Made by a program: the position numbers and the translations under genes. A stretch of 64,000 nucleotides of DNA from Anaerolineales bacterium (lineage in GTDB: Bacteria; Chloroflexota; Anaerolineae; Anaerolineales; UBA11579), in NCBI GenBank assembly GCA_050115475.1, contig JASFQL010000001.1, forward strand, positions 62,554 through 126,553. Reading direction: 5' to 3'. A model generated the notes under the pieces. That model was not told where the DNA came from. It worked only from the letters and a program-made list of their open reading frames with translations, and made no database searches. How positions within the stretch are numbered: the stretch's first letter is position 1; the number at the start of each line of letters is the position of its first letter. Positions 1-64,000 of the stretch are shown here, one piece after another.

Positions 1-339
1 AAGAAGACCGGCAGCGCGCCAGCTTTAGATTTCGAGTCCACACCGGATATTCTCCAAGAAGTTGTTAAAGCGAAAAAGAAAACGGAATATCCCAGAGTAA
101 CGGTGGGATTTGCGGCAGAAAGTAAAGACCTGTTGGCAAACGCGGAAAAGAAGCTCAAAGACAAAGGCCTGGACTTGATCGCCGCGAACGACATCAGCGC
201 GCAAGACGCCGGTTTCGGGGTGGACAGCAACCGGGTGACCCTCCTGTTCGCCAACGGGAAAAAGGAAGATCTGCCGCTGATGAGCAAGGATAAGGCCGCC
301 GCCATCATCATGGAACGGATCCTAGATTTAATAAAATGA
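1..339 (+). CDS. coaBC: Phosphopantothenoylcysteine decarboxylase/phosphopantothenate-cysteine ligase CoaBC, C-terminal fragment (5' end outside window)
   Basis: Open in frame from base 1. The C-terminal sequence GLDLIAANDISAQDAGFGVDSNRVTLL is typical of the CoaB half of CoaBC. Confidence 0.8.
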   Translation, partial: KKTGSAPALDFESTPDILQEVVKAKKKTEYPRVTVGFAAESKDLLANAEKKLKDKGLDLIAANDISAQDAGFGVDSNRVTLLFANGKKEDLPLMSKDKAAAIIMERILDLIK

Positions 340-1199
340 CAGTCAGGGTTCATCACCTCAACTGCGGGACGATGCGTACATTCGGATTATTCCCATTCAG
401 CACGATTCCGCTTAACAACACCGGTAAATTATTTAGGCGGGGGTTAGGGGTTATCCATTGCCTCCTCATCGCCGTAGAAGATGACCTAATCCTGGTCGAC
501 ACCGGCTATGGGACACAAGACTATATCAATCCCACAAAAATGGTGCGCTACTTCAACCTTTCAATCGCTCTCGTGAACGACATTGAAGAAGCCGCTGTTC
601 GACGAATCACTGCCCTGGGATACGATCCAGGTGACGTGAAGCATATCTTCCTCACCCACATGCACCTCGACCACACTGGCGGACTGCCGGATTTCCCGCA
701 GGCTCATGTTCACGTATACGAAGATGAATACCGCTTCGCGATGAATGGAAGAGGCTTGGAAGCCAAGTTTTTTATTCAACGACATTGGGCCCACCAACCC
801 GAGTGGATTATCTATAGGCTTGAGGGTGACCATTGGTTTGGCCTTGACTGTACGCAGCCAACGATGATCAATGGAGTAGAGATTTTCTTTATCCCATTCT
901 TGGGGCATTCCCATGGCAACTGTGCAGTCGTGGTTCATCTCCCAGATGATCACTGGCTCATCCATGCCGGGGATACTTACGGTTATCATGGTCAAATCGA
1001 CCCTGAGAAACCATTCTATCCCCGCTTGCAGTGGTTGTTCCGTCCCTTGTTAAATCTCAACCGGATTACACGGTCTTTATTCGAATACGACCATCATCTC
1101 CGGCATATCAAGCGAGAATTGGGAGAAAAAGTGGATATCTTTTGCGCCCACGACCCCCAGGAGTTCATGCAGCTGTCAGGAGAAAAATTGACATGGTAA
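336..1199 (+). CDS. MBL-fold metallo-hydrolase
   Basis: 287-aa ORF with the HxHxDH motif (THMHLDHTGG). Its ATG overlaps the upstream stop (ATGA). Confidence 0.8.
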   Translation: MTVRVHHLNCGTMRTFGLFPFSTIPLNNTGKLFRRGLGVIHCLLIAVEDDLILVDTGYGTQDYINPTKMVRYFNLSIALVNDIEEAAVRRITALGYDPGDVKHIFLTHMHLDHTGGLPDFPQAHVHVYEDEYRFAMNGRGLEAKFFIQRHWAHQPEWIIYRLEGDHWFGLDCTQPTMINGVEIFFIPFLGHSHGNCAVVVHLPDDHWLIHAGDTYGYHGQIDPEKPFYPRLQWLFRPLLNLNRITRSLFEYDHHLRHIKRELGEKVDIFCAHDPQEFMQLSGEKLTW

Positions 1200-1534
1200 A
1201 AATCACAGAAACCATCTACCACATATGCCAGAGAAAAGATTGGGAAGCCGCTCAAGAGATTGGGGGGTATCGTGCCGACTCACTGGAGAGCGAGGGTTTC
1301 ATCCACTGCTCCGGGGAAGACCAGGTGGCTGAAGTAGCGAATTTCATCTTCAAAGGGATGGATGACCTGGTCTTGCTGCACATCGCCGTGGATAAATTGC
1401 AGTCCGAACTTCGCTGGGAGGAGAGTGAGGGAGGTGAATTCCCCCACATCTACGGTCCCATCGGCCTGGATGCTGTAACCGCCGTCGTTGACTTCGCCGC
1501 AGGTGAAGATGGCATCTTTAGGTTTCCGGAATAG
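1193..1534 (+). CDS. DUF952 family protein
   Basis: Internal ATG at 1193 overlaps the stop of the MBL gene (ATGGTAA). The 113-aa product MVKITETIYHI...GFIHCS...FPHIYGPI matches my memory of DUF952. The track ORF start at 1031 would lie inside the upstream gene. Confidence 0.65.
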   Translation: MVKITETIYHICQRKDWEAAQEIGGYRADSLESEGFIHCSGEDQVAEVANFIFKGMDDLVLLHIAVDKLQSELRWEESEGGEFPHIYGPIGLDAVTAVVDFAAGEDGIFRFPE

Positions 1535-1569
1535 CACCTACATTTTCATATTTTTGCACTGTAATTTCC

Positions 1570-2670
1570 TTATTTCCTCTGAAACACTTCGACAAACTGG
1601 GGAATGTCGTTTCTATGCATTTTGTGATACACCTCTTGGGTTGGGAAAGGCATCTCTATTCCCGTTTCGTTGAGTGCATGGTACATGGCTGTATTGACCT
1701 TGTCGAACATACGGCGTGTGTCTACGTAGGACTCGATCCACCAGCGGACCCGGAAGATGAGTGCTGAGTCACCAAATTGCAGGAGTAAAGCTTCTACAGG
1801 TTTTTCTTGTAATACGCCTTCAACACCCCTGACAGCATTGACGATTGTATTCCGTGTTACTTCGATATCTGAATCATAAGCCACTCCTAGCTCGATCTCG
1901 ATCCGGTATTGTGTGTCCGGGTAGGAGTGATTCACCACTAGGCTTTTCCCAATCAATGAATTGGGGACGATGACCATGCGGTTGTCGCGTGTGCGGATAC
2001 GGGTGCTGCGCAAACCGATATCGACGACATCGCCCCATGTGTCGAGGTCCTGGATTTCTATGCGGTCGCCGATTCGGAAGGGACGATCGAACATAATCAT
2101 AAAACCGCTGATGGTATCCGAGAGGGCTGCCTGGGCTGCCAGTGCAACGGCGAGGGAACCGATCCCTAACGTCGTGACGAGTCCGCTGACTTCCACATCG
2201 AATCGACCCAATATGATGATGGCAAAGATCACGACCAGGAGGATCACAACGATCCGGCGCAAGAAGGGGACCAACTGCTCGTCTAGATCGCTGTCCGTCT
2301 TGGGGGCGATTTCTTTGCCGTACCACCCGATCAAGGCATTCACCAGCCGTACTGTGATTATCAAGCTGACGGAGATGTACAATGTGAAGTACAGGTCTTC
2401 CAGCTTTGAAGGGCTCAATCCAATGATGAAATCGAGACGATCGAGGGAAAACTGAAAAACAATGATGAAGACCAGCCAGAACAAAGGAGTCCGCACGGCA
2501 CCTAAAATCAGGTCGTCTACATTCGTCCTGGTGAATTTTATAATTCGCCTGATGATCCGGTCGAGGACGAAGGTGAGGATCGGCCTCCCCAATAGCAGGG
2601 TGAGTAGTATGATCCCAAGGGAGATGCCGATTTGGATAATATCCTGATTAGAAAAACCAAAGATGTTCAT
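1570..2670 (-). CDS. Mechanosensitive ion channel (MscS family)
   Basis: 366 aa with N-terminal TM helices and an MscS beta-domain signature (FDRPFRIGDRIEI...GDVVDIGLRSTRIRT). Confidence 0.85.
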   Translation of the reverse strand: MNIFGFSNQDIIQIGISLGIILLTLLLGRPILTFVLDRIIRRIIKFTRTNVDDLILGAVRTPLFWLVFIIVFQFSLDRLDFIIGLSPSKLEDLYFTLYISVSLIITVRLVNALIGWYGKEIAPKTDSDLDEQLVPFLRRIVVILLVVIFAIIILGRFDVEVSGLVTTLGIGSLAVALAAQAALSDTISGFMIMFDRPFRIGDRIEIQDLDTWGDVVDIGLRSTRIRTRDNRMVIVPNSLIGKSLVVNHSYPDTQYRIEIELGVAYDSDIEVTRNTIVNAVRGVEGVLQEKPVEALLLQFGDSALIFRVRWWIESYVDTRRMFDKVNTAMYHALNETGIEMPFPTQEVYHKMHRNDIPQFVEVFQRK

Positions 2671-2760
2671 CGAAGACCTCCAATAAGATATTGCGTATAG
2701 GTATTACAAAGGATATGCTATAGTTTGCCCGTGAATGATATAATTTGTCAAGGTGAGAAT

Positions 2761-3618
2761 ATGAAAAAAACACTCTCCCTGATGATAGGCATTGGGTTCT
2801 TAGGGGTCATGATGTTTGCCTGGATGGCACCAGCGAATGCAGCGCCGAAATTCCAACCCACTCCCTTTCCCACACCTACCCCAGGTGCCGATGGGCGTAT
2901 CCTGTATACCGCTCAGAGGGATGATACTCTCTGGCGTATCGCAGCTGTGGCCGGCGTTTCCCTTGAAGAATTGAGGCAGTTGAACAACATGGGCCCTGAT
3001 GACGTTTTGCTAGAAGGGCAGGTGGTTTTGTTAGGATTGGGTAATCAGGGGGAGGCGCCACCTGTGGAACCCGGCGAAACACAGCCGGTTGAAGCCGGGG
3101 CTGAACCCGGAGCTGAATCCGGGCCAACCCTCATCATGGATGCGGGCGAGGTCTGTGTTTTACTTTTTGCAGATATCAACGGAGACGCGCTCCGCCAGGA
3201 GAACGAATTGGGGATCTTAGGCGGTGAAGTGAGTGTCACTGAACGCTTAGGGACATACTCCGATAAAAAACCGACTAAGGCAGGAGACCCGGACGATACA
3301 AATGCAGATGTCCTCACCTGCTTTGAAGATGCCCCGCCGGGGACTTATAATGTAACCATGGCGATTCCTGAAGGGTGGAACGAGACAACAGTGTTATCAA
3401 AAACCTTCGATCTAGCCCCAGGGGATACCTCATACCTCAACTTCGGCGCGCAGCTCGGTGGGGTTGGAGCAGCCCAAGAAACTGGTGACGTCGGTGGTGA
3501 AGATGGCGGCCGCTCTCCCATACTGGGTATCTTGGGGATATTCTTGCTGTTGGGGGGTGCCGGATTGGGTATCTATTTTATGTATGCGAACCAACAAGGG
3601 AGAGCTGGGGGGGACTAA
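2761..3618 (+). CDS. LysM domain protein with signal peptide and C-terminal TM anchor
   Basis: MKKTLSLMIGIGFLGVMMFAWMAPANA signal-like N-terminus. LysM-like YTAQRDDTLWRIAAVAGVSLEELRQLN. C-terminal hydrophobic ILGILGIFLLLGGAGLGIYF. Start taken at the ATG at 2761 inside the track ORF. Confidence 0.7.
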   Translation: MKKTLSLMIGIGFLGVMMFAWMAPANAAPKFQPTPFPTPTPGADGRILYTAQRDDTLWRIAAVAGVSLEELRQLNNMGPDDVLLEGQVVLLGLGNQGEAPPVEPGETQPVEAGAEPGAESGPTLIMDAGEVCVLLFADINGDALRQENELGILGGEVSVTERLGTYSDKKPTKAGDPDDTNADVLTCFEDAPPGTYNVTMAIPEGWNETTVLSKTFDLAPGDTSYLNFGAQLGGVGAAQETGDVGGEDGGRSPILGILGIFLLLGGAGLGIYFMYANQQGRAGGD

Positions 3619-3797
3619 CAATGAATCGCTTGCGGTTCATTGATTAAGAAAAAACCTTCGGTATTCTCTACTAGGCGATAAGCAGCACAGGGAAGGTACT
3701 TTTTATTAAATCTCATAGAATTCACAGTATAGCGTATAATAAAGGGCTGTATCGCCGCGTAAGCGGAATATCCACCTTATGACGGAAAAACGAAAAA

Positions 3798-6700
3798 ATG
3801 ACTGAACCGCTAAAATTCCAATCTATGATCCTGGCCTTACATAATTATTGGGCCGAACGAGGCTGCCTCATCTGGCACCCATACTACAGCCAGGTGGGTG
3901 CGGGAACGATGAACCCGGCTACCTTCCTCCGGGTGTTGGGTCCTGAACCCTGGAACGTGGGCTACGTGGAACCCTCTGTCCGCCCCGATGACGGGCGCTA
4001 CGGCGAGAACCCCAACCGCCTGCAGATGCACTACCAGTACCAGGTCATCCTCAAACCCGATCCCGGTAATCCTCAAGAGCTGTATCTCGGTTCCCTTGAA
4101 GCCATCGGGATCGATCCCGGCAAACACGACATCCGGTTTGTGGAAGATAACTGGGAGCAGCCTGCCATCGGGGCCTGGGGTTTGGGCTGGGAGGTGTGGC
4201 TGGATGGTCTCGAAATCACGCAGTTCACCTATTTCCAGCAAGTTGGACGGCAGGACTTAGATCCCGTGTCTGTGGAGCTTACCTACGGTTTAGACCGTAT
4301 CGCTGCCCCGCTGCAGGGTGTCAGCCATTTTAAAGATATCCAGTGGAACGATAAACGTACTTTTGGGGACATGAACCTGCAGGGAGAGCAAGAACACAGT
4401 AAATATTACTTCGAAATCGCGGACGTCGAACGCACCCGAGAAATTTATCGGTTGACCGAACAGGAAGTGGAGGCGGCTCTCGAAGCAGATTTACTCTTGC
4501 CTGCCTATGATCATCTACTCAAGCTCTCTTACCTGTTCAACGTGTTGGACACCCGCGGCGCTATTGGCGTGACCGAGCGGCAAGAGTTCTTCCGGGGGAT
4601 GCGTCGCCTGGCCGGGCGTATTGCCACGATGTATGTGGAGAACCGCCAACGGATGGAATACCCCTGGCTGGAAGATGATGTCCAGGGCGGTGTTGGCACT
4701 CAAGCGAGTGGAAGTAAAGCCGAGAAAATTACGATTAAAGCTCCAGAAAAAGACGCTCCCTTCCTGCTGGAAATCGGCACGGAAGAACTGCCCCCATCGG
4801 ATTTTGAGAGTTACAAAACACAGTTAGTAGAATCGGTTCCCGCCCTGCTCGATGAACTTCACCTCGAACACGGCGAGATCAAAGTCATGGGGACACCGCG
4901 GCGTCTCGTGGTATACGTCCAGGATTTGGCCCCCAAGCAACCCGACCGGGAGGAATTGGTCAAGGGGCCGCCAGCCTCGCGTGCTTACAGTCCTGACGGC
5001 TCACCGACCAAAGCCGCCCAGGGATTTGCCAGAGGTAAAGGTTTATCTGTGGATGCCCTCGAGGTCCGGGAAATAGACGGCGGAGAATACGTCGTCGCTG
5101 CGGTCAAAGAAAAAGGGCGGACAGCGGTTGAAGTCCTGGCTGAACATCTGCCGGATTTAATTAGTCAATTGAAAGTCGACAAGACCATGCGCTGGAATGC
5201 CAGCAACGTGGCCTTCTCCCGCCCCATCCGCTGGCTGTTGGCGCTTCACGACACGCAGGTCGTCCCCTTCGAATACGCCGGATATACTTCCAGCGCGGAA
5301 ACTCACGGTCTGCGCTTCAACGACCCTGAAACCCAGATTGTGAAGAATCCGGTAGATTATCTTTCTTACCTGGAGAAGCAGGGCATCCTTTTGGATGTAG
5401 AAGAACGCAAAGCTGAGATCAAGAAACAGATCGACCAACTGGCCAAAGCGGTGAAAGGCGAGATCAGATCTGATCCGGATTTACTGGCGGAAGTCACCCA
5501 CCTCGTCGAAGCGCCCACTGCCTTACGAGGGACTTTTGAAAAGAGCTTCCTCTCGCTTCCCTCCCAAGTCCTGGTGGAAGTGATGAAGAAACACCAGCGC
5601 TATTTCCCCGTACAGAAGAACGGGCAGCTGCTGCCTTATTTCATCACCGTACGCAACGGCGGCGACCAGCACCTGGACATTATCGCCAGGGGGAACGAGA
5701 ATGTCATTCGGGCGCGCTTTGCCGACGCGGCCTTCTTCGTCGAGGATGATCTTAAGAAGCCCCTGGAGGATTTTGTACCCCATTTGGACACGTTAACTTT
5801 CCAAACCGACCTGGGGTCGATGTTGGACAAGACCAAACGCATCGTGAAATTAACCGAAGATGTCGCCAATCAGTTAGCCCTGAACGCCGATGAGAAAAAG
5901 ACCGCCCTGCGCGCTGCCCACCTCTGCAAAGCCGACCTGGCGACGAGCATGGTCGTAGAAATCACTTCACTGCAAGGTATTATGGGACAGCAGTACGCGC
6001 TAAAATCCGGTGAGAAAGAAGAAGTTGCCCAGGCAATCTCGGAGCATTACCTGCCGCGTTCTACAGGTGACAGCGTACCGGAAAGCAAAGCCGGGCTGGC
6101 TGTCAGCCTGGCGGATAAGTTGGACAGCCTGGCCGGGTTGTTCGCAGCCGGGTTAGCGCCCACAGGTGCAAAAGATCCCTTCGCCCAACGCCGTGCTGCC
6201 CTGGGGATCGTCCAGGTGCTGATCGCCACACATGCTGATTTTGACCTTCAGACCGGATTAGGAGCTGCCGGGAAGAATCTACCTATCAAAGCAACCAGGG
6301 AGCGATTGGATGAGAGCCTGGAATTCATCATTGAGCGCATGCGAAACCTCTTCCTGGACGAGGGCTGGCGATACGATGTCGTGGATGCTGTCTTAGGCGG
6401 GCAGGGCCGCAATCCTGCCGGGGCAAAACGGGCAGTGGAGCAGTTGACCCAATGGGTCGTGCGCAAAGACTGGCACGAAATCTTGCCGGAATACTCCCGC
6501 TGTGTACGCATCACGCGTGACCAGACGAAACAATTCAAAGCCGATCCCAAACTTTTCATGGAAGACGCTGAAAAGGAACTCTTCAAAGCCTTGGAGAAAG
6601 CTGAAGCATCTATACGCGAACCGGGCTCGGTAGATGATTTCTTGAATGCCTTTGCCCCCATGATCCCCGCCGTGAAGAAATTCTTCGATGATGTTTTGGT

Positions 6701-6806
6701 CATGGAGGAAGATGAGAAAATCCGCCAGAACCGCCTGGGCTTGTTGCAGCGTATCGCCGCCCTGGCGGGTGGTGTGGCGGATATGTCGAAGCTGGAAGGC
6801 TTCTAG
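3798..6806 (+). CDS. glyQS: Glycine--tRNA ligase, fused alpha and beta subunits
   Basis: 1002 aa. The N-terminal ~290 aa carry GlyQ motifs ([38 protein letters not shown]). The rest carries GlyS motifs ([15 protein letters not shown]...FSRPIRW). Confidence 0.9.
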
Positions 6807-6830
6807 CTGGAGAATGGGGGGAACAGCAGA

Positions 6831-7235
6831 TCAGGCTTTGCGCCGGAACATCATCTCCCGCCTTTGAAAGCCGAATTTCTCATACAGCCCCTGCGCGTCC
6901 TTGGTCGCCAGGATTTGGAGGGTCACGTCCATGACCGGATGCGCCATCGTGCATTCCATCAACCACACACCAAGACCCTTTCCCCGGTGGTCGGGGTGGA
7001 CGAAAACGTCGCTAATCCAGGCGAAAGTGGCCTCGTCGCTGACGATGCGGGTGAAGCCAATTTGCTCTTCCCCCTTGAACAAAGACAAAAGTACGGACTT
7101 TTCGAGGGATTTTTCCACGACCTCTCTGGTGCGGTTTTCTGCCCAATAGGTGCTGTTTAGCGAAGTGTGGACGAAATCGATGTCCGCTGCTGATTGATTG
7201 TCGGTAATGAGAAATTCGTCTTTTTTCCATTCCAT
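6831..7235 (-). CDS. GNAT family N-acetyltransferase
   Basis: 134 aa with an acetyl-CoA binding-type motif (VHPDHRGKGLGVWLM). Confidence 0.75.
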   Translation of the reverse strand: MEWKKDEFLITDNQSAADIDFVHTSLNSTYWAENRTREVVEKSLEKSVLLSLFKGEEQIGFTRIVSDEATFAWISDVFVHPDHRGKGLGVWLMECTMAHPVMDVTLQILATKDAQGLYEKFGFQRREMMFRRKA

Positions 7236-7236
7236 C

Positions 7237-8034
7237 TTAGGTCTCAGGGTTCCCTTTAATTTCTGCGTTTTGCTTTTCCCCTCGCACCCGCCGCAGGAAG
7301 GCCGGGCTGTTCAATCCTCTCTCCAATAAGAAGGTGAGGTAATACTGCATCAAGACCTCCAACTCCTGCTGGATTTCTGGGGCGATCCTGGCTCTGGCGG
7401 CCTGTCTGAAACTGCTGCGTTGGAAGTGCCGCAGGTATTTGAGTGCCCGCATCGAGATGGGCACAGCGCCGGGTAAGTTCTTCCCGTGGGCAGGTGAAAC
7501 CACCCCTCCCAGCGTGGCAGAAAAGTATTGGTCTTCTGGTTGAATTTTCTCTTCCGATACGATACAGCGTTTGAGTTCAGGGCGGAAGCCGAGGAGGTCG
7601 AGCAGGCGGATCTCGTAATAGCGCACGGTCAGAAGCGGGTCTTCCCCCCGGTTGAGGCGTTCCAGCGTTTTAGCGATGAGGAGGAACAAATTGGCATTCT
7701 CTTCTTCCTCATAGGTGAATTTATCCAATAGTTCCACCACGTAGGAAGCATACCCCACGACCTCCAGGTCTTCTCGCAAGGCCGCAAAGGTATCTTTGGC
7801 CTCCGCCTGGCTGACCACGTACCAGTGCCGCCCGACCGCCAGCAGTAGGCTGACCCGGGTAAACGGTTCTACATGCCCGCCCATGCGCGAACGCACCTTG
7901 CGCACTCCCTTGGCGAGGGCGCGCACTTTCCCTTTTTGGCGGGTGTAGATCGTCAGCATACGATCAGCTTCACCGTAGTCTTTATGTTTGATGACGATCC
8001 CTTCGGCGCGGAAAGAACGGGGTTGGCGCGGCAT
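7237..8034 (-). CDS. recO: DNA repair protein RecO
   Basis: 265 aa. N-terminal OB-fold pattern (EGIVIKHKDYGEADRMLTIYTRQKGKVRALAKGVRK), typical RecO length. It directly abuts the GNAT gene. Confidence 0.85.
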   Translation of the reverse strand: MPRQPRSFRAEGIVIKHKDYGEADRMLTIYTRQKGKVRALAKGVRKVRSRMGGHVEPFTRVSLLLAVGRHWYVVSQAEAKDTFAALREDLEVVGYASYVVELLDKFTYEEEENANLFLLIAKTLERLNRGEDPLLTVRYYEIRLLDLLGFRPELKRCIVSEEKIQPEDQYFSATLGGVVSPAHGKNLPGAVPISMRALKYLRHFQRSSFRQAARARIAPEIQQELEVLMQYYLTFLLERGLNSPAFLRRVRGEKQNAEIKGNPET

Positions 8035-8108
8035 GCTGGAATTATATCAAGAGGGGAAAATGTGATTGATCGAGTTTTTATACATACTACGAGCGAAGAA
8101 TTCTTTCT

Positions 8109-8828
8109 TTACCCCTTCACTTCCCAAATCTGGTAAAGCCCCAACTTCCCCTCTTCACCATCCGAAGTGAACAAGCCGCAGACACGAAAACCCGTTTTCA
8201 CTGCCAGGGATTGCAGTTCCGAGCCGCTGAAATGGTGAACGTAGCGTAATCCCTTCCCGCCGCGCCACCAATCCATCAGGTAATCACCTGCGTCTACATC
8301 TGTGTCGGAGAGGTCGATGGTTGTCCAGGGCTGGATTCTCGCCCGTAATCGAGGGCTTTCCAGGAACTGCCAGTTCGAGAGGATAAAGCGGCCCTTAGGT
8401 GCTAACAGGGCATGGACTTTCTCCAACAACTGTATGCGGAGTTCGACGCCGGGGATGTGGTGCAGTACCGCGAAACAAAAGACGAAATCGAACGGCGTTC
8501 CGGGTAAATCTGATCCCAAATCTGGGGTAGTGATGTCGCCCCACATGAATTGAGCGTTTGGTAGGTTCCGTTTTTGGGCGATTTCCACCAAATCTTTGCT
8601 GGAGTCTACCCCCACGTATGCGCCCGTATGTCCATTTTGGTATAACCTGCCTGCGAGTGCGCCGTTCCCACAGCCGAGGTCGAGAAGCTTTGCGCTTGGC
8701 TGTATCATCTCTAAAATGGATTCGACGCCGGGCTGGATGCGCTGGCGAGTGTCGGAGAAGTCTTGTGCAAAGGTCTGGTAGAATTGATGGTTAAGCGCTA
8801 GAAGTTGGTGAACGATTTCGGGCTGCAT
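8109..8828 (-). CDS. Class I SAM-dependent methyltransferase (Trm9-like by motif)
   Basis: 239 aa. SAM-binding motif I LLDLGCGNGALAGRL. Post-II region FCFAVLHHIPGVELRIQLLEKVHALLAPKGRFILSNW. Confidence 0.75.
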   Translation of the reverse strand: MQPEIVHQLLALNHQFYQTFAQDFSDTRQRIQPGVESILEMIQPSAKLLDLGCGNGALAGRLYQNGHTGAYVGVDSSKDLVEIAQKRNLPNAQFMWGDITTPDLGSDLPGTPFDFVFCFAVLHHIPGVELRIQLLEKVHALLAPKGRFILSNWQFLESPRLRARIQPWTTIDLSDTDVDAGDYLMDWWRGGKGLRYVHHFSGSELQSLAVKTGFRVCGLFTSDGEEGKLGLYQIWEVKG

Positions 8829-8883
8829 ATGATTATTATAGGTGTAATTATTTTTACCGTTTTAAATTCACAGGAAAGAAATC

Positions 8884-10491
8884 TTGGAAACCCGGATCGA
8901 AGATTGGCAAGAACGTAAACGGCACACACCCGAAAAGCTGGCCCTGGCGCGCCTGGCTTTGGAAGAGATTCGCGCGGGAGAAGACGTTTTTGAAGCCATT
9001 CGCCACCACCCGCTTTCGGGGGAGGACGGCGGTTACATTGGCAAACAGATGCTTGTGGCCGTCTACAATCAATTGGTGGACAGCGGCGAATGGGAGGCGG
9101 ATCCCGCTTTGTTAGCACAGATCCGCATGAAACCCATGCGCAGCCTCTCCGGCGTGACCGTCGTCACCGTCCTCACCAAGCCTTATCCCTGCCCGGGGAA
9201 ATGCATCTTCTGCCCCACCGACACCCGCATGCCCAAGAGCTACCTCCCCGACGAGCCGGGAGCTGCCCGCGCCCTGCACCACGATTTCGACCCCCACGAG
9301 CAGGTGACCGCCCGCCTGGAAGCTTTGAAAGCCGTAGGGCACCCGACCGATAAGATCGAATTACTGGTCCTGGGGGGGACGTGGAGCGCTTACGCCAGGG
9401 ATTATCAGGAGTGGTTCATCCATCAGACATTCGACGCCTTGAATGGGGTCGAATCGCACACCCTGGAAGAGGCCCAGCGCGTCAACCAAAAGGCTGAACG
9501 CCGCTGCGTGGGGTTGGTGGTGGAGACACGTCCGGATCATATCAAGCCAAAAGAACTGGCCTGGCTGCGCCGCCTGGGCGTAACAAAAGTGCAGATGGGG
9601 GCGCAGAGTTTCGATGATCACCTTCTAGAAATCAACCATCGCGGCCACGACGTGGCAGCCACCCGCAGGGCTGTGGCTCTGCTGCGGGCTGCCGGGTTCA
9701 AGATCGTCCTTCACTGGATGCCTAACCTCCTTGGCGCTACATTGGCCTCGGATAGGGAGGATTTTGCCAAGATGTGGGAGGGCTTCTGCCCGGACGAGAT
9801 TAAAATCTACCCCACCCAACTGCTTGAAGGTGCGGAGCTATATGAATACTGGGAACGAGGCGAATACCATCCCTACACCACAGAAGAACTCATTGCCCTC
9901 ATCACGGATATCAAACCGATTATCCCCCGCTACAGCCGGGTCAACCGGGTCGTCAGGGACATCCCATCCCCGCATGTAGTGGAGGGCAATAAGCGCACCA
10001 GTCTGCGGATGGACATCCACAAAGAGTTGAAACGCCGGGGGACGAAATGCGAATGTGTGCGCTGCCGGGAAGTGCGTGGCAGGAAGGTCGATGAAGACAC
10101 TCTCCAATTCAATGAACTCGTCTACAAGGTGGATGGCGCTGAGGAACACTTCCTTTCTTTCGTCACGCCTAAAGATCGGCTGGCTGGTTTCCTGCGTTTG
10201 TCCCTGCCGGGAATGGACTCCCCTGAGACGGGCTTGGAGGAATTAGGGAGGGCGGCAATCATCCGGGAAGTGCACGTGTATGGGCAGTCGCTGGAAGTGG
10301 GCGACAGCAAAGATGGCGCTGCCCAACACATCGGCCTGGGGACGCAGTTGCTGGAGAAAGCGGAAGAAATCGCTCGAGAGCGAGGTTATGAGAACCTCGC
10401 CGTTATTTCGGCTGTAGGGACGCGTGAATATTACGCAGCCAGGAATTTTGCCTTGGGAAAACTGTACATGACCAAATCATTGAAGGAGTAA
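8884..10491 (+). CDS. elp3: Elp3-type radical SAM / GNAT tRNA U34 modification enzyme
   Basis: 535 aa. Radical-SAM cluster region PYPCPGKCIFCP, then a TIM-barrel-like core and a C-terminal GNAT region (GLGTQLLEKAEEIARERGY). The TTG start is uncertain. Confidence 0.85.
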   Translation: METRIEDWQERKRHTPEKLALARLALEEIRAGEDVFEAIRHHPLSGEDGGYIGKQMLVAVYNQLVDSGEWEADPALLAQIRMKPMRSLSGVTVVTVLTKPYPCPGKCIFCPTDTRMPKSYLPDEPGAARALHHDFDPHEQVTARLEALKAVGHPTDKIELLVLGGTWSAYARDYQEWFIHQTFDALNGVESHTLEEAQRVNQKAERRCVGLVVETRPDHIKPKELAWLRRLGVTKVQMGAQSFDDHLLEINHRGHDVAATRRAVALLRAAGFKIVLHWMPNLLGATLASDREDFAKMWEGFCPDEIKIYPTQLLEGAELYEYWERGEYHPYTTEELIALITDIKPIIPRYSRVNRVVRDIPSPHVVEGNKRTSLRMDIHKELKRRGTKCECVRCREVRGRKVDEDTLQFNELVYKVDGAEEHFLSFVTPKDRLAGFLRLSLPGMDSPETGLEELGRAAIIREVHVYGQSLEVGDSKDGAAQHIGLGTQLLEKAEEIARERGYENLAVISAVGTREYYAARNFALGKLYMTKSLKE

Positions 10492-10495
10492 ACTG

Positions 10496-11284
10496 TTGAG
10501 ACACATCACCCTGTTGACAGATTTTGGCACGACCGAAGGGGAACAGACCGTCATGAAAGGGGTTATCTGGAACATCGTTCCGGGCAACCCCATTGCCGAT
10601 TTGACCCACGACATCAACCCGCAGAGCATCCTCGAAGCCAGTCTCGTCCTCGAACGAACGGCGCATTTTTTCCCGCCAGAGACGGTGCACATCGTTGTGG
10701 TGGATCCTGGCGTTGGGACAGAACGGCGGCCTATCGCTGCCCGGTTCGGGGACCAGTTCTTCGTAGGACCCGATAACGGTGTGTGCACCCCGCTGCTCGA
10801 ACGGGCAGAACGTGAAAATAAACCCGTTGAGATTGTCCATTTGGATAAGCCTGAATATTGGCTGGAGACAGACTGCAACATTTTTCACGGCCGCGACATC
10901 TTTTCACCCAGCGGAGGGTACCTCGCCAAAGGGGTGTCGCTGAAAACCTTGGGAACCCCTATCAAGGATGTCATCCGGTTTCACCGCCCCGCGCCCGAAA
11001 TCCGGGGAGACGGCGCTGCTTGCGAAGTTCTCCACGTCGATTACTACGGGAATATCATCGTCAACATTCAGCGGGAGGATTTGGAGGGGTTGAGACCTGT
11101 GAAGATTGATATCGGCAGCGTGACCTTGAATGGCATGAACGATACCTTTGGCGACGTCCCCGAAGGGGAACTGGTGGCTGTTTACAGCCCCACAGGTTTT
11201 CTACTGATTGCTGTCCGCAACGGCAACGCCGCGCAGCATTTGGGTGTTAAACGAGGTGACCCGGTTAGCATAAAATCAACATAA
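10496..11284 (+). CDS. SAM hydroxide adenosyltransferase / SAM hydrolase family protein (DUF62), copy 1
   Basis: 262 aa with ITLLTDFG, VVVDPGVGTERRP, GPDNG and IFHGRDIFSP, the hallmarks of the SalL/FlA/DUF62 fold. Confidence 0.8.
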   Translation: MRHITLLTDFGTTEGEQTVMKGVIWNIVPGNPIADLTHDINPQSILEASLVLERTAHFFPPETVHIVVVDPGVGTERRPIAARFGDQFFVGPDNGVCTPLLERAERENKPVEIVHLDKPEYWLETDCNIFHGRDIFSPSGGYLAKGVSLKTLGTPIKDVIRFHRPAPEIRGDGAACEVLHVDYYGNIIVNIQREDLEGLRPVKIDIGSVTLNGMNDTFGDVPEGELVAVYSPTGFLLIAVRNGNAAQHLGVKRGDPVSIKST

Positions 11285-11300
11285 ACATAGAGGTGAAGTA

Positions 11301-12092
11301 ATGGCTTTTATAACATTGACAACAGATTTTGGTATTCGTGATGGCAACGTGGGGGTGATGAAGGGCGTCATATGGGGGATCGCACCAGAGGCAAAGATTG
11401 CCGATATCAGTCATTTGGTGGGGCCGCAGAACGTCCGTGAGGCTGCTTATATTCTGGCCCGGCAGGTATTTTATTTTCCGGAAAACACCGTCCACATCGT
11501 GGTGGTCGACCCTGGGGTAGGCACACAGCGCCGCCCCATTGCAGCGCAGATTGGGCCGCAGCGTGTCGTCGGGCCGGACAACGGCGTTTTCTCCCCCCTT
11601 TACACGCGGGCGGAGCAGGAAGGTTGGCCGGTGGATATCGTCCACACAAATAAACCCGAGTATTGGGGCGAGAAGATTAGCGATATATTCCACGGTCGTG
11701 ACATCTTCTCGCCTGTCGGTGCACACCTTGCTGCAGGTGTACCGCTGAAGAAGCTGGGTGTATCTATAGACGATCCTGTTCGTATAGATCTACCCGATCC
11801 TAAGAAAACAAAAACCGGTATCGTTGGTGAGGTGATTCGCATCGACCACTTTGGGAATATCATCAGCAACATCCACCGGGATGAAATGGAAGACCTCGGT
11901 GATGTCAGGGTCTCGCTGTGTGACCTGACCCTCGACGGCCTCGTCCGCACCTTTGGCGAACGGGAACCTGGCGAGTTGGTGGCCTTGTACAGCAGCACCG
12001 ATTATTTGATCGTGTCCGAGGTGAACGGCGATGCCCAAAAACGCCTTGGCGCTGAAGTCGGAGATGTGATTGAGGTAGTTGCCAGGGAGTAG
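11301..12092 (+). CDS. SAM hydroxide adenosyltransferase / SAM hydrolase family protein (DUF62), copy 2
   Basis: 263 aa carrying the same motif set (ITLTTDFG, VVVDPGVGTQRRP, GPDNG, IFHGRDIFSP). Collinear with copy 1 at roughly half identical positions by eye. Confidence 0.8.
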   Translation: MAFITLTTDFGIRDGNVGVMKGVIWGIAPEAKIADISHLVGPQNVREAAYILARQVFYFPENTVHIVVVDPGVGTQRRPIAAQIGPQRVVGPDNGVFSPLYTRAEQEGWPVDIVHTNKPEYWGEKISDIFHGRDIFSPVGAHLAAGVPLKKLGVSIDDPVRIDLPDPKKTKTGIVGEVIRIDHFGNIISNIHRDEMEDLGDVRVSLCDLTLDGLVRTFGEREPGELVALYSSTDYLIVSEVNGDAQKRLGAEVGDVIEVVARE

Positions 12093-12163
12093 GTAATCAG
12101 TTGATCGGTCAATCAGGAAATATCACGTATATCCTGATTGACTGATACCTGATCACTGATTAC
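12093..12163. terminator. Long imperfect palindrome between convergent genes (possible bidirectional terminator)
   Basis: Core perfect inverted repeat TCAATCAGGA (12109-12118) / TCCTGATTGA (12132-12141). Outer arms GTAATCAG (12093) / CTGATTAC (12156). No clean U-tract. Confidence 0.4.
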
Positions 12164-12225
12164 TTGTAATTAGTAATTAAGTGGTCGTGGGGAAATTAGA
12201 TTCTTAATTCGGCGTTGAAAGCAGC

Positions 12226-13119
12226 TTATTGAGCTAATCCAATAGCCCAATCGATCGCCCATTGCGGCATCCAGAAATCACCCAGTTTGAATCCCCAGTT
12301 GAGGATCAAGCTGGTGACGAAAATGGTCACGCCGATCCCGATCCAGATGTAATCGCGGCGGCGATATGTGAGTTTATCGATCCAGGAGCGTTTCTTGATG
12401 CCAAAACAACGCAGGTCCATGGCGTTGGTGATATCCTCACCGCCCACAATGGCGTTCATGACCAATGGTACGATCAGGGGCGCCACCTTCCGGATCGTGG
12501 TGATAACACCGCCCTCCACTCGATCGATTTCATAGCCGCGGGCCCGTTGAGCATCCAGGGTGATCCCGAAGTCGCGCGCCAATGTGGGGACGAACCGGAA
12601 GGCCAGGTCCATAGAGAAAGCCATCCGGTAAGGAATTCCTATCCCGCTAAAAGCGACCCCATAAAGGCGAGGATCCATAGTCCAGGGCACGATAAAGAAT
12701 AACATCGCGCTTGCCATCATGCGGAGCATTTGAGTGAGTGCAAATACGAGTTTTTCGGCGGTGATGTTTGGATTGAATGTCCAGTTGACCCCAGGGATAG
12801 TATAGGTCGCTTCCCACACCACGTGGGGTTCCATTTCCTGTACAGCCCCAGGTCCCCCTCGTCCGGTAAGGATGGCGTTCAGGCCGATGATTCCAACCAC
12901 GAGGAGAGTCACAAAGATCCACACTCGCTTGGTCTCCTGCCAGGTAAGGCGGGTCATGAAGTATTGGATCAAGGCCAGGATGAAAAAGAAGAGCATGAAG
13001 CGCATATCCCAAAACTGGATGATGGAGAATAGAACCAGCAGGGAAGTGATCCATCTTGCGCGTGTGTCGAGGGATTCAAGAAATGTCCCTCTTGGACGGA
13101 ATTTCCAGGTAACCAGCAT
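12226..13119 (-). CDS. ecfT: ECF transporter transmembrane (T) component
   Basis: 297 aa, polytopic. The CbiQ/EcfT-type region ARDFGITLDAQRARGY carries the conserved Ala-Arg-Gly coupling motif. Confidence 0.8.
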   Translation of the reverse strand: MLVTWKFRPRGTFLESLDTRARWITSLLVLFSIIQFWDMRFMLFFFILALIQYFMTRLTWQETKRVWIFVTLLVVGIIGLNAILTGRGGPGAVQEMEPHVVWEATYTIPGVNWTFNPNITAEKLVFALTQMLRMMASAMLFFIVPWTMDPRLYGVAFSGIGIPYRMAFSMDLAFRFVPTLARDFGITLDAQRARGYEIDRVEGGVITTIRKVAPLIVPLVMNAIVGGEDITNAMDLRCFGIKKRSWIDKLTYRRRDYIWIGIGVTIFVTSLILNWGFKLGDFWMPQWAIDWAIGLAQ

Positions 13120-13137
13120 CGATCAGCCTTTAGAAAG

Positions 13138-13172
13138 TTGTCTGGATGGTTATTATACAACCATCCAGACAA
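13138..13172. repeat. Perfect 14-bp inverted repeat (hairpin) between the ECF S and T genes
   Basis: TTGTCTGGATGGTT (13138-13151), 7-nt spacer, AACCATCCAGACAA (13159-13172). Confidence 0.8.
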
Positions 13173-13188
13173 TAGATATTTAATTCGG

Positions 13189-13737
13189 TCAGCGTCCTGA
13201 CCTGGCCGCGACGGCAGCGTACGCGACCATGAGAATGGGTACCAGGATGGCACCATTCACAGCATCTGTCAATGCGGCAGGGACCCAGTAGCCGACAACA
13301 GCCGTGTTGAAGTCGATACCGCTGAGGGGGATCTCCAGCAAGGAGGGGACCGCCATGCCGACAAGCGCGCCAACTATTGAGTAAATGGCGGCTTTGACAA
13401 GCGTGCCGCCGTCCCTGAAGTTGACCACGCTGGCAGCCATCAATCCGGGGATCAGGCCCATGATACCGTTGCCCAAATCCCAGTGCCACCAGAAGCCCCA
13501 ACCGGTCATGAAGTCACCAAGGATGTTGCCGACAGCGCCGCTTAAGAAGCCGACGACGGGGCCAAAAGCGATCCCAAAGAACATGGGAATAGAGACAGCT
13601 GGCCGTAATGAAACATTACCGGCGGCAGGTAGCGTTAGGATGTTGGTGACGTAGGAAAGGACACCGTATAACGCTGCGCCAATAGCCGCATAGACGACTT
13701 CGCGTGTCCCGAATTTCCAAAGTGATTTATTTTCCAT
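13189..13737 (-). CDS. ECF transporter substrate-specific (S) component, substrate unknown
   Basis: 182 aa with about 6 hydrophobic segments, located between the ECF ATPase and T genes. Confidence 0.65.
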   Translation of the reverse strand: MENKSLWKFGTREVVYAAIGAALYGVLSYVTNILTLPAAGNVSLRPAVSIPMFFGIAFGPVVGFLSGAVGNILGDFMTGWGFWWHWDLGNGIMGLIPGLMAASVVNFRDGGTLVKAAIYSIVGALVGMAVPSLLEIPLSGIDFNTAVVGYWVPAALTDAVNGAILVPILMVAYAAVAARSGR

Positions 13738-13846
13738 CGTATATCTCCTCGTTCATAATGATGATTAGTTCGAAAAAAACTGGTATAGCTATTATGATTT
13801 ACCGATAGAGCCACCTCCTTCATATGTGATCATCTTCAATGAAGAC

Positions 13847-15472
13847 TTAGATGTTATGGGCCAGTTCTTCCGCCCGCATAAAACGTCCGGTTGTCGGTAG
13901 ATGTTGAATATTCAAGTCCAGCAGTGAGGTGGGGATGACGCGGCAGCTTCTCAGTAAGGAGGCATCTTTCAGTATCTCTTCTGCAGGGCCATCCGCAGCT
14001 ATCCTGCCATCTGAAAGTAAGATCACCCGGTTTGCATACACAACGGCCAGGTCGAGGTCGTGGGTGATGAAAACGACGGCGTCGAAACCGGGCATTTGCA
14101 GGATCGAATCCATAAAGGCGCGGTAGTTCCAATAGTCCTGTCCAGCTGTGGGTTCGTCCATCATCAAAATACGGGAACGCATCGATAAGATGGCGCCAAT
14201 GCTGACCCTTTTTTGCTGGCCGTAAGATAGGGCCAGGGGAGGTGAATCGAAGTATTCCTCCATATTGACGGTTTGCCCTGCCCACTCGACATTTTCTTTG
14301 GTTGTTTTTTCGTCAAAACGTAAATTCTCAGGCCCAAAGGCAAACTCTTCTTTGACCGAGGGCGCAAACAGCATCTGCCCCGGATTCTGGAAGACATAGC
14401 CAACGGTCTGTGCGCTTTTCGCCACGGTGGTATCAAGGGTATCTTTGTCTTCCAAGAAGACATTTCCCTCAAAAGGCTTGAGGAGGCCAAGGGCATGTTT
14501 TACCAGAGTGGTTTTCCCCGAGCCGTTTGGCCCCAGCAGGGCGATAATGTCCCCTTTGTTGATGGTAAAGCTGACATTATGCAGCACCTGCGGCAGGTCT
14601 TTATCGTATCGGAAGCACACGTTGTTGAAAGAAACTAAAGTCCCCTCATCCTGTCTATCTCCGGAGACCCCCACCACGGGCTTGTACTCAGGGGGCGGAT
14701 CGTTTTTTGCCCTCGACACAACGATTTCCGCCGGTAGTTTAATCATGTGGTAATCCGCCGTCTTCATAAGCCCTTCTGGCGTTCCACTGTAGGCTTCCTC
14801 CCCTTCTACCAGGTAAAAGACGGTATCTGGCTTTATCGTCAAAACATCGTCCACACGGTGCTCGACGAGCATGATGGATATACCCTCATCGGCCAGCCGC
14901 CTGAACAGCGCTAGCGCGTCTTGAGCGGAAGCAGGGTCGAGGCTGGCAAGCGGTTCATCCAGGATGAGGATCTTCGGATGCATCGCCAGTGCGCCTGCCA
15001 GGGCAACCTTTTGCTTCTCTCCCCCGGACAATGAAAAGGTCTCCCGGTCTTTCAAATGGAGAATGTCTAGATATTCCAAGACTTCGTCCACACGAGGCAT
15101 GATTTCCTCACGCGTCATGGCGAGGTTTTCCAGCCCGAATGCGATCTCGTTCAACACATAGCTGGAGACGATCTGTCGCTCTGGATCCTGCAAGAGTGTG
15201 CCTACAGTTTGAGACAGCTCAGACATACTCAGCTCGTCGATTGGTTTGCCGTAGAGCTCGACTTCCCCCTCCAGCGTCCCCCGGTATGTGCGGGGGATCA
15301 AACCGTTGATACAGCGCATCAATGTGGTTTTGCCGCATCCACTTGCCCCTGCAACCAGCATTAACTCGCCTGTATGCAGGTCAAGGCTGATGTTGCGTAC
15401 CGCTGGCTCTTCACGGATACGATATTGGAATGTAAGGTCATTTATCTTGAGCGGAAGGTTGTTCGATGTCAT
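13847..15472 (-). CDS. ECF transporter ATPase, fused tandem ABC domains (EcfA1-A2 type)
   Basis: 541 aa. Two Walker A sites (GASGCGKTT, GPNGSGKTT), two signature motifs (LSGGEKQKV, LSYGQQKRV) and two Walker B sites (ILILDEP, ILMMDEP). Confidence 0.85.
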   Translation of the reverse strand: MTSNNLPLKINDLTFQYRIREEPAVRNISLDLHTGELMLVAGASGCGKTTLMRCINGLIPRTYRGTLEGEVELYGKPIDELSMSELSQTVGTLLQDPERQIVSSYVLNEIAFGLENLAMTREEIMPRVDEVLEYLDILHLKDRETFSLSGGEKQKVALAGALAMHPKILILDEPLASLDPASAQDALALFRRLADEGISIMLVEHRVDDVLTIKPDTVFYLVEGEEAYSGTPEGLMKTADYHMIKLPAEIVVSRAKNDPPPEYKPVVGVSGDRQDEGTLVSFNNVCFRYDKDLPQVLHNVSFTINKGDIIALLGPNGSGKTTLVKHALGLLKPFEGNVFLEDKDTLDTTVAKSAQTVGYVFQNPGQMLFAPSVKEEFAFGPENLRFDEKTTKENVEWAGQTVNMEEYFDSPPLALSYGQQKRVSIGAILSMRSRILMMDEPTAGQDYWNYRAFMDSILQMPGFDAVVFITHDLDLAVVYANRVILLSDGRIAADGPAEEILKDASLLRSCRVIPTSLLDLNIQHLPTTGRFMRAEELAHNI

Positions 15473-15623
15473 GGTTACCTGAATCTATATTGAAATATAA
15501 TACTCATTCAGAGTAATTATACCTGTTTGTGGAAACACTGGGGGTGATAGACAGTTGCGACTTTAAAAGTGTGTTTTTCAAGAAAAGCTGTGTTTCTATG
15601 GCATAATACCCGTGAATGAACCC

Positions 15624-16736
15624 ATGTCCACACAGAAACTAAGCATCCATCTCATAGCTGCCGCGCGGCCGAACTTCATGAAGGTTGCCCCGCTCTACCA
15701 CGCCCTCAAACAGGAGCGTTGGTGCGAACCCCTCCTCGTGCATACTGGCCAGCATTACGACGAAAATATGTCGGCGAGTTTCCTGCGCGATTTGAACCTC
15801 CCCGAGCCGGATATCTACCTGGGTGTGGGCAGTGGGACGCATGCCGAGCAGACCGCCCGTGTGATGCTGGCCTATGAAAAGGTATGCCTCGAGAGTTCTC
15901 CAGATTATATTGTGGTGGTTGGAGATGTCAACTCGACCATGGCTGTAGCCATCACGGCTGCCAAACTGGGGCTGCCAACCGCTCACCTGGAAGCCGGGCT
16001 GCGCAGCAGGGACCGCAGTATGCCGGAAGAGATCAACCGGATCGTGACCGATGCCCTCTGTGACCTTTTGTGGACGCCCTCTGAAGACGCGGATGAGAAC
16101 CTCAAGAAAGAAGGTATCCCAGAGGAAAAGATCGTCCGGGTGGGGAACATCATGATGGATTCTTACGAGATGATGCGCGGGAAAATCGAAGCAGAAGAAA
16201 CGTGGGTGCGTCTCGGTCTTTCGCCGAAGGGCTACGGTGTCGTCACCCTCCACAGGCCCTCGAATGTCGATCGGGCTGCTGCGCTTGCCCCCCTCGTATC
16301 TACTCTGATAGCTATGAGCCTAAAAGTGCCTTTGATCTTCCCTGTTCATCCACGCACGATGAAGTCTTTGGCGCAATATGGCTTGCAGGAGAAGTTAGAG
16401 CAAGCCGAAGGGATTACCACCCTGGAGCCGATGGGGTACATCCCCTTCATGAACCTCGTGGGGCAGGCAAAGCTGGTCATCACCGATTCGGGCGGCATCC
16501 AGGAGGAGACCACATACCTGGATATCCCCTGCCTGACCGTGCGGGAGAACACCGAACGCCCCATCACAATTACCCAGGGCACGAACGCACTCGTCAATGC
16601 AGATACCATTATAGTGAACCTGGAGAAAATCCTGGCGGGAGAATGGCGCCAGGGGGTGCGGCCGGACTTATGGGATGGGCACACGGCTGAACGGGTGGTC
16701 GCAAGCCTGAAGCAAGCCGTCGCCAGTCTCGCATAG
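15624..16736 (+). CDS. wecB: UDP-N-acetylglucosamine 2-epimerase (non-hydrolysing)
   Basis: ARPNFMKVAPL, TGQHYD, VVGDVNST, HLEAGLRS and TDSGGIQEE motifs. Start set at the ATG at 15624; the track uses a GTG at 15612. Confidence 0.85.
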   Translation: MSTQKLSIHLIAAARPNFMKVAPLYHALKQERWCEPLLVHTGQHYDENMSASFLRDLNLPEPDIYLGVGSGTHAEQTARVMLAYEKVCLESSPDYIVVVGDVNSTMAVAITAAKLGLPTAHLEAGLRSRDRSMPEEINRIVTDALCDLLWTPSEDADENLKKEGIPEEKIVRVGNIMMDSYEMMRGKIEAEETWVRLGLSPKGYGVVTLHRPSNVDRAAALAPLVSTLIAMSLKVPLIFPVHPRTMKSLAQYGLQEKLEQAEGITTLEPMGYIPFMNLVGQAKLVITDSGGIQEETTYLDIPCLTVRENTERPITITQGTNALVNADTIIVNLEKILAGEWRQGVRPDLWDGHTAERVVASLKQAVASLA

Positions 16737-16766
16737 CGGTAAAATTCGGCGCAAATCGAGCCGCGC

Positions 16767-16795
16767 TTGACAAGTCATTCACATCAGATTAGAAT
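16767..16795 (+). promoter_or_regulatory. Sigma70-type promoter for the tRNA cluster
   Basis: TTGACA (16767-16772), 17-nt spacer, TAGAAT (16790-16795), about 30 nt upstream of tRNA-Phe. Confidence 0.45.
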
Positions 16796-16826
16796 TTCCG
16801 CACATTGAGCGTTATGTCAATCCAAC

Positions 16827-16899
16827 GCCGAGATAGCTCAGTTGGTAGAGCATGCGACTGAAAATCGCAGGGTCGACAGTTCAATTCTGTCTCTCGGCA
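16827..16899 (+). tRNA. tRNA-Phe (GAA)
   Basis: Acceptor stem GCCGAGA/TCTCGGC, D-loop AGCTCAGTTGGTAGAGC, anticodon loop CTGAAAA, T-arm GGTTCAATTC-type. No encoded CCA. Confidence 0.9.
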
Positions 16900-16926
16900 C
16901 TCCCGGTGTGATAGAATGGCCGGTAT

Positions 16927-16999
16927 GCGGGCGTAGTTCAGTTGGTAGAACACCTCCTTGCCAAGGAGAAGGTCACGAGTTCGAGTCTCGTCGCCCGCT
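16927..16999 (+). tRNA. tRNA-Gly (GCC)
   Basis: Acceptor stem GCGGGCG/CGCCCGC, anticodon loop TTGCCAA, T-arm GAGTTCGAGTCTC. Closely resembles the E. coli tRNA-Gly(GCC) sequence as I remember it. No encoded CCA. Confidence 0.9.
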
Positions 17000-17076
17000 C
17001 TTTTTCCCCCACAGGCTGGTAGCGAATGGTTTCCCCCCCGAAGGCACTATTCCCTATCAGCCGAATCATCTAAACT

Positions 17077-17147
17077 GGCGACGTGGCCAAGTGGTAAGGC
17101 ATGGGTCTGCAAAACCCTGATCACGGGTTCGAATCCCGTCGTCGCCT
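17077..17147 (+). tRNA. tRNA-Cys (GCA)
   Basis: Acceptor stem GGCGACG/CGTCGCC, anticodon loop CTGCAAA, T-arm GGGTTCGAATCCC. No encoded CCA. Confidence 0.9.
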
Positions 17148-17153
17148 CTAAAT

Positions 17154-17187
17154 AAAAAAGCTGCCAAACGGCAGCTTTTTTGTTTTT
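17154..17187. terminator. Bidirectional intrinsic terminator
   Basis: AAAAAAGCTGCC-AAAC-GGCAGCTTTTTT, followed by GTTTTT. A-run and T-run flank the stem. It sits between the tRNA cluster (+) and a convergent minus-strand gene. Confidence 0.75.
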
Positions 17188-17201
17188 ATCCCAATTACTA
17201 T

Positions 17202-18716
17202 TTACGGCAAACAATGCGATGCCGTCTCGGGGACGACCTCGTTTTCGTAATGCGCCAGATCGAGCAGCAGAGGATAATCCCCTCCGAAATAGGTATTGAA
17301 GATCACGCGGAATGAATTCACCGGGGTGATGTTGGGGTAAAGGTTCTCGTCCCCCCCATCCGGCATGTAATAGATGTTCAATATTAGTGTGCGGTTTCGC
17401 TTGCTCAAACCGTGGTCTCCCTGGATGATGATGATCGGGGGCACGTCTGACTTTGCCACGATTTCTTTGGCGATAGCCGAGATGCGCTTGGTGATGAACA
17501 AGACCTGGTTGCGGTAGCCTTCCTGTTTATATTCAGCATTGATAGGGTCCCCATTTTTCCCTCCATAAAAACCTGGATCGGTGATGATCTCGCCGTCCGG
17601 CCCGAAAACGTAAGGGGGATGGGGGATCAAGACGTGGGCGATGGTAAAAGTGGGGTCGGGGTTTGCTGGGATTTCGGTAAGTGAATCGAGCATGAACAGT
17701 TGCCGGCTGATGTGGCTGGCGAAGGGATTGGCGCTGTAATCGCTTTCAACCAGCAAATATCTTGAGTCTGAGATTAGTCTGAAGGCCGTGCTGTCCAGCA
17801 GCATGACCTCGAAGGGGGATATTTGCCAGCCGGCGCTGCCCCGGCTCATATAGATATCTGCATCTTCGATCTGGCTCCATTTGAATCCGGTCTCGAAAGC
17901 CACCGTCTGATAGCCCAAGGCTTCTAGTTGGTGGCGTACTTCACTTTGCTGGATGTAGATCCACAGGTCGTCTTGGGCGATCCCTTTGGCTATCTCCAGA
18001 TTCACAGCATACTCCATGTTCAAGGATGTTGAAAAGGATGCCATCGTATGTGGGTAGTTCGACTGGCTGCATTCCGCCACGTAGAAACCCGCCGCGCGCA
18101 AATCGTCCAGGTATTCCGAGATGTCCAGGTCGTAATCGCGGATGAGGGCATCCTGCCGGGTGAAGGTATCCAGCAGGATGTAGTAGATGTCAGGGAGTTC
18201 ACCATCCTGCGGAGGAGTGAGTGTCAGCTCGGCGGCTTTTTCTGCCTCCTCTGTCGCTTTTGCGACTGAAATGTAGAACACGGCGGTTTGGTAAAACGAA
18301 AAGGCGATTAAAAGGATTCCCACAAGGTTTAGGGTTTCGGTGAAAGCAGAGAAGTTTTTCACCTTCCGTAGCATCCACCACAGACCCAAGCCAAGAATGG
18401 CTAAATAGACCGGAGCCAGATAGCGGTGGCGGGCCAAATCTTGGTTGGTGCCTTTGATGGCATCGTAGACGTGCCCGTAAGAAAAGAACAGTATCAGCAG
18501 AAAAGTCGTAATCAGGGCGGCTCGATGGATATCCTTGACTGCCAAGCGAGTAAGCAGGAGTAGAATCCCGGCCAGAAGTAAAGCCAGGATAAACGGCCGC
18601 AGAGCCACGCCAGGCTCGATTTCTTTGATGTTCACGACCAGCAAGGCAAGGACAGGATAGCCTGCTATTAGAAAGGGATGAAGTACGGCGCGTTTGAAAT
18701 AACTCATGGCATTCAT
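17202..18716 (-). CDS. Membrane protein with sulfatase-like (alkaline phosphatase superfamily) extracytoplasmic domain
   Basis: 504 aa with about 5 N-terminal TM helices. LPDIYYILLDTFTR (metal/nucleophile region) and IIIIQGDHG near the C-terminus. Paralogue of the CDS at 62651. Confidence 0.6.
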   Translation of the reverse strand: MNAMSYFKRAVLHPFLIAGYPVLALLVVNIKEIEPGVALRPFILALLLAGILLLLTRLAVKDIHRAALITTFLLILFFSYGHVYDAIKGTNQDLARHRYLAPVYLAILGLGLWWMLRKVKNFSAFTETLNLVGILLIAFSFYQTAVFYISVAKATEEAEKAAELTLTPPQDGELPDIYYILLDTFTRQDALIRDYDLDISEYLDDLRAAGFYVAECSQSNYPHTMASFSTSLNMEYAVNLEIAKGIAQDDLWIYIQQSEVRHQLEALGYQTVAFETGFKWSQIEDADIYMSRGSAGWQISPFEVMLLDSTAFRLISDSRYLLVESDYSANPFASHISRQLFMLDSLTEIPANPDPTFTIAHVLIPHPPYVFGPDGEIITDPGFYGGKNGDPINAEYKQEGYRNQVLFITKRISAIAKEIVAKSDVPPIIIIQGDHGLSKRNRTLILNIYYMPDGGDENLYPNITPVNSFRVIFNTYFGGDYPLLLDLAHYENEVVPETASHCLP

Positions 18717-18792
18717 GTTCTCTATATATTCAAGTGAGTATCAGGCGAAATTCTTCTTAAAAAGCTGGAGGATTTTAACATATTTCGAATAA

Positions 18793-20118
18793 CTATTGGG
18801 GAGTGATGTCCTCTTCTTTGGAGCTTGAAATTTTACTTATCATGACTTTATCGACACGATTTTGATCCATATCGACAACCTCGAAAGCGTATCCGAAGAT
18901 ACGAAAACTATCGCCGGTTTGTGGGATTTTGCCGAGTTTTGTGATAACAAAACCTCCCAGGGTCTGGATGTGACTTTGCATTATTTTATTCAGGTTGATA
19001 TCCAACAATTCAGAAAGGACCTCGATTAACAGCATACCATCAATGATCCAACTCCCATCTGGGCGCTGGACGATGAGGGGATCGTAGAATTCATCTGCTT
19101 CTGGTAAATCACCCACGATCACCTCTAAGATATCTTTGGTGGCGACCATGCCGTCTATGCCCCCGAACTCATTGTGTACAAAAACGACGTCGGAACGGTT
19201 GTTTTTCATGTGCTTCATCGTGTTCAATAGATCGAAACTCTCTGGCACCAACACAGGAGGATTGAGCGCGTCGCGCAGGTCAAAACTGTTGTTTTGCAGG
19301 TATTGGGAAAGCAGTTCTTGGACGTACACCATACCCAAGATGTGGTCCAGATCCGAATCGGCGATGGGGATTTTTTCGTGGCCGACGGTGATTAAGAATT
19401 CTTTGATTTCTTCCTGCGAAGCATGGATATCCAGCCAATCGAGTTCTGGGCGCGGGGTGATCACGGCTTTAATAGGCGTATCGTCGAAGCGCAAGACCTG
19501 TTCGAGCATGGTCTCCTCAAGCGGTTTCAAAACACCGATGTTCACACCTTCATCGATCATGAGGCGCAGTTCTTTGATGCTCACGGCTGGCTGGCGGGTA
19601 GTATCGATGCCCAGGAGTTTGATGATTACATTCGTTGAAAGATCGAGCAGCTTTATCACCGGCGAAAACAATTTAGATAGCTTTTGCATGAAGGGGGCAA
19701 CCAGCTTGGCGAACCGATTGGGGTTGCTTAACGCGATTTGCTTGGGGACCAGTTCGCCGATGACAAGCGAAAAGTAAGTGATGATTAATATAACGATGAT
19801 GACGGCAATACTTTCGGCATATGGTTCGACCGCTGGAAGATTGCTGAATAGCCTGGTGAGGGTGAGCGCGATCGTGGCTCCCCCGATCGTGCCGGAAGCA
19901 ACGCCTACGAGTGTTATCCCGATTTGAACGGTCGATAAAAAGCCGCTGGAATTTCTGGCCAGTTCCATGGTGGTTTGTGCGCGTGCATCGCCATGGGCGG
20001 CTTGCTGCTGGAGGCGCAGTTTTTTAACCGAGAGGAGGGCGAGTTCTGCCAGTGCGAAAAAACCATTGAGAGAGATCAAGACCAGGATAAGCAGTAGTTC
20101 GAGGAATTCTTTATTCAT
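18793..20118 (-). CDS. Hemolysin/CNNM family protein (DUF21-CBS pair-CorC_HlyC)
   Basis: N-terminal DUF21 TM region (LNGFFALAELALLS), then a CBS region, then a C-terminal transporter-associated domain (FEVVDMDQNRVDKVMI). Start set at the ATG at 20118. Confidence 0.85.
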   Translation of the reverse strand: MNKEFLELLLILVLISLNGFFALAELALLSVKKLRLQQQAAHGDARAQTTMELARNSSGFLSTVQIGITLVGVASGTIGGATIALTLTRLFSNLPAVEPYAESIAVIIVILIITYFSLVIGELVPKQIALSNPNRFAKLVAPFMQKLSKLFSPVIKLLDLSTNVIIKLLGIDTTRQPAVSIKELRLMIDEGVNIGVLKPLEETMLEQVLRFDDTPIKAVITPRPELDWLDIHASQEEIKEFLITVGHEKIPIADSDLDHILGMVYVQELLSQYLQNNSFDLRDALNPPVLVPESFDLLNTMKHMKNNRSDVVFVHNEFGGIDGMVATKDILEVIVGDLPEADEFYDPLIVQRPDGSWIIDGMLLIEVLSELLDINLNKIMQSHIQTLGGFVITKLGKIPQTGDSFRIFGYAFEVVDMDQNRVDKVMISKISSSKEEDITPQ

Positions 20119-20257
20119 TGGTGTTTCCTTTGCAGTTAACAGCACAAAGAGATGAATATATTATAAAACCTGGCGAATGGTGTTATCTGTGCTTTAGAAA
20201 AAACCTTTGTTGTATTGGAGACAAGGCAAAGCTTATTTGTTTCCCTGTGATCGACTA

Positions 20258-21088
20258 CTATTTATTCCAATGGGATAGGTCTACCTCCAGGAAATCGGCC
20301 AGTTCCTGGTTCCACGGCCTGTAGAACTCGATCAGCCTTTGCCTGGTCGCCTTGTCCATAGGGGGGTATTGGAACGTTTTTTGATTCCCCCAGAACACCA
20401 GGCGCTTCAATTTGGGTGGGAGGAACCGCTGCACTGGTGGATGCTCGAAGAACCAGTTGTAGAGGGGGTTGTCCCAAACAGATGAGGGGTTGAAGGCCTT
20501 ATCCATGTCTGGTACTTTGAAATCTGGATCTACATCCAGGAATTCGAAGCATGTCCGGTAGAAATTTATGGGGTCATCCCGGAGGTCGTCGAAGAGCAGG
20601 ACCAGCAGTTGCTCGGGTGGGATTAGTTCCAAATAGCGATGGATGTACTGCATATAGGTCCCCCGGCTGAAATATCCCGGTTTGCCTGGTTCGTAGGTAG
20701 GGTCGAGGGCGGTATCCAGGGTCTGGGCGAATTCCTGCGGTTCCGAGAGGGTCATGCGCTTGTCCCAATACTGGGAATAAGCCCGTTCTATCGGATTCCT
20801 AACCGTCAAGATTAATTTTGCGTTGGGCAGGGATTCCTTGATACGGGTGGGTGCTTGCGGGTGGCAGATATAGCCGGGAGAAGCCTCACCGTATACGGTC
20901 TTACTTGGGGGGATGTCAGAAAAAAACTTTCGGTAGTAATCGATCCCCTTGCGGAATTCGTGATCCAGGAAGAAGAAGTTGACCTCTTTCTTTTCCGCCA
21001 TGAAGATCTGTGGGTGTTTTTTTAGGATGTTATAAAGTGAAGTAGTTCCCGCTTTCTGGGAGCCGATGATGAGGAAATTGGGGAGCAT
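20258..21088 (-). CDS. Sulfotransferase family protein
   Basis: PAPS 5'-phosphosulfate binding loop PNFLIIGSQKAGTTSL, and the 3'-phosphate motif RNPIERAYSQY. Start ambiguous: ATG at 21088 or TTG at 21148. Confidence 0.75.
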   Translation of the reverse strand: MLPNFLIIGSQKAGTTSLYNILKKHPQIFMAEKKEVNFFFLDHEFRKGIDYYRKFFSDIPPSKTVYGEASPGYICHPQAPTRIKESLPNAKLILTVRNPIERAYSQYWDKRMTLSEPQEFAQTLDTALDPTYEPGKPGYFSRGTYMQYIHRYLELIPPEQLLVLLFDDLRDDPINFYRTCFEFLDVDPDFKVPDMDKAFNPSSVWDNPLYNWFFEHPPVQRFLPPKLKRLVFWGNQKTFQYPPMDKATRQRLIEFYRPWNQELADFLEVDLSHWNK

Positions 21089-21191
21089 CCATCCTCCGGT
21101 TTTCGGGTTTCCTGATCCTGGTGGATGAGTGTACCATACATATTGCAATATAATTATGCAGTGAAAATTTATATTAATCTAGGAGACCATC

Positions 21192-22361
21192 ATGGCACAA
21201 ACAGCGGACGCGATTATCATCGGCGGGGGAATCCATGGGAGTAGTCTGGCGTTTCACCTGGCTCGCCACGGCGTGAAAGCAACCGTGTTGGAGCGCGAAG
21301 TACTCGCCTCTGGGGCGACCGGACGATCTAGCGGGTTGGTGCGCATGCACTACGACCTGGAGACAGAGTCGCGGCTCGCTTGGGAGTCTTTCCAATATTT
21401 CAATAATTGGGAAGAGATCGTCGGCGGAGACTGTGGATTTACCCGCACAGGCTTCCTTCAATTTGTGTTATCTGAATACGAAGAGAACCTCAAGGCCAAT
21501 GTCGCCATGCATCAAAAGATAGGTATCCCCACTTCGGTGGTGGATGCGGATGACGTGAAGCGGTTGGCGCCTTCCTTCTCTATCGAAGGGATCAACTTCG
21601 CTGCCTATGAGCCTGAATCTGGCTACGCCGACCCCTATTCCGCCACAGCCTCTTTCCTCGATGCTGCCCGCAGGATGGGCGCAAAGCTTATGCAGGATTG
21701 TGAAGTGACCGCTGTAGAGGTTAAAGGGGGCAAAGTAACGGGGGTGAAAAGCACCCAGGGTGATTTCGCTGCACCGGTGGTGGTCAACTGCGCCGGTCCA
21801 TGGGCTGCCAGGGTAGGCAAGATGATTGGTCTCGATCTGCCGGTTGACACATGGCAGCACGACACCATGATGGTGAAATGTCCGAAGGAAATGGAGTCCT
21901 CATATCCTACGGTGATCGACGATATAACGGAGATGTACTTCAGGCCGGAGACGGGCGGCTTGACTCTCGTAGGCTTGGAAGACAACAATCCCATCGGTGA
22001 ATCCCCGGATGGGCAGACAGATCACGCCAAAGCGGGCTTCGTGGAGCGCGCCATCGAGCGTATCTGCCAGCGTATCCCCATCATGGAAAAGGCTTCCCTG
22101 CAAAGTGCCCACGGAGGCTATGACGGCATCTCACCTGACCAACGCGCCATTCTCGGCTCAGCCGGGCCACAAGGCTTTTATCTCCAGTGCGGCTTCAGCG
22201 GCACTGGGTTCAAGATCGGGCCAGCGGTAGGGAAATGCATGGCTGAGTTGATCGTAGATGGAAGATCGAAAACTGTGGATATTACCCCCTTCCAGCTAAA
22301 ACGTTTCGAAGAGGGCCGCCATATCGAAGGCGAACATAAATATGGGAATATCTGGCACTAG
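21192..22361 (+). CDS. FAD-dependent oxidoreductase (DAO family, sarcosine/glycine oxidase-like)
   Basis: N-terminal Rossmann motif DAIIIGGGIHGSSLAFHLARHG; 389 aa. Confidence 0.8.
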   Translation: MAQTADAIIIGGGIHGSSLAFHLARHGVKATVLEREVLASGATGRSSGLVRMHYDLETESRLAWESFQYFNNWEEIVGGDCGFTRTGFLQFVLSEYEENLKANVAMHQKIGIPTSVVDADDVKRLAPSFSIEGINFAAYEPESGYADPYSATASFLDAARRMGAKLMQDCEVTAVEVKGGKVTGVKSTQGDFAAPVVVNCAGPWAARVGKMIGLDLPVDTWQHDTMMVKCPKEMESSYPTVIDDITEMYFRPETGGLTLVGLEDNNPIGESPDGQTDHAKAGFVERAIERICQRIPIMEKASLQSAHGGYDGISPDQRAILGSAGPQGFYLQCGFSGTGFKIGPAVGKCMAELIVDGRSKTVDITPFQLKRFEEGRHIEGEHKYGNIWH

Positions 22362-22370
22362 ATTATAGGT

Positions 22371-22877
22371 TTACTCGAACCTTTTATCCGCCTTGGCCTC
22401 GGTCACCCTGCCTTTTGATTTCTCCAGCCATCCCACCTGTGTATCGGTGTAATGGTCGAATGCGGGTACATAGGGTTTGATGTCCAGGAGTGGCGTGCCG
22501 TCGATCACGTCCACGTTCTCGATGGTGAGTATGTTCTCTTCGATACGCAGGAGTTTCACGATTGACAATCCGATGGGGTTGGGTCGTGTAGGCGCACGCG
22601 TGGCGAAGACACCTTTTGGATGGGAATCTAAAAATGGCGTGACGGTAAGCGCTACTTTTTGGGACAGGTGAAAGCCATATAGCAAGATAATGTGAGAAAA
22701 ACCTTCCAATTCAGCCAGGCCGTCTTTATATTTGGGCAGTATCTCAACCTTCCCCCGAACGCCTCTTGCCCCGGATGGCTGGATCGGCATCCCTTCCAAC
22801 TTGTCAAATGGGCTGGAGATAAAGCCGATTACCTGGTAAGTGAATTCCATGTTTGAGTTGGTGGATTGATCAGTCAA
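22371..22877 (-). CDS. trmO: tRNA (t6A37-N6)-methyltransferase TrmO (TsaA/YaeB family)
   Basis: 168 aa with GVFATRAPTRPNPIGLSIVKLL and DGTPLLDIKPY motifs. Confidence 0.8.
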   Translation of the reverse strand: MTDQSTNSNMEFTYQVIGFISSPFDKLEGMPIQPSGARGVRGKVEILPKYKDGLAELEGFSHIILLYGFHLSQKVALTVTPFLDSHPKGVFATRAPTRPNPIGLSIVKLLRIEENILTIENVDVIDGTPLLDIKPYVPAFDHYTDTQVGWLEKSKGRVTEAKADKRFE

Positions 22878-24027
22878 TCTCGAAAGAGATACTTTCTTGC
22901 GCCGAACACCACATCAGCGCCGTCATTACGATGGCCGAGGTTAAACACCATGCGCAGGTTGCGCCGATAACGAAAGGCTCGAGATACGTGAGATAGATAG
23001 AAAAGAGGGTTCCGCCGAAGGTCATGGCAAAAAGTATGTTGGAAGATGGCCATTGGAGTTTTTCAGGCCCCCAGCGCTGGATAACCCACACCACGGCAAC
23101 GAGACAATACCCCACGATCCCTAGAACGCCAATCGGTAGAAACCCGAATAAGACTGCATATTCACTTTGCTGGACGGTATTACAGTCTCCAACTGGACCG
23201 CACACGGCTGTCTCGTGGGTCAATTCGACAAAACTCATGTACACTGAAACGATGAGGCCGATGACTATCAGGCCAATAAACACGCCTGTTGGGCAGATAT
23301 CTTTCCCTTCCAGCCGGCCAATCATCATTAATACAATCCATACCACAACAAATACCATACCGATTAATACCAAAACAGACATCGAATTTCCCACAACATC
23401 TTGAAGGAATCGTTCTTTTACTGTAAGGGGAATGAAATCGATCTCATTCAGCGAACTGCTGTCTGGGGATTGCGCATCACCTTCAGGATCGCTTTCATCC
23501 AATGACTCGCTTTGTGTGGGGAGGGCGTTGCTTGTTGCAGTCTCAGCTGGTTGTTCCTCTTCGGGTTCGATCAATTCCGCATTTTCCATATATTCCATCA
23601 ATCCCGGAATTTGCGGCCAATCGACACCCCCAGAAGCTACCCAGGTTTCGACGAGTGCCGGGAATTTCTCTGGGATATCCACCGATCCCATCAAGCCCAC
23701 CTCCTCCACGACCATGAATGGCACCCCGGCTCGATCGAGAGGGATGTCGAAGTATCTGACGGCATCTATGAACAGCTCCCCCCCTTTTTCATCTTGAATG
23801 TTTACCAGGAGGATAACGAGCTGCTCCCCATATTTCTCTAATATTGGAGGCAAATCTTCGGTGATTACTTTATAACAGTGCCCGCAGCTAGACGAGTAAA
23901 ATAAGACGGCGTGAACGACGGGTGTCTGTGCAGAAACGCCTTGGATGTTGAAAAACGCAGCAACAATCGAGATCAGCAGCACGATTGAAATTATCTTCAG
24001 CGTTCTTGCTGGTACGCCTGTAAGCAT
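22870..24027 (-). CDS. Vitamin K epoxide reductase (VKOR) family protein fused to an N-terminal thioredoxin-like domain
   Basis: Signal/TM segment, then a CxxC thioredoxin-like motif (SSCGHCYK), then a VKOR core with CGPVGDC and CAWC in TM helices. ATG at 24027 is preceded by GGGAGG. 8-nt overlap with trmO. Confidence 0.75.
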   Translation of the reverse strand: MLTGVPARTLKIISIVLLISIVAAFFNIQGVSAQTPVVHAVLFYSSSCGHCYKVITEDLPPILEKYGEQLVILLVNIQDEKGGELFIDAVRYFDIPLDRAGVPFMVVEEVGLMGSVDIPEKFPALVETWVASGGVDWPQIPGLMEYMENAELIEPEEEQPAETATSNALPTQSESLDESDPEGDAQSPDSSSLNEIDFIPLTVKERFLQDVVGNSMSVLVLIGMVFVVVWIVLMMIGRLEGKDICPTGVFIGLIVIGLIVSVYMSFVELTHETAVCGPVGDCNTVQQSEYAVLFGFLPIGVLGIVGYCLVAVVWVIQRWGPEKLQWPSSNILFAMTFGGTLFSIYLTYLEPFVIGATCAWCLTSAIVMTALMWCSAQESISFEID

Positions 24028-24145
24028 AAAATTTATACCTCCCGGGTATCTATAGTGCAGTCGCTTCACGCAGATTATACAACTGTAGTGATATATGTCA
24101 ACTCACATAAGTCAAAGAATACCAATTCGATTGCGCCCCAAAACA

Positions 24146-24178
24146 GATAGAGCCATTCATTCTTCGAATGGCTCTATC
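24146..24178. repeat. Perfect 13-bp inverted repeat in a divergent intergenic region
   Basis: GATAGAGCCATTC (24146-24158), 7-nt spacer, GAATGGCTCTATC (24166-24178). No flanking U-tract. Confidence 0.8.
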
Positions 24179-24473
24179 ATGGGAAAGTGAAAGAGGTGCC
24201 TGAAACCTCTATAGAAAAGAAGAAACATTCCCAATTACACCTTATCTCTTTTCCCCTCCTGATAGAAGTGACAATACTCCCGCCTGAAATTAATTTTATC
24301 GATGAGTCTCTATCGAAAAAATCTATCGAGTGCTGGTGCTCACTCCCAGATCACCATATATTTTCCTGGCAGGTTGTTGGGTTCTCATTCGGCCCTTTAT
24401 CTCAAAGCATTTTTCCCCTATAATACAAATAATCGGATATCAATTACCATTCTATGTTTCTGTTGAGGAGATA

Positions 24474-24722
24474 ATGATGAGGAAATTCTTCAGCTTTCTT
24501 ATGGGAACAGTCATGGGCGCTCTGGTTGGTGCTACTGTCGCCCTCCTCCTGACGCCTGAATCTGGAGAGGAATTTCGAGGGTTGATACGCCAGCGGTTTG
24601 AAAGCCTTCAGGGGGAAATCCAAGAGGCAGCAGCGACCCGCAGGATCGAGCTAGAAAAGCAGCTTGCTGATTTGCGGCAGCCCAAGACGGTCTCCGTTCC
24701 TTTAGAAGACTCCAAGCAATAG
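24474..24722 (+). CDS. YtxH domain-containing protein
   Basis: 82 aa. N-terminal TM FLMGTVMGALVGATVALLLTPESGEE, then a helical tail. GAGGAG lies 3 nt upstream of the ATG at 24474. The track ORF start at 24330 has no support. Confidence 0.7.
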   Translation: MMRKFFSFLMGTVMGALVGATVALLLTPESGEEFRGLIRQRFESLQGEIQEAAATRRIELEKQLADLRQPKTVSVPLEDSKQ

Positions 24723-24746
24723 AATAACCATTTAAATAACAGACAG

Positions 24747-24785
24747 GCTCCCCGGATATCGATTCGGGGAGCTTGTTTTGGTTAT
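24747..24785 (+). terminator. Intrinsic terminator after the ytxH-like gene
   Basis: GCTCCCCG (24747-24754) / CGGGGAGC (24765-24772), followed by TTGTTTTGGTT. Confidence 0.6.
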
Positions 24786-24812
24786 TATCCCTAATCTTTT
24801 CATAGTGATCCA

Positions 24813-27800
24813 TCACCCCTTCATCAACTGCTCCACCCGACTCTCGCCCGTGCTGTAATATTTGGCCTGGGGGTGATGGACGATGATGGCGGCGGTCGAT
24901 TGTTCCGGGACGAGTTGGAATGCGCTGGTCAGGCTCATCCCCAATTTGCTTTCGGCAGGCAAGAGATCGAACACCTTGCGGTGGTCGTCCAACGTTGGGA
25001 TGGCCGGGTAGCCCCACGAATAGCGTTTCCCCTGGCCTTTAGGGATTCCCAACTCCCGCCTGACGTGGCGGTGGAGGTATTCAGCCGCAGCTTCGGCGGT
25101 CTGCACCGCCAGCCCATGCACGAAATACGCCTCGGAATAATCTCCCGCCTGTTCCAACCGGGCAAACCGCTCCGTAGCCTCTTGCCCTACCGTGACCACC
25201 TGGAAGGCGACCACGTCCATGATGCCCGATTCAACCGGGGCGAAATAATCGGCCAGACACAGACGGTCACCGGCGCGCTGGCGCGGGAACGAGAAACGGG
25301 TCGATAATTCAGGCTGGTTTTGTGTGAGAGAATCCGGGTGATACACGACGAGGTCGTCCCCATCCGATTGGGCTGGCCAGAAGCCGTACACCCCTTGAGG
25401 AGCGAGCCACCCCGTCCGGAGTGCTTCTTTCTTCATCTTCCCCAGGCGTACTTCGAATTCAGCCTCCAACTTCTCCCACTCCTCGCCCCTGGCATTCTTC
25501 GCTCCCCAAGAAAGCCGGAAGAGTTCATTTTTATAGAGATGTTCAAAGATGCTTTCTAGTGGCAGCTCTTTCACCACTCGTGCCCCCCACTGCTTGGGTT
25601 GGGGGATGTCTTCAGCTAAAGGCAAAGCCTTCTTTTGCGTAGACCTACCTTTTTTAGTCTTTACTTCCCGTTGGGCTTCATTGGCAGCCTTGTTGTAGAG
25701 TACTTCAAGCAGCGCCCCACGCTTTTGTTCGTCGATGAGCTGTTCGATGGTCTCAAGTCCCTCGAAGGCGTCGCTGCAGTAGAACACGCCCGGTTTGTAG
25801 CGCTCTCCATCTTCGGTGTAGAGGATGCGCCACCCAAACCGCCGGTTGATGGCTGCTCCGCCGATCAATACAGGGAACGCCAATCCGCGGCGGTGCAGTT
25901 CATTGACGATCAGGGGCATCTGTTTGCTCGTGCTCACCAGTAGGGCGCTCAGGCCGATGGCGTCGGCCTTCACCTCTTCCGCTTTACTGATGATTGTCTC
26001 GACCGGAACCTGTTTGCCGAGGTCGTGCACTTCATAACCGTTGTTCGCCAGGATAGTCTTGACGAGGTTCTTGCCGATGTCGTGGACGTCGCCGTAGACG
26101 GTGGCAAGGACGATCACGCCCTTGCTGACGCCTTCGAGCTTCTCCAGGTAATTATCCAGGTGGGCGACGGACTTCTTCATCACCTCGGCGGATTGGAGCA
26201 CGAAGGGGAGGATCAATTCCCCGGCCCCGAACTTGTCGCCAACCTCCTTCATCGCTGGCAGGAGAGTGTCGTTGAGGATATCTACCGCAGCGATATGGTC
26301 ACTGTCCTTATCTTTGCGATTGATAATTTCGTCAATAGCGTCCTCCACACCTTCCTTATGCCGGTGCAGGATGCTCCAATGGAGGCGTTCTTCGGGCGTC
26401 ATCCCCTCTGTGGGATCACTTTGGGTCTCTTCTTCCACCGTGACGTTCTCGTAATATTCGATCACTCGCTGGAGGGCGTCATCCCGGTGGTTGAAGATGA
26501 GGTCTTCCATCAACTGCCGCTCCTCTTTGGGGATTTCTGCATAAGGCTTGATCTTGGCAGCGTGCACGATGGCCATATCCAGCCCGGCTTCCACAGCATG
26601 GTGGAGCATCATCGAGTTGAGTACTAGACGGGCGGCTTTACTCAAGCCAAAAGAGACGTTGCTGACGCCCAGGGAAGTGAATACCCCAGGCAGTTCTGCT
26701 TTGATCTGTTTGATCGCTTCCAATGTGGCGATAGCGGAATCGTTGAACTCGGGGTCGCCGGTGGAGAGCGGAAAGGTGAGCGCGTCGTAGACCAGGGCAT
26801 CGGGTTTAAGGCCAAACTCATCCACAGCAATTTTATAGATGCGTTTGGCGATATCCACTTTGCGCTCTACTGTCTTCGCCATCCCCTCTTCGTCGATGGT
26901 CAGGATCAGCACGGCAGCGTTGTGCTCCTTGGCGAGCCGTAAGACCTTTTCCAGTTTGGGGCGGCCTGCCTCGAGGTGGGTGGAGTTGAGCAAACAGCGT
27001 CCTGGGGCGAGTTTGAGTGCCGCTTCCATCACCTCCGGCTCGGTCGTATCGATCACCAAAGGGACTTCCACGCTCATCGCCAATCGCTTGACCAGTTTCG
27101 ACATCAACCCCATTTCATCCGGATTCTCGGTGACCGCCACAGACACGTCCAGGGCATGCGCGCCGCCCTCGATCTGCTCCCTGGCGACCTCGATCATTGC
27201 ATCGAAATCCTCCGCCAGGAGCAGTTTCTTGAAAACCCGGCTGCCGGTGGCGTTGAGCCGTTCCCCAATTAACAAGGGGCGCGGCTCTTGTTTCATGGGC
27301 GTGGCACGGATGGAAGAAGACAGGTGCGGTTCACTCGCCTCCGGGCGGGGTGGGGCTGGGTGCCCGTGGATCTGGTCGACCAGCAGCTTGAGGTGTACCG
27401 GAGTTGTGCCGCAGCAGCCCCCCACGACGCTGATATTGTGTTTGGTGACGAACTCGACCATTGCCTCGGCATAGGGCTGCGGCTCGAGGGGATAGACCGC
27501 TTCACCGTCCACATTGAGGGGTAAGCCTGCGTTGGGGATGGCCGAGACTGGTAGGGTGGCGTGTTCCCCCAGGTAGCTGATGGGCTGGCGCATGTGTTCC
27601 GGGCCGGTGGAGCAGTTCAAGCCGATGACGTCGATGGGCAGCCCCTCCAGGATGGTGAGAGCCGTGGCGATGTCTGTGCCCAGCAGCATCCGCCCGGAGG
27701 TATCCAGGGTCACCTGGCACTGCACGGGAAGGACTTCTCCGGTATCCACATAAGCCAGCTGAATGCCGCTGATGGCTGCCTTGACTTCCAGGATATCTTG

Positions 27801-28322
27801 GGAAGTCTCGATGAGGAGCACGTCCACGCCCCCATCGATCAAACCGCGGGCCTGCTCGCGGAAGACCTCCACCAGGTCGTCGTAGGTCACGTCGGATAGG
27901 GTCGGGTCGTCCGCCGAGGGGAGTTTGCCGGTTGGCCCCATCGATCCGGCCACGAAGCGCGGGCGCCCTGCCGTGCTGAATTCATCGGCAGCCTGCCGGG
28001 CGATCTGGGCAGCCGCTTTATTGATCTCATAGGTCTGGTCGCCCAGGCCGTATTCACCCAGGGTGATGCGGTTGGCGCGGAAGGTGTTCGTCTCGACCAC
28101 ATCCACGCCGACCTCGAAATAGGAGCGGTGGGCTTTTTCCACCGCCTCGGGGAATGTGACTGCCAGGTAATCGAAACAGCCGTTATACTGCTCCCCCCCG
28201 AAGTGTTCGGCGGTCAGGTCGAACGTCTGGAGCAGGGTGCCGTTGGCGCCATCGTAGATCAAGATGCGTTCGTCTAGCGCATCTAAGAACCTTCGCCTTG
28301 TGTATTTTCTTTGTCTACCCAT
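24813..28322 (-). CDS. metH: Cobalamin-dependent methionine synthase
   Basis: 1169 aa. Hcy-binding module (GGCCGTTP), pterin-binding module, B12-binding DxHxxG (GDVHDIGKN), and a C-terminal AdoMet reactivation domain. Confidence 0.95.
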   Translation of the reverse strand: MGRQRKYTRRRFLDALDERILIYDGANGTLLQTFDLTAEHFGGEQYNGCFDYLAVTFPEAVEKAHRSYFEVGVDVVETNTFRANRITLGEYGLGDQTYEINKAAAQIARQAADEFSTAGRPRFVAGSMGPTGKLPSADDPTLSDVTYDDLVEVFREQARGLIDGGVDVLLIETSQDILEVKAAISGIQLAYVDTGEVLPVQCQVTLDTSGRMLLGTDIATALTILEGLPIDVIGLNCSTGPEHMRQPISYLGEHATLPVSAIPNAGLPLNVDGEAVYPLEPQPYAEAMVEFVTKHNISVVGGCCGTTPVHLKLLVDQIHGHPAPPRPEASEPHLSSSIRATPMKQEPRPLLIGERLNATGSRVFKKLLLAEDFDAMIEVAREQIEGGAHALDVSVAVTENPDEMGLMSKLVKRLAMSVEVPLVIDTTEPEVMEAALKLAPGRCLLNSTHLEAGRPKLEKVLRLAKEHNAAVLILTIDEEGMAKTVERKVDIAKRIYKIAVDEFGLKPDALVYDALTFPLSTGDPEFNDSAIATLEAIKQIKAELPGVFTSLGVSNVSFGLSKAARLVLNSMMLHHAVEAGLDMAIVHAAKIKPYAEIPKEERQLMEDLIFNHRDDALQRVIEYYENVTVEEETQSDPTEGMTPEERLHWSILHRHKEGVEDAIDEIINRKDKDSDHIAAVDILNDTLLPAMKEVGDKFGAGELILPFVLQSAEVMKKSVAHLDNYLEKLEGVSKGVIVLATVYGDVHDIGKNLVKTILANNGYEVHDLGKQVPVETIISKAEEVKADAIGLSALLVSTSKQMPLIVNELHRRGLAFPVLIGGAAINRRFGWRILYTEDGERYKPGVFYCSDAFEGLETIEQLIDEQKRGALLEVLYNKAANEAQREVKTKKGRSTQKKALPLAEDIPQPKQWGARVVKELPLESIFEHLYKNELFRLSWGAKNARGEEWEKLEAEFEVRLGKMKKEALRTGWLAPQGVYGFWPAQSDGDDLVVYHPDSLTQNQPELSTRFSFPRQRAGDRLCLADYFAPVESGIMDVVAFQVVTVGQEATERFARLEQAGDYSEAYFVHGLAVQTAEAAAEYLHRHVRRELGIPKGQGKRYSWGYPAIPTLDDHRKVFDLLPAESKLGMSLTSAFQLVPEQSTAAIIVHHPQAKYYSTGESRVEQLMKG

Positions 28323-28353
28323 GGGCGCTCCTTCTAGGTTTAACCGCTGGATG

Positions 28354-28381
28354 AAAATAAAAGCCTCTCGTGGCGAGAGGC
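28354..28381 (-). terminator. Riboswitch expression-platform terminator
   Basis: Minus strand reads GCCTCTCG-CCA-CGAGAGGC followed by TTTTATTTT. It lies between the SAM-I aptamer and the metH start. Confidence 0.75.
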
Positions 28382-28402
28382 ATGTTGCAGTTCTGCAGTC
28401 TG

Positions 28403-28500
28403 CTCATCTGCCAGTGTCTACTGCCGGAGTTGGCACCTTCACGCTTGCGTGTGGGTTGCCGAGGTTTCAACGGGCCGGTCCCTCCACCTCTCTGGATGAG
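28403..28500 (-). promoter_or_regulatory. SAM-I (S-box) riboswitch aptamer
   Basis: Minus strand reads CTCATCCAGAGAGGTGGAGGGACCGGCCCGTTGAAACCTCGGCAACC...GGTGCCAACTCCGGCAG...GCAGATGAG. This matches the conserved S-box core (AGAGnGGnGGAGGGAC-GGCCC-TGAAACC-GGCAACC...GGTGC-AA-TCC-GCAG...GATGAG). Confidence 0.85.
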
Positions 28501-28532
28501 TCGTACTCAATCGTTATCCGGATATTTGCGAG

Positions 28533-28561
28533 AGTTTACCATACTGGACAAAGGTTGTCAA
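28533..28561 (-). promoter_or_regulatory. Sigma70-type promoter for the riboswitch-metH transcript
   Basis: Minus strand reads TTGACA, 17-nt spacer, TAAACT, with a TGg extended -10 element just upstream. About 30 nt upstream of the aptamer. Confidence 0.45.
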
Positions 28562-28610
28562 ATTTCCCATTTCTGCGGGTGATGAATATTGAAATTTCCG
28601 ATAAAAAAAC

Positions 28611-29282
28611 TTAGTCCGGAAATCTCATTTCAGGCGCATAAACGACGGGGCCGTGCCCTGAGCAAACCACCTTTGGGTTCAATTCCTTTTGGCGTCTCGT
28701 AGAGGCGATGGCCTTGTCCCTGTCCCAGGTGATGGCGGGGTAAAGGTTGTAGAGGGTTTCCCCAGGGCGAGTGCGCAGAGAGTCGCCTACAAACAGGACC
28801 CCAGCGCCTTTGGCATAATAAGACAAGTGACCTGGCGTATGTCCGGGGGTGTCGATGACTTCCAGTCCCCCCAGGATGGGCAAGATCTGCCCGGGGGAGA
28901 GGATTTCATCCACATCGATCCTTGGCAGGTGGAATAGCTTTTCAAAGGTCGATATCAGGGGAGTAAACACTTTCCCGAACTTCAACTCCCGTGAGGATAT
29001 CCCTTCAACCATCGCTTCTGCGGCAGCCTGGCTGGCGCATACTTTAGCCCCACTGGCCTTTTTGAGGGCTTTTACGCTGCCCACGTGGTCGAAATCGGCG
29101 TGGGTGATGAGGATGGTCTTCAGGTCTGCCGGATCGCAGCAGATTGAACGGATGTAACTAAAAATTCTGCGAGTATAAAACGGCAGCCCGGCGTCTATCA
29201 GGGTCAAACTATCTTCCTCGACGATCAAAAACACATTCGCACCAATGAGATTGAGATAATGCACGTGGGGGATGATTTCCAT
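28611..29282 (-). CDS. MBL-fold metallo-hydrolase
   Basis: 223 aa with the HxHxDH motif (ITHADFDHVGS) and a downstream TPGHTPGH. Confidence 0.8.
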   Translation of the reverse strand: MEIIPHVHYLNLIGANVFLIVEEDSLTLIDAGLPFYTRRIFSYIRSICCDPADLKTILITHADFDHVGSVKALKKASGAKVCASQAAAEAMVEGISSRELKFGKVFTPLISTFEKLFHLPRIDVDEILSPGQILPILGGLEVIDTPGHTPGHLSYYAKGAGVLFVGDSLRTRPGETLYNLYPAITWDRDKAIASTRRQKELNPKVVCSGHGPVVYAPEMRFPD

Positions 29283-29286
29283 TGTC

Positions 29287-30075
29287 CTACACCTCCTGGG
29301 TTCTTTCTCTCTCCTGGGATTGGGTGAACCAATCCCCTCGCCACAACACGGTATCCAGCTGGACGCCCATGGCGCCGGCCGCTAACATGGCTTCAGCCTG
29401 TTTCGCTTGATATACACCGCCCCCGCCGATGACCTGCATGCCCATTTTCGCCATCTCACTTACGGTCCGCAAAACCTGCGGGAATACGCCATGCCCGTAC
29501 TGGCGGCCGTACACCAGTTCCCCCCGCAGGCCGGGCAGCGTCCCGCGCGGCGGCCCCAGGCTGACGGCCATTGCACCCGCTTTCACAACTGAGCTGCTAA
29601 GTTCCTTCGCCCGCATGAGGGGCAGGCGTGCGATCAGGGGCAGTTCACCCACCGAAGCCTTGATGATTTCCACTGCCTCAGGTACCTCGATCTCATCCGG
29701 CAGTCCGATCTCCACGGCAATCACGTTCTCGATCTCTTCCAGGCGTACGACCATCGACGCCATGTTTTCGGGGCTGTCCCCTAGCAGGTGAATGATGATC
29801 GGAAGAGGTGCTCGCCGCCAACGCCCCGCGAACCTCCGCAGGGATGTACTGAAACCGGGATTGGGGTGGCCCGTATGGAGGAGAACTCCGCCGGGGAACG
29901 GCAAGACTCGCTCTCCCCTGGATGGCTGGCGCGCTTTGCGGCTGATGGGGTTGGTGACAAAAGCACCGAACTGCTCCCACTCCACAGGCATCCGGGTATC
30001 TGGTACAAATCCCAAACTTCCGGCAGCGTTCATCAGGGGTTTTCGTAGTTCTATGGTCTGCTTAGAGGCTTCCAC
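29287..30075 (-). CDS. Dihydroorotate dehydrogenase-like TIM-barrel protein
   Basis: 262 aa. N-terminal LMNAAGSLGF and C-terminal IGGGGV...GAMGVQL resemble DHOD/FMN-barrel motifs. Shorter than canonical PyrD, and I could not place a catalytic residue. Confidence 0.5.
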   Translation of the reverse strand: MEASKQTIELRKPLMNAAGSLGFVPDTRMPVEWEQFGAFVTNPISRKARQPSRGERVLPFPGGVLLHTGHPNPGFSTSLRRFAGRWRRAPLPIIIHLLGDSPENMASMVVRLEEIENVIAVEIGLPDEIEVPEAVEIIKASVGELPLIARLPLMRAKELSSSVVKAGAMAVSLGPPRGTLPGLRGELVYGRQYGHGVFPQVLRTVSEMAKMGMQVIGGGGVYQAKQAEAMLAAGAMGVQLDTVLWRGDWFTQSQERERTQEV

Positions 30076-30179
30076 ATCTTTATTATATCGGGAATACGAT
30101 TACACACCTGTCCCCGTGTTATAATCCGGCACCTGAAAAGAAGAAACAACTCAATAATCCCAGTGAAAATGAGGTTGCT

Positions 30180-30938
30180 GTGTCATTCAATATTAATAAA
30201 ACCCAATTATTGGCATTCCTGATTCCTGTCTTTTTTCTTATCGGTCTGACTGCTGGTTATTTCCTTTGGGGGTCTGGCGGTACTATTCGCGACGAAAATG
30301 AAATTTTATCTCGGCTTGATAATATTGAGGACATCCTGCAAGATACCTTACTCGGCGGCAACCCTGTGGGGGCAGAGAATTCCGCCCAAGAAGATGTAGG
30401 GTCCGATCAGGTCAGACGATTTGATATTGAGATATTCGACGATGACCCCTTTTTAGGGCCTGAAGATGCGCCCATCACCATCGTCGAGTTTAGCGACTAT
30501 GCCTGTCCTTACTGCCGGCGCCATAAGGTGGAGGTTCTTGATAAAATTATGGATACCTACGAGGGGCAGATTCGCTATGTGTATAAAGATCTGCCGTTTC
30601 AGAACAACGCCTTGCCGGCTGCCATGGCAGCGATGTGCGCCCAGGAACAGGATATGTATTGGGAGTTCCACGACAAACTCTTCCTCATGGAAATGAGTCT
30701 GGGCACCGATGCCTATTTGCAGTATGCCCAGGACTTGGATCTGGACATGGATGCCTTCACGACCTGTCTGGAAGAGGAACGCTATGAAGATCGGGTCTTG
30801 GCAGATTTAAACTATGCTACGAACTTAGGTGTCAACTCCACACCGACATTCTTCATCAACGGCGTTACCGTGGTTGGAGCGCAGGGCTTTGAGGTATTTG
30901 CCCAGGTGATCGACGTAGAGTTAGCAGCGGAAAATTAA
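30180..30938 (+). CDS. DsbA-family thiol:disulfide oxidoreductase, membrane-anchored
   Basis: N-terminal TM segment, CxxC motif (YACPYCRR), and TPTFFING near the C-terminus. GTG start. Confidence 0.75.
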   Translation: MSFNINKTQLLAFLIPVFFLIGLTAGYFLWGSGGTIRDENEILSRLDNIEDILQDTLLGGNPVGAENSAQEDVGSDQVRRFDIEIFDDDPFLGPEDAPITIVEFSDYACPYCRRHKVEVLDKIMDTYEGQIRYVYKDLPFQNNALPAAMAAMCAQEQDMYWEFHDKLFLMEMSLGTDAYLQYAQDLDLDMDAFTTCLEEERYEDRVLADLNYATNLGVNSTPTFFINGVTVVGAQGFEVFAQVIDVELAAEN

Positions 30939-30963
30939 ACAATATCCCAAAATACAAAAACAT

Positions 30964-31001
30964 GACCTGATGGATATTAAAAGTCTATCGGGTCTTTTTT
31001 T
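30964..31001 (+). terminator. Intrinsic terminator after the dsbA-like gene
   Basis: GACCTGAT...ATCGGGTC imperfect stem followed by a run of 8 T. Confidence 0.55.
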
Positions 31002-31182
31002 CTATCCAAAACCCCTGCTCAAATTTCCCTCAGCCATCTACTGGTGAAGGCTATCCGGAAAATATCCTGGATTTAAAACACTCAAGTTTGTATACGAAGG
31101 TATACTCAAGTCGATGAGGATCCTCAATTTCCCAGGTGAAATTGAGGCATTCACTGTTTGACTATGGATGTAACAGACGACG

Positions 31183-32478
31183 ATGATTAGAATAAGCATC
31201 CAGGATCCGCGCTACATCTACCCTTTCAATGATTTTGCGCGCGATCTTAGAATCCTGAATAAACCGCTCTGGCTTCACCATAGCGATGTGCTTGCCCCTT
31301 ACGTCGAAGGCGAGCGTCAGGTCGGTGACCTGGAGGAAATCTTTGCTGCGGATTTTTTCACGGGAGAATCCGACCACGCCTGTATTGTCTACCGGGAAAA
31401 CTTGTTCTTCGACGAATTCTTCCTGGATGAGTTTATTGAAAAAGCCCAGGGACGCGGTACGGCCTGCCGGGCAGCGTTCTCCCCCACGGATCCATCCTTC
31501 AAGGAGCACGCCCTACCCCTTTCGACCTCTTACACGCCTGCGGGTGACTGTTTTTTGGCGGACCTTTGGTACTTCCCGGAGGGACCGACCCGTCAAGGTG
31601 TGGAACCCCTGGTAATCGACCTGGAAGCCAAGGAGATCGGATATTATCACGTCCCCACCTATATGGCGTCTCAGCAGGGCGATCTAACCTTTCAGGTCCC
31701 TTTGAAGTCCTTCATCGCCATAGATTCCTGGGTGCATATCTTCATCGCTGATATCGTATTCGGGCTTTTCGCCCGGGGGGCCCGCTTTGAGAAACACCTC
31801 AACGAGGTGGGGTTCAAGCTCCGCATCCTGGCGAGTTCTCTCTATGAAGGAAAACAACTCCTAGAAAACAGCCAGGTAGTAAAGATCGGTGAGAACTGTG
31901 TCGTCGATCCAACGGCCGTCATCCATGGCCCCACCACCATCGGGGATAACGTCACCATCGGTGCCGGTGCCGTGATCGAGAATTGTATCGTTGGCGATAA
32001 CGTGAATATATCCCAGGGATGCCAGTTGATGCTTTCCGTGGTGGGCGATGGCACCTTTTTGCCTTTCAGAGCTTCTTTATTTATGTCCACTTTGATGGAT
32101 ACCTGTATGGTCGCTCAAAATACCTGTCTGCAAATGTGTGTCGTGGGGCGGAACACCTTCATTGGGGCTGGCAATACCTTTACAGATTTTAATTTGATCC
32201 CCATGCCCATCCGTGCCATCGACGGGGATGGGACCTTGAAAGAAGCCAATCGCCCCGTTTTGGGCGGTTGTGTCGGCCATAATTGCCGTATCGGTTCTGG
32301 GATAGTCATTTCCCCGTCCAGGGTGATCGAATCCGATGTGGTCATCATCGCCTCGGATGAACGGCGTGTCATTGATAAGAATGTAACGTATGAAGAAAGC
32401 GACCACCATACTTATCCAACAGCCGGTCAGCACAAACGCCTTTATGACCCCGACCGGAAAGCACAGGAATCCTGGTGA
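31183..32478 (+). CDS. Hexapeptide-repeat (left-handed beta-helix) protein, function unknown
   Basis: 431 aa. The C-terminal half has hexapeptide periodicity (IHGPTTIGDNVTIGAGAVIENCIVGDNVNISQGCQL...). The N-terminal ~230 aa are unassigned. Confidence 0.55.
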   Translation: MIRISIQDPRYIYPFNDFARDLRILNKPLWLHHSDVLAPYVEGERQVGDLEEIFAADFFTGESDHACIVYRENLFFDEFFLDEFIEKAQGRGTACRAAFSPTDPSFKEHALPLSTSYTPAGDCFLADLWYFPEGPTRQGVEPLVIDLEAKEIGYYHVPTYMASQQGDLTFQVPLKSFIAIDSWVHIFIADIVFGLFARGARFEKHLNEVGFKLRILASSLYEGKQLLENSQVVKIGENCVVDPTAVIHGPTTIGDNVTIGAGAVIENCIVGDNVNISQGCQLMLSVVGDGTFLPFRASLFMSTLMDTCMVAQNTCLQMCVVGRNTFIGAGNTFTDFNLIPMPIRAIDGDGTLKEANRPVLGGCVGHNCRIGSGIVISPSRVIESDVVIIASDERRVIDKNVTYEESDHHTYPTAGQHKRLYDPDRKAQESW

Positions 32479-32515
32479 AGCTTGAATACGTTTGCATTTC
32501 TTTCGGAGGGACCCT

Positions 32516-33412
32516 ATGGGTAACGCAAGAATACTGGTAGTAGAAGATGATCATGATATCTCGAATATGCTGCAGTTGTATTTCAGCAGTCAGGGATATG
32601 AGGTAGATATTGCTCCCCGCGGCGAGGTCGCGTTGGACAAGACCCGCACGAACCTGCCTCACCTGATAGTCTTGGATATCATGCTGCCGGATATTGACGG
32701 CTACGAGGTTTGCCGCCGGTTGCGCACGAACATGCGCACCAGCCATATCCCCATCATCTTCCTCACCCAAAAGGACGAACGCAGTGATAAACTCCAGGGT
32801 CTTGAACTTGGTGCCGACGATTACATCACCAAACCTTTTGACATCGACGAATTGAAACTCAGGGTGAAAAATGCCATTGCCAGGGCCGAGCGAGAAAGCC
32901 TCACCGACCCGCGCTCCGGCCTGCCGTCTGGCAGGTTGATTGAAGACCAGCTTCGTAAGATTATCCGGGAGACTGAATGGTCGCTTCTCGATATGAAGAT
33001 TAGTAATTTTGAAGCTTTCAAAGAGGTTTATGGTTTTGTCGCTGCTGACGATGTCCTCCGTTTTACGACCATGCTGCTTGGTGAAGTCATGGACGAGTTC
33101 GGTTCCCCGGATGATTTCGTCGGGCATCCCGGGGGTGATAATTTCATTGTTATCACTTCAGAGGAGCGTGGAAGAAAAATCCAGCAAATCTTGAAAGAAC
33201 GTTTCGCAGATCAGGTTCTATCGCATTACAATTTTATCGATAGAGACCAGGGCTATCTTCTCATCACGAAAGACAACGGCGAAGAAGAAAAAGCCCCATT
33301 GATGTCGATATCTGTTGGCGCCATCTCGCCGAGCCAGCATTCATTTGCCGATATTCGGGAGATCACCGAAATGGCAGCTGAAGCCCGACGTAAAGATACG
33401 ATGGCGATTTAG
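32516..33412 (+). CDS. Response regulator: receiver domain plus degenerate GGDEF-like domain
   Basis: REC motifs (ILVVEDD, LIVLDIMLPDIDG, KPF). The C-terminal GGDEF-fold region has GGDNF in place of GGDEF. ATG at 32516 is preceded by GGAGGG. Confidence 0.8.
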   Translation: MGNARILVVEDDHDISNMLQLYFSSQGYEVDIAPRGEVALDKTRTNLPHLIVLDIMLPDIDGYEVCRRLRTNMRTSHIPIIFLTQKDERSDKLQGLELGADDYITKPFDIDELKLRVKNAIARAERESLTDPRSGLPSGRLIEDQLRKIIRETEWSLLDMKISNFEAFKEVYGFVAADDVLRFTTMLLGEVMDEFGSPDDFVGHPGGDNFIVITSEERGRKIQQILKERFADQVLSHYNFIDRDQGYLLITKDNGEEEKAPLMSISVGAISPSQHSFADIREITEMAAEARRKDTMAI

Positions 33413-33439
33413 GAAGCAGGAAATAGGTAAAGGTACTCG

Positions 33440-36400
33440 ATGTTTGGAATGGACTCGACTACGCTTGGAATTATTTTCGTTGCTGTTGGGGTTGTATTCT
33501 TGTTGCTTACCCCCCTATTGCTCCGGCTCGTACCATATTTGCGGCGTGTCACCCGGTCTTCATCCTCACCCTCAGTGTTTCCCTCGGATCTTCCCCCGAA
33601 TGAGAATGCAGTATTGGTTGTGCAGGAAGGCGGGCGGGTGATATATCTCAATGCTCGCGCTCGTGAATGGTTCAACCTGCTTGAAAGCGATACGCCCAAT
33701 CTCGAAAGGTTGGCCCGCAACACACGCCCGAATGAGGCTTTCCTTAACCTGTGCGCGGCTCCCGGGCGTGCTCGATTCAACCTGCACCAGTCATTGATCG
33801 AAGGCGTTTCCTACCAGATGCCATCTGAAGGACAGTCGGCCATCATGGTCACACTGCAGCAATTACAATTGAGTGGCTTGGAGGATGATGGTGGGCAGGC
33901 AGCGCATACGCTCAGCATTTTCAACGAGATCAGCCAGGATATGTCTGCCAGCTTGGACCTGCCGACCACCATTGAAACTATCCTGGAGAGTATTGATCGC
34001 TTGATTCCCTCCGATTTCTCAGAGATCACCTTATGGGACCAGGAAAACGAGTACCTCATTCCCTATCGTTTTCTCGTAGACGATGATGGCGTTCGCCGGC
34101 TGAAGAGGGGTTCAGACCGTTACCCGGTGACAGAAGGTTATTCAGGGCATATGGTATCAAATCAGGAACCTCTCATTATTGATCGGGTCAATGAATTCAC
34201 CGGTGCAAAACAATACGTAAACCGCCACCAATTCCCCATTAACTCTTTCTTGGGGCTCCCGCTCCATCTGCGGGGATTGATTATTGGTACGATTGAGCTT
34301 GCTTCCCAAACCCCGGAAGCGTTCAACCAGGGAGATTTAGAAGTCCTCGAAACACTTTCGGGGCATGCTGCCATCGCTTTGCAGAATGCCATCACACACT
34401 TCAAAGAACAGCAGCGCGCCACCGAAATGGCTGGCCTGGCAGAGTTGGCCCAGGTGAGCAGTACAATCTATAGTACCGATGAGCTCTACCAGCACCTGAT
34501 TGAATACATTTCCCCCCTGTTGAATGTGGAGATATTAGGCTTCCTCATCTATAACGAAGCCACACGCACCCTGGAAGGACAGGTACCTTTTCAGGGATTC
34601 CCTGATCAATTCACGATTTTATATAAGACCGTCATTGAAGAAGGTAGCTTGGCTGAAAAACTATGGGGAGAACAGGATATCATCATCACCGATGATATGA
34701 GCGATTCTTCGCCCTTGGGTTTGTTGGGGCTCAGCCCTTTGACCCAGGCGGCAGGCATACGCGAAACTGTGCTGCTGCCGCTGTGTTCCGGCAAACACTC
34801 ATTAGGATATCTCCAGGTTGCCAATAAATTGGACGGGTCGATGTTCACCGATGATGATTTGCGATTGTTGCGTATCATCGCCGGACACACCGCCCCCATC
34901 CTGGAAAATGCCCACCTTATTCGGCAATCCCGCCGTCGTGCTCAACGCGCCGAAGCCTTACGCAGGGTAGCCAGCCTGGCAGGGTCTGGGGCGACGATCG
35001 ATGAGATACTGAATTTTTCCGCGATGGAGTTGAGCCGCTTCTTGTATGCAGACAAGACCGTGCTGCTTCTCCTCGATGAGAATCTCGGCAGGCTGACGGT
35101 CCACGCCAGTTCACTCGTGGGCATAGACCAGGATAGTGCCAAACGCCTGACCGATTTCCTTGCCAGCGAAACCAGCTTGGGAGAGACTGTGACGACTAGC
35201 ACACTGCCCCTGATCTTTGATGATATTGAAGAAAGTCTGGCGGTCTCACCCTTTTATCACCGTTTATTCCAATGCTTGCCTGAAGTCCAATCCGCCATCA
35301 CCGTCCCCTTGATTATCCGGGATCGCGGCATTGGTGAACTCATCATCACCAGTACACAGGCAAACTTTTTCCACGTCAACGATAGTCTCTCCGCTGCAAC
35401 GGCCGCCGGTCAGCTCGCCAGTGCTCTAGAGCGATCCACTTTACTCACCCAGACAGATGAGAGCCTTCAACGCCGTGTGGATCAGCTTTCGACACTCAAC
35501 CGCATTGTTTCCGAATTGAATACCGCCGAAGATCTGAAAAAATTGCTCAAACAAGTTCGGAACGAAGTTGTCCGTACCACCGGATCGGATGAAGGGTCTG
35601 TCCTCTTGTTTAAGATGGAAGATGGTTCACCGAATTTCCATGAAATCGTGAATATTCAGGGGCCGTTTACCAGTGAAAAATTAGGGACTCTCGAACGAAA
35701 AGCTGTGAAGAAAGGTGTTGCTCTGGTAGCCGATGACGTTGAAAAAAATGGAGATAATCTTCCTTTGGCCAATGTCCGGTCTTACATGTTGGTGCCGGTT
35801 ATTTACCTCGGTAAAGTGATCGGATTGATACAGCTTTACAGTAAAAAACCAGATCATTTCGACCAGTTTGCCATGGAGGTGGCCCAAAACCTGGCTGTTC
35901 AGGCAGGAATTGCTATTAGTAATCTCCAGCGTTACCAAGACCAGTATGAAAAGAACAAAGACTTTTCCCGTCAATTGGGGTCCTTGGGGAAATTACTGCA
36001 AACTACTCAATCCCTCCAACCCGAAATGCCGATTGCAGAGTCGATGTCTGTTATCGCAGAAGGTATTCGTGAATCGAGTGTGTTTGATATCGTCATGGTC
36101 TATGGGTGTGAACCTGGTGATAGTTCCTTGCGGTTGGTTGCTGGAGCAGGGGTCCCATCAGATCAGCTCGAAGAATCTTGGGGTGCCAGGTACGGCTGGG
36201 ATCAACTCGATCCTATGATTCAGCCCGATTACCGCCGCGGCGATTCTTATTTTATTCCCTACTCCAAATCGTCTGAACTCCCATCTTTGATCCCGGATTA
36301 CGCCCTCATGGTTCTCACCATTCCAGATGATTCAGAAAATGCCTGGCAGCCCGGTGACAGGTTGGTCGTCCCCCTTCAAAACAATCAAGCGCATCCCATA

Positions 36401-39400
36401 GGTTTGATCGCTGTGGATGCCCCCCGTGACGGCCTTCGCCCCGATGACCTCTCCATTGAGACCCTGGAATTCTTTGCCGCTGAAGCCGCCCTGGTGATTG
36501 ATAGCTTCCAAAAGGCGGATGAACTCAGGCAGCAGATGACACTCATCGAGAGTGAGATTGCTCGTGCAGAGCAGTCAGGCCCTGCCAACCAGGAATACCT
36601 CTCGGTGATGCTCCAGAAGGATCTGGAACAGACCATCGCCATCCAGCAGCTTTATGACCGGGCCAGGAATATCCGGGTGGGGTTGAGAATAGCCGATATG
36701 ATAAATCGCCAGCCAAACCGGGAATCGGTCCTGACTTCTCTTGCCAGCCAGATGCTCACAGAGATGGAACTGGATATTGCCCTGGTCGCCGAATCATCCG
36801 AGGGGGGGCCTCGTTTATTGAACCAGTTCGGGAATCTCCCCCAGGGTTCGAATCCGCAAGCCTTGTTGGGCCAGCGCAATCCCCTGTGGCAGGCTCTCCA
36901 GACTGGAGAGACCATCTTTGTCTCAAATTTAGATGAAAATTCAGAATGGCAAAACACGCCCTTGTTGAAGAGCCTTGATACAAAAGGCTTCATCTCCCTG
37001 CCGATTGCTTCTGATGGGCAGGTGGAAGCCGCCGTCCTTGCCGTAAGCAACACTCCCCTCCCGGACGTGACCAAAGAAGATGAGCAGATTTACGACCTGA
37101 TTGCCAATCAGGTCTCCATCACCCTGCAGAACCTCAACCTGCTCACCGAAACCCGCAGAAGGCTGCGGGAAGTGAACCTGTTGTTGGATTTCAGCCGCGA
37201 ATTGGGGAGTCTGGATTGGCAAGAAATCCTCAATACCTTATTGATTAGCATCCGCCAGGTGATGCCGAATGCCCATGGAGCCATGATCGCACTTTACGAT
37301 GAAGACCAGGCCGTCTTGAACACCCAGGTGGCGGCAGGCTATACCGACAATGAACTCATCCAACAAATCAACCATGATACCGATGGATCACTTCTCGGAA
37401 AAGCTTATCAACAGAACGAGACCCTGATCGTCACTGAAATGGATTTCGCAAACCAATATCGCCTTTCTTCTGATGATCTCCTCCGGTATCGAGAAGCCAC
37501 TGGGGGCCGTCTGCCGGTATCTTGTATGGCCGTGCCGGTCAAGACCAGTGATACCACGCTCGGGGTTGTCCTGTTGGATAACTTCAACACACCAGCAGCC
37601 TTTTCAGAGGAGGACATTGCCCTGGTTGAGTCCCTCACTCAGCAGACGGCTCTAACACTCGAAAATGCGCGTTTGTATGAAGAAAGCCGCCGCCTGAACG
37701 AAGAGCTTGAACAGCGGGTCGCCGAACGCACGGAAGAGCTTGGGCGCGAACACCAGTTCACCCAGACCCTCTTGCGGATCAGCACGGAGTTATCTTCCAG
37801 TCTTGACCTGGACATGGTGTTGAACCGCTCGCTGGAGACTCTCAATCAGGTGACCGGCGGAGAGCAGAGCACGATTGTCATCATCCGGCCGCCGCAGGAG
37901 TACCTGATTTACAGGGCCGGGTCGGGGATTCACGAAGCGCCGCCGACCGGGGGGCGAATCTCCACTTTGAAGGTTGGCGAAGGCCTTGCCGGTTGGGTGG
38001 TCAAACACCGTAAACCTGTCGTCGTGCCCGATCTCTTGCTGGATGAACGCTGGAAGAAAGATCACGGCCTCACCACTGTCTACCGCTCTGCCATCTCCGT
38101 GCCTCTGACTGTGGGGGCCGATGCCCTTGGATGCTTGATGATCTATCACCGCGAACCGAACCACTTTAGAGCGGATCAGATTGACGCCATTCAAGCGGTG
38201 GCGAACCAGTTTGCGGTTACGATTAATAATGGCGAACTCTTCCGGCTGATTAGGGATCAGGCCGAAGATCTCGGAAAACACCTGCGCGCCCAGCAGATCG
38301 AGGCCAGCCGTTCCACGGCCATGTTGGAGGGCGTCGCCGATGGCGTGTTGGTCACCGATAACAACAGCGTCATTACCTTGTTCAACGATGCAGCCGAGGT
38401 CATACTCAAACTTAAGCGAGAGCAGGTCATCGGGAAATCGTTGGAAGAATTTATCGGTTTGTTTGGGGGGGCAGCTCAATCCTGGATGGATACGATTCGA
38501 GAGTGGTCCACAGACATGAGTAACCAATCTGAGGGGGCGATGTATTCTGAGCGCATCAACCTCGAAGATGGGCGCGTGATTTCTATACACCTCGCACCGG
38601 TGAGTGATCCCAAAGAGTTTCTCGGTACCGTTTCGATTTTCCGTGATATCACTCATGAGGTCGAGGTCGACCGCTTGAAATCCGAGTTCGTTGCCACGGT
38701 CAGCCATGAACTGCGTACGCCGATGACCCCCATCAAAGGCTATGTCGAATTCCTGCTTATGGGCGGGGCAGGTGACCTGAATGAAAAACAGGTCGAATTC
38801 CTGGATATCATCAAATCGAATATCGACCGCCTCAGCACCTTGGTGAACGATTTACTGGATGTCTCCCGGATTGAGGCCGGAAAAGTTGCCCTCTCATTCC
38901 AACCTATCGATATAATGGAAGTGTTGGAAAAGCTTACAGATAGTGTTCGCCAGCAGGCGGAAGAAGAAAATGGGCGCTCCTTGAACTTTGAGATTAACAC
39001 GCCCAAGGACCTCCCCAGTATTTACGGTGACGTCGACCGGGTGCGCCAGATTTTGAATAATCTCTTGGATAATGCCTATAAATACTCTCCACCGGGTAGT
39101 AAGATTACGATCGACCTCGCCATAGCCGATGACGAGGTCCAGGTGGATATTAGCGATGAAGGGATTGGTATTTTCCCGGATGAACACGAACGTATCTTCG
39201 AACGCTTTTATCGTGGCGAAAATCATCTCGTCATGGCAACAGCTGGCACCGGCCTGGGCCTCTCGATTGTGAAAGAACTGGTTGAAATGCACGATGGGCG
39301 TATTTGGGTCACCAGCACTGGTGTGCCCGATGAGGGCAGCACTTTTTCTTTCACACTTCCTATCTACCATGCTGATAGAGAAGAGGAGACGACACCAATC

Positions 39401-39409
39401 GAAGGATAA
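33440..39409 (+). CDS. Giant sensor histidine kinase: N-terminal TM, many GAF-type domains, PAS, HisKA, HATPase_c
   Basis: 1989 aa. Repeated GAF-like modules (e.g. GLPLHLRGLIIGTIEL, VPLIIRDRGIGELII, VPVIYLGKVIGLIQL, VPVKTSDTTLGVVLL, VPLTVGADALGCLMI). PAS region (GVLVTDNNSVITLFNDAAE), H-box FVATVSHELRTPMTPI, N/G boxes NLLDNAYKY and GTGLGLSIV. Confidence 0.9.
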   Translation: MFGMDSTTLGIIFVAVGVVFLLLTPLLLRLVPYLRRVTRSSSSPSVFPSDLPPNENAVLVVQEGGRVIYLNARAREWFNLLESDTPNLERLARNTRPNEAFLNLCAAPGRARFNLHQSLIEGVSYQMPSEGQSAIMVTLQQLQLSGLEDDGGQAAHTLSIFNEISQDMSASLDLPTTIETILESIDRLIPSDFSEITLWDQENEYLIPYRFLVDDDGVRRLKRGSDRYPVTEGYSGHMVSNQEPLIIDRVNEFTGAKQYVNRHQFPINSFLGLPLHLRGLIIGTIELASQTPEAFNQGDLEVLETLSGHAAIALQNAITHFKEQQRATEMAGLAELAQVSSTIYSTDELYQHLIEYISPLLNVEILGFLIYNEATRTLEGQVPFQGFPDQFTILYKTVIEEGSLAEKLWGEQDIIITDDMSDSSPLGLLGLSPLTQAAGIRETVLLPLCSGKHSLGYLQVANKLDGSMFTDDDLRLLRIIAGHTAPILENAHLIRQSRRRAQRAEALRRVASLAGSGATIDEILNFSAMELSRFLYADKTVLLLLDENLGRLTVHASSLVGIDQDSAKRLTDFLASETSLGETVTTSTLPLIFDDIEESLAVSPFYHRLFQCLPEVQSAITVPLIIRDRGIGELIITSTQANFFHVNDSLSAATAAGQLASALERSTLLTQTDESLQRRVDQLSTLNRIVSELNTAEDLKKLLKQVRNEVVRTTGSDEGSVLLFKMEDGSPNFHEIVNIQGPFTSEKLGTLERKAVKKGVALVADDVEKNGDNLPLANVRSYMLVPVIYLGKVIGLIQLYSKKPDHFDQFAMEVAQNLAVQAGIAISNLQRYQDQYEKNKDFSRQLGSLGKLLQTTQSLQPEMPIAESMSVIAEGIRESSVFDIVMVYGCEPGDSSLRLVAGAGVPSDQLEESWGARYGWDQLDPMIQPDYRRGDSYFIPYSKSSELPSLIPDYALMVLTIPDDSENAWQPGDRLVVPLQNNQAHPIGLIAVDAPRDGLRPDDLSIETLEFFAAEAALVIDSFQKADELRQQMTLIESEIARAEQSGPANQEYLSVMLQKDLEQTIAIQQLYDRARNIRVGLRIADMINRQPNRESVLTSLASQMLTEMELDIALVAESSEGGPRLLNQFGNLPQGSNPQALLGQRNPLWQALQTGETIFVSNLDENSEWQNTPLLKSLDTKGFISLPIASDGQVEAAVLAVSNTPLPDVTKEDEQIYDLIANQVSITLQNLNLLTETRRRLREVNLLLDFSRELGSLDWQEILNTLLISIRQVMPNAHGAMIALYDEDQAVLNTQVAAGYTDNELIQQINHDTDGSLLGKAYQQNETLIVTEMDFANQYRLSSDDLLRYREATGGRLPVSCMAVPVKTSDTTLGVVLLDNFNTPAAFSEEDIALVESLTQQTALTLENARLYEESRRLNEELEQRVAERTEELGREHQFTQTLLRISTELSSSLDLDMVLNRSLETLNQVTGGEQSTIVIIRPPQEYLIYRAGSGIHEAPPTGGRISTLKVGEGLAGWVVKHRKPVVVPDLLLDERWKKDHGLTTVYRSAISVPLTVGADALGCLMIYHREPNHFRADQIDAIQAVANQFAVTINNGELFRLIRDQAEDLGKHLRAQQIEASRSTAMLEGVADGVLVTDNNSVITLFNDAAEVILKLKREQVIGKSLEEFIGLFGGAAQSWMDTIREWSTDMSNQSEGAMYSERINLEDGRVISIHLAPVSDPKEFLGTVSIFRDITHEVEVDRLKSEFVATVSHELRTPMTPIKGYVEFLLMGGAGDLNEKQVEFLDIIKSNIDRLSTLVNDLLDVSRIEAGKVALSFQPIDIMEVLEKLTDSVRQQAEEENGRSLNFEINTPKDLPSIYGDVDRVRQILNNLLDNAYKYSPPGSKITIDLAIADDEVQVDISDEGIGIFPDEHERIFERFYRGENHLVMATAGTGLGLSIVKELVEMHDGRIWVTSTGVPDEGSTFSFTLPIYHADREEETTPIEG

Positions 39410-39412
39410 GAC

Positions 39413-40072
39413 ATGGCAAAAATATTGATAGCAGAAGATGAGCGCGATATTAGAGATTTGATTACTTTTACACTTCGCTTTGCGGGCCATGAAGTGGTGG
39501 CGACATCCAATGGTGAGGAGGCTTACTTTAAAGCTCAAGAAGTCAAGCCCGATTTGGTTTTGATGGATGTCCGTATGCCGCGCATGACCGGTTATGAAGC
39601 CTGTAAGAAAATGAAGGAGAATCCGGATTTACAAGGGATCCCCATCGTTTTCCTCTCGGCAAAAGGGCAAGAAGCAGAAGTTCAAGCTGGGTTAGAGGCG
39701 GGAGCAGTTGAATATATCCTGAAACCCTTTGCGCCAGATCAACTTACGTCACGGATCAGTGTTTTGCTTGAACAACACAAGTCAATCGGCCCTGCTGATG
39801 TGAAGGATGAACCATCTCAAGAAATTACCAGACCGAGAAAAGAACTGAGGAGAATACCGGAAAGACCAACTTATCCGTATAGAGAAGAACGTACTCCGGA
39901 TGGAGAAGGTCGTATTCCGGATGGAGGACGCCGTACGCCGGACGGATTGCGCCATAATCCGCCTGGAGAACGACGCAATCCGGATGGAGGATACCGTGAG
40001 CCGCCTACAGAGCCGGGCAGCTCAATGAGAGGGACTGGCGAACTGGATGAAGATGCCAACGATGTTGGCTAG
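39413..40072 (+). CDS. Single-domain response regulator with a repeat-rich C-terminal tail
   Basis: REC motifs (ILIAEDERDIR, LVLMDVRMPRMTG, ILKPF), then a ~90-aa Pro/Arg/Gly-rich tail. Starts 3 nt after the kinase stop. Confidence 0.85.
   Translation: MAKILIAEDERDIRDLITFTLRFAGHEVVATSNGEEAYFKAQEVKPDLVLMDVRMPRMTGYEACKKMKENPDLQGIPIVFLSAKGQEAEVQAGLEAGAVEYILKPFAPDQLTSRISVLLEQHKSIGPADVKDEPSQEITRPRKELRRIPERPTYPYREERTPDGEGRIPDGGRRTPDGLRHNPPGERRNPDGGYREPPTEPGSSMRGTGELDEDANDVG
39890..40015 (+). repeat. Tandem 21-bp (heptapeptide) repeats inside the response-regulator tail
   Basis: In-frame units RTPDGEG / RIPDGGR / RTPDGLR / HNPPGER / RNPDGGY / REPPTEP. The DNA units start at 39890, 39911, 39932, 39953, 39974 and 39995. 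Confidence 0.85.
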
Positions 40073-40086
40073 GCATTTCGTAGCGT

Positions 40087-40875
40087 ATGAGCGCGATCAT
40101 CATCAACGGTAAAATTGTCCATTATGAGGTGCTTGGCAGGGGGAAGCCTATCATTTTTCTGCATGGCTGGGTGGGTTCGTGGCGTTATTGGATACCGACC
40201 ATGCAGACCGCTTCGATCGCATACCGCGCTTACGCCATTGACCTATGGGGCTTCGGTGAGACCGCCAAAGACACACATAGGTATTCCCTTGAACGGCAAA
40301 CCGAATTGCTGGACGCTTTCATGAATGAGATGGGGATCCAAAAGGTCGCCTTTGTCGGACATGGCTTGGGTGGCGTTGTGGCTTTACTCTACGCGGCAAA
40401 ACAGAGCCTTGTTGTCGATCGCATTATGGCTGTGAGTTTACCCCTGAAGAGTGAGGAGTTGGCAGAACGTTTTGGCTCTACCGCTCCCTCCGATTTGGCC
40501 GGCCGTTTGTTGGATTCGAATTCCACCGCGGAGACGGCTCGATCGGAAGCCGCCAAAGCAGATGAAGAGGCCATTAAAATTTCCTTGAAAGAATTGAAAC
40601 ATCTCGACTTGTTGGATATCTCCAAACAGCTAGAGACTGCCTCATTGTTGGTTCATGGCTTGAAAGATCCCCTGATCGACGTTCCTAACCTCAGTATCAA
40701 TGGCGACCTGCCAGATATCGCCCACCACATCGTTTTCGATCGATCTGGCCATTTCCCCATGTTGGATCAACCCAGTAAATTCAACCGCCTCGTGAACGAT
40801 TTCTTGGATTTAGAATCGGGTGAAAGCCCCCAGCACCTCCAATTAAAAGAAGAGTGGAAGCGCCGCGTCCGCTGA
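40087..40875 (+). CDS. Alpha/beta hydrolase
   Basis: 262 aa. HGWVGS oxyanion region, nucleophile elbow GHGLGG, C-terminal GHFPMLDQP. Confidence 0.8.
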   Translation: MSAIIINGKIVHYEVLGRGKPIIFLHGWVGSWRYWIPTMQTASIAYRAYAIDLWGFGETAKDTHRYSLERQTELLDAFMNEMGIQKVAFVGHGLGGVVALLYAAKQSLVVDRIMAVSLPLKSEELAERFGSTAPSDLAGRLLDSNSTAETARSEAAKADEEAIKISLKELKHLDLLDISKQLETASLLVHGLKDPLIDVPNLSINGDLPDIAHHIVFDRSGHFPMLDQPSKFNRLVNDFLDLESGESPQHLQLKEEWKRRVR

Positions 40876-41075
40876 TCCCTTTTTCCCCTCATATTTCCAA
40901 ATCCTCCAAATCTCTGATTCATGATTTCTAATTTCCGATCTTCTACCACAGCTCTATAAATGAAATACAACCCAAACGCTGCTTCAATGATAAGTGGTGA
41001 GAGAGTCAATAATTCCTTTGCCTTACTAACGGATTATCGAAGATAGATTATTGCTCTTGCCATTCTATTTACGCT

Positions 41076-42437
41076 TTAGGGCAACCAGGAAGGGAAAGAA
41101 GCATTCCCGGCTAAAACAATCGAAGAGTCACTGCTGGTATCGTATAAGAGGATCTCAGGCTGAGTGTAAGCTTTCCCGAGTTCATGCCGTTGGTATACAA
41201 GGTATCTCCCGCTGGGATCGAATTGGTAATTCAGATAAACGTAATTTGGGTTATCCGCTATCGTAGTACCAATCACATCCCCCACCGGGAAAATCGCTAA
41301 ACTTCGGTTGATATTTGATCCGGAGGGTCTGACGCTGACTGTGATCCATTTTCCATCGGGCGACCATTGTGGATGATAATATTGATTGTCGTTTGGCAGG
41401 TTGCCATACAAAACAATCACGTCTTGTGTGGTCATATCTACTTCATAAATTATTTCACTATATGAATCTATTCCGGATGAAATGTCTCCAAAAAGCAGCT
41501 TTTTACTGTCCGGCGACCAGCTTCCAATACTTCCTAATTGGTTGGGCAATTTGATTTCATGCCTTGATTCTAGATCCACAGCCACCAGCAGGTTGTTGAT
41601 TCCATCGACGTAGGTGAGTTTCCTTCCATCTGGCGACCAGCTTGGAGAATACCCGATTTTTTGATTGTCTGAGTAAAGCCTGGTGGAGGTGCCTGATCTT
41701 ACATCGAACAACCAGACACGCGGTGCACTGTAAGGTTCATCAGGTCCCAACCCCGCTTCAGACTTTATATAGGCAATTTGTGTGCTGTCCGGCGACCACC
41801 TGGGGCTGGAGCAGCGGTGATTTTGACAGTCGATTATTTTTTTTGAATTGTTTCCATCGCGTAGCATGACCCAAATATCAATACCTTCTTCTTCATTGAT
41901 AAGGCTGTAGGCAATTTTTTCCCCATCTGACGACGGTGAAAAATCGTAAACCTTGCCGTTGGTGGTGGTCAGTTGTTCAATCTCGCCCCCAGACATCGAT
42001 AATTTAAAAATATCCCTACCAGGGTCGCCGTACGATAGATAGACGATCCAGGGGTCGCGGACAGTAAAAGACCAGGATATTTCCTCCTTGACCTTCCTGT
42101 TATCCTCCCCCAAACTCCCCGGTAGTAGGGTAGCAGTATATCTCTCTCCTGCCTCCAAAGTGCCTTGTGGATAGAACATCATCATATTTTCGTCCCATCG
42201 GAATGTCCCGGGGCTGCCGTTCAATAGAGAAAAGTGTTCCTCAACACTTTTTTGATTCATTGCCTGTGCGAACTCAATACCGATTGGGCCCGACATCCCA
42301 ACTTCTCCACCTTCTTGAGGTATAGTTCTATTAATTTCGATGCCGATCAGACTAGATCCCCAAATTAACCCTAAAATAGCAAGCATGAGTGCAGCAATGA
42401 TGGCCCAAACGAAATAATCAAAACGGTCGATTTGCAT
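41076..42437 (-). CDS. TolB-like PD40 beta-propeller protein with N-terminal TM anchor and Ig-like domain
   Basis: 453 aa with repeated WSPDG/WSPDS blades (RWSPDSTQIAY, SWSPDGRKLTY, SWSPDSKKLLF, QWSPDGKWITV). Confidence 0.7.
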   Translation of the reverse strand: MQIDRFDYFVWAIIAALMLAILGLIWGSSLIGIEINRTIPQEGGEVGMSGPIGIEFAQAMNQKSVEEHFSLLNGSPGTFRWDENMMMFYPQGTLEAGERYTATLLPGSLGEDNRKVKEEISWSFTVRDPWIVYLSYGDPGRDIFKLSMSGGEIEQLTTTNGKVYDFSPSSDGEKIAYSLINEEEGIDIWVMLRDGNNSKKIIDCQNHRCSSPRWSPDSTQIAYIKSEAGLGPDEPYSAPRVWLFDVRSGTSTRLYSDNQKIGYSPSWSPDGRKLTYVDGINNLLVAVDLESRHEIKLPNQLGSIGSWSPDSKKLLFGDISSGIDSYSEIIYEVDMTTQDVIVLYGNLPNDNQYYHPQWSPDGKWITVSVRPSGSNINRSLAIFPVGDVIGTTIADNPNYVYLNYQFDPSGRYLVYQRHELGKAYTQPEILLYDTSSDSSIVLAGNASFPSWLP

Positions 42438-42447
42438 GAGATTTCTC

Positions 42448-43182
42448 TTACGGATAAACGTAAGGTTCAGATGGTGCGTTTGTAGGTGTTATACTTTCAG
42501 CAATGATTAGGGGGATGGTCTTTCCATCGAGTTGAGTGGCATCCACTATTCCCTCAACATTTACCCATGAGTTTTCAGTCATCTCGACCGCATCAGGCCA
42601 TTCCACAATCATGCCAATCGCAAAGGCATCTGCGACACAACAGGTTATGGCTATTCGCCCAACCATGAATTGGTTCTCTTTCAGCCGTGGATCGTGGTAT
42701 ACAAACCCGATCACATTTGCAGGTTCTCCTTGAAACTCACTGGGATTTTCCGAATAATTGAACGATCTGATCCAATCTAGAATTGTGCGCTCTTCTGCAG
42801 GTTGGTCCAGGTCCAAAACCTCATCGTCTTGGGTAGTAAAGGAGGCAGTGTAAGATATCCCTCTGTTCTGGATAACGCTTGTGTCTAAGGGCTTTGCAGG
42901 CAATAAGAAACCTAGAAGTAGCGGAACGCTTGCGATCAATATCATCCCTAATTGAAGACGATGACTATGCTCGTGTGTATGATGTTCGTGGGCGTGATTG
43001 GGTTCACGATTTCTTAGAGAGGCAAAAGCTAATGTTAGAAAACATATTGCTCCAAAAGTCGTCAACCAGGCAAAACGTTTGTTTATATAAAAATACAACG
43101 AGTCGTCCATGATCTTTACGAGCAAAAGCATTCCCAACCCAAATAATACTGCTGCTTTTAAATACCGGTTAAATGAATCCAT
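42448..43182 (-). CDS. TIGR03943-type two-TM protein (partner of the COG0701 permease) with a His-rich loop
   Basis: 244 aa with two N-terminal TM helices separated by NHAHEHHTHEHSH. C-terminal soluble domain carries a CC motif (ITCCVADA). Position and architecture match the YcgQ/TIGR03943 family as I remember it. Confidence 0.65.
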   Translation of the reverse strand: MDSFNRYLKAAVLFGLGMLLLVKIMDDSLYFYINKRFAWLTTFGAICFLTLAFASLRNREPNHAHEHHTHEHSHRLQLGMILIASVPLLLGFLLPAKPLDTSVIQNRGISYTASFTTQDDEVLDLDQPAEERTILDWIRSFNYSENPSEFQGEPANVIGFVYHDPRLKENQFMVGRIAITCCVADAFAIGMIVEWPDAVEMTENSWVNVEGIVDATQLDGKTIPLIIAESITPTNAPSEPYVYP

Positions 43183-43191
43183 GAATTTCTC

Positions 43192-44091
43192 CTACAGCCC
43201 GGTGTAATAATTCATAATGACAGCTGCCAATATTGTCAATAACAATGGCAGTGTGATCAGGTATATGACCGTTTTACGACGGAAAACCTGTAAAAACATC
43301 AATGTACTTTTGATATCTACCATGGGGCCAAACACTAAAAAGGATAGGATAGATCCTGTCGTGAACGTTCCAACAAAAGATAAGGCAACGAATGCATCTA
43401 CCGTCGAACAGATTGAAAGAACGACGGCTAACAGGATGAGGATGAGGATGGACGAAAATGGACCTACGCCTAAAGCCAATAGCTGCGATTGTGGGACGAT
43501 GGTTTGCATCAGGGCTGCCAGAATGGAGCCAATGATCAAATATCTTCCCATTTCAAAAAATTCATCTGCAGAGGTTTGCAGTGCGGACCAGATGCGGTTT
43601 TTGAAAGGCTTATGAGTTTGTGGTTTATCGTCTTGCGGCAAACATAACGAAGTCGGATTTAGTATTTTCCATGGCGTTTTCTGTAAAGAAAAGATCGCCC
43701 CAACAAATATTGCGATGAACAAGCTAAGCCCTATCCGGATCCATAGGACCGGCCCCCATCCAAAGGCACTGTAGGTACTGGCGATGATGATTGGGTTATT
43801 GACTGGGGTGGCTAACAAGAAGGTGATGCCTACGTTAGGCGGCACCCCTTTTTTGAATAGACGCCGTGTCAGGGGAACGACCCCACACTCACACACGGGG
43901 AACATGAAACCCATCATCCCTGCGGTAAGCGCCCCAAGTATGGGATTTTTTGGCAGGTTCTTTTGAAACTGCTCTTTACTAAGGAATTCCTCTACCAAAC
44001 CGGAAGCTAACGTACCCATCAATAAAAATGGGGCAGCCTCGATGAATATTCCTAGAAAAATGGTTGAAAAAGTAGATAGTTGATTCTCGAT
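43192..44091 (-). CDS. Permease (COG0701/DUF318, ArsP-like); start codon unresolved
   Basis: Polytopic. CECGVVP motif. The family-typical N-terminal helix (STIFLGIFIEAAPFLLMGTLASGLVE) extends upstream of the first canonical start (TTG 44022 / ATG 44019). The frame is open to 44115. GGGAGA at 44103-44098 is followed by ATT (44097) and ATC (44091). Confidence 0.65.
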   Translation of the reverse strand: MENQLSTFSTIFLGIFIEAAPFLLMGTLASGLVEEFLSKEQFQKNLPKNPILGALTAGMMGFMFPVCECGVVPLTRRLFKKGVPPNVGITFLLATPVNNPIIIASTYSAFGWGPVLWIRIGLSLFIAIFVGAIFSLQKTPWKILNPTSLCLPQDDKPQTHKPFKNRIWSALQTSADEFFEMGRYLIIGSILAALMQTIVPQSQLLALGVGPFSSILILILLAVVLSICSTVDAFVALSFVGTFTTGSILSFLVFGPMVDIKSTLMFLQVFRRKTVIYLITLPLLLTILAAVIMNYYTGL

Positions 44092-44362
44092 TTTAATTCT
44101 CCCTGTTGTTATTAATTAAAAAGCAATAACAAACAGCGTGATGAGTATTATTGTAAACAAGACGATTGGGAATTTACCGTTTTTTCCATTGCGAGAGTAT
44201 GCCACTGCGTTTTCGTGTTATTTACGTTTTGACGATGAAATGCATGTAAACGACCACTATTGGGAGAGTGTATTCCATTTTTTCGGTATGAGCACTCCTT
44301 GGAAAGCAAATTGTTGTATGAGAGACTAGATCGTTAAGGGGCGTCATGATAGAAAAGTTGAA

Positions 44363-44398
44363 TCAAAAAGACCTGGCAATTCTAACTTGTCAGGTCTT
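44363..44398 (-). terminator. Intrinsic terminator after the methyltransferase gene
   Basis: Minus strand reads AAGACCTGACA...TGCCAGGTCTT followed by TTTGATT. It lies 20 nt downstream of the stop at 44419. Confidence 0.55.
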
Positions 44399-44418
44399 GT
44401 TATGTAAAGTTTCTAAAC

Positions 44419-45807
44419 TCACTTCCGCTTCATCAAATACATCCGTCGTTCGCTTTCCTTGATATCTTCAGAGGTGACGATCTCATAATAGGGTTTGAAG
44501 GCTGCTTCCATACCTGCGAAGCTGTAGTTCGGAAAGATATCTTCGCGGGTTGATAATAAGCGCTGCACCTGCGAGTCGCTCTTGGGGATGAACTCCAGGA
44601 TCAACCAGGGGGATAAACTGGCAAAATACTCGGCGACCATTTCTAGGGGCACGTTGTTTGAAATCGACAGGTGGTGGATCACAGCCAGCCCCATGATGAG
44701 GTCCGGTGTGTTGCGCCCCAACAAGCTGCGCCGCTCCCGGTTGCCCCACCCGATGTCCGGGCTGGGGTTGGTCAGGTCGAGCGCCAGGGGGAGCAGGTTC
44801 GTTTCTTTGTGGGCTTTGATCTCGCGGTAATTCTTTTCGACTGCATCCGTATCTATATCGAATGTTATTGTTGGGATGCCTTTTTCGCTTGCAATCCTGC
44901 TGAATACACCCACATTCCCGCCCAGGTCCCACACCATTTTGGGGTCCGCCTGTTTGACGTACTTCGCCACGAGTTCTTTCTTGTGTTCAGCGGCGGGGAG
45001 CGTGTAGTTTGTATCTTCGTAATATTCTCCCCATTCGGTGCCCGAGAAGTCCAGTTCGAGCTTTTCGGTGGTTCGTTCCAGGCTGTCGATGAGACCCAGC
45101 AGACTGGACTTACTCATCTTGCGGGTCTGGGATACCTTGCCCACGTCTTCGGCAGCGTAGCGTTTTTGGGCGGTGGCATGCAGGTGGATGTGTGACAGCA
45201 AGCCGAAGTTGAAACGCGTACGCCTCGGCAGGAGGCGGCTGGCAAGGTCCAGGGGGACACCGTCGATGTACACCCGCAGAAGCTGGCTTAAACGCACGTC
45301 GTTGTAGGCCATGAGGGTGAGCGGCGCCAGGAAATGCTGGCAGTACTGCCGGTAGGCTACCCAGGGCTGCCCTTCCTGGTAGATTTCAAAGGAGAGGGTG
45401 TCGATGAGGACAGGTTTGGCGTTGTCCAACCGGAATTGGATGTTGAAGTTGCTGCTGTCTTTGAGCGACATGCCGTGTTTGAGTGCCCGTTTCTGGATTT
45501 CCAGGGTGAGAAGGGCGGCATCTTTCAACTGGCTGAAGCACCATTCGTAGGGGTAGGAGATGAAGCACAGTTCTTCCGGCTGGATGACCTTGTAGGCCAA
45601 CTTGGGATCAGGGGGTGAAACATCCACCTCGGTGTGGGAAACGAGCATGTCGGATTTGACGAGGTGGTCGTACAGCCCGGATTCGAGAAGGCGGTCGAAG
45701 TTCTCCTGGTAGACCCGGTTGACCTGTCGGTAGAGTTTCTGGTTTTTGAAGAACAGGAATCCGCTAGGGTCGCGAAAGGATGCAGGCAGTTTGGGGCTAT
45801 TCTTCAT
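44419..45807 (-). CDS. Two-domain SAM-dependent methyltransferase (unassigned N-terminal domain plus class I MTase)
   Basis: Start at the ATG at 45807 (MKNSPKLPASFRDPSGFLFF). C-terminal MTase motif I VWDLGGNVGVFS and AVIHHL. The upstream 64 codons of the track ORF overlap a better small gene in another frame. Confidence 0.7.
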   Translation of the reverse strand: MKNSPKLPASFRDPSGFLFFKNQKLYRQVNRVYQENFDRLLESGLYDHLVKSDMLVSHTEVDVSPPDPKLAYKVIQPEELCFISYPYEWCFSQLKDAALLTLEIQKRALKHGMSLKDSSNFNIQFRLDNAKPVLIDTLSFEIYQEGQPWVAYRQYCQHFLAPLTLMAYNDVRLSQLLRVYIDGVPLDLASRLLPRRTRFNFGLLSHIHLHATAQKRYAAEDVGKVSQTRKMSKSSLLGLIDSLERTTEKLELDFSGTEWGEYYEDTNYTLPAAEHKKELVAKYVKQADPKMVWDLGGNVGVFSRIASEKGIPTITFDIDTDAVEKNYREIKAHKETNLLPLALDLTNPSPDIGWGNRERRSLLGRNTPDLIMGLAVIHHLSISNNVPLEMVAEYFASLSPWLILEFIPKSDSQVQRLLSTREDIFPNYSFAGMEAAFKPYYEIVTSEDIKESERRMYLMKRK

Positions 45808-46027
45808 CTGCGACTTTTTCGTCTTCTGAAGAGCCTTCCCCTTTGTCTTTCCGGAAGAAGCCGGTGATCTTGCCCCAGTAGCTGCGCAGGGCGAAGCCGA
45901 TCCCGACGAGGCTGGCAATGAGTAGTTGGAGGATGAAGCTGCCTGAACCAGGGTCCAGGTAGGCCTGGCCTTTGATGGCAGGGCTGGTGAGGATTTCAAC
46001 CATGATTTCAGGAATATGGACTGGCAT
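45797..46027 (-). CDS. Small membrane protein (hypothetical)
   Basis: 76 aa with one clear TM helix (GSFILQLLIASLVGIGFAL) and an acidic tail. Its stop overlaps the downstream ATG (ATGAAGAATAG), suggesting translational coupling. Confidence 0.5.
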   Translation of the reverse strand: MPVHIPEIMVEILTSPAIKGQAYLDPGSGSFILQLLIASLVGIGFALRSYWGKITGFFRKDKGEGSSEDEKVADEE

Positions 46028-46098
46028 AGAAAATTACTCCTTGATTTGAGGTTTTTCCGGTCAATGATACCCCGATTTGGCTAAGAAAACAACCGGAG

Positions 46099-46135
46099 GA
46101 TTGTTGATTTTAGATTGTTGATTGCTGATTGTTGA
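46099..46135 (+). repeat. Three direct GATTGTTGA repeats at 14-bp spacing
   Basis: Copies start at 46099, 46113 and 46127. They are followed by tandem GGAATTA GGAATTA (46140-46153). Confidence 0.85.
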
Positions 46136-46182
46136 ATGGGGAATTAGGAATTATGGATCGTTCTTTGTGAGTAGAGGGGTAG

Positions 46183-46447
46183 ACCTGTAACCTGTTACGA
46201 TTTGGGGGAAGGGGGTGTTTTACAGGTCTTACAGGTAGGGTACGGGAGGATGATGAATTGTTTACAGGTACTTACAGGTTGTTACAGGTGTTGTGCGTGC
46301 CTTCGGCACGCGCTCGGAGAACGATCCAAGGCGGAGCCTTGGATTCAGGAGAATGAGGTAAGCTCATTCTCCACAACACTGGGTAATAAGAGGGGCTGTC
46401 TCCTTCTCCAGGGGTAGATATGAGGGGTGGGGAATTGCTACCTGTAA
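46183..46447. repeat. Array of TTACAGGT / ACCTGTAA octamers
   Basis: Direct copies at 46220, 46229, 46262, 46272 and 46282. Inverted copies (ACCTGTAA) at 46183 and 46440, plus a near-copy ACCTGTTA at 46190. Confidence 0.85.
46288..46379. ncRNA. Candidate structured element: closing helix enclosing three perfect stem-loops (strand undetermined)
   Basis: P1 GTGTTGTG (46288-95) / CACAACAC (46372-79). H1 CGTGCC/GGCACG (46296-46310). H2 ATCCAAGGC/GCCTTGGAT (46324-46344). H3 GGAGAATGAG/CTCATTCTCC (46348-46372). All pairs are Watson-Crick. Confidence 0.35.
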
Positions 46448-46508
46448 AGTTGTGGGGGTATGTTGATATCCACTGATGAAGTGGTTTGATGGGTGTGATG
46501 TGGGCACA

Positions 46509-47711
46509 CTATTTCAACAGCGAATGAAGCTGCTCGATATCCTCCTGCCATTCCCGGACAATGGCGAGCTGTTCATCGCGCTGATCGGGGTCTTTTACAT
46601 ATCCCTTGGCCATCTCGTGAAGATGTCCATAGTAATCTGCCAGTCGGTCAAGCGGGGCGTGAATCATCCCCAAGGCAGTGGAATCCTGTTCCTCCAAAGC
46701 TGCCTCCAGGCGTTCGAGGAGGCGAAGCCATTCATCCACCGGCAGGGAGGCTTTCTGGCGGAAGGTACGGGTGAGCCACTGCCGCTCAAAGACGGAGAGC
46801 TCCTGCCAGGCCGCGGATTGTTCGGCAAGCGTGGTGCGCGCGGACTGACACAGCACCAGGGCCTGTTCGAATTGTTCAGGAGACAGTGAACGTCCTCCTG
46901 CTGCCTGCCCCGATGCAGACAGATCGATGCCAGCGTCGGCTAAGGCCTGCGTGGATGAAATCTCCTGGCCGCGGTAGCGCGGCGCCAGGGCCACTGCGGC
47001 GGCGAAACCGGCCCCGGCTGCCTCTATCGAGATCGTGTACGGCTTGACGACTTCGAACATTTCCTCCTCGGATTTGCCCATCAGGGCGGCAAGTTTGGGG
47101 ATAGAGGAAAGCGCGGTTTGTGTGGGGACGAATCCCGGCCCAATGGTGAAGGCTGAAACTGCGGTGTTTTCAAATTCCTCACTGAGTGTGGCGCCAAGAT
47201 GAACCTGCGCGGCCTTGAAGGACTCGTAGGCCCCCATATAGGCGCCCCCTGTGGAAGACACACAGACGAACACTCCCCAATCCCGGGTGAGCATCCCGGG
47301 GATGAAGGCGCGGGCGAGCAAAACTGGCCCACGCAGGTTGACACGGTAGCTGGCATCCCAGGCTTCGATGTCCACGTCTTTCACCGCGCCCAACGTGGCG
47401 ACGGTGGCGTTGTTGAGGACGATGTCCACCCCCCCGAAGGTTTTCTGTGCCCGGCGCGCCAGTTTTTTCACGCTGCCCTCATCGCCGACGTCGGTCTTGA
47501 CGAATAAGGCCGCACCAGGGTCGAACTCCTGATTAAGTTGTTGGGCGGCCTGCCGGCCAGTTTTCGAATTGATCTCGGCAATGACGACTTTGCACCCCAG
47601 CCAGAGCAGGGAACGGGCCGCTTCGTAGCCAATGCCGCCGCCTGCCCCGGTAATAAGGGCGATCTTGCCCGCCAATGATCGGCGGGTGAGTTTACCTGTT
47701 TCGATCAGCAT
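46509..47711 (-). CDS. SDR-family oxidoreductase with a ~150-aa C-terminal helical extension
   Basis: TGAGGGIG cofactor motif, YxxxK-type region (YESFKAAQ). ATG at 47711 is preceded by GAGGAGAA. Confidence 0.8.
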   Translation of the reverse strand: MLIETGKLTRRSLAGKIALITGAGGGIGYEAARSLLWLGCKVVIAEINSKTGRQAAQQLNQEFDPGAALFVKTDVGDEGSVKKLARRAQKTFGGVDIVLNNATVATLGAVKDVDIEAWDASYRVNLRGPVLLARAFIPGMLTRDWGVFVCVSSTGGAYMGAYESFKAAQVHLGATLSEEFENTAVSAFTIGPGFVPTQTALSSIPKLAALMGKSEEEMFEVVKPYTISIEAAGAGFAAAVALAPRYRGQEISSTQALADAGIDLSASGQAAGGRSLSPEQFEQALVLCQSARTTLAEQSAAWQELSVFERQWLTRTFRQKASLPVDEWLRLLERLEAALEEQDSTALGMIHAPLDRLADYYGHLHEMAKGYVKDPDQRDEQLAIVREWQEDIEQLHSLLK

Positions 47712-48004
47712 GTGTGTTTTCTCCTCGTGACGGTGAAGTGAACCCAATTAAGTTTAAGATGGCATCTGGATGATACCGAAGAATCAGACAAGGTTGTAGA
47801 AAGAAAAGACCGTGAGAGAGATTCTTCGCTCCCTTCGGTCGCTCAGAATGACAATAGAAAAGGTGGTCGTTTAGAATGATATGCTGGTATTTCATCACTT
47901 TCTTCTCTAAGATCAAACTTGGATTCACTTTACTATACTCAACTATGAGTTTATCAGAAACATATCGTCAGACAAGGGGGAAGAGACGGGAAGTAATCAG
48001 TTGA

Positions 48005-48499
48005 TCAGGTGCGAGTGGTGAAAGCAGCATTCCCACGAATCCAGTCGAAGGTGATCTCTCGCAGGTCGTTTGCCCCCACTTGAAGCTGGCGGGCGCGGAT
48101 GAGTATGAGCAGCATACCGCCCAACATGCCCATGGCGAGGTCTATCATGGTGTTTTCGAGGCTGACCTGCACGTTGGTGCCCAGGAGCTGGTCTATGGCG
48201 AATTCGGCGAACTCCCAGCAAAGGGCGGCGGAAGCGGTGAGGCTGCCGATGAGAATCAGCTCGAGGACAAGCACCCGGCTTCTACTGACCGGCTCTCGGG
48301 GGAGGAGTTGAAAGCATCGAGAAACGAAGAAGGCAATCGAGAGGCCACCGAAGAAATGGAGGGGAATGTCGGTGTGGGGCCAATATTTAAATACATGGAG
48401 GACGCGGCTGAGAAACACATGAGTGAGGAACACGAGCAGAGGGCCCCACCCGCCGCCGGGGATGAGGATTTTTGTGGCGATGTTCGAGAGGGTTTTCAT
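48005..48499 (-). CDS. Hypothetical membrane protein
   Basis: 164 aa with about 4 hydrophobic helices. No family recognised. Confidence 0.5.
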   Translation of the reverse strand: MKTLSNIATKILIPGGGWGPLLVFLTHVFLSRVLHVFKYWPHTDIPLHFFGGLSIAFFVSRCFQLLPREPVSRSRVLVLELILIGSLTASAALCWEFAEFAIDQLLGTNVQVSLENTMIDLAMGMLGGMLLILIRARQLQVGANDLREITFDWIRGNAAFTTRT

Positions 48500-48767
48500 A
48501 GATTCCTTGTAGTCGGAATGATTATTATTTTTTCACTCACAGCTATTCAACGTAAAGCATTGATGAATCTGACAGGCAAAGATCAACCAGACTCCATTTT
48601 GATATAGGGCCGAGTATGTTTTTAAACCACCAAGGCACGAAGACACGAAAGGTTGGGAGTGAAGCATATGCTTGGTTAATAGAGTGAATAGATAATCGAG
48701 TAATCAAGCACAAAAGTTAACCTTGTTGGATCTATGTTGTCTACTTACTCAATGTTACTATATTCGA

Positions 48768-49304
48768 TCACTTTGCCCCCAAATACAGCCCTCTGGATAT
48801 TTCTGTAATACACTCGGATTGTCTGGCAACAAAGACTTTCCGTACTATGCAGATGATTTTCTTATTCTTCCTGGGGCGCGTATGGTTTATCAACCTCTTG
48901 TCGTTTGTAAGGAACCATACTGCGCCCAATGCAATTGCTTCAGATAAATGTCGTCTATCATTATCTTTAAGTTTGAAAGGATATAGCGAATGTTCAATCG
49001 ATGCAATCTTTTCTTCGTTTGTCTCCTTGTCTTCAATTTGTCCCACTTCCTGCCAAGATTGCAGTAATACAGAATACACCTCTCTCTGTTCAGGAGTTGG
49101 CTTATTTAGCAATTCCTGCACCAAATGCTTGGGAGCGGCGACATGCCAGACCTCTCCCATTTGTTCCAATTCCACAATCCGGCGGAGTGCTTCCAATTCC
49201 CTCAATAATGGCTTATTGATAGAAGGTGGTGCGTTATCTCCCAAAATAAAACCTTGATAGTCGGCGTAGTATTGAACTAAGTTAGTATCAAGATAGATAA
49301 GCAT
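48768..49304 (-). CDS. PIN-like domain protein (putative nuclease)
   Basis: Begins MLIYLDTNLV (first PIN acidic residue context). Later DRRHLSEAIALGAVWFLTNDK (distal Asp context). AT-rich gene 74 nt downstream of the HD gene. The Shine-Dalgarno is weak. Confidence 0.45.
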   Translation of the reverse strand: MLIYLDTNLVQYYADYQGFILGDNAPPSINKPLLRELEALRRIVELEQMGEVWHVAAPKHLVQELLNKPTPEQREVYSVLLQSWQEVGQIEDKETNEEKIASIEHSLYPFKLKDNDRRHLSEAIALGAVWFLTNDKRLINHTRPRKNKKIICIVRKVFVARQSECITEISRGLYLGAK

Positions 49305-49378
49305 TGCATCCAAAGCAGATATAATATCCGATTATATGTTTGGTATATTGGTAGAATGAATTAGTTGCTAAAATCACA

Positions 49379-50941
49379 TCAATCCATCGACCAGATAGTA
49401 ATTTCATCAACAATCCACGTCAAAGCAATCGGATCTTTGTGTTCTTTTATACATAAAAGGCCAATTATCGTATCTAATATTTTTTCATCGCTCGATAAAC
49501 CTTTCATTTGAAAACCAAACCGACGTGGATTGGGGGAATTACAATCTAGAACCCCAGCATATCTACTGACCAACTCATCTAAAACCCTCACAAAGAGTAT
49601 CATTATTTTATTTGCCAGGTCAGTGAGTCTGGTGTCGTCAGGGATCAATTTTTTTATAAATTCTTTCTGTTCTTCTTCTGATAGCTTCCGGGATTTCCAA
49701 CCTTTTTTTTCATTATGCTCTAACTCATAGTCATCATGCAATTCATTCCGAATACAGGCACACATTACAGCTTGAAAAAAAATCAAACCGTAGTCAAGCT
49801 TTGCGACGGTTGCGAGGTGCTCACAAAAAGTTTTAAATACATGCGCACCTAAAGTTCCTACCAAAACGGATTCTACGGATGTCGGAGAGAAGTAATTTAT
49901 CAGTTGTGGCGCTTTCGTTGTTAATGCACACTCTTCCAACAACCGCAAAATCCTTTGGATTGCTCTCGCTGGACTTCGTTCAAGTTTCAGCAGGTGAAGC
50001 TTCAACTGCACCCTGTTTCCTTTTACGCCTGAGGAGGAAATACTTTTTATGAGAATTTTCCAATCGGAAAGGACATTTATTAGCTTATGATGATCTATTC
50101 CTAGACAAGATTCTGGTTCCATACATATCTTAATAATTTCGTTCAATAATTCCGATTCACTCATTCCTGAAAAGGCTTTGGATACTGATTCCCCTCGCCG
50201 TTTAGATCCAACAGCATTGACGAGGGCGAACACTTTTTCCTTCTTTTTTTCATTAGCTGTATTTACGGCGGCAATATCTGCCAGATTCATCAACATGACA
50301 GAAGTAATATTTTTCTTAATACCGTCAATTGTCTTTTTCCCGCTGGTGAAATAGAGGATATCGCTAAAAATTGGTAATCCTCCTTCACCAGTGGATACAA
50401 CTCCAAATTTATCATGATGCTGAACAATTGAACTAATTAGCGAAAAACGATTGAATTTTGCTAGCATTTTTGGGTCGTCACCAGGAAATACCAATAAATC
50501 TATCAGGTCACGTGTATCATTCTCTCTATAGTTGCGAAGCAGATTATTCCCAATTTGTGGATGATTGGCTCGCCGCACATATTTTCCAATATCATGATAG
50601 AGGGCTGCTACCTTTAAAAGCTCGGTAACTTTTCGACGGTTTTCTTCGGCCTGATCAGTTCCCAGCCGCGCCTCAAGCGACTCTATGATATCGGGATAAT
50701 ACTTAGCGTATATATCTTTTGTTTTGGTAAAATTTCCTTTTAGTAACCCGGGTTCATTGTGTAAATCTTTATCAACGAACGCTTCGATAAATCTTATAAC
50801 ATTTGGTCCATGAATAGGATAATCCTTGTTATCCCCTTGAGGGCGAAAGAATATTTGATTGAGCATATCACCAAACGGAACTTCATCTGCAGACAAAGGA
50901 AAAAAGGAATTAGTAAGTAATTTACTTGAAAAGTCATTCAT
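49379..50941 (-). CDS. HD-domain phosphohydrolase-like protein with a large unassigned C-terminal region
   Basis: 520 aa. AALYHDIGKY, HPQIGNNLL, VQHHDKFG and NLADIAAV follow the H..HD..H..HH..D pattern. ATG at 50941 is preceded by GGAGGG. The gene is strongly AT-rich. Confidence 0.6.
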   Translation of the reverse strand: MNDFSSKLLTNSFFPLSADEVPFGDMLNQIFFRPQGDNKDYPIHGPNVIRFIEAFVDKDLHNEPGLLKGNFTKTKDIYAKYYPDIIESLEARLGTDQAEENRRKVTELLKVAALYHDIGKYVRRANHPQIGNNLLRNYRENDTRDLIDLLVFPGDDPKMLAKFNRFSLISSIVQHHDKFGVVSTGEGGLPIFSDILYFTSGKKTIDGIKKNITSVMLMNLADIAAVNTANEKKKEKVFALVNAVGSKRRGESVSKAFSGMSESELLNEIIKICMEPESCLGIDHHKLINVLSDWKILIKSISSSGVKGNRVQLKLHLLKLERSPARAIQRILRLLEECALTTKAPQLINYFSPTSVESVLVGTLGAHVFKTFCEHLATVAKLDYGLIFFQAVMCACIRNELHDDYELEHNEKKGWKSRKLSEEEQKEFIKKLIPDDTRLTDLANKIMILFVRVLDELVSRYAGVLDCNSPNPRRFGFQMKGLSSDEKILDTIIGLLCIKEHKDPIALTWIVDEITIWSMD

Positions 50942-51146
50942 AATACCCTCCAAATTTCTCTGAGATAGCCAATTAATAAATATGTAGATATGAATCCATC
51001 ATACAATACATTTTCATATAAAGGAAGTTTATTTTGTACTGTTTATTATGCTTATTTATAGACATTTTATAAATATCCCCCGTGTTTTAATCGTTAAAGT
51101 TGTCCGCCAAACCTTTGCGCACACTGGAAGGAAGTTATTCCCAAAG

Positions 51147-51851
51147 CTAAAACCTTTGAATGACGATGAAATATAGATAGCGAAGGCCGTCGATTTTCTT
51201 TGGGGCGGTCAGCAGCTCTCGAACGCCGTACCTGCCCTCCCCCCACGTTGTAATCAGATAGGGCATTAGGACGATCTCGGCGCCAAAGGGGTCGAGTTCG
51301 CTGGCGCCGCGGGGTGCGTGACCGGAACTATGTTCGATGATGCAGACGCCCCCTGGTATCAGGCAGCTCATCCAGGCGTTGAGACATTTTTCGGGGTCGT
51401 AACTGTGGTCAAAGGAATTGCTGTAGATGAAGTCGACCGAGTCGACCCATTCTGACTTGACCTCATGGAAATCCCATTGGATGGTGTGGGGGAAAGTCTC
51501 AGCGGTATCGGATATTTCTGTGCCAATGACTTCGCAGCCGAGATATTTCCGAAACCAAACCTGCTCCATCCCCCTGCGAGTCCCATGGCAGATACCGAAC
51601 TGGGGGGAATCAATAATGCTTTTTATATAATCCGAGAGGAATACGATGTTCTCCTCAATGGCCCAGACGTTATCGATTTTTCTCTTGTTACCGGCTTCTT
51701 GGATTTGACGGTAGCCCTCGTAATCGAAAGTGCCATCTTTGTTCAAATAATGATAAAGGACAAATCCAGGCGATTCCTCCCGGCCCTTTGGAATCCGTTT
51801 GAGTTCAAAGCCCAACAAACGTAAAGCCTTTTTCACCAAGTTACGAAGCAT
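51147..51851 (-). CDS. Class I SAM-dependent methyltransferase-like protein
   Basis: 234 aa. FGICHGTRRGMEQ...GCEVIGTEIS resembles motifs I/II. DFIYSNSFDH resembles the motif IV region. Confidence 0.55.
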   Translation of the reverse strand: MLRNLVKKALRLLGFELKRIPKGREESPGFVLYHYLNKDGTFDYEGYRQIQEAGNKRKIDNVWAIEENIVFLSDYIKSIIDSPQFGICHGTRRGMEQVWFRKYLGCEVIGTEISDTAETFPHTIQWDFHEVKSEWVDSVDFIYSNSFDHSYDPEKCLNAWMSCLIPGGVCIIEHSSGHAPRGASELDPFGAEIVLMPYLITTWGEGRYGVRELLTAPKKIDGLRYLYFIVIQRF

Positions 51852-51884
51852 ACATATTCTCCCTCTGGCAGAATTGGGTGGGGT

Positions 51885-52640
51885 TTACTTCCCCAGGCGG
51901 TAGAGCCTCCAACCAAGCAGGATGTGCCAGAGCATAAGGAACAGCCCTGCAGCGGGGATGAAGATAACGGCGAGCAAGCCAGTATCGACAGAAGGGACGA
52001 AGAGGTAAGCAAGGCAGTAGGCCAGGTCGAGCGCAGCTGCCAGGATTCCGACGATGGCGACAGCTTTGGGGAATATCTCACTCCGCAGCATGACGAGAGA
52101 GGCCATCAACCCGGCAAGGGCAACAAAGAACAAACTCGCTAAACCTCCGGAGCCGGGATGCGCTGCGGGTCCGGTAAAGCGGTTGATGGACAGCATTGCC
52201 TCGCCCGCTGAGAGCAGCATGGTTTTCTCTACCCCGGTTGCGGCGGCGTAGCGCCCACTGAGAGCCAGCATCGAGAAGGCGGTGTTCGAGGCAAAGTAGA
52301 CCGCAAACCCCAGAAAGCTGAAGGCCGAGGCTATCGTCATGATACTTTTGTTGACCCGCTTAAGGGCGGCGTAGAGGGCGAGGAACACCAAACTCAAAAG
52401 GGCGTAGTTGACGAGGTCGAAAAAGTGGAGGTAAGTGAGGCCCAAGAGGCGGTTAGTTTGAAGGAGGGCAAACCAGCCGCTGACAGAAACAGGGGGGATA
52501 CCCCCGGTGAAAAGCTCGACTTCAGCGGCGATATTCCTGCGGAAGAGGATACCGGTAAGCAGGGCGGCCATCCCACCGATTTTGAAGAGGGTTTTCATTT
52601 CAGGATCTACTGTATTTTGAGATTTATTCATCTTGATCAT
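51885..52640 (-). CDS. Polytopic membrane protein (DUF4386-like)
   Basis: 251 aa with about 7 hydrophobic segments. Family assignment is from memory only. Confidence 0.5.
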   Translation of the reverse strand: MIKMNKSQNTVDPEMKTLFKIGGMAALLTGILFRRNIAAEVELFTGGIPPVSVSGWFALLQTNRLLGLTYLHFFDLVNYALLSLVFLALYAALKRVNKSIMTIASAFSFLGFAVYFASNTAFSMLALSGRYAAATGVEKTMLLSAGEAMLSINRFTGPAAHPGSGGLASLFFVALAGLMASLVMLRSEIFPKAVAIVGILAAALDLAYCLAYLFVPSVDTGLLAVIFIPAAGLFLMLWHILLGWRLYRLGK

Positions 52641-52673
52641 CCAATGATTTATTTATTCACAGGTATTCTTGAT

Positions 52674-53378
52674 TTACAGCCCCCGCACTTTCTCAGTGCG
52701 CTTGTTGGAGAAGAACGCGGGAAGCCACTCCAAGGTCTTGCAGAAAAATTTTGGCGGCATCCCTTCCTCTCCGGCGAAGCCGACGACTTCCTCATAGTGT
52801 GAAAACGTGCGGTTGTCTGTCACAAGCCAGTGCTGCATCAGAAGCAGGTCGCTCTTCCCATCCCAATCTATGGTGGGGATTTGTTCTTTCGTAATCCATC
52901 CGGATTTCAGCATCCCTTCGTAGAATGGCCTGTCGTAGAGCGCTTCACAGACGATCCACTTTCCACTCAAATAAGATTCACACCAGAGATGCCCTACGGG
53001 ACTCGGCAGATGGCTGTATAGGAATCCGGGGACGATGTGTTCGAGCACCTCTTTCTTGACCCTGACCATGTGAAATCTCGATGGGATACCGATGGCGCGG
53101 AGCAGGCTGACGTGGATGTTGATCTTGTTGCAGTAGTCGATGGTTTTTCTCTGGAGGGCTTGTGATGCTTTCAGGTATATATCGAGTGTGGCGTTGAAGG
53201 GGATCTTATCCCGTACGTATTTGAATATTTTTAGTGCAGCTTCTTCTGGCGAATCAAGGCCCTTGACGATTTCTGCGACAGCCTTTTTCAATCTGGTGTT
53301 GTCACAATCTGTCATGGGGGAAGGCGAAAGATAATTGTCGAGATGTACTTGTGATGTTTGATCCATACCCATAAACAC
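52674..53378 (-). CDS. Transglutaminase-like (papain-fold) protein
   Basis: YCNKINIHVSLLRAIGIPSRF places Cys in the typical transglutaminase-core context. Downstream His (GHLWCE) and Asp (ALYD) are present. Confidence 0.65.
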   Translation of the reverse strand: MFMGMDQTSQVHLDNYLSPSPMTDCDNTRLKKAVAEIVKGLDSPEEAALKIFKYVRDKIPFNATLDIYLKASQALQRKTIDYCNKINIHVSLLRAIGIPSRFHMVRVKKEVLEHIVPGFLYSHLPSPVGHLWCESYLSGKWIVCEALYDRPFYEGMLKSGWITKEQIPTIDWDGKSDLLLMQHWLVTDNRTFSHYEEVVGFAGEEGMPPKFFCKTLEWLPAFFSNKRTEKVRGL

Positions 53379-53525
53379 GTCAATCCTCTCCGTCGTCAGT
53401 AAGAAATATTAACCAACGAACGGTGTTCATCCACCACTATTGTAACCCAACTATTTTAACTGATTGCGCCGCCCATTGACTGAGCGGCGCAAGGTTCGAT
53501 ATTCAAATAGTCAGGCGTTATCCCG

Positions 53526-53825
53526 TTATTTCCGGCGTCTGGCAGCGCCGCGCCCCCCACCGCCAAAGATAGCAGATACCCCTACCATGAAGCCGAAGTT
53601 GTACCAGCCGCCGTTGTTATGAGTTTCATAGATGTGCACCGTCTTGGAGAAGAGGGAGATCAAGAAGGTGAAGGGGGAGATGAAGCCATGCCAGAGACCC
53701 TGCCAAAATCCGGCAATCTCTCCTGCGTCGTTGGGGACATTGACAAGTTCGTTGGGACTGGCTGCACAGCCAGCAAGGCCTAACAACACGAGCGAAACGG
53801 CGATTACGATAAGTAGTTTTTTCAT
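53526..53825 (-). CDS. Small lipoprotein (hypothetical)
   Basis: MKKLLIVIAVSLVLLGLAGCAAS lipobox; 99 aa with a Gly/Arg-rich C-terminus. Confidence 0.55.
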   Translation of the reverse strand: MKKLLIVIAVSLVLLGLAGCAASPNELVNVPNDAGEIAGFWQGLWHGFISPFTFLISLFSKTVHIYETHNNGGWYNFGFMVGVSAIFGGGGRGAARRRK

Positions 53826-53963
53826 TTCCGATCCTCCTTAGGATAATATGATATTTGGAAATTAAATAGTATTACATCTTACACGATATCGTCGTTTATG
53901 AAAAACATACTAAGTATGGGTATTACTAACAATCCCCGTTTTTATTTATTTACTTCCGGCGGT

Positions 53964-54353
53964 TTACTCTTCGGGTTCTCGATCGGTAAGCCAATCGAGA
54001 GCGGTATCAAAATCAGTAAAAAGGCGGTGATTGAAACCTTTATTAAATGCCCGTGTTTCGTAGAACCGGAAACCTTTAGTGTCTTGCAGGGATTCCGAGA
54101 TGATAATAGCAACTTTGTAATTACGAGGGACCCCGACTTCGCCTAATACGTCTGGCACGTCGTAGACGTCAATGGTTTTCATTTCGAGGTTCAAGTCGCG
54201 GTTGTCTATCAGGCATTTTGTGGAATTGTGCTTCTCCGCTGCAGCTAATGCTTCGGCAGTCATCTTGCGATTCTCTTCCGCATCGGTCAACGTCCCCGTG
54301 TTTTTTACAGTCACAATCCCTTCTTGCTTTAGAAAATTAATAATCCAATCCAT
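53964..54353 (-). CDS. Hypothetical protein (possibly STAS/SpoIIAA-like)
   Basis: 129-aa ORF in an AT-rich segment. More protein-like than the overlapping plus-strand ORF. The fold guess is weak. Confidence 0.35.
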   Translation of the reverse strand: MDWIINFLKQEGIVTVKNTGTLTDAEENRKMTAEALAAAEKHNSTKCLIDNRDLNLEMKTIDVYDVPDVLGEVGVPRNYKVAIIISESLQDTKGFRFYETRAFNKGFNHRLFTDFDTALDWLTDREPEE

Positions 54354-54693
54354 ATTTAATCCTTTCTCATATCAGGGAGAAGGTTATACTATTAATATAC
54401 AAATAATACAACATTTTATTATGTTTTCGAACCGTGTTTTCATAAAAATCATATCTTTGAAGTGTCCGGAAAAAATAATCTTAGTGTCTTGATAAAAGAA
54501 TAAATACCTGGAATCTTACGCCTTTATGAGAGGTTGGTAACTTCGGCCTTGCATTTGTCGAATATGGTAAATTATTTCACCTGCAACCGCTGATATTAGG
54601 AACGGATAAAAGTTTTCATGCCTTAGAAGTAAAACTACAGCAGACCTTCACACTTGAAGTACAATCAATGTATAAATTCACACGGAGACCTTC

Positions 54694-55749
54694 ATGATTC
54701 CCCTCTCAAAACGCCTGATCCTTTTGTCTTTTATCCTGCTGATATTCATAATCGCCTGTGAAGAAAGCGCTGAAGTCCTTACTACCTCCATAGCGGAGGG
54801 AGGCGAGTGGTATTCGCTCTACTTCAGCGATCCCACCGGACCCAACGCCGATACCCAACGCAACGGCCCAGATTCAGCGTTGGCCGAGGCCATCGACAAT
54901 GCACGAGTCAGCGTGGATGCGGCTATCTACGATCTCAATCTGTGGAGCATCCGGGATGCCTTGGTGGATGCACATCACCGGGGTGTGGCTGTACGGGTCG
55001 TGGTGGAAAGCGACAACCGCGACCGGGATGAAGTCCAGGACCTGATCGAAGCGGGGATCGAGGTGCTGGGGGACCGGAGGGAAGGCTTGATGCACCATAA
55101 GTTCGTAGTCATCGATGAGTATGAGGTGTGGACGGGTTCGATGAACTTCACCTTGAATGGAGCTTACCACAACGATAACAACCTCATCCGTATACGATCA
55201 GCTTCGCTGGCGGAGGATTACGTGAGGGAGTTCGAGGAGATGTTCGTCCTCGACCTGTTTGGTGGAAATTCTATCGCTGATACACCCAATCCCCTGGTGA
55301 ACGCCGGTGGGACATCCATCGAGGTGTATTTCTCCCCGGATGACGGGACCCAGGAACGCCTGGTGGCGTTGATCGATGGGGCGGACAGCAGTGTGTACAT
55401 GCTGGCGTTCTCTTTCACAGCGGACCCCATCGCCGACGCCCTATGGGATGCGTATCAGCGGGGCGTCGACGTGGTGGGCGTTATCGAGACCTCTCAGGCG
55501 TCCGGTGAGGGCGGGGATTTCTTTCATCTGGTGGATGCCGGTATGATGGACCTGGAGCTCGATGGAAACCCGAAGCAAATGCACCACAAAGTATTCATTT
55601 TCGATGAGGAGATCGTGGCACTCGGCTCTTATAACTTCACGCGCAGCGCCGAAGAGCGCAACGACGAGAACACACTCATTATCTACAATACAGATATTGC
55701 GGCATTGTTCCTGGAAGAATTCTACCGTATCTATGAAATGAGGCAGTGA
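54694..55749 (+). CDS. Phospholipase D-family protein with two HKD motifs, lipoprotein signal
   Basis: N-terminal LILLSFILLIFIIAC lipobox-like signal. HKD motifs HHKFVVIDEYEVWTGSMNFT and HHKVFIFDEEIVALGSYNFT. Confidence 0.8.
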   Translation: MIPLSKRLILLSFILLIFIIACEESAEVLTTSIAEGGEWYSLYFSDPTGPNADTQRNGPDSALAEAIDNARVSVDAAIYDLNLWSIRDALVDAHHRGVAVRVVVESDNRDRDEVQDLIEAGIEVLGDRREGLMHHKFVVIDEYEVWTGSMNFTLNGAYHNDNNLIRIRSASLAEDYVREFEEMFVLDLFGGNSIADTPNPLVNAGGTSIEVYFSPDDGTQERLVALIDGADSSVYMLAFSFTADPIADALWDAYQRGVDVVGVIETSQASGEGGDFFHLVDAGMMDLELDGNPKQMHHKVFIFDEEIVALGSYNFTRSAEERNDENTLIIYNTDIAALFLEEFYRIYEMRQ

Positions 55750-56969
55750 TGAAGAAACAAAATATGGCCCTATGCTTGGCTGCTGTCCTGGTTTTATCGA
55801 TCCTGGCGGGCTGCGGGAGTAATCCATCAGCGGCGGCGACCCCCTCACCTCCCCCGACAGATGAAGCCGAGGTGTTCGAAGTCCCTGAATTTTCCCCTGA
55901 AGAGCCGGTTGTGATTTCGACGATCAAGATGTTGACAGAAAAGGCGGGGTGGGCAACCGGCGGGGAGACGAATCCCGGCGACCTCGTCCTGGTGACGCAG
56001 GATGGGGGGAACACCTGGATAGACGTCAGTCCACCGGAAGCGGAATCCGGCGATGTAGGGAAAACCGCATACGGCTTCTTCCTGGATGTGGACACCGCCT
56101 GGGTGACGTATGGGTACGTCGACACCTTCAGCATCCCTGAAAATCCCGTCGTGTGGCATACGGGCGATGGCGGGCGGTCATGGGAAGCCGGGGGTACTCT
56201 CGACACAGGCGATCTGGCCGAGTTCTACAGCCCGCAGCATTTCACGTTTGTGGATGAGGACCACGGCTGGTTGATGGTCATCGTCGGGGCAGGGATGAAC
56301 AAAGCCTATTTCTATCTCTATCAAACCGAGGACGGCGGGGTGAACTGGACCCGGATTCAAGACCCCACCACTAACAGCGGGATGGATTCCTGCCCCAAAA
56401 CAGGCATGGTTTTCGGGGACGCGAACACCGGTTTGGTGACGCGCGATTGTGCGGGGCTGTACGATGGCGCGCACCTCTTCGGGACCGGGAACGGAGGCGA
56501 GCTGTGGAATTGGTTCGAGCTGCCGCCGCCCGAGTCCGCCCCGGACGGTTTGATGATGCCCAATCATATGTGCCGGACACATTCGCCTACTTTTACATCG
56601 CCAACGTCGGGCTTGGTCGCGGTCTCATGTAAGGGTTTCAATGACGATGGTACAAAAACAGAGACCCACTACATCTACACGACCAGCGATAGCGGTTTGT
56701 CGTGGCAGGGCGGCACCCCTTATCCAGGTGGGGAGATCGTGGTGATGGGGGATGGTTACGCCTTCGCCTTGGGGAAGGACATCAGCCGTTCGAGCGATTT
56801 TGGGGAAAGCTGGGAATACGTCAGCAGCATCGATTGGGAAGGCCAGTTCAGCTTCATCGACCCACAGAGGGGCTGGGCGGTGGCCCGCGGCGATGGCAAC
56901 GTTACCCTAATGAAGACCAGCGACGGCGGGGCGATGTGGGATTTGCTGGCACCGGTGGTGGTGAAGTGA
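55746..56969 (+). CDS. BNR/Asp-box repeat beta-propeller lipoprotein (Ycf48-like)
   Basis: LSILAGC lipobox. Seven SxDxGxxW-type Asp boxes (QDGGNTW, GDGGRSW, EDGGVNW, GNGGELW, SDSGLSW, SDFGESW, SDGGAMW). ATGA overlap with the PLD gene. Confidence 0.75.
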   Translation: MMKKQNMALCLAAVLVLSILAGCGSNPSAAATPSPPPTDEAEVFEVPEFSPEEPVVISTIKMLTEKAGWATGGETNPGDLVLVTQDGGNTWIDVSPPEAESGDVGKTAYGFFLDVDTAWVTYGYVDTFSIPENPVVWHTGDGGRSWEAGGTLDTGDLAEFYSPQHFTFVDEDHGWLMVIVGAGMNKAYFYLYQTEDGGVNWTRIQDPTTNSGMDSCPKTGMVFGDANTGLVTRDCAGLYDGAHLFGTGNGGELWNWFELPPPESAPDGLMMPNHMCRTHSPTFTSPTSGLVAVSCKGFNDDGTKTETHYIYTTSDSGLSWQGGTPYPGGEIVVMGDGYAFALGKDISRSSDFGESWEYVSSIDWEGQFSFIDPQRGWAVARGDGNVTLMKTSDGGAMWDLLAPVVVK

Positions 56970-57027
56970 GGAATTGATTTTCTGGTAAACTAGTAAACAC
57001 ACCTATTAATTATTGGGAGTATGGAAA

Positions 57028-59523
57028 ATGATAAAAACTAACGGTAAATTCTACCTGGGACGCAATCCAGATTCGAAGGAGCCACTCCTGTACGACCCAG
57101 ACGACCTGACCACGCATGCCGTGGTCCTCGGGATGACCGGGTCCGGCAAAACGGGCCTGTGCATCGATCTATTAGAAGAAGCGGCTTTGAACAACATCCC
57201 AGCCTTGATGATCGATCCCAAGGGCGACATCACCAACATCCTCCTGCACTTCCCGGATCTGCTCCCGTCCGATTTCCAACCGTGGGTGAATCCCGACGAT
57301 GCCAGGCGGGATGGGAAGACGATCGAGGAAGCAGGGAAAGAGGCGGCAGAGCTGTGGAGCAAGGGGCTGGCGGATTGGGAGATCGGAAAAGAACGCATCC
57401 AGGCGCTGAAGACTGCCGCCGATTTTGCGGTTTACACGCCGGGTTCGGATGCGGGGATCCCCGTGAGCATCCTGGCGACGTTGGAGGCACCCGGGATCCC
57501 CTGGGAAGAAAACGAGGAACTGCTGCGCGAGAAGATCTCCAGCACGGTCACCGCTATCCTGGGGCTGGTGGGAATGGACGACATCGACCCGGTCCGATCA
57601 CGCGAACACATCCTCCTGGCGAACATCTTCGAACAGGCCTGGAGTGAGGGGCAAGACCTGGACCTGGGCGAATTAATCTTACAGACCCAGAACCCGCCCT
57701 TCGAGAAATTGGGTGTTTTGAACCTGGACACCTTTTTCCCCGAGAAGGACCGCTTCGAGCTTGCCATGCTCTTGAACAATATCCTGGCGGCGCCGACCTT
57801 CCAGGCGTGGATAGAGGGGCAGCCACTGGATATCGAGGAACTGCTGTATGGGAGCGACGGCCGGATACGGCACAGCGTGTTCTACATCGCCCACCTGAAC
57901 GACGCAGAGCGGATGTTTTTCGTGACCTTGCTGTATTCGGCAGTGGAATCGTGGATGCGAACGCAAAAAGGCACGAGTTCCCTACGAGCAATCGTCTACT
58001 TCGATGAGATATATGGATACATGCCCCCGGTCGCCAACCCACCGTCGAAGCAGCTCATGCTGCGGCTGCTCAAACAGGCACGCGCCTTTGGGGTCGGGCA
58101 GGTGCTCGTCACGCAAAACCCCGTCGATCTCGACTACAAGGGCCTCTCGAACACAGGCTCATGGTTCATCGGGAAGCTGCAGACCGAACGCGACAAAGAG
58201 CGCTTGCTGGATGGGCTGGAGGGGGTGGCGGCGGGGAGTATGAACCGGAAAGAATACGACAAGATTATCTCAGCATTGGGAAAGCGCGTTTTCCTGCTGC
58301 ACAATGTGCACGAGAAGAAGCCGGAGATATTCTACACGCGATGGGCGATGAATTATCTGACCGGCCCACTATCCCGCAACCAGATCCCGGCGGTCAACGA
58401 ACTGGTTGGCGCAAAATATAAAGCGAAAAAGGCAGGGAAGAAAAAAACAGCCGGGACGAAGACGGCGGGAAAAAAGAAAACAGCCCGGAAGACGGCGACA
58501 AAGGCGAAAGACAAGGCTGCTGCTTCGACAACCCGCCCGACAGTGCCCACAGGTGTGATGGAGTATTTCCTACCAAATAATCTATCGGTGATGGAAGCTT
58601 TCAAGGCCGCAGGGGAGACGGCCGTGGAGAGCGCCAAAAGCCAGGGTATATTGTATAAACCCGTCATCCTGGCGCAGGCCGACATCCGCTATTTGCAGCG
58701 GAAATATAATCTGGATTATGAAGAAAAACGCACAGCCATCGTACAAGACCCCGACCGGCGGGGTATGGTACGATGGGAGGAGAACACTGCACCTCCTATA
58801 GACCCGAGGGACATGGATAGGAGCCCTGCGCCAAATGCGAGTTTCGGCGTCTTGGAAGCCCCTCTTACGGATGCCAAATTGATAAAGTCCCTGGAAAAAG
58901 ACTTTATCGACTGGGTGTACCGCAGCAGCGAGGTGACTGTCTTTGCGAACGAAAGCCTAAAACTCTATAGCGGACCGCCTTCGACGAAAGGGGAATTCCG
59001 CAAGCTGGTTTCCGACCAGGCGAGTAAAGAAAAGGACGCTGAGATCAAAAAGACTGAAACGACCTATAAGAAGAAAATCCAGGCCATCCAAAAGAAACTC
59101 AGCCGTGAAAAACGCGAGCTGGCGGAGGACGAAGCGGAACACAAATCACGGAAGATGGAAGAACTCGGCACCCACGCCGAGAACCTCCTCGGGTTCCTAG
59201 CGGGATCACGCAGCCGCCGGCGAGTTTCCACTTCCCTGACCAAGCGCCGGCTGACTGCCCAGGCAAAGGCCGACATCGAAGAATCACTGGACGTGATAGA
59301 AGAGTTGGAAGGCGATTTAGCGGAACTCGCCGAAGAGGTCGAAGGGGTGGTCGATGAGATCGAAGAAAGATGGGGGAATGTGGCGACGGAAATCGAGGAA
59401 ATTCCTGTCACCCCGTATAAGAAGGACATTCTCATCGACAGCTTTGGAGTCGCCTGGATGCCCTACCACGTCGTCGAGGTTAAAGGAAACGAAATTCAGC
59501 TGCCTGGCTACAGCGACCGTTAA
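57028..59523 (+). CDS. HerA/FtsK-superfamily P-loop ATPase with Lys-rich linker and C-terminal coiled-coil region
   Basis: Walker A VVLGMTGSGKTG, Walker B-like IVYFDEIYGY, VLVTQNPVDLD. Lys-rich segment KAKKAGKKKTAGTKTAGKKKTARKTATKAKDK. Charged heptad-like C-terminus. ATG at 57028 follows GGGAG. Confidence 0.7.
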   Translation: MIKTNGKFYLGRNPDSKEPLLYDPDDLTTHAVVLGMTGSGKTGLCIDLLEEAALNNIPALMIDPKGDITNILLHFPDLLPSDFQPWVNPDDARRDGKTIEEAGKEAAELWSKGLADWEIGKERIQALKTAADFAVYTPGSDAGIPVSILATLEAPGIPWEENEELLREKISSTVTAILGLVGMDDIDPVRSREHILLANIFEQAWSEGQDLDLGELILQTQNPPFEKLGVLNLDTFFPEKDRFELAMLLNNILAAPTFQAWIEGQPLDIEELLYGSDGRIRHSVFYIAHLNDAERMFFVTLLYSAVESWMRTQKGTSSLRAIVYFDEIYGYMPPVANPPSKQLMLRLLKQARAFGVGQVLVTQNPVDLDYKGLSNTGSWFIGKLQTERDKERLLDGLEGVAAGSMNRKEYDKIISALGKRVFLLHNVHEKKPEIFYTRWAMNYLTGPLSRNQIPAVNELVGAKYKAKKAGKKKTAGTKTAGKKKTARKTATKAKDKAAASTTRPTVPTGVMEYFLPNNLSVMEAFKAAGETAVESAKSQGILYKPVILAQADIRYLQRKYNLDYEEKRTAIVQDPDRRGMVRWEENTAPPIDPRDMDRSPAPNASFGVLEAPLTDAKLIKSLEKDFIDWVYRSSEVTVFANESLKLYSGPPSTKGEFRKLVSDQASKEKDAEIKKTETTYKKKIQAIQKKLSREKRELAEDEAEHKSRKMEELGTHAENLLGFLAGSRSRRRVSTSLTKRRLTAQAKADIEESLDVIEELEGDLAELAEEVEGVVDEIEERWGNVATEIEEIPVTPYKKDILIDSFGVAWMPYHVVEVKGNEIQLPGYSDR

Positions 59524-59839
59524 TCGTTAGGTTGGGGATTCGAGGCTTCCCGGGGAAGAAGTCTTGCTTGATTTACGGGATTTTGGTTTCATTAAGGTGG
59601 TTGTGGTTATTTAAATGGCCACTTGAGGGTACTAAGAGGGAGCAGCTATTCCCCAAGCGTACATATATTAAAAAACAACCTTCATTGAAAGTCGAATTGT
59701 AAATATACTGAAAGAGGGGAAAGTAGATGTGACAGTTGAGTTCCTCGGCTGGCAATACTGATTCATCACAAAAAGTATCCACGATTGAATTTACAATCCT
59801 CTTCCATGTTGGCAGAGTGAGGGAGTAAGTAATTCCCAC

Positions 59840-59868
59840 TTGACAAAATTCCTCGTTTCCTGTAATAT
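59840..59868 (+). promoter_or_regulatory. Near-consensus sigma70 promoter
   Basis: TTGACA (59840-59845), 17-nt spacer, TAATAT (59863-59868). Confidence 0.5.
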
Positions 59869-59907
59869 GTCGGCTGTCTACATATGTCGGAAGACGACAT
59901 ATGTAGA
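59865..59907. promoter_or_regulatory. Operator-like repeat set / 5' hairpin overlapping the -10 and the predicted transcription start
   Basis: Perfect 13-bp inverted repeat TCTACATATGTCG (59877-59889) / CGACATATGTAGA (59895-59907) with a 5-nt spacer. A third direct half-site ATATGTCGG at 59865-59873 overlaps the -10. Confidence 0.7.
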
Positions 59908-60048
59908 TAAGAGATAACTGGAAATCAATAATATCCTCCTGCGGGAACCCCCTTTTTAATTTTATTGATTTTGCCTCAAAACACTATTGTTAAAAGCGTT
60001 TTGGCAGCGCATTTGTACTTCAATAATAGTCTTTGACTGAACACGAGG

Positions 60049-61890
60049 ATGATGATGAAAGCTAAAAATAAGGTTCAAAACAGCGAAAATATGCAGGCTG
60101 CTAAGATTTTGTTTTTGATAATGCTACCTGTTTTCTATTTGGTTATTTTTAGTCTGTCTATGTCGTTATCGAAAAATGGCCTTAGAGGAGATAGTCTGAA
60201 CTCAAGAATGGATGTGGGTAAGGAAACCCTAATAGTTTCCAATCAATCTGACCCTTACTATGGATTGGCCCAAAAAATTGCGTACGAAGAAAATCTTGAG
60301 GTTGTTGAAAACCTCACTGAAGCATTGGGGTTCAATCCAAAGTATATCTTGTTGGTAGCTTCACCTGAGAATTTTACTGAGGAGAGATTGCTGAGTATTG
60401 GTTCTTCTTATAAGCGTATGGATTACTATCCTGCCTTGGGCATTATTTCAGGAAGCAGTTTAGAAAATGCCGAACAATTATGGAGGAATGGAAAATCAGT
60501 TCATTCAGGCGAGAATTACTTTGGCGGGGATGTTGAAAAAGGACAATTGATTGAAGAACCAGCAATCTATAACATTGACGAGGGTTACAATGGAAAGATA
60601 GAACTCAATAAAGACAATCTATCTGCTATATTGCTACAAACTGAATATTTTTACTGGTCTCGTCATGTTTCTGAAGACAAGTGGTTTTGGAATACTGAAT
60701 CGAAAGATTACGGCAAAGATGATCAGTATTTTGCAGAAGATATTCCAAAGCTGAATTCAATTGTGATTTACACACCAAGTTGCGGCTCATTTCAGCCGTG
60801 GACAGATGATTCAATTTCTCTGGGCTTTGTCGATAAAGGCGCGGCTGCGTATGTTGGGCATGTTCGCAGTCCTATTTCCAATAGTTTTTTTATAAGGCAC
60901 AGGTTAGCTGTTCCAGGTATCTATTCCTGGGATGAGTTCCCTTTAGGGATCGCAGCGCAAATTCAGAATAAAGAAACTGCAAATATGGTTTACAACACAC
61001 CTTTGTTTTTTATGTTGGGGGATCCGCGAATATATTTATTAGAAGACAAGCCTTATCAAATCAACTCTGACAGGGTGAACAATATTGGGAGGAGGGTAAT
61101 TACGGGAGAGTCAAATGAGAGAGGTATTCTGGCTATAAAAATTGAGGGTGGGGCTGCGTATGAGTATTTGAAAACGAGTACCACATCTGTTAGCGATAAT
61201 GATCCTTTCTATAATAATGATCTACAAATGTTAAATTTGGGCGCAGATAAGTATATTCTGTACTTCCACACAGGTGGAGATTTTCGGATTGAACTTTTCA
61301 CGGATACGCCCATCATATGGAAATTGACTGATCCTATTGTCGATGTTTTTGATTATTCCTGGATAGCAATTGGCGTCGTACAAAGTCCATTCTCTCTGAT
61401 TTTATTGGTGATATTTACCGCTGTTGTAATTTATAAAATTATTCGTAAAAAAACACCTATCAGGAATTACCGAGTTTTATTTCTGGCGGGGCTTCTCTAC
61501 GCTCTCGTGCGACTTATTTATCTCCTGACACGGATAGGCAGCTACACTGTCAGCGCCAGCATAGTCGAAATGACAATTTTTGAGATTATTCTTGGTTTTG
61601 TAGGCGTGTTTTCCAGCACAGCATCTGGATTGGTGATGATGAGAACCAGTAAAAAAACGATCGGTAAGGTCATTGGGATGATTTTAGCTCTTTTACCCCA
61701 ACTTTTACTTACCGGGTTTTATTTCGCTAATATCACCCTTACCAATATTATTATGAGGAACAATACAGCAAACCTTTGGCTTTGGAACTATAAAGCATTT
61801 TGGATGCCACTTGGTGTGCTGCTGTTTGAAGCACTCATCATGTTTGCCTTGTATAGGATTTCAATTTTCAGGCAGAGGACTGCCATATAG
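60049..61890 (+). CDS. Hypothetical membrane protein: N-terminal TM, large extracytoplasmic domain, C-terminal multi-TM region
   Basis: 613-aa AT-rich gene. The order of ILLVASPENF ... SRHVSEDKW ... IYTPSCGSF ... GAAAYVGH ... MLGDP resembles caspase-fold C25-type peptidases (from memory, weak). There are about 5 C-terminal TM helices. Confidence 0.5.
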   Translation: MMMKAKNKVQNSENMQAAKILFLIMLPVFYLVIFSLSMSLSKNGLRGDSLNSRMDVGKETLIVSNQSDPYYGLAQKIAYEENLEVVENLTEALGFNPKYILLVASPENFTEERLLSIGSSYKRMDYYPALGIISGSSLENAEQLWRNGKSVHSGENYFGGDVEKGQLIEEPAIYNIDEGYNGKIELNKDNLSAILLQTEYFYWSRHVSEDKWFWNTESKDYGKDDQYFAEDIPKLNSIVIYTPSCGSFQPWTDDSISLGFVDKGAAAYVGHVRSPISNSFFIRHRLAVPGIYSWDEFPLGIAAQIQNKETANMVYNTPLFFMLGDPRIYLLEDKPYQINSDRVNNIGRRVITGESNERGILAIKIEGGAAYEYLKTSTTSVSDNDPFYNNDLQMLNLGADKYILYFHTGGDFRIELFTDTPIIWKLTDPIVDVFDYSWIAIGVVQSPFSLILLVIFTAVVIYKIIRKKTPIRNYRVLFLAGLLYALVRLIYLLTRIGSYTVSASIVEMTIFEIILGFVGVFSSTASGLVMMRTSKKTIGKVIGMILALLPQLLLTGFYFANITLTNIIMRNNTANLWLWNYKAFWMPLGVLLFEALIMFALYRISIFRQRTAI

Positions 61891-62088
61891 CGATGAAAGT
61901 GTTCGATCAATTTCAAAGTAGGTCGCCTTAACCTGTATTGGGATATTTCCTGTTTCAATTTGGGGCAAATAGTATAGAAACAGCGGATACAATAGACGCG
62001 ATTGACAAAATTCTACAACCTTGCGAAAATAAGTGGACGTAATAGACGCAGGGAGAACCTGTGGACACTTTTGGCATTACACTTTTCG

Positions 62089-62661
62089 ATGACTGATTAC
62101 CATCATACGATACCCGGGCTGAATGGGGAGATTCCTATCACGATCCGCAGAGATAAACGTCTCAAGAAATCCTCCCGCTGGGAGAGGCAAAAAGACGGCT
62201 CTTTCCTGGTGCGGATCCCCCAACGGCTACCGAAGCGGTATTTCCCTGAACTGCTGGAAGACATCAGCCAGCAGATGGTGAAGAGACGCAGGCGGGCCAA
62301 ACGGCGGACGGACGCCGACCTGCAGCGGCGCGCCGAGGAGATCAACCGGAAGTATTTCAAGGGACAACTCAACTGGGAAGCCATCCGCTGGGTGGGCAAT
62401 ATGACGGCCCGCCTGGGGAGCTGTACGACGAGCGGCTCGACCGAAGGCCACATCCGCATCAGCGATAAGATCAAGAACTGGCCTGACTGGGTGGTCGACT
62501 ACATCATCGCCCACGAACTGACCCACACGATGCATGCCAACCACAGCCGGGCTTTTTGGGATGCGCTCAGGAAAGCTTACCCGCTGACAGAACGCGCCCG
62601 CGGCTTCGTGAGGGGCGTCGGCTTTACCGAGGGGCTGGACTACGAAAACAATGGCGAGTGA
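62089..62661 (+). CDS. YgjP/SprT-like zinc metallopeptidase (DUF45/M48-related)
   Basis: HExxH motif in IIAHELTHTMHANHSRAFW. Start set at the ATG at 62089 (MTDYHH...). Confidence 0.65.
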   Translation: MTDYHHTIPGLNGEIPITIRRDKRLKKSSRWERQKDGSFLVRIPQRLPKRYFPELLEDISQQMVKRRRRAKRRTDADLQRRAEEINRKYFKGQLNWEAIRWVGNMTARLGSCTTSGSTEGHIRISDKIKNWPDWVVDYIIAHELTHTMHANHSRAFWDALRKAYPLTERARGFVRGVGFTEGLDYENNGE

Positions 62662-64000
62662 TGTTCCTACTTTAATGGGAAAACGAATAAGGTTTCCCGA
62701 AGGGCCAATTCCGATATACCCGCTGGCCTTTGCGGTATATCCTATCCTGGCGCTGGCGGCAGCGAACGCTGCCAACACCCTCTTACAGTCTGCGCTGTGG
62801 GCGCTAGGGGTCTCTGTCCTGGGGACGCTGGTGTTATGGGGGATTGTGAGGCTGGCGGTCCGGAATTGGTATACATCTGCCGGGATGATGGCTATCCTCC
62901 TGATCTTGTTTTACGCCTATGGGCACATGAGCGGCCTGTTGTTCAAAGAGGGAGACAGGACAGTATTGTTGTCGATTGTGTGGGGTGCCCTTTTGATTGG
63001 CGGGGGGTGGTGGGTGGTCAGGCATCCAACCCACATGAAAAGCCTGACGATGCCGCTGAACGTGGTAGGTGTCTTCCTGCTGGTATTTCCTTTGTATACG
63101 CTTGGTTCCTTCTATATAAAAGCCCAATTCTCACCTTCCAAATTGAGTGAAGTTACCCTCTCGCAAGCGTCTCCGGTAAATGCTTCTGACCTTCCAGCTG
63201 GCGACCTCCCCGACGTTTATTACATCATCTTCGATGCATATGCCCGGGCAGACGTGCTCGCCGAGATCTATCACTACGACAACCAGCCGACGCTCGACCG
63301 CCTGCGTGAGCTCGGCTTCTACATCGCCGGGGAGAGCCACAGCAATTACAACCAGACCTTCCTGTCCATCCCTTCGTCGTTGAATATGGCTTACATCAAC
63401 GACATCATGGACGTGGGGCCGGATACGCCCTACGATCACGACCGGCACAGCAAGCTGATCAGGAAGAATGAGGTGGACTGCATTTTATCGGAATGGGGAT
63501 ATGAACTGGTCAGCTTCAGCTCGGGGCACGGCCTGACGGCCATCGTGACCGCCGACCATTATTTACATCCGACCGAGGAGGTGGAATCGAATTCTGTTTC
63601 TTCCATCCTTTTTTTGGGAAAAACCCTGCCCCTGACCTCATTCGAGGCGCTTTTATTGGAGACCACCGCTCTGCAACCCATCCTGCCCGACTTGTATCAA
63701 TCCGTGTCTGAACCGCCGAAGTTCCAAAACCACCGCCAGCGTGTGCTGTACGCCTTCGAGCACATGGCCGATTTTGCGGATGCCGAGGGGAATTATTTCG
63801 TCTTTGCACACATTATTTCCCCCCACCCTCCCTTCGTGTTCGAAGAGGACGGCGAGCCGAAGCTGCACACCGAAGCTTACAGCATCGCCGATGGGACTCA
63901 CTTCGTGGGACGCAAGGCTTCGCGGGGTGAATACATCAGCGGCTACCGGAACCAACTCACCTACGTCAATACCCTGCTTATCGAGATGGTGGAAGAAATC
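62651..64000 (+). CDS. Membrane protein with sulfatase-like domain, 3'-truncated by the window; not in the supplied ORF track
   Basis: The ATG at 62651 overlaps the upstream stop (ATGGCGAGTGA). My hand translation of the frame through base 64000 (450 codons) found no stop. Hydrophobic N-terminus. DLPDVYYIIFDAYARAD, SLNMAY, SPHPPFVF and GYRNQL are collinear with the protein at 17202-18716. Confidence 0.65.
   Translation, partial: MASDVPTLMGKRIRFPEGPIPIYPLAFAVYPILALAAANAANTLLQSALWALGVSVLGTLVLWGIVRLAVRNWYTSAGMMAILLILFYAYGHMSGLLFKEGDRTVLLSIVWGALLIGGGWWVVRHPTHMKSLTMPLNVVGVFLLVFPLYTLGSFYIKAQFSPSKLSEVTLSQASPVNASDLPAGDLPDVYYIIFDAYARADVLAEIYHYDNQPTLDRLRELGFYIAGESHSNYNQTFLSIPSSLNMAYINDIMDVGPDTPYDHDRHSKLIRKNEVDCILSEWGYELVSFSSGHGLTAIVTADHYLHPTEEVESNSVSSILFLGKTLPLTSFEALLLETTALQPILPDLYQSVSEPPKFQNHRQRVLYAFEHMADFADAEGNYFVFAHIISPHPPFVFEEDGEPKLHTEAYSIADGTHFVGRKASRGEYISGYRNQLTYVNTLLIEMVEEI

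Follow-up and report, generated by a model that had tools for sequence, protein, structure and literature searches.

A cluster of short tandem and inverted repeats with a lineage-specific word in an intergenic spacer of Anaerolineales

The closest described counterparts of the locus analysed here are the micro- and minisatellites of prokaryotes (SSR/VNTR DNA, PMC6749651), with which it shares tandem non-coding units of 7-10 bp, a copy number that differs between strains (2 versus 5), units that each lineage has homogenised to a form of its own, and a satellite-rich phylum. It departs from them in that several arrays, inverted copies and hairpins are gathered in one 480-bp spacer, and that invariant cores are combined with variable linkers. 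The short tandem repeats of cyanobacteria (STRR) are intergenic heptanucleotides that can form hairpins, and a role in transcript stability has been proposed for them (PMC2670836). Like these, our locus carries 7-bp, intergenic, hairpin-capable units in a filamentous-bacterial group. Unlike STRRs, which are dispersed at many loci, it has no second cluster in 64 kb, its host belongs to the Chloroflexota and its main arrays are built of 10-bp units.

Repeat arrays bound by proteins offer a second comparison. Iterons of plasmids, phages and P4-like elements likewise consist of direct repeats about one helical turn apart, accompanied by inverted copies, and their word specificity differs between close relatives; moreover, the octamer of our locus is also arrayed beside helicase and primase genes in other genomes. 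Helical-phase direct repeats are present in the spacer, but an adjacent initiator, primase or helicase gene is not. Neither a cognate initiator gene nor a DnaA box or AT-rich unwinding element was recognised; the surroundings are chromosomal and in synteny, and the units are 8 nt plus a linker and polymorphic in copy number. The heptad operators/parS sites of pSM19035, bound by the omega/ParB RHH protein, comprise 7-bp units, four or more in a row, at a promoter (PMC9499535) and thereby resemble a further tract of our spacer, but here the operon contains no RHH or ParA/ParB gene, the heptads are poorly conserved and the locus is chromosomal. Rut regions, finally, share with the spacer a long RNA with C in excess of G, regularly placed cytosines, hairpins and co-directional genes without an intrinsic terminator. 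They differ from it in that the arrays stay with the downstream and not the upstream gene; a role of Rho here is a candidate, and we know of no rut site that is built from tandem words.

Set against these systems, the spacer is best read as a new case of a known kind of prokaryotic DNA, short tandem repeats or satellites, in which concerted evolution is recorded with unusual clarity. The features found are those of this class, namely above-chance tandem units, copy-number variation and concerted evolution.

Repeat architecture of the spacer and its genomic surroundings

The window, which is the whole stretch of 64,000 nucleotides under analysis, derives from a MAG of Anaerolineales (Chloroflexota). 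The spacer at 46028-46508 is a 481-bp gap between two co-directional genes on the minus strand. Upstream of it lies a gene for an SDR-family oxidoreductase of 400 aa (46509..47711, minus strand; Pfam adh_short, E = 3.6e-40), whose stop codon at 46509-46511 forms the spacer boundary; the gene call is present in assembly L001, and a protein identical to the window SDR carries the NCBI annotation of an Anaerolineales MAG SDR. Downstream follow a gene for a small protein of 76 aa with a hydrophobic segment (45797..46027, minus strand), which overlaps the start of the next gene, and a gene for a methyltransferase-like protein of 462 aa (44419..45807, minus strand; weak Methyltransf_23 match). The 76-aa product yielded no Pfam hit and no DNA-binding domain hit. 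The methyltransferase has more than 8000 homologues, and the two downstream genes are always paired, the pair being kept in the relatives L058-L060 and L141-L145. The neighbourhood of the spacer comprises the SDR, the 76-aa membrane-like protein, the methyltransferase, ArsP, DUF1980, DUF2238, an HD-domain protein and PLD. Within ~10 kb on either side, no replication-initiator, primase, helicase, partition, integrase, FtsK, RHH or obvious DNA-binding gene was found, and Pfam revealed no ParA/ParB gene in the operon of the 76-aa and methyltransferase genes. The original prediction had seen no credible ORF in the gap, and this was confirmed: a 29-bp indel in L002 shifts the frame of a 71-aa plus-strand ORF (46202-46417), which is also absent from sister lineages, and a 47-aa minus-strand ORF is likewise unconserved, so that coding potential of the gap was rejected.

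All repeat words on which the original prediction was built were found where it had placed them, far above chance. The octamer TTACAGGT/ACCTGTAA has eight matches in the 64-kb window, seven of which fall inside 46183-46447; shuffled sequences contained 1.2 on average and 4 at most, and none of 100 shuffles reached 8. The clustering of this octamer, to which the original prediction had looked for a check, thus stands out clearly for the spacer, but elsewhere in the 64-kb window it comes down to one coding occurrence and no other cluster. The spacer ranks first in the window by both k-mer clustering and sliding repeat-density scans and is its strongest local-repeat outlier (74 repeated 7-mer positions per 300 bp versus 18 +/- 8). 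Intergenic DNA elsewhere in the window is AT-rich and plain, and no segment of the spacer is repeated in the remaining 63 kb. An artefact of assembly is excluded, since the arrays were recovered in each of four independent assemblies (L001-L004).

Read in minus-strand order, the spacer runs from a C-rich tract with an inverted octamer through a three-hairpin block to two ACCTGTAA arrays around a conserved island, and on through a C-rich loop with inverted octamers, which together form a hairpin, and a 63-bp heptad tract to the -35 element. The distal tract (46380..46508, minus strand) is C-rich and G-poor on the sense strand (C 38%, G 11.6%); its octamer runs against the arrays, with ACCTGTAA at 46440-46447 of the plus strand, and no sequence homologous to this tract was found in L058. 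Array 1 (46262..46289, minus strand) consists of three ACCTGTAA units with a 10-bp period and variable 2-nt linkers, array 2 (46220..46236, minus strand) of two ACCTGTAA units at 9 bp. Between them lies the non-repeat island CCTCCCGTACCCT (46237..46249, minus strand), which is present in the window, twice in L058, and in L144. A repeat finder and TRF gave octamer spacings of 9, 33, 10 and 10 bp. Within the window lineage every 8-nt core is the same (eight tandem units plus two inverted copies), and the linkers differ in sequence and in length, from 1 to 2 nt (CA, GT, G, AG, GC, G). Such an invariant core with variable linkers would show the pattern of a recognised word. Copies had been proposed to lie one helical turn apart; ~10-bp phasing is indeed seen, but 9 and 10 bp are mixed, and the spacing is not strictly one turn. 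The bracketing of direct copies by inverted ones was confirmed, and the view that the region is more than a terminator plus promoter was upheld.

The three-hairpin block (46288..46379, 92 nt, without strand assignment) is enclosed by an 8-bp outer stem (46288-46295 / 46372-46379) that is predicted to yield a four-way junction, and it contains perfect hairpins at 46295-46311, 46324-46344 and 46348-46372 (inverted repeats I6, I10 and I23). Its folding energy is -52 kcal/mol for the minus strand (z = -8.4) and -58 kcal/mol for the plus strand (z = -7.9). The middle hairpin is kept in L144 with a compensatory double change of G:C to A:T, and the block is missing in L058. The block has no U-tract. 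An intrinsic terminator was rejected, as none was detected in 46028-46508 on either strand and no T-run follows any hairpin. Known RNA families were rejected as well: Rfam 15 gave no match at gathering score, the best sub-threshold hit being ftsZ-DE with 22.7 bits versus a cutoff of 72.2, and nothing relevant emerged under gathering and E-value thresholds.

A further hairpin (46181..46229, minus strand; inverted repeat I5) joins the last array unit via a C-rich 29-nt loop to inverted copies, which read on the plus strand ACCTGTAA at 46183 and the near copy ACCTGTTAC at 46190. Its arms AGACCTGTAA / TTACAGGTCT are 10 nt long and 100% complementary, with a computed RNA fold of -14.3 kcal/mol (z = -2.7). 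At longer range, the perfect 11-nt arm TGGATCGTTCT (46154..46164, without strand assignment; inverted repeat I2) has its partner AGAACGATCCA at 46318-46328, adjoining the middle hairpin. The motif GAACGATCC of the former arm is kept in sister lineages, and AGAACGATCCA is found in both orientations.

The sense strand has a C/G ratio of 2.55 over 415 nt, and the ratio is 1.7-2.6 in five long-spacer lineages versus 0.8-1.5 in the window's other spacers. In 78-nt windows of the spacer its maximum is 6.75, among the top 0.1% of the window, and its median is 2.4, among the top 1%. This C-rich, G-poor bias points to a constraint acting on one strand, such as RNA.

Nearest to the operon, nine contiguous 7-bp units (46095..46157, minus strand, 63 bp) extend up to the -35 block and read on the sense strand TCCATAA, TTCCTAA, TTCCCCA, TTCAACA, ATCAGCA, ATCAACA, ATCTAAA, ATCAACA and ATCCTCC. 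Two of the words noticed earlier, GATTGTTGA, present three times at 14-bp spacing (46099, 46113 and 46127; four in the window versus 0.8 expected), and GGAATTA, a tandem pair at 46140 and 46147, are parts of this single 7-bp-periodic tract, and TRF gave a period of 7 and 5.3 copies for the GATTGTT array. Lag-7 autocorrelation over the 70 nt before the -35 block amounts to 0.67 in the window, 0.43-0.48 in five sister lineages and 0.29-0.35 in L059/L060. In all six lineages the tract stops at the -35 block; the heptads themselves show little conservation, mainly AATC/GATC in a fixed register.

The conserved promoter-like block GGTTGTTTTCT-N-GGGGTATCATTGACC (46059..46094, minus strand) is sigma-70-like, with a putative -35 TTGTTT (46087-46092), a 17-nt spacer and a putative -10 TATCAT (46064-46069), and is common to all six close lineages as well as L059, L060, L062 and L063. 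It is the putative promoter of the operon of the 76-aa and methyltransferase genes. A Shine-Dalgarno sequence AAGGAG (46037..46042, minus strand) precedes the ATG at 46025-46027 by 9 nt, and the arrays are located ~130-200 bp upstream of the -35. A scan of the gap for an extra promoter gave just one weak promoter-like match, within the heptads, and this candidate was rejected.

Array words in sister lineages and their absence from more distant relatives

Relatives were compared at increasing distance. L002, 97% identical overall, carries five units in array 2 versus two in the window (+29 bp, three extra units). Beyond this indel the two spacers mismatch at 3 of 481 nt, a divergence of 0.6% that equals that of the downstream genes. 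Searches with the methyltransferase identified five sister lineages at 91-94% protein identity and 87.5-88% nucleotide identity; the comparison hence covers six lineages, several of them on short metagenomic contigs, with 132 bp of upstream sequence in the case of L145. A long spacer of the same design recurs in the sister lineages wherever enough upstream sequence is present, and the array word differs by lineage. Four cores occupy homologous positions in five lineages: ACCTGTAA in the window, CCTGTTGA in L058, GGTGTAAC in L144, and CATCTGTG in both L141 and L143 at a 10-bp period, where CATCTGTGTY occurs three times at 10 bp along with 8-bp and 7-bp arrays.

The window, L058 and L144 share one order of elements, in which an array, the island CC(T)CCCGTACCCT and a further array are followed by the C-rich loop, an inverted unit, GAACGATCC, the heptads and the promoter. 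L058 harbors ~14 copies of ACCTGTTGAC in three blocks split by the island, with a 67-bp higher-order repeat and an edge gradient of ACCTGTTAC > ACCTGTTTAC > ACCTGTTGAC; its arrays lead into the C-rich loop and TCAACAGGT, giving the hairpin stem ACCTGTTGA/TCAACAGGT. In L144, units of GGTGTAAC plus 2 nt are present in 3 + 3 copies at a strict 10 bp, as in L058, followed by the C-rich loop and CGTTACACC, with the hairpin stem GGTGTAACG/CGTTACACC. Array units of L144 are G-rich on the sense strand, and those adjacent to the island are ACCTGTAAC, i.e. the window's word. The inverted copy is the reverse complement of the lineage's own derived unit in three lineages. For the first hairpin of the window, the 3' arm has a homologue in L144 and the 5' arm has none; together with the occurrence of AGAACGATCCA in both orientations, this suggests that hairpins may arise by inverted duplication.

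Farther away, L059 (86%), L060 (76%), L062 and L063 keep the promoter block and have short, unrepetitive upstream regions. No array was detected in L059/L060 or in 80 further relatives that keep the gene pair, the latter retrieved by a metagenome scan with the 76-aa protein at an identity of 70% or less. Upstream regions of array-less relatives are 83-107 bp long or otherwise unrepetitive, and the promoter block is retained in the closest of these. As the gene pair persists without arrays in L059, L060 and the 80 others, the arrays are not needed for the operon. In the comparative alignment, one of the checks named by the original prediction, the layout is kept in five sister lineages, but there are no arrays in relatives at 86% or less.

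The arrays could be followed with respect to either flank. SDR relatives at 78-86% identity have other downstream genes and no arrays, hence the spacer does not accompany the SDR. L143 lacks the SDR, and what stands immediately before its arrays is a degraded DUF2238 gene (tblastn); this loss with arrays retained shows that the spacer belongs with the downstream operon. Across the sister lineages, the genes on both flanks are chromosomal and in synteny.

Competing explanations for the repeat cluster

We favor, with about even confidence, the view that the spacer is a lineage-restricted, fast-evolving cluster of 10-bp and 7-bp tandem repeats with local inverted duplications. Orthologous arrays in which the unit has been replaced, older variants left at array edges, higher-order repeats, copy-number polymorphism inside a species and absence in relatives a little farther off that use the same promoter together argue for concerted evolution. 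Slippage in replication or unequal exchange would expand, contract and homogenise the units, and template switching in quasi-palindromes would copy the current unit onto the nearby inverted copy, keeping a hairpin-capable inverted repeat and creating extra hairpins. Template switching within quasi-palindromes is a known way of keeping inverted repeats perfect, and it would account for an inverted copy that changes with the array word and for a uniformity that is confined to the core and leaves out the linkers. The words of the arrays would then be historical accidents and not recognition sites held for a conserved trans-acting factor, and the effect on the cell would be generic, that of a long C-rich, G-poor, partly hairpinned spacer parting the upstream gene from the promoter. 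Both the slippage/template-switch mechanism and the absence of a specific binding protein are inferred. Chloroflexus aurantiacus tops the bacterial part of a satellite table with 76 satellites (PMC6749651), and unrelated intergenic satellites occur at other Anaerolineae loci (L055, 12060-12270; L052, 12180-12330), indicating that such repeats are ordinary in the group. If the satellite reading is true, the locus would provide a clean natural case of concerted evolution in several close uncultured Anaerolineales lineages, with unit turnover, old edge variants, a higher-order repeat and an inverted copy whose complementarity to the current unit is maintained. It would be useful for strain typing and for studies of slippage and template switching, and would represent no new regulatory system.

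Several observations sit uneasily with satellite DNA. Uniform neutral decay would not give the perfect cores and differing linkers of the window lineage, although template switching against an 8-10-nt inverted copy could give them. Bacteria usually lose useless DNA, and yet six lineages have kept a spacer of 300-450 bp with the same periodicities. The sense strand is C-rich and G-poor, and the heptads always end at the -35 block, in the manner of an operator. Perfect cores, persistent periodicities and strand bias keep two rivals alive, a DNA-binding protein and a Rho/insulator RNA.

A DNA-binding protein would bind cooperatively to the 8-bp cores, phased at roughly one helical turn, and to the inverted copy, use the heptads as operator and co-evolve in its specificity with the word; we consider this an unlikely, though serious, explanation. 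It has precedents, as iterons co-evolve with the initiator of replication, and the centromere repeats of plasmids with the protein that binds them. Cores that stay invariant beside variable linkers are what it leads one to expect, as are an inverted copy that tracks the lineage word in three lineages, a 10-bp period in five lineages and heptads beside the -35 in six, yet the word differs between lineages whose flanking protein is 91-94% identical, copy number is polymorphic and the spacing is a mixture of 9 and 10 bp. Contiguous 7-bp heptads, at least four in number, are a proven ParB architecture on plasmid pSM19035 (PMC9499535), and mobile elements of other genomes carry the octamer in 9-bp arrays placed between a helicase and a primase gene. 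At our locus, however, no cognate gene lies nearby, the 76-aa product with its hydrophobic segment has no DNA-binding domain match, no other site exists in 64 kb, relatives use the same promoter without arrays, and ~130-200 bp separate the arrays from the -35. The cooperative protein-binding array of the original prediction accordingly survives in part: its layout recurs in sister lineages with invariant cores, but word turnover, copy-number variation and array-less relatives tell against it. As a conserved binding-site or iteron array it was not upheld, because the word changes at 91-94% flanking identity and no replication gene is present within ~10 kb. If the cores do turn out to be recognised, the operator at this chromosomal promoter would be one that changes its specificity rapidly, a type so far known mainly from plasmids and phages.

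The second rival places the function in RNA. The spacer would form part of the upstream gene's transcript and be a Rho loading (rut) zone in which hairpins pause or protect 3' ends and the downstream promoter is insulated from read-through; in a variant, repeat RNA would titrate an RNA-binding protein. This, too, we regard as improbable while taking it seriously. Rut criteria ask for a C/G above 1 over 78 nt and a C spacing of 11-13 nt (PMC6407284). The spacer contains 78-nt windows with C/G above 1, in fact up to 6.75, at 2.55 over the 415 nt, a bias common to all lineages, and CC every 9-10 nt inside the arrays, which is just below the 11-13-nt rule (PMC6407284). The flanking genes are co-directional without an intrinsic terminator, and the hairpin block is very stable, with one hairpin showing a compensatory change. 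Against a function in RNA, the arrays stay with the downstream operon after SDR loss (L143), the sense strand of the L144 units is rich in G, the hairpin block is missing from L058, and a rut site needs no repeated words.

Also conceivable, if rather improbable in our judgement, is an upstream control module whose word drifts freely, either because a chromosomal protein co-evolves with it or because it acts as a multi-register hairpin. In the latter, one inverted unit would pair with any of n direct units, and the number of copies would adjust read-through or the output of the promoter. Both versions would account for cores that do not vary beside linkers that do, for an inverted copy that follows the lineage word in three lineages, and for heptads that always stop at the -35.

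We consider it very improbable that the spacer is the origin or transfer site, relic or satellite, of a mobile element, whether with P4-like iterons or as a clt-like target of an FtsK/TraB translocase. A contig scan for three octamers returned 45 loci, mostly coding 9-bp repeats or mobile-element arrays, and a scan of viral contigs returned 37 unrelated loci. Arrays of ACCTGTAAC with a 9-bp period and inverted copies lie between AAA_25/DnaB-like helicase and primase genes on two Chloroflexota contigs (L028, L030), adjoin Toprim/DUF5906/VapE genes in L020 and L034, and directly follow an FtsK-like gene on an Ardenticatenaceae contig (L009), but these matches were picked out by the search pattern itself. 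At our locus there is no integrase, primase, helicase or FtsK gene within ~10 kb, and the flanking genes are chromosomal and syntenic in sister lineages.

Other candidates were rejected or found unsupported: a MITE or insertion (two direct ACCTGTAA copies could mimic a target duplication, but no terminal inverted repeats bound the segment between them, and sister lineages have orthologous arrays), dispersed REP/BIME palindromes (no other copy in the window), an invertible segment (perfect inverted repeats of 10-11 nt, I2 and I3, flank the arrays, but all four assemblies show the same orientation) and a chromosomal replication origin (no DnaA-box cluster, one imperfect box-like GATATCCAC, and neighbours not typical of an origin). 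L144 and L145 have identical methyltransferase genes, but their spacers diverge exactly from the conserved -35 block outward, which could be the product of recombination or of a de Bruijn-graph chimera.

Spacer boundaries among close relatives

The contigs of two sister lineages, L144 and L145, carry methyltransferase genes (1389 nt) that are 100% identical, and upstream spacers (L144:1-460 and L145:1-135) that are wholly unlike, with the difference beginning exactly at the conserved -35 block. The L144 spacer contains ATCAnCA heptads and GGTGTAAC arrays, whereas that of L145 contains RATYCCY heptads and a CCTGTTGA unit similar to that of a further sister lineage, L058. Either recombination exchanged spacers between lineages, or k-mer assembly joined two genomes into a chimera at the common 45-nt block. 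Comparison of the window with the same-species strain L002 revealed a divergence of 2.9% toward the 3' end of the SDR gene (46509-47062), chiefly at third codon positions, compared with 0.6% across the spacer and downstream genes (45091-46508). The fall in divergence suggests that a recombination event had its boundary close to the stop codon of the SDR gene. The SDR gene itself is missing in sister lineages L143 (2254-2497) and L141 (~2512-2556), where a degraded DUF2238 gene, detected as two tblastn fragments in different frames, lies directly upstream of the repeat spacer.

On the plus strand of the window, many runs of four to five G are found at 46137-46460, for example GGGGTAGATATGAGGGGTGGGGAATTG...GGGGG at 46411-46458. 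With these runs, the strand opposite the coding strand of the genes has the potential to form G-quadruplexes.

Similar arrays beside helicase, primase and FtsK-family genes

Arrays of ACCTGTAAC at 9-bp spacing, accompanied by inverted copies, were identified in four contigs of other genomes (L028:2255-2280, L030:939-964, L020:2483-2508, and L034:1478-1503). In two Chloroflexota contigs they are flanked on one side by a gene for an AAA_25/DnaB-like helicase and on the other by one for a CHC2/Toprim primase; in Proteobacteria they adjoin Toprim/DUF5906/VapE genes. These arrays appear to be origin iterons of integrated mobile elements. An Ardenticatenaceae contig (L009:1600-1850) harbors five ACCTGTAA units at 10-bp spacing together with inverted copies and a second, ATCCGTGACA-like array, directly after an FtsK/SpoIIIE-family gene; this arrangement resembles the clt repeats recognized by TraB in conjugative plasmids of actinomycetes.

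Other repeats, palindromes and features of the window

Unrelated intergenic satellites occur at other Anaerolineae loci (L055:12060-12270 and L052:12180-12330). One type is built of C-rich units of the CCCCGAAC/CCGCA kind; another combines GGCAGGATG units and a ~50-bp repeat holding a palindrome. Palindromic elements are also present in the window (TTCGCTCCCTTCGGTCGCTCAGAATGAC, 47790-47870) and in L144 (GGCGCAGCATGCTGCGCC, 40-75), both resembling REP-like sequences, which occur commonly in the genomes of environmental Chloroflexota. The ORF called across the L144 element is spurious.

Within a 219-aa ORF (39413-40072), a 21-bp unit is repeated in tandem at window 39874-39989, with 4.8 copies and 69% matches, and probably encodes a 7-residue protein repeat. 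Upstream of a 613-aa ORF starting at 60049, the region 59840-59905 contains a promoter-like TTGACA...TAATAT site and, after it, the pair ACATATGTCG / CGACATATGT, which is palindromic and operator-like. A unit of 17 bp in 2.4 copies was detected here by TRF. The window further harbors a SAM riboswitch (28401-28502, minus strand, 84.7 bits) directly upstream of a 1169-aa ORF at 24813-28322, and a cluster of three tRNA genes at 16827-17147 on the plus strand.

Follow-up and report, generated by a model that had tools for sequence, protein, structure and literature searches.

Here, we report that a 92-nt element in the spacer between two co-directional genes is an intergenic palindromic hairpin cluster, which is a known kind of structure, and that it is no evidence for a new RNA family. 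Our preferred reading, which we offer tentatively, is that the cluster is young and lineage-specific, was built by template switching around an older hairpin (H2), and acts as a U-less, possibly Rho-assisted, terminator or pause site. A purely neutral origin is nearly as likely as this best reading. Throughout, "the window" means the whole stretch of DNA that was analysed (64 kb). It is part of a bacterial chromosome and contains a SAM riboswitch and three tRNAs.

A perfectly paired four-way junction

The original prediction had placed a closed multi-stem junction at 46288-46379, and its helices were confirmed both by reading the sequence and by a repeat finder (Table 1). Two exactly complementary segments, GTGTTGTG and CACAACAC, enclose three hairpins (H1, H2 and H3). 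Lengths of 6, 9 and 10 bp had been given for the hairpins; those of H2 and H3 are correct, whereas H1 is 7 bp long, not 6, because G46295 can pair with C46311. This G46295 is common to the closing helix and H1, and C46372 is common to the closing helix and H3, the latter as already noted in the prediction. Because of these shared nucleotides, the nested fold consists of 7 + 7 + 9 + 10 = 33 pairs. All 33 are Watson-Crick pairs, as had been claimed, with neither G-U pairs nor mismatches, and two of the three loops measure 3 nt. The start of the element inside the last TTACAGGT repeat was also correctly described, the overlap being 2 nt.

Table 1. Coordinates of the element, its helices and the surrounding features in the window.
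Feature	Position	Strand	Description
Whole element	46288..46379	- (gene strand; choice inferred from context)	92 nt, closed four-way junction; from sequence, RNA/DNA folding and pair probabilities
Closing helix half GTGTTGTG	46288..46295		Repeat-finder pair; pair probabilities 0.6-1.0
H1 GCGTGCC-TTC-GGCACGC	46295..46311		7 bp, loop TTC; within the comparison seen only in this species
Linker GCTCGGAGAACG	46312..46323		Unpaired; contains the L002 substitution site 46317
H2 ATCCAAGGC-GGA-GCCTTGGAT	46324..46344		9 bp, 3-nt loop
H3 GGAGAATGAG-GTAAG-CTCATTCTCC	46348..46372		10 bp, 5-nt loop
Closing helix half CACAACAC	46372..46379		Repeat-finder pair
C-rich, G-poor tract	46380..46508	-	Extends between the dehydrogenase stop codon and the element; gene strand 38% C and 12% G; rut-like
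Upstream gene	46509..47711	-	400-aa short-chain dehydrogenase (SDR); the element would fall in its 3' untranslated region
Downstream operon	44419..46027	-	76-aa membrane protein (45797-46027) and 462-aa methyltransferase-like protein (44419-45807)
Conserved promoter block	46057..46096	-	TTGTTT (46092-46087), 17-nt spacer, TATCAT (46069-46064)
Five TTACAGGT repeats	46220..46289	+	9-10 bp spacing; ACCTGTAA on the gene strand; 8 matches vs 1.2 expected
11-mer TGGATCGTTCT	46154..46164		Partner of the inverted copy in the element; in the promoter-proximal module, also in L005

Folded as RNA, the element reached a minimum free energy of -51.0 kcal/mol (+ strand, z = -6.35) or -50.1 kcal/mol (- strand, z = -7.84). 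In the comparison with shuffled sequences that the original prediction had proposed, the element folded better than all 200 shuffles. With DNA parameters, the energy was -30.9 kcal/mol (z = -6.96), and the fold was retained when the 416-nt context was folded together with it. A GC-corrected scan of 15,978 segments of 92 nt, covering both strands of the 64 kb, placed the element third, behind 13137-13228 (- strand) and 12105-12196 (+ strand). These two are other intergenic hairpin clusters at gene ends, that is, clusters of the same kind, so the fold is far beyond chance yet not unique in kind in this genome. Folding of this strength was also seen for hairpin clusters at other gene ends in the window.

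It had further been proposed that H1 could extend to 9 bp at the expense of the closing helix, giving two mutually exclusive folds as in a switch. This proposal did not hold. The extended H1 has a probability of about 0.25-0.31 and displaces only the two innermost closing pairs, and it needs a T46294-G46312 wobble, which therefore confines it to the + strand. The alternative H1 is local breathing of the junction, not one of two exclusive folds.

Genomic context of the element

The element lies within a 481-nt spacer (46028-46508) that separates two co-directional genes of the - strand, the dehydrogenase gene and the first gene of the downstream operon. It begins 130 nt past the dehydrogenase stop codon and about 190 nt upstream of the promoter block of the operon. 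In gene orientation, about 130 nt of C-rich sequence lead to the element, which is followed by three ACCTGTAA repeats, a 26-nt spacer, two more ACCTGTAA repeats, an inverted copy of the repeat, a module with AGAACGATCC, three copies of TCAACAATC, the promoter block and, finally, the ribosome-binding site and start codon. Inverted copies of the TTACAGGT repeat are located at 46183-46190 and 46440-46447. The promoter block is nearly identical in the related loci L005, L101, L103 and L104 and recognisable in L006 and L007. Because this block is conserved and lies about 190 nt downstream of the element, the element does not form a 5' leader. Transcription on the gene strand, if it occurs, would place it in the 3' untranslated region of the dehydrogenase mRNA.

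Outside the element, the gene strand of the spacer contains 33-38% C and 9-12% G. The segments 46073-46293 and 46385-46501 together form the longest tract with C/G of at least 3 in the 64-kb window, and this tract is interrupted only by the element. The original prediction had stated that the strand could not be inferred. This is now true only in part, since the C-rich and G-poor composition of the gene strand favours the - strand if the element acts as RNA.

Conservation in strains and sister species

Contigs with an identical 76-aa protein were taken as belonging to the same species, and two versions of the spacer were found among them. One (L001) is identical to that of the window. The other (L002) has three extra ACCTGTAA repeats (eight vs five), and its contig differs from the window by 25 substitutions in 1,972 nt. 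Two of these substitutions fall in the element, at 46359 (H3 loop) and 46317 (linker), both of which are unpaired positions. The chance that both changes are unpaired is approximately (24/92)^2 = 0.07, and zero changes in 68 paired positions are not unusual at such divergence, so the strain pair says little. The element carries two of the three spacer substitutions between the strains and is no better conserved than its surroundings.

The 90%-identity cluster of the methyltransferase protein comprised nine sequences, and four sister species (L005, L101, L103 and L104) were compared with the window. In the neighbouring gene, their nucleotide sequences are 87.5-88.0% identical to that of the window, and 25-29% of the third codon positions differ. 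The complete element was present in the two strains of one species and in none of the four sister species. L005 has kept the adjacency of the dehydrogenase and the operon, and its spacer consists of three arrays of CACCTGTTGA repeats with no hairpins; the same gene pair thus exists without them, which implies that the hairpin module is dispensable. Hairpins are likewise missing from L103 and L104, whose repeats are of another type (CATCTGTG). More distant relatives contain short, different spacers or other neighbours, and the gene upstream of the operon differs between lineages. A structured RNA had been the leading idea of the original prediction, and homologues had been named as its touchstone. 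With the complete element in just two strains of one species, three sister species lacking it and a partial counterpart in L101, the comparison has largely gone against that idea.

The counterpart in L101 is a 33-nt homologue, CATTCCCCCGAATCCAAGACTTTATCTTGGATC, which corresponds to CATTCTCCTGAATCCAAGGCTCCGCCTTGGATC in the window (0 of 500 shuffles). It includes H2 (positions 127-147), whose outer 7 bp and flanks are unchanged, and five of the seven central nucleotides differ at constant length. Within H2, both partners of one pair have been replaced (G-C to A-T), and another pair has been lost. Compensatory substitutions had been suggested as a further check on the RNA, and this one double change does not provide them, as 251 of 500 shuffles did as well and the pattern has no statistical power. 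L101 also has the tail of the H3 arm CTCATTCTCC (the 5' arm as read on the - strand, the 3' arm in gene orientation) in the form of CATTCCCC. Since no complementary partner of CATTCCCC occurs anywhere upstream in L101, the complementary arm of H3 is new. For H1, the linker and the closing helix, homology to L101 was not significant, and the composite palindromes of L104 and L006 likewise showed no significant similarity to the element. From these comparisons, H2 would be the older core, and H3, H1 and the closing helix were probably added in the lineage of the window after the split from L101 and before the strains diverged. A loss in L101, instead of this stepwise gain, is possible.

Search for further copies and known families

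No match to Rfam 15 was found in the region at gathering thresholds. At a permissive threshold, the best hit was ftsZ-DE with 22.7 bits, compared with 72.2 required (E = 0.067), and all others had E > 1. ARAGORN detected no tRNA or tmRNA gene in 46000-46600. The original statement that the element matches no known RNA family is therefore borne out by both programs. Promoter-like sites flanking the element were found on neither strand, and the overlapping open reading frames (71 aa on the + strand and 47 aa on the - strand) had no Pfam support.

Further copies were sought at several scales. Searching the 64-kb window with the spacer (blastn-short) gave nothing longer than 12 nt and no second copy of the element, and other copies of H1, H2 or H3 were not found within the 64 kb. 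In the first 87 related loci, blastn-short with the element returned only the same locus of the same species. The H2 pattern occurred in 105 related loci only at its own site and in L101, and it was absent from the viral contigs searched. A metagenome search with the methyltransferase yielded 80 loci of at most 63% identity, none of which contained the element. The exact H3 pattern was scanned against 185,579 species genomes, among which the source genome was evidently not included, and six unrelated terminator-like hairpins were obtained. These six follow tRNAs and genes in other phyla. A distant blastn search against phages and plasmids gave nothing meaningful.

Several classes of element were considered and rejected. 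For a replication origin, one partial DnaA-box-like 9-mer was seen, with no dnaA or dnaN nearby and no skew inversion. A dispersed family of CTGATT-type repeats, suggested by eye, failed in BLAST. An MITE would agree with the 8-bp terminal inverted repeat, but the flanks (TTACAG/TGGGTA) show no target-site duplication, and no other copies were found in the 64 kb, in the first 87 related loci or by the exact-H3 scan. REP/BIME elements were rejected because dispersed copies were found neither in the 64 kb nor in the related loci and no GTAG stands beside any of the three hairpins. A riboswitch or cis-regulatory leader does not fit an element that lies about 190 nt upstream of the promoter block and is complete in none of the four sister species. 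By the features examined, the element belongs to no Rfam, tRNA, canonical terminator, riboswitch, REP or MITE class.

A possible U-less terminator or pause site

No canonical (L-shaped) intrinsic terminator was predicted in the element on either strand, each hairpin trail having at most 3 T. The absence of a U-tract after any of the hairpins, which the original prediction had pointed out, is thus confirmed by the sequence and by terminator prediction on both strands. Hairpins without U-tracts have been catalogued as non-canonical terminators, termed I-shaped or, in tandem arrangement, U- or V-shaped (PMC3013805). The three hairpins of the element follow one another at distances of 3 and 12 nt with no more than 3 U in each trail, and they have the properties by which WebGeSTer recognises tandem terminators (more than one hairpin, less than 50 nt apart, at most 3 U in the trail). 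The first hairpin lies 130 nt after the stop codon of the dehydrogenase, which has the same orientation as the element. Predicted terminators are mostly found within 50 nt of the stop codon (PMC3013805), and the greater distance of these hairpins counts against a terminator.

In the scheme of RhoTermPredict, a rut site is followed by a hairpin within 150 nt (PMC6407284). A 78-nt segment of the spacer (46504-46427, - strand) contains 31 C and 6 G (C/G 5.2) with regularly spaced C, and it has the features required of a rut site (78 nt, C/G > 1, C every 11-13 nt). C/G of at least 3 combined with such C spacing was found in 32 of 9,836 segments of the 64 kb (0.3%). The element starts 48 nt downstream of this best rut-like segment, well within the 150 nt. 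On the other hand, the C-richness continues downstream through the repeat arrays and could thus characterise the spacer as a whole instead of marking a dedicated Rho site.

Two observations on orthologues of the dehydrogenase are in keeping with a terminator role, as is the location of the two stronger-folding clusters of the window at gene ends. The first approximately 30 C-rich nt after the stop codon are common to the window and the orthologue in L097, and the orthologue in L099 has a perfect, U-less hairpin of 15 bp located 5 nt past its stop codon.

If our preferred reading is correct, the dehydrogenase gene would be transcribed on the - strand through the element. RNA polymerase would first cross about 130 nt of C-rich, G-poor and weakly structured RNA, which resembles a Rho-loading site, and would then meet a four-way junction of about -50 kcal/mol. 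This junction could serve as a U-less tandem hairpin terminator or as a pause, and also as a block to 3' exonucleases. The dehydrogenase mRNA would thereby be ended or stabilised, and the downstream operon, which has its own promoter, would be shielded from read-through. Here we infer transcription through the element, termination or pausing at it, the involvement of Rho and the origin of the palindromes by template switching.

Origin of the palindromes and alternative explanations

Template switching in replication can make perfect stems in a single event (PMC8794818). Several observations on the spacer are of interest in this respect. Positions 46318-46328, which run from the linker into the adjoining H2 arm, repeat the 11-mer at 46154-46164 exactly in inverted orientation, at a distance of 153 nt. 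A longer form of this sequence, CTCGGAGAACGATCC, has an inverted match in the promoter-proximal module of L005 (0 of 300 shuffles), and a direct copy of that module is present in the distal 130 nt of the spacer (1 of 300 shuffles). From strain to strain the repeats around the element vary in number, and from species to species they vary in sequence. The perfect pairs, the inverted 11-mer, the new H3 arm and the changing repeats suggest a recent construction at the DNA level, in which local inverted duplications by template switching during replication may have built palindromes around H2 in a hypervariable, repeat-rich spacer. For H1 and the closing helix, an origin by template switching has no statistical support.

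Alternatively, the element may be a neutral by-product without a function of its own, that is, recent debris of replication slippage or template switching in an unstable spacer at a rearrangement junction. We consider this possible, although doubtful. Such a view agrees with the fast turnover of the spacer, whose repeats vary in unit and number among strains and species, with the varying upstream neighbour of the operon, with the lack of the element in L005, L103 and L104, with the inverted and direct copies of local modules that it carries, and with its strain-level conservation, which does not exceed that of the surroundings (two of three spacer substitutions). What it explains poorly are the four compatible perfect helices, among them an 8-bp closing helix fitted exactly around the three hairpins; such an arrangement is improbable unless selection or a highly specific mechanism is at work. 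Moreover, H2 has kept its outer stem and its flanks unchanged at a divergence of about 27-29% in third codon positions, and both strain substitutions are outside paired positions. The constancy of H2 could also be due to a protein. In this case, H2 and perhaps the other palindromes would bind dimeric proteins and, together with the 10-bp arrays and the 11-mer pair, control the downstream promoter, for example by looping. Written as ATCCAAG-N7-CTTGGAT, H2 has half-sites and flanks that are identical in the window and L101, and five of its seven central bases differ at constant length; constant half-sites around a variable centre, as in a dimeric operator, would be no less typical of a DNA palindrome bound by protein than of an RNA hairpin. 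The inverted pair TGGATCGTTCT/AGAACGATCCA, 153 bp apart and with its promoter-proximal copy conserved in L005, is consistent with such a site, as are the repeat arrays and their inverted copy beside the promoter, which change in step between species, the exclusive use of Watson-Crick pairs and the two minimal loops. The caution expressed in the original prediction about DNA-level explanations was well placed. Nevertheless, a regulatory site of this kind, while it merits consideration, is rather unlikely, because the three palindromes are unrelated in sequence and would need three different proteins, the 64 kb contain no further H2 site beyond chance, the model assigns no role to the closing inverted repeat, no regulator gene adjoins, and H2 is located about 230 nt upstream of the -35 element.

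Insertion of a small palindromic element that is mobile or dispersed, as MITEs and REP/BIMEs are, appears very improbable. Its presence in some related species and absence from others, as well as the 8-bp terminal inverted repeats, would be in line with insertion, and related genomes do hold a dispersed family of GC-rich palindromes, some copies of which are preceded by GTAG and one of which is a two-palindrome composite with a short closing helix. Nonetheless, neither the 64-kb window nor the 105 related loci contain a second copy, the exact-H3 scan of the 185,579 species genomes (source genome not included) gave unrelated hairpins only, both a target-site duplication and a GTAG motif are missing, and H2 and half of H3 are already in place in L101, which points to stepwise local growth and not to one-step insertion. 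An independent structured small RNA or riboregulator, encoded on either strand and possibly with two folds, has slimmer prospects still, and a stand-alone RNA or switch is the least-supported reading. The strong and robust fold, the unpaired position of both strain-level substitutions and the one compensatory pair in H2 would speak for it. They are set against the failure to match Rfam (best 22.7 bits vs 72.2), the lack of flanking promoter- or terminator-like signals on both strands, the lack of conservation beyond one species, the absence of G-U pairs (0 of 33), a position upstream of the promoter of the downstream operon that does not suit a 5' leader, and an alternative fold that amounts to two pairs at a probability of about 0.3. 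A variant that combines function and recent origin is that a multi-helix RNA is being born. Inverted duplications within the last approximately 12% of nucleotide divergence would have added two hairpins and a closing helix around a constrained older hairpin, and the junction would already be in use, either as a terminator or stabiliser in the 3' untranslated region or as a new small RNA. We regard this as quite unlikely.

If the element works as we propose in our preferred reading, that of a young palindrome cluster with terminator or pause activity, it would be a further case of U-less tandem hairpins, possibly assisted by Rho, that separate transcription units in Chloroflexota, a group whose termination signals are poorly charted. 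Its wider value is modest and of an evolutionary nature. Compared with the sister species, it offers one old hairpin, one hairpin with a new second arm and two helices without an ancestor, a contrast that suggests how perfect multi-stem folds may arise rapidly at the DNA level. If a multi-helix RNA is indeed newborn here, it would be a rare bacterial case in which template switching has assembled a complex RNA fold de novo.

Comparison with known systems

With its four-way junction and closing stem of 7-8 bp, the element recalls the tRNA cloverleaf, but its arms are 7, 9 and 10 bp long and the tRNA signature positions are absent. REP/BIME elements are likewise clusters of extragenic palindromes between co-directional genes, and they are able to stabilise the upstream mRNA and to act as terminator-like sites. 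A GTAG-type tetranucleotide beside the palindrome is the cleavage motif of RAYT. Sister genomes carry a dispersed palindrome family, and GTAG precedes palindromes in L006 and L104. At 3985-4032 of L104, two palindromes are closed by GTAG/CTAC (-34.3 kcal/mol, z = -3.9), which makes a smaller analogue of the element. The element itself differs from REP/BIME in that no other copies were found, a GTAG-type motif is missing and its three palindromes are mutually unrelated.

The tandem terminators of WebGeSTer (PMC3013805) share with the element several stable hairpins on the gene strand past the stop codon, with at most 3 U per trail and gaps of 3-12 nt (less than 50 nt). Unlike them, the hairpins of the element are enclosed by an outer helix of 7-8 bp and start 130 nt from the stop codon, not within about 50 nt of it. 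An outer helix that closes three hairpins is unusual among terminators. Rho-dependent terminators (PMC6407284) are resembled in the 78-nt segment with C/G of 5.2 just after the stop codon and in the hairpins within 150 nt of it, but the C-richness here extends well beyond the element, and heuristics of the RhoTermPredict type have a high false-positive rate.

Hairpins created by template switching (Monttinen and Loytynoja 2022, PMC8794818) have perfect stems, as the element does, and further points of likeness are the one H3 arm that is unpaired in the sister species, the inverted 11-mer and the clustering of changes at the tip of H2. Those hairpins were recognised by ancestral reconstruction on many sequences, whereas two lineages are informative here. 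On our best reading of these comparisons, the element would be functionally most like a tandem U-less terminator, possibly assisted by Rho, and in its looks it seems most like a set of hairpins made by template switching.

Direct-repeat arrays and the promoter region of the operon

Upstream of the conserved promoter of the operon that encodes a membrane protein and a methyltransferase-like protein, 10-bp-phased direct-repeat arrays were observed in every close lineage (see the table). The repeat unit depends on the species, being ACCTGTAA in the window, GGTGTAAC in the sister species L101, CACCTGTTGA in L005 and CATCTGTG in L103, and the copy number varies between strains (5 versus 8). One inverted copy of the repeat adjoins the promoter and its sequence shifts in parallel with the array unit (window, TTACAGGT; L101, GTTACACC; L005, TCAACAGGT; L103, CACAGGT). 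Such species-specific arrays with a matching inverted copy suggest either concerted evolution or protein binding by a co-evolving array. Compared with the hairpin element (the 92-nt four-way junction in the same spacer), the arrays may be the more interesting feature.

The promoter itself lies in a 40-nt block that is nearly invariant among species at ~88% nucleotide identity and still recognisable at 72-80%; this conservation exceeds what a bare promoter would need. A 5-bp inverted repeat, CCGGT/ACCGG, flanks the predicted promoter on both sides. Close to the block, three exact GATTGTTGA repeats overlap another minus-strand promoter-like site (TCAACA-17-TAAAAT). A related pair, TCAGCAATC, is present in L101, and no repeats of the GATTGTTGA type were found in L005. 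On the gene strand, no C-rich, G-poor tract of the window is longer than the one in this spacer, in which C/G reaches 8 in 78-nt windows and whose sole interruption is the hairpin element; many GGGG runs lie on the opposite strand.

Genes differ in almost every lineage immediately upstream of the operon, and the spacer therefore appears to be a recurrent rearrangement junction. Decayed fragments of a DUF2238-like gene were identified in L103 and L104; at the corresponding place in the window, the DUF2238 and dehydrogenase genes are both intact.

Coordinates of the features described in the text
Feature	Location	Strand	Remark
Repeat array	window 46183-46289 and 46440-46447
Repeat array	L002 (second strain of the species) 800-900
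Repeat array	L101 195-335
Repeat array	L005 215-440
Repeat array	L103 2085-2150
40-nt block CCGGTTGTTTTCTTAGCCAAATCGGGGTATCATTGACCGG	window 46057-46096	-	promoter reading TTGTTT-17-TATCAT
Three exact GATTGTTGA repeats	window 46099-46135		14-nt period
C-rich, G-poor tract	window 46073-46501	-
Decayed DUF2238-like gene	L103 1763-2000
Decayed DUF2238-like gene	L104 2000-2060
GC-rich palindrome	L006 1141-1156
GC-rich palindrome	L101 53-68 and 2080-2095
GC-rich palindrome	L102 1757-1772
GC-rich palindrome	L103 3912-3927
GC-rich palindromes	L104 3985-4032
Intergenic hairpin cluster	window 12095-12200	+	-41.9 kcal/mol, z -6.8
Intergenic hairpin cluster	window 13125-13235	-	-50 kcal/mol, z -7.2
13-bp perfect palindrome	window 59841-59932	+	TCTACATATGTCG-GAAGA-CGACATATGTAGA
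SAM riboswitch	window 28401-28502	-	84.7 bits
Three tRNA genes	window 16827-17147	+
Terminator hairpin	window 17154-17181		bidirectional, A/T-flanked; after last tRNA gene
1,989-aa ORF	window 33440-39409	+
Response-regulator-like gene	window 39413-40072		after 1,989-aa ORF; label by eye

Other features of the window

Two further intergenic hairpin clusters, located at gene 3' ends, equal the hairpin element in folding strength and contain perfect stems of 14-16 bp without U-tracts. The 13-bp palindrome immediately follows a promoter of near-consensus sequence, TTGACA-17-TAATAT, and lies 5' of the gene at 60049; it looks like a candidate operator or 5'-UTR hairpin. Judged by eye, the end of the 1,989-aa ORF reads like a histidine-kinase-type region.

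Dispersed GC-rich palindromes in sister genomes

A dispersed family of GC-rich palindromes, GGCG(C/G)AGCATGCT(G/C)CGCC, was detected in the sister genomes, with no member in the 64-kb window. Its sites lie upstream of the operon and directly 3' of the methyltransferase stop codon, and the arms vary by a symmetric double change. In L104, GTAG/CTAC closes two palindromes to form a three-way junction. GTAG precedes the palindrome in both L104 and the more distant L006, and REP elements are likewise preceded by GTAG.
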